32,015 nucleotides of DNA, from positions 1 through 32,015 of IMG/VR virus record IMGVR_UViG_3300023215_001996; one strand, written 5' to 3'. The notes below the pieces were generated by a model. The model ran no database searches and was not told the DNA's origin. It worked only from the letters and a program-made list of their open reading frames with translations. Both the position numbers and the translations under genes were made by a program. Of the stretch, positions 1 through 32,015 are shown piece by piece. Numbering within the stretch: position 1 is the first letter of the stretch; each line of letters begins with the position of its first letter. The DNA is from a virus. Taxonomy: Duplodnaviria; Caudoviricetes.

Positions 1-84
1 CCCACAGTAAGGGTGTAGTTTTCATGGGGCTTATTGTGGAAACCCACAGTAAGGGTGTAGTTTTCATGGGGCTTATTGTGGAAA
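1..84. repeat. Two exact tandem copies of a 42-bp unit, each with an imperfect inverted repeat
   Basis: cccacagtaagggtgtagttttcatggggcttattgtggaaa at 1-42 and 43-84; arms ccacagtaag / cttattgtgg pair with one G-T. May continue beyond the window edge. Confidence 0.9.
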
Positions 85-187
85 GCACTTACTTCTGTTT
101 CTTTTAAAATACATATTATATATTAAATAATAATTCTATACATTAGTTGTATGCTTTTTAATAATACACATACTATAGGAGGCTATT

Positions 188-439
188 GTGGGACTCCAGT
201 TCCTTACCGTTAAACAAGTTGCTGAACAACTCTCCGTGTCGGTAATCCAGGTGCGAAGACTAATTACAGATAAACAGCTGCCGGCATACCGGCTGGGGTA
301 CAGATCCTACCGAATAGACCCCAAGGACCTAGCAAATTTCAAGAAACAAAAGCGAACTATCATATCAAACCCTGAAAAGAAAAACAAAGATTTTTGGCGT
401 GACCCTGATAATGGAGGGCATTATGAAGAAAGTTTTTAA
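188..439 (+). CDS. Excisionase-like winged HTH (HTH_17-type) DNA-binding protein
   Basis: FLTVKQVAEQLSVSVIQVRRLI...LPAYRLG..SYRI pattern; AGGAGG before the GTG start. Confidence 0.8.
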   Translation: MGLQFLTVKQVAEQLSVSVIQVRRLITDKQLPAYRLGYRSYRIDPKDLANFKKQKRTIISNPEKKNKDFWRDPDNGGHYEESF

Positions 440-632
440 GGGCATCCATTATCCATACACCAAATTGAGTAAACACATATGCCAGCACAATAGAGGCTGT
501 AGCAGAAAGATTAAAGCCAGGCTGGTTCTTATTAAACAATCTATTCCAAAGTATTGCTATCGGCATTGGCATTTTATATTGGAAAAGATGGCAATCAACA
601 AGCTATGCAGACTAGACAAGATAAAGAAGTGA
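423..632 (+). CDS. Small basic hypothetical protein with Cys/His clusters
   Basis: GGAGG then ATG at 423; stop overlaps the next start (GTGA). Confidence 0.55.
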   Translation: MKKVFKGIHYPYTKLSKHICQHNRGCSRKIKARLVLIKQSIPKYCYRHWHFILEKMAINKLCRLDKIKK

Positions 633-1171
633 CTGCTCATATAAATTCTTTTGGATTTGATATCCGGGACAAGCTAGTTTTGGATAATATCAAGAGTGTG
701 GAATGGTGGAGGAGAAAATTGCTGTCAAGATTATTGAAGAAGTTTTGGATGGATAATAACCTGGGTAAATGTGCTTATGCCTTGGCTGCACCACAAATCG
801 GTCTCCGAAAACAAATGTTCTATGTAAACAATGACACCATTGGTATCACTGGACAAGTGTTTACCAATCCCAAAATTATTTTAGAAGGTGATCAATTCCT
901 TTTCAAGAATGAGGCCTGTCTGTCTTTTCCAGGTCATTATAAAGACAAATGGAGACATAGTAAGGTGAAAATATGTTCTGATGAAATGGTGTCTTACAAG
1001 GAATATGAAGGAAAAGCTGCGATAGTATTGCAACATGAAATGGATCATCTTTCTGGTAGACACATAATGCAGAGTAGCACCAAAAGAAACAATGTAAATA
1101 AACCAAGTAGAAATGACCCATGCTTCTGTGGGAGTGGGTTTAAATTTAAACGATGTTGCCAATCTTATTAA
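629..1171 (+). CDS. def: Peptide deformylase with C-terminal SEC-C zinc motif
   Basis: Motifs ALAAPQIG, EACLS, QHEMDHL; C-terminal SRNDPCFCGSGFKFKRCC. Start uncertain (frame open from 554; GTG 629 overlaps the upstream TGA). Confidence 0.85.
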   Translation: MTAHINSFGFDIRDKLVLDNIKSVEWWRRKLLSRLLKKFWMDNNLGKCAYALAAPQIGLRKQMFYVNNDTIGITGQVFTNPKIILEGDQFLFKNEACLSFPGHYKDKWRHSKVKICSDEMVSYKEYEGKAAIVLQHEMDHLSGRHIMQSSTKRNNVNKPSRNDPCFCGSGFKFKRCCQSY

Positions 1172-1185
1172 AGAGGAGAAACAGA

Positions 1186-2136
1186 ATGAAAAATAATTTA
1201 CAAGATTTTCAAATAGATGCCGGAGATATGGAAATCCAATACAATATAGAGGAAGCAAAGGTTCTTCTCCGAGCCCAGGGTTATCATGTAGAAGATACTT
1301 TGAACTCTGCCCCACCAATTAATGAAGTAACGATAATTAAGCCTACCTTGAATATAACCCATAAAGATCTTTCCAATGGCCGTTGGTATCACTTGATCGG
1401 TGCTGAAGAGGATGTTTCATCCTGGCGACCAAGCGTTACAACTCAATTAAGTGTTCTAGACAAAGGCTCTGGGTTTGACAAGTGGAACAGAAACCTTGGT
1501 CACCTAGCACCAATGCATAGGGATGCAGCTGGCATAAGAGGTTCACATGTTCACTATTGGATGAAGGCACTGATCGAGGGGTCAACAGTTAAGGCCGCAA
1601 TGATCCTTAATCATATTCTTGAGGAAAGTTCAGAGGTGTGGAGGCATCTGTATCAAAGAGAAGAAATGTTTGCTCATTCAATCAGACGTTACCTAGCTTC
1701 TTTCTGTGCTTTCTGGAAGGAAAAGAAACCAGTACCGGTGGCGGTGGAATATCCAATCTATGATGTGGGTTTACCATTTGCCGGAAGATTTGATATGTTG
1801 CTGAAATTCAAGAAGGCTAAAAACTCAAAAAAGGAAAGCCTTATCTTGGTAGATCTGAAAACTGGAGCACCATATCCAAGTCATGCGTATCAGAATTCAG
1901 CATACAAAGTTGGTTGGGAAAAAGAACATCCAGAGATGCCAATTGATTACATAGCGGGGCTGTATGTGAAAGATAGTTACCGTGGCGATCCCACCTACAC
2001 ATTGACATTCCAGAAAGATAGTTATGATGCGTTTTTGTCTGCGAGTCATCTGTGGTGTGATCGTACAAGGAATGTAAAGGGTGATTTACTTCCAGCATTA
2101 AGAGAAGAGCCACCAACAGAATTTAGTATTTATTAA
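1186..2136 (+). CDS. Phage PD-(D/E)XK exonuclease (RecB/Cas4-like)
   Basis: PSVTT, RGSHVH, VE..FAGRFD...LVDLKTG...QNSAY motifs; GAGGAG before ATG 1186. Confidence 0.8.
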   Translation: MKNNLQDFQIDAGDMEIQYNIEEAKVLLRAQGYHVEDTLNSAPPINEVTIIKPTLNITHKDLSNGRWYHLIGAEEDVSSWRPSVTTQLSVLDKGSGFDKWNRNLGHLAPMHRDAAGIRGSHVHYWMKALIEGSTVKAAMILNHILEESSEVWRHLYQREEMFAHSIRRYLASFCAFWKEKKPVPVAVEYPIYDVGLPFAGRFDMLLKFKKAKNSKKESLILVDLKTGAPYPSHAYQNSAYKVGWEKEHPEMPIDYIAGLYVKDSYRGDPTYTLTFQKDSYDAFLSASHLWCDRTRNVKGDLLPALREEPPTEFSIY

Positions 2137-2162
2137 TAACGAATAGAAAAGGAGTAATAATA

Positions 2163-2537
2163 ATGGCTTATGAACATAAGATAAACACTGGTACAATCTT
2201 TAGAAACAAAGATTATGATTCCAAGGGTAGTTTGGATGATCCAAATAACTACTCGGGCAATATGACGGCAAACATTGCCTGCGAACACTGCGGAAAGGCA
2301 ACGCTTGTCAAAGCTAGACTATATCCAAAGCAACCAAAGGATCTAGAAAAGCAAAGTTATACCCGGGTATCGTTTTACAAGCCTGGCGAACCTAAGCAGA
2401 GCCAATCACCGTATGGTCAACCGAAAGTGAATTCTTGGCAAGAAAAGGAGTCGCAAACATGGCAAAAAAAGGAGAAAGATACAGAAAGTTTTACTGACCC
2501 CTCAACTGCCGCTCCCACAGATGAATTGCCGTTTTAG
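2163..2537 (+). CDS. Putative single-stranded DNA-binding protein
   Basis: Disordered Q/P-rich linker and acidic DELPF tip; follows the exonuclease; AAGGAG RBS. Confidence 0.6.
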   Translation: MAYEHKINTGTIFRNKDYDSKGSLDDPNNYSGNMTANIACEHCGKATLVKARLYPKQPKDLEKQSYTRVSFYKPGEPKQSQSPYGQPKVNSWQEKESQTWQKKEKDTESFTDPSTAAPTDELPF

Positions 2538-2641
2538 TTAAGGTGTATTTCACCGGGGTAGGTCCTGTTCATTACGTTATCTCCTCATGCTCCCACATAG
2601 GTGATCTACCCCGGTATCCCTTCCACATACCACTTTAGCTA
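2535..2641 (+). ncRNA. Putative structured RNA (long stem-loop with an anti-SD-containing loop)
   Basis: Stem accggggtaggtc (2552-2564) / gatctaccccggt (2603-2615) with one G-U; weaker outer stem 2535-2548 / 2627-2641; loop holds cattacgttatctcctcatg. Confidence 0.5.
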
Positions 2642-3075
2642 TGAAACACAAACCATTTAATGTTGGTAACCATGCTGCTAATGATGCAGCAGGGAAAGAT
2701 GTTGTTCTCTCTTTCCTTCGTGACCATGGTGTTAAAGCCATTGAGAATCCAGATAAATACGGTGTTGATATAATGGCTCCAAGGTATGAGGTTGAACGTA
2801 GAACAGTACATAGTGGGAACTGGCCATATGATACAGTTCATGTGCCAGAGAGAAAGACAAAATTCTTAACAAAGGATATTTACTATGTTGTGGTGGTACA
2901 CCATGTCATAGAATTCCCCAGGGTAAAGACATGGGATACTCTAATGGTTTGTGATTCGCCTACCATTATGAAGTGTAGCCTGATTGAAGTACCGAATAAT
3001 TCTATGCCAGAAGAGGAATATTTTTATGATGTACCTATTAATTTTTGGTCCATCTTGGATCCAAATAAAACATGA
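2641..3075 (+). CDS. Hypothetical protein, possible restriction-endonuclease-like fold
   Basis: YGVDI...YEVERR resembles a PD-(D/E)xK variant. Confidence 0.5.
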   Translation: MKHKPFNVGNHAANDAAGKDVVLSFLRDHGVKAIENPDKYGVDIMAPRYEVERRTVHSGNWPYDTVHVPERKTKFLTKDIYYVVVVHHVIEFPRVKTWDTLMVCDSPTIMKCSLIEVPNNSMPEEEYFYDVPINFWSILDPNKT

Positions 3076-3464
3076 GTGACGTGGTAAAGGTGGAAAAAAT
3101 TCATCGAAGAGGATATATGATTAAGAACAAGAAAGAACCACAACCGCTTGGGAAGATCCTAATGAGTATGGACGTGCACAGTCTTAGAGATCTGGGAGTT
3201 CCGCCTAAAAGAGAATCAGCGGACAGAATTAACGAAGAAATAATTGATCTAATTAGTGAGCGTCTGGCCGTTGGTGCCAAGAAGTACGGTGAAGAGATCC
3301 TTGTTACTGACAAGCGGGATTTTGTACAAGAGACATTAGAAGAGATACTTGATTCTTGTGTGTATCTCGCATGTAAGATCATCCAGTTAAAAGCATTGAT
3401 CATCCAGTTAAAAGCATTTGATCTTCTGTCGTCATCAAAAGATGCTAAAAGGAGGCAAGTATGA
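3072..3464 (+). CDS. Hypothetical protein, possible all-alpha NTP pyrophosphohydrolase (MazG-like)
   Basis: ERL..G.KKYG...ETLEEILD..VYL pattern; ATGA overlap with the upstream gene. Confidence 0.5.
   Translation: MSDVVKVEKIHRRGYMIKNKKEPQPLGKILMSMDVHSLRDLGVPPKRESADRINEEIIDLISERLAVGAKKYGEEILVTDKRDFVQETLEEILDSCVYLACKIIQLKALIIQLKAFDLLSSSKDAKRRQV
3377..3418 (+). repeat. Exact 21-bp in-frame tandem duplication
   Basis: gatcatccagttaaaagcatt x2, giving IIQLKA(L/F) twice. Confidence 0.9.
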
Positions 3465-3666
3465 TACTAGAAGTAAAACAATATCCGGATAACAAAGCGG
3501 TGGTCACGGATCCCGAATGGTTTCCAATCTCCGCAGCAGAGGTGTAGATGCAGATAAGGATCCACTAGGCGAGAACTGTATGGCAAGGATCCTAGCACCA
3601 AGAAGAGTTGGGACATCTGTAAAAAAAGGCCCTTTGGTTGACATTTCTACTGGAGAGGTTAGCTAG
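3461..3666 (+). pseudogene. Small gene apparently broken by a frameshift (or two tiny ORFs)
   Basis: GGAGG + ATG 3461 reads 28 aa to TAG 3547; the -1 frame is open from 3493 to TAG 3666, abutting the methyltransferase start. Confidence 0.35.
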
Positions 3667-4937
3667 TGTGGATACTTCCAAAGCAATTACACACCTCTCC
3701 CTATGTACAGGATATGAAGGCATTGGGCTTGGACTGCGAAGAATTTGGCCTAATATCAGAGAAATCGCTTATGTGGAGATCGAAGCCTTCGCAATCGCAA
3801 ACTTGGTTACGAAGATGGAAGAGGGTTTCTTATATCCAGCACCTATCTACACGGACCTTAAAACCTTCCCATACAAAGCGTTTCGTGGATATATTACTAT
3901 CCTCTCTGCCGGATTCCCATGTCAGCCGTTTAGTGCTGCCGGAAGACGAGACTCAACAAAAGATCCGAGACATTTATACCCATATATTGCCAGAGGAATC
4001 TCTCAATGCGAACCAAATTATGTTATTCTCGAAAATGTCGAAGGAATCATCAGCAGTAAAACCGCAGAAGGAGAATCGGTACTCCAGTATGTCCTCGGAG
4101 ATTTGGAAGATAGAGGTTATTGCCCAGCGTGGGGAGTATTCTCAGCGGTTGAAACAGGTGCACCACATCAGCGAAAAAGAATCTTTATCATGGCCTACCG
4201 CAACACAGGGTGACCCAGAAGGCGGAAGTCAAAAAGATAGAATTGAAATGACAGATAGCGGATTCAAATTAAGAAAAAAGAATAAACCAGATATGACCTA
4301 TGGAGCAAAATTGAGAGATGCGGTGGAATACCATGAAGAAAAGAATTGGGCTACACCAACGACACAGGAGATAGCACATCACGATATGGAGTTGACGGAA
4401 ACAGGTCGTAGGGCGAGCAAAGACGGAACGAGCAGCCACAGCATGAACCTAGAGGATTCAGCGAGGCGATGGGCAACACCAAATACAATGGATTATCTAC
4501 CGCCAAAAGAAGGTGAGGCTCAGGCAAGAATTTTTAGGACACATCGCAAAGGAAGAAAAGCACCATGCAATTTAAGAGAACAAGTAAATCCGAAATCATG
4601 GCCGACACCACAAGTAGGCGAAGAGAAAGCAACGAAACCAGGAGGGACGCAAAATCAGAAAATGCTATCCCATGTAGCTATTGGCCTTCCCGACCAGGAG
4701 AAGAGCAGTACGAGTGGGAAGAGCCAAGAGTCGTGGCCGACAGTTACAGTGTCGGACCAGTACAACCCGATGCCAAGACACGACCACGAAAGAAAAATAC
4801 TGAGGGGGGTGGTTCACAACATAAATCACAGTTCCAAGGAAGCAGTAGCAGTAGGGAAACTCAATCCGAACTGGGTGGAGCAGATGATGGGACTTCCGGT
4901 AGGGTGGACCCAACTGTCAATAGAGTGGATAGATTGA
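3666..4937 (+). CDS. Overlapping-frame methyltransferase subunit: five W(P/A)T modules plus motif IX
   Basis: 423-aa open frame overlapping the catalytic ORF; WPTA/WATP/WATP/WPTP/WPTV at 4191, 4347, 4470, 4599, 4734; LNPNWVEQMMGLPVGWT is motif IX-like. Confidence 0.8.
   Translation: MWILPKQLHTSPYVQDMKALGLDCEEFGLISEKSLMWRSKPSQSQTWLRRWKRVSYIQHLSTRTLKPSHTKRFVDILLSSLPDSHVSRLVLPEDETQQKIRDIYTHILPEESLNANQIMLFSKMSKESSAVKPQKENRYSSMSSEIWKIEVIAQRGEYSQRLKQVHHISEKESLSWPTATQGDPEGGSQKDRIEMTDSGFKLRKKNKPDMTYGAKLRDAVEYHEEKNWATPTTQEIAHHDMELTETGRRASKDGTSSHSMNLEDSARRWATPNTMDYLPPKEGEAQARIFRTHRKGRKAPCNLREQVNPKSWPTPQVGEEKATKPGGTQNQKMLSHVAIGLPDQEKSSTSGKSQESWPTVTVSDQYNPMPRHDHERKILRGVVHNINHSSKEAVAVGKLNPNWVEQMMGLPVGWTQLSIEWID
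3668..4213 (+). CDS. DNA (cytosine-5) methyltransferase, catalytic part (motifs I-VIII)
   Basis: SLCTGYEGIGLG (I), AGFPCQPFSAAG (IV), ILENVEG (VI), GAPHQRKRIF (VIII); stops right after motif VIII. Start is GTG 3668 after GGAGAGG, or TTG 3638. Confidence 0.9.
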   Translation: MDTSKAITHLSLCTGYEGIGLGLRRIWPNIREIAYVEIEAFAIANLVTKMEEGFLYPAPIYTDLKTFPYKAFRGYITILSAGFPCQPFSAAGRRDSTKDPRHLYPYIARGISQCEPNYVILENVEGIISSKTAEGESVLQYVLGDLEDRGYCPAWGVFSAVETGAPHQRKRIFIMAYRNTG

Positions 4938-5038
4938 GGTTATTGGGTAATGGAGTTGTACCGCATACTGCTGAAAGAGCAATAAGAATTTTATTGAACA
5001 AACTACACCAAAAAGATGATGATGCCGGAAAAAGATAA
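4565..5038 (+). CDS. Methyltransferase C-terminal piece carrying motif X
   Basis: RVDRLRLLGNGVVP at 4922-4963; same frame as the catalytic ORF but separated from it by several stops; start uncertain (4565 or 4598). Confidence 0.7.
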   Translation: MQFKRTSKSEIMADTTSRRRESNETRRDAKSENAIPCSYWPSRPGEEQYEWEEPRVVADSYSVGPVQPDAKTRPRKKNTEGGGSQHKSQFQGSSSSRETQSELGGADDGTSGRVDPTVNRVDRLRLLGNGVVPHTAERAIRILLNKLHQKDDDAGKR

Positions 5039-5159
5039 GATTAAGCTGATGATCCATACCGGTCCCTTTATTAGAAAGCTGGGGGGCTGGGGCCAATACA
5101 AAAAATGGTTAATACTGTTTACAAAGATTGAGAGGTTTTTGAAACATGCGAAAAGATGA
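5016..5159 (+). CDS. Small hypothetical protein (about 47 aa, below the ORF-track cutoff)
   Basis: Hand translation MMMPEKDKIKLMIHTGPFIRKLGGWGQYKKWL...; fills the operon gap. Confidence 0.4.
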   Translation: MMMPEKDKIKLMIHTGPFIRKLGGWGQYKKWLILFTKIERFLKHAKR

Positions 5160-5170
5160 CTGGATACTAA

Positions 5171-5386
5171 ATGATGTGTATAGAAGTAACTAATTGCTGT
5201 GGTTCACTATTTGCTCACCCAGGTTGGCCTGATAATGATTTATGTTCAGAGTGTCTGGAGCATTCTGAACCAGAGAATAAAGAAAAATTAATGGATATGG
5301 ATCCAATCTATAACAAAGTTGGAAGGTGCGAACTTTGTCATAGTAACCCATGCACCTGTTTGGAGAAAATCAATGCCAGCGTATAA
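5171..5386 (+). CDS. Small Cys-rich putative zinc-binding protein
   Basis: NCCG, CSEC, CELC, CTC. Confidence 0.6.
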   Translation: MMCIEVTNCCGSLFAHPGWPDNDLCSECLEHSEPENKEKLMDMDPIYNKVGRCELCHSNPCTCLEKINASV

Positions 5387-5606
5387 TAAATCAATTGCTC
5401 ATTTCACTGGGATCATCCGTGGAGCCGGTGATGCTGCCGATACTGATTGTGCAGAGTGTGAATCCAGTAATGTAATCTTTGAGGAATACATACGCCCAGG
5501 ATCACCAGATCATAGCGATCTTGGAATTAAGTGTCAAGATTGTGGCCATCAGGAAGATCCTAATGAGTATGGACAGCGTTTTGAACCTACAGAGCCAGAG
5601 GATTAG
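5373..5606 (+). CDS. Zinc-ribbon protein
   Basis: CAEC...CQDC; GGAG before ATG 5373. Confidence 0.6.
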   Translation: MPAYNKSIAHFTGIIRGAGDAADTDCAECESSNVIFEEYIRPGSPDHSDLGIKCQDCGHQEDPNEYGQRFEPTEPED

Positions 5607-5838
5607 TAATCTTCCAAGGTGTCCTTATTGCGGTGTCAGGCTACCAAAGAGACATTCAAATCATTGGATGAATGCTGTGGGGTTCAGTGATTCTTTGCAT
5701 GAGGCCATTTCTGAAATTCATATTCAACAGGATATGTTTCCATTCTTAGATCTTTTCAAAAACGATGATCAAGAATTTGACGATGATGGATGGTGTTTAT
5801 GTCAGATCTGTCAAAATAAAAAATACAATAGGGAGTGA
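5569..5838 (+). CDS. Zinc-finger-like hypothetical protein
   Basis: CPYC...CLCQIC; start uncertain. Confidence 0.55.
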   Translation: MDSVLNLQSQRISNLPRCPYCGVRLPKRHSNHWMNAVGFSDSLHEAISEIHIQQDMFPFLDLFKNDDQEFDDDGWCLCQICQNKKYNRE

Positions 5839-5841
5839 ATA

Positions 5842-6051
5842 ATGTTAGAAAGACCAATCATACATATCATTGAATTATCACTAAATAATAGCTTTATGTT
5901 TACCATGTTTGGATCGGTGAACCTGCGTTCAATTAGAAGTAAATTGTTAATAGCTGGTTGCAAACGCATACCCAATGATAGACGACTGAAAAGTATGATC
6001 AAAAATCTATACGATGATTCCACAATCGGTGGAGTGAAGTTTTATGGATAA
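5842..6051 (+). CDS. Hypothetical protein
   Basis: GGGAG RBS; in operon. Confidence 0.5.
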   Translation: MLERPIIHIIELSLNNSFMFTMFGSVNLRSIRSKLLIAGCKRIPNDRRLKSMIKNLYDDSTIGGVKFYG

Positions 6052-6802
6052 AGGTCATGGATGGATTAAGATTCACAGAGATATGAAGGACCACTGGATA
6101 TTCGCAAATGCAGAGTATTTAAAAGCGTGGATTTTGTTACTCATGATGGCTAATCATCAAACTAAAAAATGGCTGGTCCAGGATAAAATGATTATGATTA
6201 GGCGGGGGGAATTAATTACTAGTTTACAAGATTTAGCCAAACAATGGAGATGGTCCAGGGGCAAGGTTAGGCGATACATCACTATGCTCGAAAACGACAC
6301 AATGGTGATACGCAAATCGACACACTTATGGACACACCTAACTATCTGTAACTACGACACTTACCAGGATGTGCGGCCAACCAACAGTACAACCAACAGT
6401 ACAACCGATAGTACGACCAACAGTACAACCCACGGTACACAACTAAAGAAGGTAAAGAAAGTTAAGAATGGTAAGAATGGTAAGAAGAAGGTTGCAGCTA
6501 CCGCTACAACACTGCTTGCTGTATTTGGGGATCAGTATTTAAAGTATACAGGCGTAGAATACCATGCTAGTTTTGGAAAGGATGGAAAGATCCTAAAAGA
6601 TCTGGAAAAACAATATGGGCCTAACCCTGTGGAGGCTGGTATTATATACTTCTTCCAAGAATATATCACCAAGGATACATTTGCCAGAAAGAATCCAAAC
6701 GTAGGTATGTTAAGGTCAACCTGGAATGGTATGGTGGCAATGGCCACTAAAACCAGTAGAGAGAAAAAAAAGTATGAGGACTGGATCAATGAAGAGGATT
6801 GA
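6044..6802 (+). CDS. Phage replication initiator / replisome organiser (lambda O-like role)
   Basis: GWIKIHR...HWIF...KAWILLLMMANH...IRRGELITS...LAKQWRWSRGKVRR winged-HTH pattern; central low-complexity repeat linker. Confidence 0.8.
   Translation: MDKGHGWIKIHRDMKDHWIFANAEYLKAWILLLMMANHQTKKWLVQDKMIMIRRGELITSLQDLAKQWRWSRGKVRRYITMLENDTMVIRKSTHLWTHLTICNYDTYQDVRPTNSTTNSTTDSTTNSTTHGTQLKKVKKVKNGKNGKKKVAATATTLLAVFGDQYLKYTGVEYHASFGKDGKILKDLEKQYGPNPVEAGIIYFFQEYITKDTFARKNPNVGMLRSTWNGMVAMATKTSREKKKYEDWINEED
6378..6490 (+). repeat. Putative replication origin: five 12-bp iterons followed by a purine-rich tract
   Basis: caaccaacagta, caaccaacagta, caaccgatagta, cgaccaacagta, caacccacggta (6378-6437), then aagaa(t/g)g(g/t)ta-like 9-mers. 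Confidence 0.65.
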
Positions 6803-7289
6803 ATTCCAGAACGCTATGCATTACTTGAATACTGCATATGGGAAAGAGCATAATGATTCCCTGGTGCGGGTATATTTTGATCAGTTGGGTATCTATGAGT
6901 ATGATACTGTACAAGAGGCTGCTAGAGAATGGGTAGGCAAGAGTGAGTTCTTTCCTAGGGTAGCTGATCTAACTAAACTGATAAAAGATAAAGTTATTTC
7001 ATTTGATCAAGTTATGCAGGATTTACAAAAAGTTATCCAAGTGACGATAGGAGAGTCTTGGAATAAATCAGAGATTCATTCTGTTAGCTACCAGATCCTA
7101 AATGAGTTAGGCGGAAAGAAAACCATAGGTGATATGTCGGATGTGATATTAGAAAAGAAGGTGAGATTTAAATATAAGTATGTTGTCAATGAACAGTTGC
7201 TGGGAATTAATCCTGGTTTGGATAAGAAGGTTGGTCCAAGGAAAGGTCAAACAAAGTTACTCGGTGACCTAATAAATAAGGATCTGTAA
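6789..7289 (+). CDS. Helicase loader/inhibitor-like protein (SPP1 G39P-like N-terminus)
   Basis: YFDQLGIYEYDTVQEAAREWV.KSEFFPRVADL; directly after the initiator. Confidence 0.6.
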   Translation: MKRIEFQNAMHYLNTAYGKEHNDSLVRVYFDQLGIYEYDTVQEAAREWVGKSEFFPRVADLTKLIKDKVISFDQVMQDLQKVIQVTIGESWNKSEIHSVSYQILNELGGKKTIGDMSDVILEKKVRFKYKYVVNEQLLGINPGLDKKVGPRKGQTKLLGDLINKDL

Positions 7290-7747
7290 TGGGGTTTCCT
7301 GGAGGAAAAGGAAGGATAAAGAGGACTAGAACTGATATATTGTTTTCAGAGTATATAAGATTGAGGGACCATTGGACTTGCCAGAAGTGTGATAAGAAAT
7401 TTATACAGGGTGTAGATAGTAGAAGGTTACACTGCTGTCATATGTGGTTTGGAAGGGGAAATATAAAGACCAGGTGGGAACCGCTGAATTGTCTGGCCCT
7501 GTGTATTGGCTGTCATGGCTACATTGGCCAACACCCTGCTAGAGCAGCTTCATTGTTAATGAAACGTATGGGTGTGTTGGAATTCTTATGGCTTCATGAG
7601 CAAGCTGATGAAAGTAGAAAGATAAGGATACCAAAAAATTTAGATCTGGATGCAAGAGATGAGGTGAAACGATTATTGTACGACATAAAAAAAGAGAGAG
7701 GAACTGATGACACTGACCACGACAGATCCAAGAATAAAACAAGTTAA
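7289..7747 (+). CDS. ninG: NinG/Rap-like HNH recombination endonuclease
   Basis: DILFSEYIRLRD..CQKC...HCCH...RWEPLNCLALCIGCH. Confidence 0.75.
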   Translation: MGFPGGKGRIKRTRTDILFSEYIRLRDHWTCQKCDKKFIQGVDSRRLHCCHMWFGRGNIKTRWEPLNCLALCIGCHGYIGQHPARAASLLMKRMGVLEFLWLHEQADESRKIRIPKNLDLDARDEVKRLLYDIKKERGTDDTDHDRSKNKTS

Positions 7748-7886
7748 GTACATTACTAAAGAAGATGCTGCTCAAGACAACATCAATTGGAATGTGATAG
7801 CTGATGCCCAGGATATTAAAACTATCCTTGCAAAACTTGATTTGATTCTTGATAAACTAAAGATCAATGATGAAGAAAAATATTAA
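7707..7886 (+). CDS. Small hypothetical protein (59 aa, not in the ORF track)
   Basis: GAGG + ATG 7707; coiled-coil-like C-terminus. Confidence 0.5.
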   Translation: MTLTTTDPRIKQVKYITKEDAAQDNINWNVIADAQDIKTILAKLDLILDKLKINDEEKY

Positions 7887-8064
7887 GACTCGTAATGATT
7901 ACTTGATCCGTTCTATCTACAGGGACCTTATCAAGAAACATCATTCCCAACATAGGAACACAAAAGTATTGCGTAATAGATTAAATGACCTGGAGGAAGA
8001 AAAATGGGGACATACAGTAGAAGGTGTATCAACAGTCAGAAGAGTGTCAAGAAAAGCATCATAA
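7867..8064 (+). CDS. Small basic hypothetical protein
   Basis: Overlapping operon-style ORF. Confidence 0.45.
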   Translation: MMKKNIKTRNDYLIRSIYRDLIKKHHSQHRNTKVLRNRLNDLEEEKWGHTVEGVSTVRRVSRKAS

Positions 8065-8216
8065 AGACTATTGAAGGCATCATAGGCGTGCTTTTTCTTG
8101 TATTGCTACTGATAGCTACGGTTATCACTATACCGTTGCTTATGCTTGTTAACTATGTGATTATGTTGGGAATTTATTTATACGATAAATTTGATCGATA
8201 TGATAAAAATAGATAA
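8004..8216 (+). CDS. Small membrane protein
   Basis: GGAGG RBS; hydrophobic stretch of about 38 residues. Confidence 0.55.
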   Translation: MGTYSRRCINSQKSVKKSIIKTIEGIIGVLFLVLLLIATVITIPLLMLVNYVIMLGIYLYDKFDRYDKNR

Positions 8217-8682
8217 AGATATACCGATACCAGAAGATTATGATAAACATCTTCCTAATTATAGACGAGATTGCATAGCCGCATTAAAATCTTTAGACAT
8301 TGGAGATTCTATTCTTATAAAAGACAGAACCCGTGAGACAGCAGAAATTTATGTGCGGTGGGCAGAACGTAAAACGAATTTAAAATTTACTGTTAAATTT
8401 ATAAACCATTGGGAGCATAGAATATGGAGAATTGGTAATGACGTTAATAACAAGTTATGTAAAACCAAAAAATGTTCTCTTTGTAAGATGGATATAAATA
8501 AGGATAAGAATAGTGGCGGTTGTTATTGTTGCAAGGATAAAGATCACTTTGGTGGTCGATCCAGGTCAAGCCAACATGACTGGAATAAGACTCTTGATTA
8601 TATAGATGAGTTCTATGATGGCTATGGAATCTATGATGCGATACGCAGAAATATTGATAACGAAGAGTTCGGAGAAGTATAA
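8200..8682 (+). CDS. Hypothetical phage protein (IDKDIPIP...IGDS...RIWR domain plus Cys-rich tail)
   Basis: N-terminal pattern typical of small phage proteins; CSLC and CYCC in the C-terminal half. Confidence 0.6.
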   Translation: MIKIDKDIPIPEDYDKHLPNYRRDCIAALKSLDIGDSILIKDRTRETAEIYVRWAERKTNLKFTVKFINHWEHRIWRIGNDVNNKLCKTKKCSLCKMDINKDKNSGGCYCCKDKDHFGGRSRSSQHDWNKTLDYIDEFYDGYGIYDAIRRNIDNEEFGEV

Positions 8683-8822
8683 TGAAAATAAAAGATAGAA
8701 TAGCAAAGATCGATAAAGAACTTGAAAAGATTGAGTGGGCGAGATTTGCATCACAATATCCAAATGTACTTGCCTTGATTAAGAGAATGGAAAAGTTTAT
8801 TGAGGGTCTAGAAGTAAAATGA
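8682..8822 (+). CDS. Small helical hypothetical protein (46 aa)
   Basis: GGAG RBS; TAATG coupling to the upstream gene. Confidence 0.5.
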   Translation: MKIKDRIAKIDKELEKIEWARFASQYPNVLALIKRMEKFIEGLEVK

Positions 8823-9035
8823 ATGGCACATTATGATCTTATAAAAGTCATCGCCAGATCTCAGCTTGATTCACCTGACGGTATAGGCATAAAGCGTAGT
8901 CTTTATAATATTGAACAATGTGTGAAACGTAAACCATTGTATGAGTGCAGCAGATATGAATTGAATAATATTATAAAAATGTCACGAGATGACTATATTC
9001 GTATAGAAGCCAAAAAACAAAAAGGCCACAATTGA
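8823..9035 (+). CDS. Hypothetical protein, last gene of the early operon
   Basis: ORF track; abuts the upstream stop. Confidence 0.5.
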   Translation: MAHYDLIKVIARSQLDSPDGIGIKRSLYNIEQCVKRKPLYECSRYELNNIIKMSRDDYIRIEAKKQKGHN

Positions 9036-9050
9036 GTGACCTTTTCGTTT
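9015..9050. terminator. Likely bidirectional intrinsic terminator between convergent operons
   Basis: aaacaaaaaggccac-aattga-gtgaccttttcgttt hairpin with T-runs on both strands. Confidence 0.65.
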
Positions 9051-9086
9051 CTTTATTTGATTAGGTAAAGACTTATAGAACCGCTG

Positions 9087-9293
9087 TCACCTGGATTCAG
9101 GCTCTACCTGTTCTCTTTGTAGACTGCGTATGATCATTGGCCGCCCAACATCGGTGAGATACTGGCGTAGTATCGAACCGACTAGGTTCTGGTAACTTAC
9201 TTTCATTTCCTTTGAAACCTGGTGTAAGCGGTCATGTTCTAAATCGCTGATTTGAATCTTCACGAATCTGTAATTTGTGATTGGTTTTGCCAT
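9087..9293 (-). CDS. Ribbon-helix-helix (Arc/CopG-like) regulator
   Basis: FVKIQISDLEHDRLHQVSKEMKVSYQNLVGSILRQYL beta-alpha-alpha pattern; GAGG RBS. Confidence 0.65.
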   Translation of the reverse strand: MAKPITNYRFVKIQISDLEHDRLHQVSKEMKVSYQNLVGSILRQYLTDVGRPMIIRSLQREQVEPESR

Positions 9294-9436
9294 TATTCTT
9301 TATCCTCTTTATTAAACTGTCGATGGATAAGAATCAACGCACATACCATGAACACATGAAACATTCTTACACTCAAAAGAGAATGTACGCCATGATCACC
9401 TAGCGGTTGATAGTTTAGTATGTCGATTAACGTCAT
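9293..9436 (-). CDS. Small hypothetical protein (47 aa, hydrophobic segment; not in the ORF track)
   Basis: AGGAG RBS; ATGA and TAATG coupling at both ends. Confidence 0.55.
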   Translation of the reverse strand: MTLIDILNYQPLGDHGVHSLLSVRMFHVFMVCALILIHRQFNKEDKE

Positions 9437-9675
9437 TTTTCTTCTCCTTTTGTTACGTTTTCTTCAAACCGGTCCTGGAACTGCTGAATCTTTTGAACGA
9501 AATGCTTGTTGTTATCGTTCTTACCTGATTCAATTGAAACGTGGACCATCTGTCTCATGAGATTAATATCGTCTTGATCTAATTTCATGATCCCATCAGG
9601 TGCTTCGACCTCAACATCTTTGATGTAAGCGTAGGGGTTTATCTTTTCGATGTACTCTTGTTTTGTATCTGTCAT
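9433..9675 (-). CDS. Hypothetical acidic protein
   Basis: AGGAGG RBS. Confidence 0.65.
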   Translation of the reverse strand: MTDTKQEYIEKINPYAYIKDVEVEAPDGIMKLDQDDINLMRQMVHVSIESGKNDNNKHFVQKIQQFQDRFEENVTKGEEK

Positions 9676-9687
9676 GACTGGTCCTCC

Positions 9688-9870
9688 TTATCTTGTTAGG
9701 TATTCAATTAATGGATTTATTAATATTTTCACGTGGAGATATTGTACCCAAGCATAATAACAGATGACGACATGTCTGCCAACTTCAATCCATCGTATAT
9801 CATTTATAATATCAAAAGCCTGGATCTCCTCGTCCAGGCTTTCGATTGTGCTGCTATGTTTGATGTTCAT
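9688..9870 (-). CDS. Hypothetical protein
   Basis: TAATG coupling to the integrase stop. Confidence 0.45.
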   Translation of the reverse strand: MNIKHSSTIESLDEEIQAFDIINDIRWIEVGRHVVICYYAWVQYLHVKILINPLIEYLTR

Positions 9871-11012
9871 TACTTCAGTCGCTTTACTGCTTCGTAGGCT
9901 CTGACCTGATCAACGTGCTTGACATAGATCTTTTTGAGCATCGTTGTATCGCTGTGACCCATAATCAATGCAACCTCATCCAGAGTCATTCCTGATTCCA
10001 GAAGGTTGGTTGCACAAGTGTGTCTGATCGATCCAATTACACTGGAGATTCCTTCGTTAGCAAGTGCTTCTTTGAATCGTATGTTGGAGTCGTCACGCTG
10101 TCCCTTATTGACGTACACTCCAAAACAATCATCACCAAAATTTGAGATGATATGCTCAATATTTGGATGAACAGGTATTCTGGCCAGTCTGCCGTTCTTG
10201 GCTCTTTTGCCATTGATGTGTCTGCCCGCTCCACTGCTGTCAGCTTCAATACTAGCGGGAGTTAAAGCACTTACATCGGTTGGATTCAAAGCGGTGTAAC
10301 GAAGCCATGTCCAGAATATTCTGTCTGAATCTTTGGCCTGATCAATAACCACATCAAATATATCATCAGGAATGTAATCCCATTCACGAACATTGGCTGT
10401 GCCTGGTTTCTGTGCATATTTAACAGGGTTCTTTGTGACCAAGTCATTCGCAACTGCGTAATTGAAAAGTTGCGACACTGGTTTAAGGTAGTTATTAATA
10501 GTGTTCGGGGCCTTACCAAGACCTTCTCGGCTAACAATGAAATCATCAATATTCTCTGTTGTGACTGAACTTATGAGAGTACCCACGCCAATAAATTCAA
10601 TGAAGAATCTGTGGCAAGTGATTTCTCTAGTAATCCAATTGTCTGATTTCTTGCTGATAACCTTTGAAAGCCATTTCTCCCGGCAATCACTATATGTTAT
10701 TAAGGATGTGAGAGTGTCACCATTTGATTGATAACTATCCGGTAAGTGATTGACCAGGATGAGTGCCAATTTGGTTTTATCATCAGGATCTAGTGTGCTA
10801 ATAGAATCCACCAAACTGGCGAAATCAACACCACTGACTCGTTTATCAACTTCATTACGTTCCCATTTGATGGCTTGCTCTAACGCTAATTGCTTTGCCT
10901 TTCTGGGACCATACACGCTGATGCGAATCTTGGTACTGACTGCGTTTTGCGATCCACTTGCTGTGCTGAAATTAGCCCAGTAAATGTCTCCTCTTTTATA
11001 TACGCTAGCCAT
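9870..11012 (-). CDS. int: Tyrosine recombinase / phage integrase
   Basis: N-terminal ASVYKRGDIYW arm-binding pattern, APNTINNYL core-binding region, SIRHTCAT, MGHS...IY; AGGAG RBS. Confidence 0.9.
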   Translation of the reverse strand: MASVYKRGDIYWANFSTASGSQNAVSTKIRISVYGPRKAKQLALEQAIKWERNEVDKRVSGVDFASLVDSISTLDPDDKTKLALILVNHLPDSYQSNGDTLTSLITYSDCREKWLSKVISKKSDNWITREITCHRFFIEFIGVGTLISSVTTENIDDFIVSREGLGKAPNTINNYLKPVSQLFNYAVANDLVTKNPVKYAQKPGTANVREWDYIPDDIFDVVIDQAKDSDRIFWTWLRYTALNPTDVSALTPASIEADSSGAGRHINGKRAKNGRLARIPVHPNIEHIISNFGDDCFGVYVNKGQRDDSNIRFKEALANEGISSVIGSIRHTCATNLLESGMTLDEVALIMGHSDTTMLKKIYVKHVDQVRAYEAVKRLK

Positions 11013-11056
11013 TATAATGTCTCCTTATGTTAGTGAATTGTTCCATACGTTGATTA

Positions 11057-11085
11057 AAGGTATACTAGTATAACGTTAATGGCAA
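11057..11085 (-). promoter_or_regulatory. Candidate sigma70 promoter for int overlapped by palindromes
   Basis: TTGCCA-17 nt-TACCTT on the - strand; perfect palindromes tatactagtata (11061-11072) and taacgtta (11071-11078). Confidence 0.4.
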
Positions 11086-11304
11086 GGTAAAGTTACAAAA
11101 AACATTTTCTCCGTTTATGGTTGGCGAAGGGAATCCTTACATATTATACTGATGTATGATTTAAGTGAAAATTGGTTTAATCAGCCACATTTTCTTTCCT
11201 GGAAAATCTAGGACCTCCATCCACCTTGATCACTTGCTCGTTAGGCGTATTGTTTCCGAGGAGAATGGTGTAAAATTTAGTATAATGTAGTTGGAATGTA
11301 GTTG

Positions 11305-11862
11305 ATGGATACAAAGATCGTAAAAATAAAGAATAAGGGTGGCAATCCCAATTGGGTGCCAGGTGTAAGTGGTAATCCAGCAGGTCGTAGGCCTAGCCAC
11401 TTTGGTAGATATTTAAGAGAGCATCCGTCTGTACCACTTGTTCTAGAGAAGATACTGGCAGCCGCACTGGACGACAATGATCCAAGGCAGAAGGATGCGT
11501 GGAAGATTGTCGTTAATAAGGTTGCTCCTGATCTGAAGGCACAAGAGATAAAGACTGATATACAGAGCCATATAGGAGTGATCATGATGCCTGTTAAGGT
11601 CCCAATAGAGAGCAGTAATGGTAATGGTAGGTTGCTTGGTGATGAGATAGATGCGGAGGTGCCAAAAGACAATAAGGATCATGTGCGTGAAGGTGAGGAT
11701 GCTGCACAGCTTGATCTGCTCAAGGCCCCCACCCCCACCCCCCCACCTTCGCCATATAACGAGGGGGGAGTAAGAGATAGCCGTCTAAATTACTCACTGC
11801 GAGAGGAAGTTGCCCAGGAAACTACCACAGATGTATTCTTACCCACCCCACCTTCGGAATAG
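11305..11862 (+). CDS. terS: Terminase small subunit
   Basis: GNPNWVPGVSGNPAGR motif; directly upstream of TerL; TATAAT at 11281. Confidence 0.7.
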   Translation: MDTKIVKIKNKGGNPNWVPGVSGNPAGRRPSHFGRYLREHPSVPLVLEKILAAALDDNDPRQKDAWKIVVNKVAPDLKAQEIKTDIQSHIGVIMMPVKVPIESSNGNGRLLGDEIDAEVPKDNKDHVREGEDAAQLDLLKAPTPTPPPSPYNEGGVRDSRLNYSLREEVAQETTTDVFLPTPPSE

Positions 11863-11904
11863 GGGTCCCAGAAACACTTTTATGGTACCAGTGGCAAATA
11901 TATA

Positions 11905-13278
11905 ATGGAAGAGCGGATAATATGGCGACCCCATCCCGGTCCACAGACCAGGGTATTAACCAGGCAGGAGAGCGAGATTCTTTTTGGCGGCAGCAGGGGA
12001 GGTGGAAAAACAGAGGCCATGACTGTTTGGATGGTAGATCCAGAATACATAAAGCAGCCGAGGTACCGTGGGTTAGTAATCAGGCGTAACTACGATGATT
12101 TAAAGGATTGGATTGACAGGGCCAAGTACTTATACCGGTATATGGGAGTAAAGGTAACAGGTAATCCGGCACAATTTGAATTCCCATCTGGAGCCAAGAT
12201 TTGGACAGGACACTTGAGCAATGAAGACGCATGGACAAAGTACCTAGGACAGGAATATCAGAAAATTGGTATTGAAGAGTTAACTTTAATCCCTAATGAA
12301 TTAGATTATTTAAAATTAATATCATCAGCACGAAGCACAATACCGGGCATAAAGGCACAGGTATTTGGGACCACAAATCCCGGGGGACCTGGACATGGTT
12401 GGGTTAAGGCCAGGTTTGTAGATGTAGCCAGGAACAAAACTCACTTTGATGAGAAAAGCGGAAAATCCCGGATTTTTATACCCAGTAAGGTAACAGATAA
12501 CCCTACTATTATGCGTGAAGATCCGGAGTATATTAACAGTTTAAAGGCATTGCCTGATGAATTAAGGCGAGCCTGGTTAGATGGAGACTGGGACGTATTT
12601 TCTGGACAGTTCTTTCAAAAGTGGCGACAAGATCTTCATGTAATAGAACCATTTGACATTCCTTATGAATGGTACAAATACAGGTCTATTGATTATGGTT
12701 TTGCAGCACCATTCGCATGTGGGTGGTGGGCCGTAGATTTCTTCGGCAATGTTTACTTATATCGTGAGCATTACGAAGCTGGTCAGGAATTAAGTCACCA
12801 CATAGACAGGATAATAGAATTGAGTGGCCAAGAAGAATATATGATGTCTGTAGGAGATCCCAGCATGTGGATACGCAATCCACAAAACACAAACAGAAGT
12901 GATATAGTTGCCCCAAGCAACATGAGCATTGCTGATATTTTAAGCCGTGCCGGTATCAACATGTTCAAAGCCAACAATGAGCGTATAAACGGTTGGAATC
13001 TATGCCGACAGTACATAGATCATTACGAAGGTCAGCCACCAAAATTAAAGGTATTTTCCACTTGTCCAAACTTCATAAGAACAATTCCAACCCTAGTCCA
13101 CGATGATAAGAAACCGGAGGACCTGAATACAAGAGGAGAGGATCATCATGCTGATCAGATGAGATATTTTTTACATTATGTAGGATCGCCAACCAAAGTG
13201 ATTCAAAAGCCATGGTTACAGAAAGAATTAGATAAATTATTATCACTGGAAACTGATTATAGTGGAATAAGGGCATGA
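11905..13278 (+). CDS. terL: Terminase large subunit
   Basis: Walker A GGSRGGGKT, Walker B IGIEE, TTNPGGPGHGWVK, nuclease IDYG and DHHAD. Confidence 0.95.
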   Translation: MEERIIWRPHPGPQTRVLTRQESEILFGGSRGGGKTEAMTVWMVDPEYIKQPRYRGLVIRRNYDDLKDWIDRAKYLYRYMGVKVTGNPAQFEFPSGAKIWTGHLSNEDAWTKYLGQEYQKIGIEELTLIPNELDYLKLISSARSTIPGIKAQVFGTTNPGGPGHGWVKARFVDVARNKTHFDEKSGKSRIFIPSKVTDNPTIMREDPEYINSLKALPDELRRAWLDGDWDVFSGQFFQKWRQDLHVIEPFDIPYEWYKYRSIDYGFAAPFACGWWAVDFFGNVYLYREHYEAGQELSHHIDRIIELSGQEEYMMSVGDPSMWIRNPQNTNRSDIVAPSNMSIADILSRAGINMFKANNERINGWNLCRQYIDHYEGQPPKLKVFSTCPNFIRTIPTLVHDDKKPEDLNTRGEDHHADQMRYFLHYVGSPTKVIQKPWLQKELDKLLSLETDYSGIRA

Positions 13279-13499
13279 TGAAAGAATCAACAATTACACC
13301 GATAAGTTTACAATGGTTCAATCCGGAAACAGGCAGATGGGAAGAAGAAGAGATGCCCGAAGTTGGGCAAGTTATTCAAGAGATAGAGCGAATAGAGGCA
13401 ATGGGTGCTATAGGAAGTGATTATAAAAGTGCACTTATTACTATCGTTAATCAAGTCACGGATCAAAGGCTTAACAACATTCAAATCGAGGCAAATTAA
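13275..13499 (+). CDS. Hypothetical protein
   Basis: Translationally coupled between terL and portal. Confidence 0.6.
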   Translation: MMKESTITPISLQWFNPETGRWEEEEMPEVGQVIQEIERIEAMGAIGSDYKSALITIVNQVTDQRLNNIQIEAN

Positions 13500-15361
13500 T
13501 GGCAATACATCCAGAAGAGTACGAACCAAAAAAAGATTCTACTTCGCATGGTTCTCATAAAACAGAAGAAGCGTACAAGCCAAGTCGCAAAGAAGAAAAA
13601 ATAATTAAGAAAAACGAGGCCATGTTTGACATTTGTCATCGTGCCAGGGAAAACACGACCAAGGTATGGCGGGAAGCTGAACGATTATATATGGGCGATC
13701 ATTGGCACAATATGAATATGCCATCCTTTAAAAATCAGGTTACGCTAGATCTTATTGCAAGTGCCATAGATACTATGGTCCCAATCCTTTCCAACCGCCC
13801 TCCCCGCATTGACATCATTTCTGTAGGTGGAGATGATATATCCGCAAAAGCAGCTGAGATCTTGCAAAAACAGATGGATGAATTGTGGGTAATCAGAGAT
13901 ATGCAGAATCTGGTCCCGGAGTGGTTATTGGATTACCTAGTCTATGGTAACGGAATTCTAAAGATAACTTTTGCAGATGATGATCTACCTGATGCTGATG
14001 TTGTAGATCCCTATGCTTTTTTTGTGAATCCATCGGCCACAAAGCTAGAGAATGCAGAATATGTTATCTATGCTGCACCAACACCATTATGGGAGATTAG
14101 GGACAAATATGAGAATGGTAAATATGTAAAATCAGAATCTAAACTGGACAGGTATGAAGCATTAAAGATCAACGATACTCAAGTTGGTGGTACTGATGTG
14201 GTTCAGATCACGGACACTACCGGATCAGAAACAAACTATTATGAAAACTCATCCAGGGCCATGGAAGATCTGGAAGAGAGAGCATTATTAATTGAATGTT
14301 ATGCTAGGGATTATTCCAAGGAATATGTTGAGGCTGATGACCCGGAAGAGGAACCCAAAGAGATGGATAAATATCCTGGTTTAATACGGCAAACAACTAT
14401 TTGCAATGGTGTTCTATTATATGATGGACCAACCAGGTATCCATTCTTAACAAAAGAGAATCACATTCCCAGCCCTTTCCCTTTTATAGTATTAAAGAAT
14501 GGTGGATCCGCTCACAGTTTCTGGGGTAAGCCAGAACCAAAAAGACTAAAATCTCTAAATCTATCTTTAGATCGTTTAGCCAGTCAAATAATGGATAATA
14601 CACACCTGATGGCCAATCCTATGTGGATAGCAGATGAAACGACAGACGTTGTAGATCAGATCACCAATAAGCCTGGCAGTATAATTCGAAAACGTGGTCC
14701 CGGTCAAGTGACCATGTTGCAGCCGGCTGGTATGCCAGGTTATGTGTTTAATTTTTATTCGTTGCTGGAGGATATGTTTGAAACTATTAGTGGCGTAAAT
14801 AAAGCCACTCAAGGCAAAGCTGATGCTAATGTAACCAGTGGTATTCAGGCACAGATTTATCGTCAGGCATCCACTACTAAAATCGATTTCAAGGCCAGAT
14901 CAGTGGACCAGGCAATTCAAACCCTTGGTAGTATTTGGGTGGCAATGATTGTAAATCTTGGGACAAAAGAACATACGACAAGTATTGAAACGGACACAGG
15001 TATGGAAGATCGTAAATATATAGGTTCTATGCTTCAGGGTATGAACTTTGAAGTTAGAGCCAGATCCGGTTCAATGTTACCAGAAAACAGAGAGTGGATT
15101 GAAAACAAAATACTCCAGCTAATGCAAATGGGGTTAATCACAGATCCATTATATATCCTAGAAAATATAGAATTACCAGGAAAAGAAAGGCTTATAAGGT
15201 CCTTAATGGAACGCCAGAAAATGGACACAGGTAATGCTGAACCAATGGCCGATGAAGAACTGGCTAGTCTGGGGACCAATGAGGATGATATTATGAGAAA
15301 GTTGGAGAAGGATCCGTCACTAATGGAAAGACTTCCAGAAAATCTGAGGTCAAGATCTTAA
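13499..15361 (+). CDS. Portal protein (P22-like size and organisation)
   Basis: 620 aa after TerL; DYLVYGNGILK, PFPF, ISGV..ATQG, SGIQA patterns. Confidence 0.85.
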   Translation: MAIHPEEYEPKKDSTSHGSHKTEEAYKPSRKEEKIIKKNEAMFDICHRARENTTKVWREAERLYMGDHWHNMNMPSFKNQVTLDLIASAIDTMVPILSNRPPRIDIISVGGDDISAKAAEILQKQMDELWVIRDMQNLVPEWLLDYLVYGNGILKITFADDDLPDADVVDPYAFFVNPSATKLENAEYVIYAAPTPLWEIRDKYENGKYVKSESKLDRYEALKINDTQVGGTDVVQITDTTGSETNYYENSSRAMEDLEERALLIECYARDYSKEYVEADDPEEEPKEMDKYPGLIRQTTICNGVLLYDGPTRYPFLTKENHIPSPFPFIVLKNGGSAHSFWGKPEPKRLKSLNLSLDRLASQIMDNTHLMANPMWIADETTDVVDQITNKPGSIIRKRGPGQVTMLQPAGMPGYVFNFYSLLEDMFETISGVNKATQGKADANVTSGIQAQIYRQASTTKIDFKARSVDQAIQTLGSIWVAMIVNLGTKEHTTSIETDTGMEDRKYIGSMLQGMNFEVRARSGSMLPENREWIENKILQLMQMGLITDPLYILENIELPGKERLIRSLMERQKMDTGNAEPMADEELASLGTNEDDIMRKLEKDPSLMERLPENLRSRS

Positions 15362-15464
15362 AAAAAAAGAAAATGATCAGATAACTTTGGATAATATTTA
15401 AATATGATGGATTTTATATACCAAATGGAAATAAATAAATTAACTTTTGTTGAGGTTACAACAT

Positions 15465-16337
15465 ATGAGTGAAAATATTGAAGGTGGAATCTATGGTGCT
15501 GAAGTATCGTATTCTGATGCAACTTCGCTGCTGGTCGAAGAAGCGAATGTGGTATCAGAACCTACAGAAGAACATAGTGAACCCAACGGTGAGGAAGCTG
15601 CCGTAGAAGTCCAGACTCAAGAAATTGAGCAACCGGATAAAGCTGAAGATGCACACCCATCAGTAGAACCAATAGATGTGGATGGAACGAACTATTCGCT
15701 TGAGGATCTCAAATTAGCCATTGATGATTCTCGGAACAGAAGCGATTGGCAGAAATCCAATACCCAAAAGGCACAACAACTTGCAGATGATCGGAAGCAC
15801 TTGGACCAGGTTAGGAAAAAGTACGATGATCTATTGCAAGATGAGGACCTTAGGGAGACTCTCAAGGATTACCTTGGGCCTGACCACGCTCTATTTACGG
15901 AAACTGATGAGCCTAATGTAGATGTACAAACACCACAGGACACGAAAGATTCGGACCAAGAAAACCGGATCCAGGAGTTAGAAGATAAGGTAGAGATGCA
16001 AAATGCCCAGCAAGCAGTTGAGCGAGACATCCAAGCATTAATCCGCAACCATCCAGAATTGAATGGGGAGGAAAGTGCTATTCAAGATGTTTTGATAACT
16101 GCATCTAAAAAAGGGATGAGCAACTTAGAAGATGCATTCGTGCTCACTTATCATCAAGCAACTGTTGATAGTTCATTCTCAAAGGCAGTGAAGACGTTAG
16201 AGAAAGCAAGTGCCAGTAAGTCAATACCGGAGGCATCCGTTAAGCACAAAGGTTCTAAATCTTTGTCTAATGTGAAGCCGAAGGATTTTGATGATGCAAG
16301 AGCACAGGCTTTAAAAAGTTACGACCTGTATGAATAA
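15465..16337 (+). CDS. Capsid scaffolding protein
   Basis: Acidic N-terminus, VDGTNYSLEDL, coiled coils; lies between portal and capsid; GAGG RBS before ATG 15465. Confidence 0.75.
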   Translation: MSENIEGGIYGAEVSYSDATSLLVEEANVVSEPTEEHSEPNGEEAAVEVQTQEIEQPDKAEDAHPSVEPIDVDGTNYSLEDLKLAIDDSRNRSDWQKSNTQKAQQLADDRKHLDQVRKKYDDLLQDEDLRETLKDYLGPDHALFTETDEPNVDVQTPQDTKDSDQENRIQELEDKVEMQNAQQAVERDIQALIRNHPELNGEESAIQDVLITASKKGMSNLEDAFVLTYHQATVDSSFSKAVKTLEKASASKSIPEASVKHKGSKSLSNVKPKDFDDARAQALKSYDLYE

Positions 16338-16358
16338 ACTTAAACAAAGGAGTTAACA

Positions 16359-17330
16359 ATGCCTTTAAATTATGACAATTTAAGTGCGTTAACGAAGGAT
16401 AAGTATATTCCCCTTTTGGTCGATAATATTTTCGATTCTAACATATTAACGCATCGGATGTTAAGAAAATCTAAAGCAGCCGCTTCCGGAAACAAGGTGT
16501 TACAACCTCTTGAATATGGTAAAGCAGATGCTAAAGGCTTTTTTAGCGGGTACGATATCCTGGACACTAGTCCTACGGAAGTATTCACAGATGCGGAATA
16601 TCAATGGAAACAGGCTTATGCCACTATTAGTATTTCCGGTAAAGAGGAAATGCTCAATGATGGCCCAGAGCGTGTGATCGATTTATTAGAGGCCAAGGTC
16701 AAAAACGCAGAGAAATCTCTAAAGGATCTGTTTGGTTCCACACTATACGGTACGAGTGATGATTCCGGTGACGAGTTCATCGGGTTACAACATATCATCG
16801 ATTCTGGCCGAACTCTTGGTGGAATTAATTCCAGCAACTATAGTTGGTGGGATGCACAGGGATCAACGAGTGGCAGTGCTTCATATGCAAATATGACAGA
16901 TCCTGCTCACGCTGATTTCATCCAAAGACAGTTCCGGGAAATGTATGGTGCGTGTACGGTAGACAATGATAAACCTTCGCTTATTACAACCACACAGGTT
17001 GTATTTGATGCGTATGAAGAATCATTAGTTGGTCAGAAAAGATTCGGTGCTTCATCGCAATCTTTAGCTGATGCTGGTTTTACAAACCTACTGTACCGTG
17101 GCACACCAGTAGTGGTGGACGACCATTGTCCCGCTGGACTTGCTTTTTTCCTGAATGAGAAATATCTGGGTTTCCGTCATCATCGAAAGCGGAATTTTGC
17201 TTTTGAGAAATTCATGAAACCGGTAAATCAGGATGCAGCCGTAGCCAAAATTATGTGGCTCGGTGCCCTGACTTGTTCCAATGCTTCTAGGCAAGGCCTT
17301 ATTAAAGGTCTGTCTCAGAACTATACCTAG
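16359..17330 (+). CDS. Major capsid protein (HK97 fold)
   Basis: 323 aa, strong RBS; LVDNIF, AEYQWKQ, GGIN....WW, GFTNL.YRG.PVVVD patterns. Confidence 0.85.
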   Translation: MPLNYDNLSALTKDKYIPLLVDNIFDSNILTHRMLRKSKAAASGNKVLQPLEYGKADAKGFFSGYDILDTSPTEVFTDAEYQWKQAYATISISGKEEMLNDGPERVIDLLEAKVKNAEKSLKDLFGSTLYGTSDDSGDEFIGLQHIIDSGRTLGGINSSNYSWWDAQGSTSGSASYANMTDPAHADFIQRQFREMYGACTVDNDKPSLITTTQVVFDAYEESLVGQKRFGASSQSLADAGFTNLLYRGTPVVVDDHCPAGLAFFLNEKYLGFRHHRKRNFAFEKFMKPVNQDAAVAKIMWLGALTCSNASRQGLIKGLSQNYT

Positions 17331-17342
17331 GAGGTACTTATT

Positions 17343-17573
17343 ATGGCAACAGCACAAATAGCTGCGGATCGTAAGAAGGTTGGAATGCTCGGTGAGCGTG
17401 ATGCGGAGGGGTTTGTATATACTGCCATTGGCGGTGTAAACTATTACACTGGTCAAGGTGCACCTGACCATGCTGCTATAAAGGGATCTATTTATATGGA
17501 TACCTCTGCTGCAAATATGTACTTCTGTACTGTTGCAACAGGCACATGGAAATTGGTTACTAGAGCATCTTAA
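17343..17573 (+). CDS. Small virion protein, possible capsid decoration
   Basis: AGGAGG RBS after the capsid gene; TGQGAP...KGSIYMDT...MY...W motif. Confidence 0.55.
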   Translation: MATAQIAADRKKVGMLGERDAEGFVYTAIGGVNYYTGQGAPDHAAIKGSIYMDTSAANMYFCTVATGTWKLVTRAS

Positions 17574-17580
17574 CCAAACC

Positions 17581-17644
17581 TTCAGACGATCTTATTATCT
17601 GAAACCGTTGGGTTGGTCCGGCCTGTGAGCCGGGCCAGCCTAAC
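17581..17644 (+). terminator. Double hairpin after the capsid genes (terminator or mRNA stabiliser)
   Basis: ttcaga/tctgaa (17581-17603) and a 16-bp stem gttgggttggtccggc / gccgggccagcctaac with three G-U pairs; poor U-tail. Confidence 0.55.
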
Positions 17645-17668
17645 ACTTAATTAAACAAGGAGTCAGAA

Positions 17669-18316
17669 ATGACAGGTAACGAAATGTTATCAACACTAGG
17701 CTTACGATTGGAAGATCCTGCGGAATCTTCTTTTACTCAAGCTGCAAAGCTAGATGCTTTGAATATTGCACAGAAAAGTGTGGTGAATTTGATTCACAAT
17801 GCATATTTAGGCGAATTACAAGTGATCGATGAAGGTATTACCATGACTGATAACGCTATCGATATCGGCATAAGCAGTAGTGATATATCGGAAAATGTAA
17901 TGCGTAATGGAATCATTGCGGTATATGATGCCACCGATAGTGTATGGTGTACAATGATAGATCCAGGCGATCAGAAACGATTGGAAAATTCCTACCTTGC
18001 GGGTAGCACAACTAATCCAGTTGCGTATGTATTTGCAGACACACTATTTGTTGAAGGTCCTGGTGCCACAGATGATATTAATGTGTGGTTCTTACGGTCC
18101 CCGGCAAATCTTGAAGCGGATAGTAATGAATGTTCATTAAATGTTGCACTGCATGAATCTATAGTAGATATGGCTGAATCGCAGTTGTGGAAGATGGATG
18201 CTAAAGTGGATAGGGCTAATGCTGCTTTTGCAAATGCCAAAGCACAAATTGATTCTTTAAATGCAAGATATCCAACAGAAGCACCAGGTGGAATAGGTAC
18301 TAAAGGCAGGGGTTAA
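17669..18316 (+). CDS. Head-tail adaptor (tail tubular A-like)
   Basis: Position; helical N-terminus RLEDP...LNIAQ and C-terminal HESIVDMA pattern. Confidence 0.6.
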   Translation: MTGNEMLSTLGLRLEDPAESSFTQAAKLDALNIAQKSVVNLIHNAYLGELQVIDEGITMTDNAIDIGISSSDISENVMRNGIIAVYDATDSVWCTMIDPGDQKRLENSYLAGSTTNPVAYVFADTLFVEGPGATDDINVWFLRSPANLEADSNECSLNVALHESIVDMAESQLWKMDAKVDRANAAFANAKAQIDSLNARYPTEAPGGIGTKGRG

Positions 18317-18319
18317 CCC

Positions 18320-19255
18320 ATGACCTGGGAATCCCTTATTGATAGGGCCTTAACGTCCTTCGATACTGGAACGCCTAGAGTTAAAGTCAGAAAATACTTG
18401 GAAGAAGCTGAGGTAGATTTTGCTCTAGGTACAAAATGCTATATCAAAGACTGGGCGTTTCAGCATAAGTCTGGCAGTACCTATATTAAGCTGCCAAGTG
18501 ATTTTATTGAGATCGTTGGTCAAGTTGAATACGATGCGAAGATATTAGATTATCGGAAAAATTTTAAAGTATCTTCTCGTTTTAAACAGAACAAAGGACT
18601 AAAAACCGGTTCACCCGAATCTTATTATGTTCGTGGTGATAAATTATATTTATATCCTATTAAAGGAACCGGTTTAGTATCTTTTTCTTATGCTGCTATG
18701 CCAACCCACCTTGATCCATTATTAGCTACTCCAGGATACGATTGGTTACGGTTTAAGGATCTAACCTATGAACAGTTTTATAGTGGTGATACTGTTTCTG
18801 GTACTGATTCCGATGCATCAGCAGTTGTTGTTGACGTAGTAGATATTTACCAGGACGAAGGATATTTGGTCCTGAAAAATTGGAACCTGACCAATTTCCA
18901 AGATGGTGAGCAAATACACAAATCAAGCGAGCAAGAAGAACAGTGGTTTAACACATACGGTTCTTGGGAAGATCTATTAAACGACTGGGCATCTTTGGGA
19001 CTCGGTGGTGTAGCTTATGCCAGGGGTACTGAATATGAATATCCAGATCCTGGAGTTAATCCAGTAATACCGGCTGTGTATCATGCTAGTTTAATTCATT
19101 ACGCTAGAGCAGCACTCTACGCAGATCAGCAGGATGATAAAAGTTCCCTAAACTCAATATCAATATATGAGGCCAAGAAAATGGAAGCAGATACCCAATT
19201 ACCAATGAAAGGCTACAGTGGACCAAGCACGATAATCGATACACTGTATGGGTAA
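18320..19255 (+). CDS. Second adaptor-like virion protein with an inserted beta domain
   Basis: YLEEAE, LPSDF, GSP..YY....LYLYP, PVIPAVYHASLIHYA. Confidence 0.55.
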   Translation: MTWESLIDRALTSFDTGTPRVKVRKYLEEAEVDFALGTKCYIKDWAFQHKSGSTYIKLPSDFIEIVGQVEYDAKILDYRKNFKVSSRFKQNKGLKTGSPESYYVRGDKLYLYPIKGTGLVSFSYAAMPTHLDPLLATPGYDWLRFKDLTYEQFYSGDTVSGTDSDASAVVVDVVDIYQDEGYLVLKNWNLTNFQDGEQIHKSSEQEEQWFNTYGSWEDLLNDWASLGLGGVAYARGTEYEYPDPGVNPVIPAVYHASLIHYARAALYADQQDDKSSLNSISIYEAKKMEADTQLPMKGYSGPSTIIDTLYG

Positions 19256-19258
19256 ATA

Positions 19259-21337
19259 ATGCCGAGCCCTAAACAACATATAAAAAACATACCAATGTTT
19301 GATGGTGGCCTAATCACATATGCAGATCCAGAGGATATCGAAATATCAGCGGCAACCGTAAGTATAAACTTCGAAACGGATGTTCCAGGTAAGCTGATCA
19401 AACGTTCTGGCCGTGGTGATCAATCTACCATGACAGGTAATCATGTTGATCAAATAGTAAAGTGGTCGCATCAGGATTTGGCTGCACCAGTCTGGGTTTT
19501 CTTTGAACCACAAGAGAATAAAATCAAAGAATGTGCTGCCGATTTCACCAGTATTTCTACTATAAAAGATTTGAGTACAGGCACACCAGCAACAACAATT
19601 GAAATCAATAATTATGGTCGCCAGATAAGATTTGCTAATGGGTTAAATAAAAAGGCTGGTATATACCAAAAGATTGACAGGGAGTTCTTTTTTGGAAATT
19701 ATACTGTAGACAGTTTTATTTATGACGATGCAACACTTTTGCTGCCAACCACTTGGGATATGGAAGTGGTAACAGATGCAGGCGATGGAATGCGTCAATC
19801 TGGTTTTTATAACTATAAATTTGTCCCGGTTTATGATGGCGTACAGGAGCATCCTCTGCCCGAAGCATCCAGTTCGTTTGAATTGACTAGTGATGATAAA
19901 ACTTTAAAAGTAGGATTAAAATTAGATAAATCCGGAGATTTTAATCCGAGGATAACATCCATTAAGTTGTACAGGTCCTTCTCTGATACTGCAACAGGAA
20001 ACTTAGATCCGGTATACTATCACATATTCACGATTCCAGTAAAATCCAAAGCAGACCATGAGGATGTTATTGGCAGTGCTGTATCTGTTCGATCTTTGGG
20101 TACAGGCTACTTTTATCATTCTAAGCTTACGAATAGTGATAGCTTTGGTGGTCATTGGGGTGATGATGAATGGGATCTCATAATTTCTCAAGGTGGAAAC
20201 ACTCATGAAATAGACCATGATGGTACATCATTTCCATCAAGTGGTCTTTTTGCATTAGTTAATGGCAATTATAACTGGACAAATGCAGAAAAAGGGTTTG
20301 ACAAAGTATCTAATACGTATTGGCAATTTGATGAGCATACCACAAATGATGGCAATCAATTTCAATCCTCCGGTTTTTCCGCTGGGAAGGATGTTTTATA
20401 TAAATCATCCTGGGACTATCGCTCTGGGGAGGCAGACGGAAGTGTAATATACAAAACAAGCGGTCCAGCCATTGAAGAGGTGGTGGTTAACAGCAAGAAC
20501 AAGGTGGTGAGGGTTTCAAACGATATAACTCAAACCGGAACTTTTACTATAGATATAACAGATGGATATCGTTACGAAATTAGTGGTGATGATGTAACTT
20601 TGTGGTTCTATGATATGCATTATAATGACAGGGCATTACATCCGCTGGGAAGAAAAAAGAAGGTCACTGTTAATCACAAGTATTCAGTTCATTTGGCTGG
20701 CAGACAATTCGTAGGCAATGTTCGACTGGACCCTGGTGGCGATGATGAGGACCATGATGACTGGGTAATCTATTCATCCTTGCAGCAGCTGGACATATTG
20801 CCAATAGTTAACTATATTCAGATAAAAGATCTACAGGGTGGAGAGATAACAGGTTTGACTAATCACCTTGGATCGTTAGTGGTGTTTATGGAAAGAGGAA
20901 TATATAGGTTGGATGTCCCTACTATAGATCCATCAAGATTTAGCTTGGTTGAATCTGAAGAAAATATTGGCTGTATTGCTCCCAACTCTATTGTTACCGT
21001 AGCTGGCCAAACGTTTTTTGCAGGACAGGATAATGCTTATGTGATAGATCCAGGTTTTAATATTAATCCAATAACTGAACCCATAAAAGACATTTACCAG
21101 GCATCAGCGGATTTGGAAGATTCAAGATTTTTTTATGATCCAAAGAAGGCCAGGATCTTGTGCCGGTTTGGATCTGATATAAGAAACATTTATTGTTTTG
21201 ATATGGTCAAGGCTAGACAAGGTAAAGCTGTGTGGTATCAATTTGACCTTGGTGCAATACATGGGGCAGACATTTTTGCAATAGATCAAGATATGAATAT
21301 TTTTTCAATAACTAACACACAATCAGGAACACCTTGA
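19259..21337 (+). CDS. Tail nozzle / stabilisation protein (tail tubular B / P22 gp10-like propeller)
   Basis: FDGGL N-terminus, GKLIKRSG, GGEITGL...LVVFMERGIY, IGCIAPNSIV, ITEPI. Confidence 0.7.
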   Translation: MPSPKQHIKNIPMFDGGLITYADPEDIEISAATVSINFETDVPGKLIKRSGRGDQSTMTGNHVDQIVKWSHQDLAAPVWVFFEPQENKIKECAADFTSISTIKDLSTGTPATTIEINNYGRQIRFANGLNKKAGIYQKIDREFFFGNYTVDSFIYDDATLLLPTTWDMEVVTDAGDGMRQSGFYNYKFVPVYDGVQEHPLPEASSSFELTSDDKTLKVGLKLDKSGDFNPRITSIKLYRSFSDTATGNLDPVYYHIFTIPVKSKADHEDVIGSAVSVRSLGTGYFYHSKLTNSDSFGGHWGDDEWDLIISQGGNTHEIDHDGTSFPSSGLFALVNGNYNWTNAEKGFDKVSNTYWQFDEHTTNDGNQFQSSGFSAGKDVLYKSSWDYRSGEADGSVIYKTSGPAIEEVVVNSKNKVVRVSNDITQTGTFTIDITDGYRYEISGDDVTLWFYDMHYNDRALHPLGRKKKVTVNHKYSVHLAGRQFVGNVRLDPGGDDEDHDDWVIYSSLQQLDILPIVNYIQIKDLQGGEITGLTNHLGSLVVFMERGIYRLDVPTIDPSRFSLVESEENIGCIAPNSIVTVAGQTFFAGQDNAYVIDPGFNINPITEPIKDIYQASADLEDSRFFYDPKKARILCRFGSDIRNIYCFDMVKARQGKAVWYQFDLGAIHGADIFAIDQDMNIFSITNTQSGTP

Positions 21338-21350
21338 GGTATATAAAATC

Positions 21351-21836
21351 ATGGGAAAACTAGCAGAGACTCTTCGTACAAGCGGTACAGTGAGTTGGGA
21401 AGTAATTAAGAGAAATGGAAGTGTAGTTACTTCTGAAGGGAAAGAAAATACAATTCAGTCTGAATTAAAAAACAAACTTTCGGATACCCTGTACACAGCT
21501 ACAAACAATTTCGGATTACTGAATTCTCCTTTTAATAATGATGATTTCTCATCACCAACTAATGGTGAGTCGGGAATCGTATTGAATGGGACCTCTCCAA
21601 CAGCTTTGTATCAAATGGATACATCGCTTGATTCTAACTCATCACTTTCATTTACTATTGAGGGAGTTATAAAGGCATCGGCATCATATTCAATACCTTC
21701 GGCAATTTTAGGTCATTATTGGTCAACCACCACTTTTTTAACTGATTATAGTGCACATACTTTTTCTTCACAAATAGAATTGGACGATGGAGATCAATTG
21801 AACGTCACTTGGCAAATAACAATATCTGATTCATAG
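21351..21836 (+). CDS. Virion structural protein (beta-rich)
   Basis: C-terminal GDQLNVTWQITI. Confidence 0.6.
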   Translation: MGKLAETLRTSGTVSWEVIKRNGSVVTSEGKENTIQSELKNKLSDTLYTATNNFGLLNSPFNNDDFSSPTNGESGIVLNGTSPTALYQMDTSLDSNSSLSFTIEGVIKASASYSIPSAILGHYWSTTTFLTDYSAHTFSSQIELDDGDQLNVTWQITISDS

Positions 21837-21844
21837 GAGATACA

Positions 21845-22444
21845 ATGATTAATATAAACACAATCCCAACAACAATTCTTATTAAAGGTGCAGTTGACAT
21901 TAAGGTATATGATGCATTAGATGTAGAACGAATGGAACCAAAGGTTTCTATTGTTGATTACAACGATACTAATGATTGGATTATGGAACGAATTATCGAT
22001 GCAATGCATTCCTCTTCTGGGGGTACAACCTATCACTTAAACACATCATCTGACTGGTTTTCTGGTAGATATCCTGGAGACAATAATAGCAATACAGTCA
22101 CAGATCGTGATGGTGAGAATGGAATCTTAGCAAAATCATCAATTACAACTGGTTATTTTAGAAGTTTCAGTGGCCAATCCACCGAGCCTGTTTTTGACTT
22201 ATTTATGCATTCAAATAAATCAACATCTAATGTTACTAATTCTAGTATATGGACCGCTGAAGCTATTTGGGGGGAGTCTGCTACAACTACTATTTCATCA
22301 TTTGAACTTGGAAAAGATTATTCTAATAATGCACAGGATGTTGGTGCAACCTTTGCAGAACCATTTGCAGTTTATAATGTCACAAATTTCACGATGCAGA
22401 CAACTGACATTCTTCGTATAACCTGGACAGTTGCGATAGGATGA
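21845..22444 (+). CDS. Virion structural protein, probable paralog of 21351..21836
   Basis: Shared ends (G.V...V... and DILRITWTVAI); AGGAG RBS. Confidence 0.6.
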   Translation: MININTIPTTILIKGAVDIKVYDALDVERMEPKVSIVDYNDTNDWIMERIIDAMHSSSGGTTYHLNTSSDWFSGRYPGDNNSNTVTDRDGENGILAKSSITTGYFRSFSGQSTEPVFDLFMHSNKSTSNVTNSSIWTAEAIWGESATTTISSFELGKDYSNNAQDVGATFAEPFAVYNVTNFTMQTTDILRITWTVAIG

Positions 22445-22451
22445 TAAAGCT

Positions 22452-22748
22452 ATGGCGTTTTGTGAAATATCAAACATTACTAATCCAACGTCTAGTTCAT
22501 CTTTTGAAGAAGGTGCGTCCTTTACTTTGACTTGGAGTTTCGCTGGTGTATGTTCAGATTGGTTTATCAATCAAGTAAAACTTCAATCTAATTACAGCAG
22601 CAGTTGGTCTGATATAGCTACTTTATTTTCTGGTACAGATGGAGTTACATCTGGGTCATTAGGTTTAACCCTACCAAGTTCTGTCACAAATCCAGGAGAT
22701 TACTATAGATTGAAAGTGACTTATACTCAGGCTCAAGGAGAGGGCTAA
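22452..22748 (+). CDS. Small Ig-like Ser/Thr-rich protein
   Basis: ITNP......G..FTLTW...VKL...YRLKV. Confidence 0.55.
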   Translation: MAFCEISNITNPTSSSSFEEGASFTLTWSFAGVCSDWFINQVKLQSNYSSSWSDIATLFSGTDGVTSGSLGLTLPSSVTNPGDYYRLKVTYTQAQGEG

Positions 22749-24575
22749 ATGAGCATAAAATATTCCGGAACTTTTCATATAACGACTGCCGTAAGCATTA
22801 CGGTTGATGGTCCAACAGGTCCATTTAATGTAGGTGATACTGTTTACTTGGAATGGAGTTCAACTGGTTCAGTAGGTAATGTAAAAATACAGTTATTTAA
22901 ATCATCATCATCGACAGCTACTATTACCAATTCCACCAGTAATGATGGCACTTATTCATGGACTATACAATCTAGCCAGCTTGATGGCACTTCATCATCG
23001 TATAAGATAAAGATCTTTGAGACTGATGGTTACCCTGTTGACTATGGCCCCTACTTTACGATTAATGCAGAGATTATAAAAAGTGTATTTGATCATCCAC
23101 TTTTTTCTGAAACAGTCATTGATGCGACAAGTATATGGAAAATAAAAAAAGTTAGCAATGATTCAACTTTATTTAGTGAATCCGTATCATCGTTGATTAC
23201 AAACCAGCCTCTGGCGGGAGATTCAGTTAGTTTTAGTGAAGTAATCAATGATATTGAAAGGTCCTGGAAGAAGATTTATACAACATCAGATTCTACTGCA
23301 TTTGTAGAATCTGTATCATCATTGATTACGTCTGCTCGTCTGGCTGATGATACTGTTAGTTTTAGTGAAGTAATCAATGATATTGAAAGGTCCTGGAAGA
23401 AGATTTATACAACATCAGATTCTACTGCATTTGTAGAATCTGTATCATCATTGATTACGTCTGCTCGTCTGGCTGATGATACTGTTGGTTTTAGTGAAGC
23501 AATCAATGATATTACAAGGTCTTGGAAAAAGATATATTGGATAAATGATAATACTGGATTAAGTGAATCTGTATCATCATTGATTACGTCTGCTCGTCTG
23601 GCTGATGATACTGTTGGTTTTAGTGAATCGGTAATTGATTCTTATAGGTTGTGGAAGAAGATTTATATAACATCAGATTCTACTGGATTTGTAGAATCTG
23701 TATCATCGTTGATTACCACTGCTACCCTTGTTACAGATACTGTTGGTTTTAGTGAATCGGTAATTGATTCTTATAGGTTGTGGAAGAAGATATATACAAC
23801 ATCAGATTCTACTGGATTTGTAGAATCTGTATCATCATTGATTACCACTGCTCGTCTGGCTGATGATACTGTTGGTTTTAATGAATCAATAACCAAGTTA
23901 ATTGGAACTTGGATTAAAGAATATGATGTGGATGATGTTACTGGTTTTAGTGAATCTGTATCATCATTGATTACCACTGCTACCCTTGTTGATGATACTG
24001 TTGGTTTTAGTGAATCAATAACCAGGTTAATTGGAACTTGGATTAAAGAATATGATACGGATGATGTTACTGGTTTTAGTGAGAATATTGATTATCAGAT
24101 AAGACAATGGCATTATGCAGTATCTGAAGTCATTGCTTTTGTAGAAAACATAAGTGACTATGTACCAATCCCAACCGCTGACAGTGTTGGCTTTATTGAA
24201 GATGTTGTCACTGCCATTACCACTGCCAACTCGAGCCATGTGTTACAATTTCAGACTTCACCAACAGAAGTTTATGGGGCCAGTAGAAGGACCGGTTGGA
24301 TAAATGCATCAAGTTTAAGTCGTTCTACTATACTGCGAAGATTTAATATTGAATACAATTCCCCGGATCCTATTACTGTCAAGATCTTTGCAGATGGTGA
24401 TGATACGCATGAAGTGTATTCTCATATATTGCCGGCTGCTGTTTCTCCAGAAACAACAAATAAAAGCGTCAGAATAAGTAGAAGAGCAAAAGATTTTATG
24501 GTGGAATTATCAACTCCTCCGAGTGCGAATGATAATGTAATAATTGAAAGAATATCTGTGGAGGTAGATCCATAA
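22749..24575 (+). CDS. Tail-associated protein: Ig-like domain, about eight 43-aa repeats, C-terminal beta-sandwich
   Basis: GDTVYLEW..NVKIQL..NDGTYSWTI..YKIKI; D.VGFSE repeats; TGW...RR C-terminal domain. Confidence 0.75.
   Translation: MSIKYSGTFHITTAVSITVDGPTGPFNVGDTVYLEWSSTGSVGNVKIQLFKSSSSTATITNSTSNDGTYSWTIQSSQLDGTSSSYKIKIFETDGYPVDYGPYFTINAEIIKSVFDHPLFSETVIDATSIWKIKKVSNDSTLFSESVSSLITNQPLAGDSVSFSEVINDIERSWKKIYTTSDSTAFVESVSSLITSARLADDTVSFSEVINDIERSWKKIYTTSDSTAFVESVSSLITSARLADDTVGFSEAINDITRSWKKIYWINDNTGLSESVSSLITSARLADDTVGFSESVIDSYRLWKKIYITSDSTGFVESVSSLITTATLVTDTVGFSESVIDSYRLWKKIYTTSDSTGFVESVSSLITTARLADDTVGFNESITKLIGTWIKEYDVDDVTGFSESVSSLITTATLVDDTVGFSESITRLIGTWIKEYDTDDVTGFSENIDYQIRQWHYAVSEVIAFVENISDYVPIPTADSVGFIEDVVTAITTANSSHVLQFQTSPTEVYGASRRTGWINASSLSRSTILRRFNIEYNSPDPITVKIFADGDDTHEVYSHILPAAVSPETTNKSVRISRRAKDFMVELSTPPSANDNVIIERISVEVDP
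23091..24215 (+). repeat. 129-bp (43-aa) coding tandem repeats, about eight units plus a degenerate tail
   Basis: Units read from 23226 and 23355 are essentially identical; each unit has 23-aa and 20-aa sub-repeats. Confidence 0.9.
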
Positions 24576-25135
24576 TGCCTGATAATGGAGTTATACTTGA
24601 ATTAAATCCAACATCTGTTTCGGAATCCTTGTCTGCAAATAGACAGACCGGCTGGTTCAAGTTTACAGATCTAGCCAGGAAGGTTTTTGTAAGACGTATA
24701 AATGCAACGTATTCGAGCACAGATGATATAACATTTAAATTGTTTGTTGATGGTGATTCAGCTAATGAAACATTTACAGGGATATTGAGGGCCAACAATG
24801 GTGCGACTGGAGCAACGCTTACTTCAGGGATTAATTCTTCCGTAAAAACACTTTCAACAACAAGTACTACAAAATTAAAAAGTGGTGATTGGATAAAAAT
24901 TGATAGTGAAATAATGAAAGTCATTGCCGCTGGATCAACATCTCATACAGTACAGCGTGGGATGCGTGGTACTTCTGCAAGCAGCCACAACTCATCGAGC
25001 AGTCTTGTTTATGCTAACTATCCATATGATAGTTTTAAAATTGGTAACAGGGCCAAGTATGCCCAGGTTCAAGTGACAACACCATCATCACAGAATGCAG
25101 TTGAAATAAGCAGATTGGAGATCGAATATGAGTGA
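24575..25135 (+). CDS. Virion protein, paralog of the C-terminal domain of 22749..24575 with an inserted domain
   Basis: TGWF...RRIN.TYSS...IGNRAKY...ISRLEIEY; insert GDWIKIDSEIM...TVQRG.RGT. Confidence 0.65.
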   Translation: MPDNGVILELNPTSVSESLSANRQTGWFKFTDLARKVFVRRINATYSSTDDITFKLFVDGDSANETFTGILRANNGATGATLTSGINSSVKTLSTTSTTKLKSGDWIKIDSEIMKVIAAGSTSHTVQRGMRGTSASSHNSSSSLVYANYPYDSFKIGNRAKYAQVQVTTPSSQNAVEISRLEIEYE

Positions 25136-25409
25136 AATAAATTTGGAAGTTAAATCAGTCAAAATTGCTGACAAAAAACAAGAGAAGGTTTTGGGTAATA
25201 TTACAAGACAAATAAAAAGCCTACAGTCTAAAGTTAGAATCGTAGAAGGCAGCATAAAAACAGGAGATGTGGCCGAAGGGGAATTCATTTTTTCAACTGT
25301 CTCAAAAGACAGTGAATCCCCAGGATATCCAGCAGAGGATGAAGGAAGAATGTATTTTAAGGGCAAGGGTGTCCTTTATCAATTAACAGGAACAAAGGTA
25401 GGAGGTTAA
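25128..25409 (+). CDS. Hypothetical virion protein
   Basis: GGAG RBS; in late operon. Confidence 0.6.
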   Translation: MSEINLEVKSVKIADKKQEKVLGNITRQIKSLQSKVRIVEGSIKTGDVAEGEFIFSTVSKDSESPGYPAEDEGRMYFKGKGVLYQLTGTKVGG

Positions 25410-25411
25410 TA

Positions 25412-26053
25412 ATGGATCCGATAACCATTGCTTTAACAGCAGCAAAATACGCCCCTCTGATTAAGAGTGGGTGGGATTGGTTAACAAAAAAGAAAGGTCC
25501 ATCGAGATCTGGCTCTGTGACGGCTGCTGAAAGAGCGTATATGAAAAATTTACAACAAAGGATGAAGATGGGAATGAGCCCCCAGCAAGTAAATCAAATG
25601 ATGAGTACAACCACCAGGGCTCAGGGCATTGAAACGAATCTAGCGAAAACAAATATCCAAGGCATGGGTGTAAAACAAGGAATAGAAGATTCCGGTGTGT
25701 TAGCCGAACAAATGACAAACGTTGATCTTGCCGGGTCAGAACAAATAGCAATTACTGCAAGAAGAGTGGCCGAGAAAAATATAGAGATACAAAATAAGGC
25801 CCAAAAAACTATGGGAGAAATTGGTATAAAAAGAACTGATACAGCTTATAATGAAGCATTAGAGCATTACGCTACTCAAGAAGGCAGAATATCATCCGTA
25901 TTGGGTGGTGTTTCTGAAATAGGTTCAAATTATTTGGCAACCTTGGAACAATCTGGCCAAATGGGCAGAATTGGAGAACAAGATTGGTTTAAAGACTTAA
26001 CCGCAGATCAAAAAGCGAAAATTATGGAATTACTAATGCAGAGTAAAAATTAA
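25412..26053 (+). CDS. Putative DNA ejection (internal virion) protein
   Basis: MDPITIAL start; Q/M/G-rich helical composition; position after tail genes. Confidence 0.55.
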   Translation: MDPITIALTAAKYAPLIKSGWDWLTKKKGPSRSGSVTAAERAYMKNLQQRMKMGMSPQQVNQMMSTTTRAQGIETNLAKTNIQGMGVKQGIEDSGVLAEQMTNVDLAGSEQIAITARRVAEKNIEIQNKAQKTMGEIGIKRTDTAYNEALEHYATQEGRISSVLGGVSEIGSNYLATLEQSGQMGRIGEQDWFKDLTADQKAKIMELLMQSKN

Positions 26054-26064
26054 TAGGAGCACTC

Positions 26065-27915
26065 ATGGCTGAACATTTTATATTAAAAGGAAAGCATCGG
26101 TTTGTAGAAGCACCGAACCGTTTCTTTTTACGGATGAATTTGAAGAAGAATTTATATTCAACTACTGGGCTAATAAAAATGGCAGATGAAAATGGTAGGG
26201 AATTTTGGTATCAATATCATGGCCGAGGAACCAACAGTAAAAGTTCCCAAGGTGCAATATACGATGCAGGTATAGAGGCTCTCAAAAAAGGAGATCTGAA
26301 AGGTATCGCAGGTTGGGGTACACTTAAAAAGTTAGATATATTAGATCCAGATAAATATTGGGAAGAGTTCCAGGCAAAAAATCAGAAGGAACAGCCCACA
26401 GATATTTTTAATTTCCGCCAGCAAGCGATTAATGAACCGCCTATTGAGAAAGAAACTGGTGGTGCTAAACAGCTTGCACTATATAACAGGGCTGTAGGAT
26501 CTGAATTTAAGGGTTCTATGGAAGACTGGGAAAAAAGTGTTGATGAGAAGTCAGCAGGTTATATGGATGCCGTAAAAAATAGGACACTTACACCAGAAGC
26601 AGCATCTGCCATGGATGCACAAGTAGCCGACAGTGATAAAACTTGGTTCGATGATGTCAAAAAAGGGGTTAAAGATTGGGGAGCAAAACAAGATGTTAAA
26701 GCTGGGCAAAGAAGACTTGAAGCATATAAAAAACAAATGCAATTAAAAATTAGTGAAGAGGCTAAAGAAAAAACCGAATCCGAATTTTCAAAATGGGTGA
26801 CCGGTATAAAGAAAAATTATGCTGATTATGATGCAAGCCGTAAAACAGAAAACGCTGCAAAGGCAAAGAAAAAAGCGGAGCGGTCCCCTTTTGAAAAGCT
26901 GCCAAAATATATGCAACGTAGAATTGATTTAAAAATAAAAGAGATGGAACTGATTTATGGTGATGAGCCTAGAAGGGCAAAGATCGCAGCATACAAAAAA
27001 ACAGCGGCTGATAAGGTCGCAAAATACAAAAAAACAGAGGCTGATAAGGTAGAAGCAAAGGATGATTTATATAATGAGTTATATAAACTTGAAAAGAGTT
27101 TGAGTCAACAGGGTCATTTGAAATCTTTAGATGAATCGTCACCAGAGGAATGGATTGCTTATGTAAGCAAACTAAACGCAGCTGCACAATCCAGGGCAAA
27201 AAGAGATTATGACAGGGTTCAACAAATCCGTCAAGAATTAGGGATGCCATCAATAACCGGTGGTTCTTTCGAAGTGCCAGATACCTCTGATACTCTAGAT
27301 ACTTCTGATAATAATGTAGCCACTAACAATAGTCAAAACGCAGGTGGAACTACTGTATCTTCCGGGCCTGGTTCAACTATTCCACAGATAGGAGAAGAAC
27401 GACAATTTGGGGAAGTTACCGAAAAGTACACATCAAAAGGTACCTGGGTGGCAATCTCTGACCAAGACGAAACGACAAAGATTCAACATGCCGGAGGATC
27501 TGGATCCTCATCATTTGATAATAGTAAAGGCGATAGCGGTGTAAAGCAAGATAGCAAAGGATGGGATGAACTTGTAAAAATAATTGCCTCTGGGGATTCA
27601 GGGGAGATTAAAAAACTGGATTACATACAAGATAAAGCAAAAGCCACAGGAAGTATTTATGATTGGAATGGTAAAAAGAATCTTTCCCCCCCCGGAATAA
27701 AAGCTATAGAAACTGGCAAAGTAATAGATATAAAAAGTGGCAAATCCAAAGCAATTAAAATTGGCATGTCTACATGGGGGCAGATTAGAAGAACTAATTG
27801 GTACCAAAAGTACATCAAAAGCAATAAGATCTCCAGTGATAGAAAAGCTGAATTAAGGAAGTGGGCTAAAGATAAAACTTTATCATTGCCGGAATGGGTA
27901 GATATGAAATCTTAA
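26065..27915 (+). CDS. Putative DNA ejection protein (K/E-rich coiled coil)
   Basis: 616 aa, AGGAG RBS, position before the giant virion protein. Confidence 0.5.
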   Translation: MAEHFILKGKHRFVEAPNRFFLRMNLKKNLYSTTGLIKMADENGREFWYQYHGRGTNSKSSQGAIYDAGIEALKKGDLKGIAGWGTLKKLDILDPDKYWEEFQAKNQKEQPTDIFNFRQQAINEPPIEKETGGAKQLALYNRAVGSEFKGSMEDWEKSVDEKSAGYMDAVKNRTLTPEAASAMDAQVADSDKTWFDDVKKGVKDWGAKQDVKAGQRRLEAYKKQMQLKISEEAKEKTESEFSKWVTGIKKNYADYDASRKTENAAKAKKKAERSPFEKLPKYMQRRIDLKIKEMELIYGDEPRRAKIAAYKKTAADKVAKYKKTEADKVEAKDDLYNELYKLEKSLSQQGHLKSLDESSPEEWIAYVSKLNAAAQSRAKRDYDRVQQIRQELGMPSITGGSFEVPDTSDTLDTSDNNVATNNSQNAGGTTVSSGPGSTIPQIGEERQFGEVTEKYTSKGTWVAISDQDETTKIQHAGGSGSSSFDNSKGDSGVKQDSKGWDELVKIIASGDSGEIKKLDYIQDKAKATGSIYDWNGKKNLSPPGIKAIETGKVIDIKSGKSKAIKIGMSTWGQIRRTNWYQKYIKSNKISSDRKAELRKWAKDKTLSLPEWVDMKS

Positions 27916-28164
27916 ATGATGGATAAAATATGGATAGAATATGGATTTACAGGGTTGTCAGCTATCGTGCTTGGTGGCCTTATTACTTTTCTTACAAAAA
28001 CATTAATGCGAAAGCTAGAAGAGATTGACAACAAAGTCATTGCTTTAATAAATCGTTGGAATCGCAGTGATGAGTCAAGAGACAGAAGACATGAGGATAT
28101 TATCAAAGAAATCAACGATATCAGCGATGACCTGAATTATCTAAAAGGTCGTCAGGCTAAGTAG
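27916..28164 (+). CDS. Single-TM plus coiled-coil protein, holin-like (BhlA/UviB-type architecture)
   Basis: YGFTGLSAIVLGGLITFL then a charged coiled coil. Confidence 0.5.
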   Translation: MMDKIWIEYGFTGLSAIVLGGLITFLTKTLMRKLEEIDNKVIALINRWNRSDESRDRRHEDIIKEINDISDDLNYLKGRQAK

Positions 28165-28242
28165 TGTTATAGTATGCTTGGCAAGGAGAAGTGGCCTTCT
28201 AGGTACCAAATACGAGGCCGATTTTTAGGCAAATAGGTAAAA

Positions 28243-31200
28243 ATGGCATATCCCAATATATACAGTACAGTTTTTCAATTTGAGAACAGCGATAGTGATC
28301 GTGGCAAGCGGCACAATAACTGGGGTGCACATATATGGACATCTGAATTATCAAATTTGTATGGTGCCACAAAGGGTGAATCATTCGTAGGCCAGGATGG
28401 ATTAACCTATTATACTGCTGCATATCAAGATATTAAAAGTGGGGATGCTGCCAGTAAATATATTGTTGATCAATTGTGGGAACGATCCGGTAAAGATCCA
28501 TATCAATTTGCTTCAACGTATACCGGTCACGCATTGGATCACGAAACCGTTAGGTCTATTGGTGATGATATAACGAGAAGTCTGGGTTCGCAAGTAAGCC
28601 AGGACCAGACACAAGTTAACGGTGCTGCTGTAGCCGATGACGTATATGATGGTGATGAACAATTAGAGTTTGTTAAGCCAGAAGAAGACCAACCACAACA
28701 AGCATCCGACACCCAAGTCCAAAAAGTTATGAATGCAGCTGCCACTGTCCAAAAGAAATTAGACCAACAGCAGGTTATCAAAGATAATTATCAAGTTCTG
28801 GTTGAAACATATCCAGCACTTTACTCTGAAATCAAATCATTGGTAGCAGAAGGTGAGTTAGATCTTCCAACTATAGTTAATATTGTAAGAGAAAAAGCAA
28901 AAGCAAAAAAGGATAAAAAAGCACAAGAGGAATTTGAGCGATTACATCCTCCACCAGTGTTAGACTTTTTTGATAAGGTTGCAGAATTTGGAACTTGGAA
29001 ATGGACGCAAGTCCTTCCATTCTTTGGCAGCGGTGCCGAAGCAATTGAACTTGGCATATTGGTGGTGGCGGCAAATGCTTTAGAAGATGGAACAGCTTCA
29101 GAACGACAGATTAAAATATTAACAGAATATGTTGAATTCTCCAGGGCTGATAAAACGTGGATGTATAATACATTGAATCTAGTTGCTCACTTACCGGCAT
29201 TTGCTGGTGAGATCTGGGCGACTGGAGGAATATATACGGCTGGAAAAAAGGTATCATTAGAAACTGCTAAGGCAGTTTTAAAGAAACTTCTTACTACATC
29301 TGGTCAGAAGACATTACGTCAATATTCACAGAAAAAGGCAGGCGGAATAGCCGTTAAGTCTGCGACAGCCGTGGCCGGTGCTACAGCACAGACTCTTCCA
29401 GCTGGCGTTACTAGGATTACAGCGGAGACAATTGGAAGAACACTGCCTCAAATGCAATTGACACCGGAAGAAGAGTTAGTGATTACTGGTCCGGGTGATT
29501 CAGCCTGGGATGCATTGATCCTTGCAACTAAAGGACAGTGGATTGAAATGGTATCTGAAAGAACTGGTGGTTTATTTAAAGAATTAGGCAAATCAGCCAA
29601 GGAACTAATGGCCAGAAACTTATTAATGAAAAAATGGTTCACAAAAAATCCCACCGCTGCTCCATCGGCATTCAGAGCAGTATTAGATGAAGTTGGTTAT
29701 CATGGCGTAATAAATGAGATCTTGGAAGAACGAGTTTCAGCAATAGCAAGAGCCACACCTGTTATTGGCACTGGTGGGGAACTAGAAGATCCTACCACTT
29801 TAGAATTTTGGAAACAGCTTTCATCTGAAATGGTGGCATTTTCCTTTGTTCCATTGGTCGGCAAAGCATTTGATTATAGAGAAGGAAAGAAGAAAAAAGA
29901 TTCTATGAAAGTTGACACGGAGGGAGTGCCAACCCCAGGAACAGTATCAACAGAAGAAGAAACAAAAGAACGAAGAATATCTAAGGTCAAGGCCCTGGAT
30001 GAGATTAATGCAGCTGAAAAAGCTGGTGAAACCTCTTCTGGAGTTGCAAAATTAGCCAGGACAATACTTAGTCGTGATCCAGACTTTGATTCAAGATCCA
30101 GCATAGCTATTAGTACAGAATTAATAGAATTAACTGATGAATATATCGAAGAAAAATTGGGTCAGACTGCTGAAGAATTTTTTGCTGACGAAGGCATGAC
30201 AGTAGAGGAAGGCGAAGTAGCATATGGCACTGGTTATACTGAGGTGGTGGATACTATTGATGGACAGGTCAAGACGGCTATCCATCTATTTAAAGGCCAT
30301 GATGCCGATACTCTTGTTGAAGAATTCTATCATGATTTTTGGGAACGTATGCCTGAAAAAGATCGAAAGGCTTTTGGCAAATATCATATAGCTTCCGGAG
30401 ATAGCAGATCAGTAGCAGAACATTTCGGTCAGGAAGGAAGAGACTTCTTCTTTAGTGAGAAGATGCATGAAGACGCTGGTGGGATACGAGAACTATTTGT
30501 TAATGCCAGGAATGCGTTAAAGGAACTAATCGCCAGGATCAGGACCATCAGGGGTGCCATGATACCAAAAAGGATCATAGATATATACACTGCTGCCGGT
30601 AAGAGGGAATTGCCAACAGTAAAAGAGCCGGGTCCCGGGAAACCAAAGAAAAAATTTCAAGCCAGGAAGACAATAGAGCCACTTAATAAAAAACAGAAGA
30701 CAGATCTAAAAAAGAGAAAGCTGCTGTTCCAGCTACGGGCCAAACCAAAGAGTAAAGAATTCAAGTCCTGGTTTGGAGATAGTAAGGTGGTGGATGACCA
30801 GGGTAACCCTATGGTGATGTATCATGGGACCAATGAAAGTTTTGATGAGTTTATGCCAATGGCATATGTTTCACCTAGTGCTGATGTTGGGAACTTTTAT
30901 GCTAGGGATCATAGAGGTTTGAGAGAAGAGCCAGGAACTGAAGAAGGAGGTCAAGTTCTTCCAGTGTATGTAAGTATACAAAATCCTTTTGATTTTCATA
31001 GTGATAGAATTGATTTAGGTGAATCAACAAACTTTGAAGAATTTATTTTTGAGGTAAATGCGAAATTAAAAGAAGATGGTAAGAAAGAATTCACTGAAGA
31101 CGAGAAAGAATCTATATGGGATATGGTTACTGTTAATATAGCAGAGATAGACCAAATGGCTGGTAAAGATTTGACATCAGATGCTTATAGTAAAGATGAG

Positions 31201-32015
31201 GATTTTAACACCTATAGTTTTATAGATATGAATTTAGTTCTTCAGGAAATTTTAGAAGATAGGGGATATGATGGAATCAAGTCCAGTGAGTTTATCCTGG
31301 AAGAAGAAAACCCTGAAGTTTATATAGCCTTTAACCCTAACCAGATCAAAGGCGAGTTCAATGCCAAGCCTACCATGAGTCCGAAGATTATGTTCCAGGT
31401 CAGGAAGAAGACAGCAGATCTAAAGCTAAAGGAAAAGCCTAGATCTAAAGAGTTTAAATCCTGGTTTGGAGATAGTAAGGTTGTTGACGATAAGGGGGAA
31501 CCCCTGGTTGTTTATCATGGGACAAATAATGAATTTGACGTATTTAATATTGGACTTAGTGGTATATCGTCAGGTGTTGATACAGGAGCATTCTGGTTTA
31601 CTGATGCAGTAGGAGCAACTCAAGAATTTGGTGAAGAAATCACAATGCCTGTTTACCTCCAGATTAAAAACCCATTAATTATTGATAAAAGAAACAGGGC
31701 ATTTAAAAACACGAATGAGCCAGTAGAAATAATTAGAAAAGCACAGAAAGAAGGGCATGATGGTGTTATAATAAAAGATGTTCGTGATGGTATGTTTTTG
31801 AGTAATGTATATGCAACTTTTGAACCCACCCAGATCAAAGGCGAGTTCAATGCCAAGCCTACCAAGGGCCCGAAGATTATGTTCCAGGCCAGGAAGGGAA
31901 GGTTACAACTCCAGCTTGAAAAGGAAGAAGCCAGGATTGATAAGAAGTTTGGCGTTGAAAAGTGGACGGATGAGTTTGTTTTAGATCCACCCCAAAGATT
32001 AGTTGATGTACAACA
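28243..32015 (+). CDS. Giant polyvalent virion/ejection protein (>1257 aa, 3' truncated): lysozyme-like N-terminus, degenerate zincin-like domain, two ADP-ribosyltransferase-like domains
   Basis: Hand translation from ATG 28243 has no stop to the window end; RGKRHNNWG (28300), TLVEEFYH (30310), two FKSWFGDSKVVD..G.P.V.YHGT...G.DG...F.P.QIK domains. Confidence 0.85.
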   Translation, partial: MAYPNIYSTVFQFENSDSDRGKRHNNWGAHIWTSELSNLYGATKGESFVGQDGLTYYTAAYQDIKSGDAASKYIVDQLWERSGKDPYQFASTYTGHALDHETVRSIGDDITRSLGSQVSQDQTQVNGAAVADDVYDGDEQLEFVKPEEDQPQQASDTQVQKVMNAAATVQKKLDQQQVIKDNYQVLVETYPALYSEIKSLVAEGELDLPTIVNIVREKAKAKKDKKAQEEFERLHPPPVLDFFDKVAEFGTWKWTQVLPFFGSGAEAIELGILVVAANALEDGTASERQIKILTEYVEFSRADKTWMYNTLNLVAHLPAFAGEIWATGGIYTAGKKVSLETAKAVLKKLLTTSGQKTLRQYSQKKAGGIAVKSATAVAGATAQTLPAGVTRITAETIGRTLPQMQLTPEEELVITGPGDSAWDALILATKGQWIEMVSERTGGLFKELGKSAKELMARNLLMKKWFTKNPTAAPSAFRAVLDEVGYHGVINEILEERVSAIARATPVIGTGGELEDPTTLEFWKQLSSEMVAFSFVPLVGKAFDYREGKKKKDSMKVDTEGVPTPGTVSTEEETKERRISKVKALDEINAAEKAGETSSGVAKLARTILSRDPDFDSRSSIAISTELIELTDEYIEEKLGQTAEEFFADEGMTVEEGEVAYGTGYTEVVDTIDGQVKTAIHLFKGHDADTLVEEFYHDFWERMPEKDRKAFGKYHIASGDSRSVAEHFGQEGRDFFFSEKMHEDAGGIRELFVNARNALKELIARIRTIRGAMIPKRIIDIYTAAGKRELPTVKEPGPGKPKKKFQARKTIEPLNKKQKTDLKKRKLLFQLRAKPKSKEFKSWFGDSKVVDDQGNPMVMYHGTNESFDEFMPMAYVSPSADVGNFYARDHRGLREEPGTEEGGQVLPVYVSIQNPFDFHSDRIDLGESTNFEEFIFEVNAKLKEDGKKEFTEDEKESIWDMVTVNIAEIDQMAGKDLTSDAYSKDEDFNTYSFIDMNLVLQEILEDRGYDGIKSSEFILEEENPEVYIAFNPNQIKGEFNAKPTMSPKIMFQVRKKTADLKLKEKPRSKEFKSWFGDSKVVDDKGEPLVVYHGTNNEFDVFNIGLSGISSGVDTGAFWFTDAVGATQEFGEEITMPVYLQIKNPLIIDKRNRAFKNTNEPVEIIRKAQKEGHDGVIIKDVRDGMFLSNVYATFEPTQIKGEFNAKPTKGPKIMFQARKGRLQLQLEKEEARIDKKFGVEKWTDEFVLDPPQRLVDVQ

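Follow-up and report, generated by a model that had tools for sequence, protein, structure and literature searches.

Whether a DNA cytosine methyltransferase that is laid out as three pieces in two overlapping reading frames is a decayed gene, the source of a frameshifted product or a set of separate chains is the question raised by a locus in a 32,015-nucleotide stretch of phage DNA, referred to below as the window. The 32-kb window is an entire contig; it has genes for integrase, terminase, portal and head proteins and comes from a tailed phage, and the locus lies among replication and recombination genes, with an exonuclease gene upstream and DnaD-like and NinG-like genes downstream. The sequencing runs that contain the locus are marine; no RNA run was listed among them, and X13, which may be an RNA run, covers two pieces of it.

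Layout of the locus and identity of its pieces

Frame A (position modulo 3 equal to 2) carries motif I at 3695, motif IV (GFPCQ) at 3911, motif VI (ENV) at 4031 and motif VIII at 4169, and its catalytic piece terminates at the TGA codon at 4211-4213. Frame B is open from 3666 to 4934, with its stop at 4935-4937, and spans the entire catalytic piece; motif IX lies in it at 4860-4907, while motif X is back in frame A at 4922-4963. The motif names are those that we take to apply on the basis of consensus sequences. An initial annotation of the window had distributed the motifs between the frames in the same way, and our reading of the open reading frames agrees with it. It had also described about eight frame-A stops of all three types: the three types are there, but the stops are nine, from 4211 to 4535 (four TGA, four TAG and one TAA). 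These do cut off the motif X piece, as was claimed; what had been overlooked is that frame A then reopens, being open from 4538 to 5035 with a 157-codon ORF (ATG 4565 to 5038), and that a second conserved frame-A block lies within it at 4682-4729. The proposed start of the catalytic piece, TTG 3638, has to be revised, since the likely start is GTG 3668. The features, all on the plus strand, are as follows.

3652 to 3670, plus strand: shared Shine-Dalgarno (SD) sequence (3652-3659) and overlapping candidate starts of beta (GTG 3666, frame B) and alphaN (GTG 3668, frame A)
3668 to 4213, plus strand: alphaN, catalytic piece with motifs I-VIII, 181 aa, frame A
3666 to 4937, plus strand: beta, 423 aa, frame B, with a leader free of stops where it overlaps alphaN, five W-x-T-P modules and motif IX
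4211 to 4537, plus strand: nine-stop stretch of frame A, coding in frame B only
4549 to 4567, plus strand: candidate start of gamma (ATG 4565) within the beta gene, with its candidate SD sequence AAGGAAG (-5.6 kcal/mol by computation)
4565 to 5038, plus strand: gamma, predicted 157 aa, frame A, containing motif X and the WPSRP..EWEEPR block
4682 to 4729, plus strand: conserved frame-A block WPSRPGEEQYEWEEPR, upstream of motif IX
4860 to 4907, plus strand: motif IX, frame B
4922 to 4963, plus strand: motif X, frame A, followed by a terminal helix
3662 to 5014, plus strand: extent of the whole cassette, as delimited by contigs without it

The openness of frame B over the catalytic piece is more than chance: synonymous resampling led to a mean of 11.1 frame-B stops, with at least one stop in every one of 20000 resamples. 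In runs X1, X2 and X4, contigs are identical to the window over 4132-4505 or 4132-4532 (three studies, one of which is possibly the window's source), and contigs of X3 and X5 agree with it over most of 4132-4532. The three-piece layout is real, and is neither an assembly error nor the product of recent decay.

The methyltransferase identity of the pieces was supported by several matches. AlphaN matched PF00145 (E 3.5e-31), phrog_363 (E 1.3e-40) and M.HhaI (E 1.2e-10); beta matched phrog_1008 'DNA methyltransferase' (E 8.9e-15); and the gamma region, scanned over 4538-5035, matched both phrog_1008 (E 2.2e-6) and phrog_363 (E 2.4e-5). Phrog_363 thus covers alphaN and gamma, and phrog_1008 covers beta and the motif X stretch, both being annotation families ('DNA methyltransferase') that carry no stated architecture. 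Motifs IV (PC), VI (ENV) and VIII (QxRxR) of C5-cytosine methyltransferases are present together with the SAM motifs I and X, and the catalytic residues PC, ENV and R-x-R are invariant across 56 aligned sequences. Motif I is canonically FxGxG; in the window it has a variant form, SLCTGYEG, and similar forms were seen in relatives with a continuous frame A and in cultured phages. The structural model of one continuous relative, L148 (pLDDT 74.7), matched M.HhaI in Foldseek (E 1.4e-12), which indicates an M.HhaI-like fold, and its motif X segment was modelled with pLDDT 89-93. Prediction of a complex of alphaN, beta (4185-4934) and gamma scored 0.84, as compared to 0.67 with beta replaced, a difference that we counted neither way.

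Contigs that join 3661 directly to 5015 were found in runs X1, X2 and X4, with matching loose ends in X3, X5, X6 and X7; for this reason the cassette is regarded as accessory. The same samples commonly contain the cassette-free allele. A small frame-C ORF (3517-3666) has the cassette in its 3' end, and the former tail of this ORF appears to be represented by gamma's final residues (5015-5038). No restriction endonuclease was recognised beside the locus among 30 ORFs scanned, and a 25-base search with the gene downstream of the cassette gave no viral contigs.

Related loci and the origin of the break

A survey of homologues for a conserved break in frame A had been proposed in the initial annotation, and the break is indeed conserved. 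From 275 sequences, 212 with motif IV and sufficient upstream DNA yielded 150 distinct loci: 105 have a continuous frame A, 30 (window included) have a broken one and form one clade, two have motif X in frame +1, and 13 gave no motif X match. Eleven of the last are probably cut off (three of them already with an early stop), and two are continuous on reading. Since the loci were found by queries from the broken group, these proportions should not be taken to reflect natural frequencies. L029, which is one of the two loci with motif X in frame +1, carries frame-changing indels.

The broken loci are mutually at least 74% identical (median 81%). Motifs I, IV, VI, VIII, IX and X are readable in 30/30 of them, and all three pieces co-occur in each of the 30 complete loci. 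In a tree of 140 distinct catalytic pieces (quick search, midpoint root) the broken rows occupy one side of a branch with SH-aLRT 99; because this group sits among continuous forms, we infer that the break is derived, and a single origin was seen. When six genes neighbouring the locus in the window were compared by tblastn with the other 29 broken loci, several of these being short in flanking DNA, none gave a match.

From a second set of 155 loci we removed 51 duplicates and 8 unusable rows, which left 96 new loci. Of these, 90 are continuous, two have motif X on beta and four gave no match; a broken frame A was found in none of the 96. In the genome collection, the relatives comprised L279, at 55% and continuous, and 15 that are distant. 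In cultured phages, the three-piece layout was not found among 5 of 1523 matching phage records; motif IX lies in frame +1 in all five of these records, and their annotation gives one frame or a shortened second gene.

Some relatives are worth describing individually. In L066, L376, L327 and L277 (Gordonia phage Upyo), alpha has an early end and beta carries motif X, fused to it in frame +1. The cultured phages C75C1 (L081), Xenia (L275), phi1026b (L276) and Yong-M2-251 (L278) have a long unannotated +1 frame with modules and motif IX. In L005, the ORF that follows motif X looks by eye like a second DNA methyltransferase, of the amino type (VVTSPPYW).

Overlapping starts, frame-specific selection and modules

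A start codon is present upstream of motif I in both frames in 147/147 loci. The two starts are 2 nt apart in 125 of them (ATG+GTG in 107, GTG+GTG in 18), and in 29/29 loci of the broken clade; one ribosome-binding site likely serves both. The claim that frame B stays open over all of the catalytic ORF extends to the relatives: none of 149 loci has a frame-B stop over the catalytic core, where frame C averages 7.3. In the second set, frame B is open over the core in 84 of 96 loci and has a stop in 12. A conserved frame-B stop 76 nt past motif IV was noted in L279, L296, L297, L300, L301, L304-L307, L309, L311 and L312; in L279 an ATG lies two codons past this stop, and the beta leader is thus split as well. 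Selection on the amino acids of the beta leader was not detected (pN/pS 0.8-1.1, to be compared with 0.71 for the motif X block, most of which lies beyond the beta stop). We read the N-terminal half of beta as a leader that may stay open to let ribosomes get to the modules and motif IX.

Over the rest of the gene, pN/pS (pairwise counts, uncorrected, among related sequences of the broken clade) changes with the frame. Motifs I-VIII gave 0.27-0.34 in frame A; the WPARP..EWEEPR block (WPSRP in the window) gave 0.24 in frame A vs. 1.05 in frame B; motif IX gave 0.10 in frame B vs. 3.46 in frame A; and motif X gave 0.17 in frame A. The selected frame along the gene is A, A, B, A. In L066, L376 and L327, whose motif X is on beta, the block follows directly after motif VIII on alpha, and since the move of motif X has left it in that position, it behaves like a component of the catalytic side.

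In the broken stretch of the 30 loci, 416 frame-A stops occur in 3451 codons between the first and the last stop, whereas from the block to the end of beta there are none in 1806 codons (30/30 loci; 5.4 expected per locus). Where frame B has a Trp or Cys codon, frame A reads NTG, and candidate starts are therefore common and can be compared. With SD energies computed against the E. coli anti-SD sequence, which may differ from that of the phage host, ATG with an SD of -5 kcal/mol or better was found in 18 of 44 NTG contexts after the last stop, as compared to 3 of the 104 that precede it and 12 of the 305 present in continuous relatives; these contexts share ancestry, and the Fisher p values are 1e-8 and 6e-11, respectively. 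ATG alone was found in 21/44, 24/104 and 51/305 of the same contexts. An SD-backed start is present in 26 of the 30 broken loci, in 10 distinct sequence contexts, 0-15 codons past the last stop (median 5), and predicts a gamma of 76-164 aa; four loci (L001, L093, L094 and L110) lack a start whose SD reaches -5, and five depend on TTG. In the window the SD of gamma is moderate and 11 nt from the ATG, and in L096 the same context has a stronger one (-7.8). Selection on the frame-A block, a stop-free frame A and an SD with a start after the last stop support the option, raised in the initial annotation, of an enzyme of three chains.

The beta of the window contains five W-x-T-P modules, at 4191, 4347, 4470, 4599 and 4734. 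Frame A is closed over three of the five, which means that those three can be read in beta only. The number of modules per beta is 2-5 in the broken clade and 1-6 in continuous relatives, and the variable region has a median length of 588 nt in the former vs. 453 nt in the latter, among related loci and ignoring kinship. We found 27 different module strings in the 29 broken loci in which motif IX was located, and 434 modules in 97 clusters across 127 loci, all pointing to tandem, exchangeable modules between motifs VIII and IX. Contigs of the same samples swap the stretches 4201-4681 and 4736-4859. From their motif likeness, the modules may be akin to target-recognition domains (TRDs). Beta was modelled with low confidence (pLDDT 60.4), and the model gave no match at E 0.001, nor any solved recognition domain.

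Proposed assembly and alternative explanations

It is probable, judging from the sequence comparisons, that a phage C5-cytosine methyltransferase is encoded here as three conserved pieces, which would be separate proteins that assemble into one enzyme. A single ribosome-binding site with two starts 2 nt apart would give alphaN in frame A and beta in frame B, the latter consisting of a leader needing only to stay stop-free, the shuffled recognition-like modules and motif IX. Gamma would come from a third start, ATG 4565, within beta, and the WPSRP block and motif X of gamma would complete the SAM-binding fold; alphaN and gamma may form the SAM-binding domain in the way motif X packs in the L148 model, and DNA recognition would be left to beta. 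The ancestor was presumably a two-frame, two-chain enzyme of the M.EcoHK31I kind, from which the layout would have arisen once, when the need for frame-A filler separating motif VIII from the WPSRP block was removed by an internal start. The enzyme likely shields phage DNA from host restriction. A more specific proposal, to which we give an even chance, is that an active C5-methyltransferase is made of three polypeptides from 1.37 kb, with the third start in the module array, and that the split frees the modules so that several sequences are marked. The start of gamma would occur in at least 10 sequence contexts as modules shuffle, and a split alpha would release the modules from double coding, so that one enzyme could mark several sequences.

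Frameshifting offers two other ways to read the locus, which we evaluated by scanning for slippery heptamers (X XXY YYZ; other signal types by eye). Ribosomes on beta might shift by -1 before the WPSRP block is reached and so produce a fusion of beta and gamma, instead of or besides gamma, still giving three chains. Such heptamers occur between the last stop and the block in 9 of the 30 broken loci, four loci lack a good start, and L001 and L094 have AGGAGG about 12 nt before an A-run; on the other hand, 21 of the 30, window included, have no heptamer there, L093 is without AGGAGG, and what is enriched is an SD plus ATG at initiation spacing, with ATG alone enriched too. We consider this fusion unlikely. 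The initial annotation had suggested instead a single chain that would require two shifts, +1 near 4190 and -1 near 4915. This would restore the canonical order I-VIII, TRD, IX, X in frames that overlap at both sites, and a motif X fused to beta in one frame does exist in L066, L376, L327 and Gordonia phage Upyo. However, the WPSRP block lies upstream of motif IX and would thus be absent from a chain that returns to frame A after it, although the block is selected in that frame (pN/pS 0.24), and the upstream frame-B start, its openness and the SD-ATG pairs would be left unexplained. The shift near 4190 is not needed, because frame B has its own start beside that of frame A in 147/147 loci; moreover, the last codons and the stop of the frame-A catalytic piece vary among broken loci. 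As to the shift near 4915, no heptamer occurs past motif IX in any of the 30 loci, and no conserved shift site was found at the proposed junctions. A doubly shifted single chain is very unlikely.

The remaining explanations concern the product or its message rather than the reading frame. Three proteins may be made and selected while their complex does not methylate cytosine at C5 (for example, it may bind or shield DNA), or gamma and beta may complement another methyltransferase. The atypical motif I and the beta model that matched no solved recognition domain speak for this, which we nevertheless hold to be improbable, given the invariant PC, ENV and R-x-R in 56 sequences, the strong selection on motif X and the presence of the three pieces together in 30/30 complete broken loci. 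Removal or skipping of the filler at the RNA level, by splicing or by ribosome bypass from motif VIII to the WPSRP block, would yield a continuous alpha and agrees with the two frame-A pieces being in register; they are in register, though, because frame B is continuous, and the stop-rich stretch has ends that vary in place and sequence and is protein-coding in frame B, so this route is extremely unlikely. The same low probability is given to a decayed gene or an assembly error. The frame-changing indels of L029 favour it, as does the absence of the cassette from part of the phage population, from which it follows that the cassette is dispensable; against it are the identical stops in other studies and a 30-locus clade with readable motifs and purifying selection (pN/pS 0.10-0.34), which bears out the earlier argument from intact motifs. 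Recoding of stop codons was also considered and ruled out, because all three stop types occur.

Relation to known enzymes and genomic observations

Natural two-chain C5 enzymes and complementing fragments have been described, and the comparison with M.EcoHK31I and M.AquI drawn in the initial annotation agrees with the available text of both papers (PMC3404938, PMC2836561). In M.EcoHK31I (E. coli, YGGCCR), according to the same text, motif IX is on an alternative-frame chain, while motifs I-VIII, motif X and also the TRD are on alpha (PMC2836561, PMC3404938). Compared by description, the window is similar in that the motif IX chain is in another frame of the same DNA, and the alpha/beta layout of M.EcoHK31I was seen in 105 of the 150 relatives. 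Unlike M.EcoHK31I, the window has no single alpha chain with motifs I-VIII and X that encloses beta: nine stops interrupt alpha, a separate candidate start serves motif X, the start of beta adjoins that of alpha, with beta running over the entire catalytic gene, and the recognition-like modules are on beta. No record named M.EcoHK31I was found among the best 40 of 591 plasmid matches.

In M.AquI (CYCGRG), the catalytic chain ends after motif VIII, with motifs IX and X on one small chain, as given in the available text of PMC3404938. The catalytic chain of the window likewise stops after motif VIII, with the remainder in trans, and an M.AquI-like partition in overlapping frames is found in L066, L376, L327 and Gordonia phage Upyo. 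In contrast to M.AquI, motifs IX and X of the window are on two chains in different frames, beta stopping at 4937 before motif X is complete. For M.SssI, the portion of PMC3404938 available states that splits in the distal variable region complemented poorly, and this counts against the reading as three chains. Temperate phages of Bacillus have single-chain multispecific C5-methyltransferases with tested TRDs in an array that serves to withstand several restriction systems (PMC12707154, available in part). Short variable modules between motifs VIII and IX, in an order shuffled across loci, are common to these enzymes and our loci; unlike the Bacillus phage single polypeptides, the window has its modules on an overprinted chain, and their putative TRD role is suggested by motif likeness, with no matching fold.

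No three-chain C5-methyltransferase was found in the literature searched, which was mostly literature open without subscription, and the three-piece layout is not described in the available parts of PMC6070908, PMC2884959, PMC9957025, PMC11855218, PMC5944983 and PMC8919816. A marine phage group with a methyltransferase in three pieces and two overlapping frames is likely to be one step beyond the known two-chain enzymes. If so, the SAM site (motifs I and X) of a natural C5-methyltransferase would here be put together from separate chains, extending two chains to three, and a single family would hold the continuous two-frame form, the form with motif X on beta and the three-piece form as resolutions of an overprinted gene. 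Annotation would label such loci as truncated or as pseudogenes. The locus could also serve as a compact test of dual initiation at overlapping start codons and as a natural scaffold for split, targetable methyltransferases, a use for which M.EcoHK31I has been chosen, according to the available text of PMC2836561.

Other features of the contig were recorded as well. A gene at 554-1171 codes for a phage peptide deformylase with a C-terminal SEC-C motif, and the last 3.8 kb (28200-32015) are without a long ORF on either strand. The whole contig is devoid of CGCG (0 vs. 14 expected), GCGC (0 vs. 23), CGWCG (0 vs. 9) and CGSCG (0 vs. 10), while GGCC and CCGG are not avoided. In marine prokaryote genomes CGCG is a frequent methylated motif, as stated in the available part of PMC8919816. 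CGCG and GCGC are also missing from five other broken loci of one subgroup.
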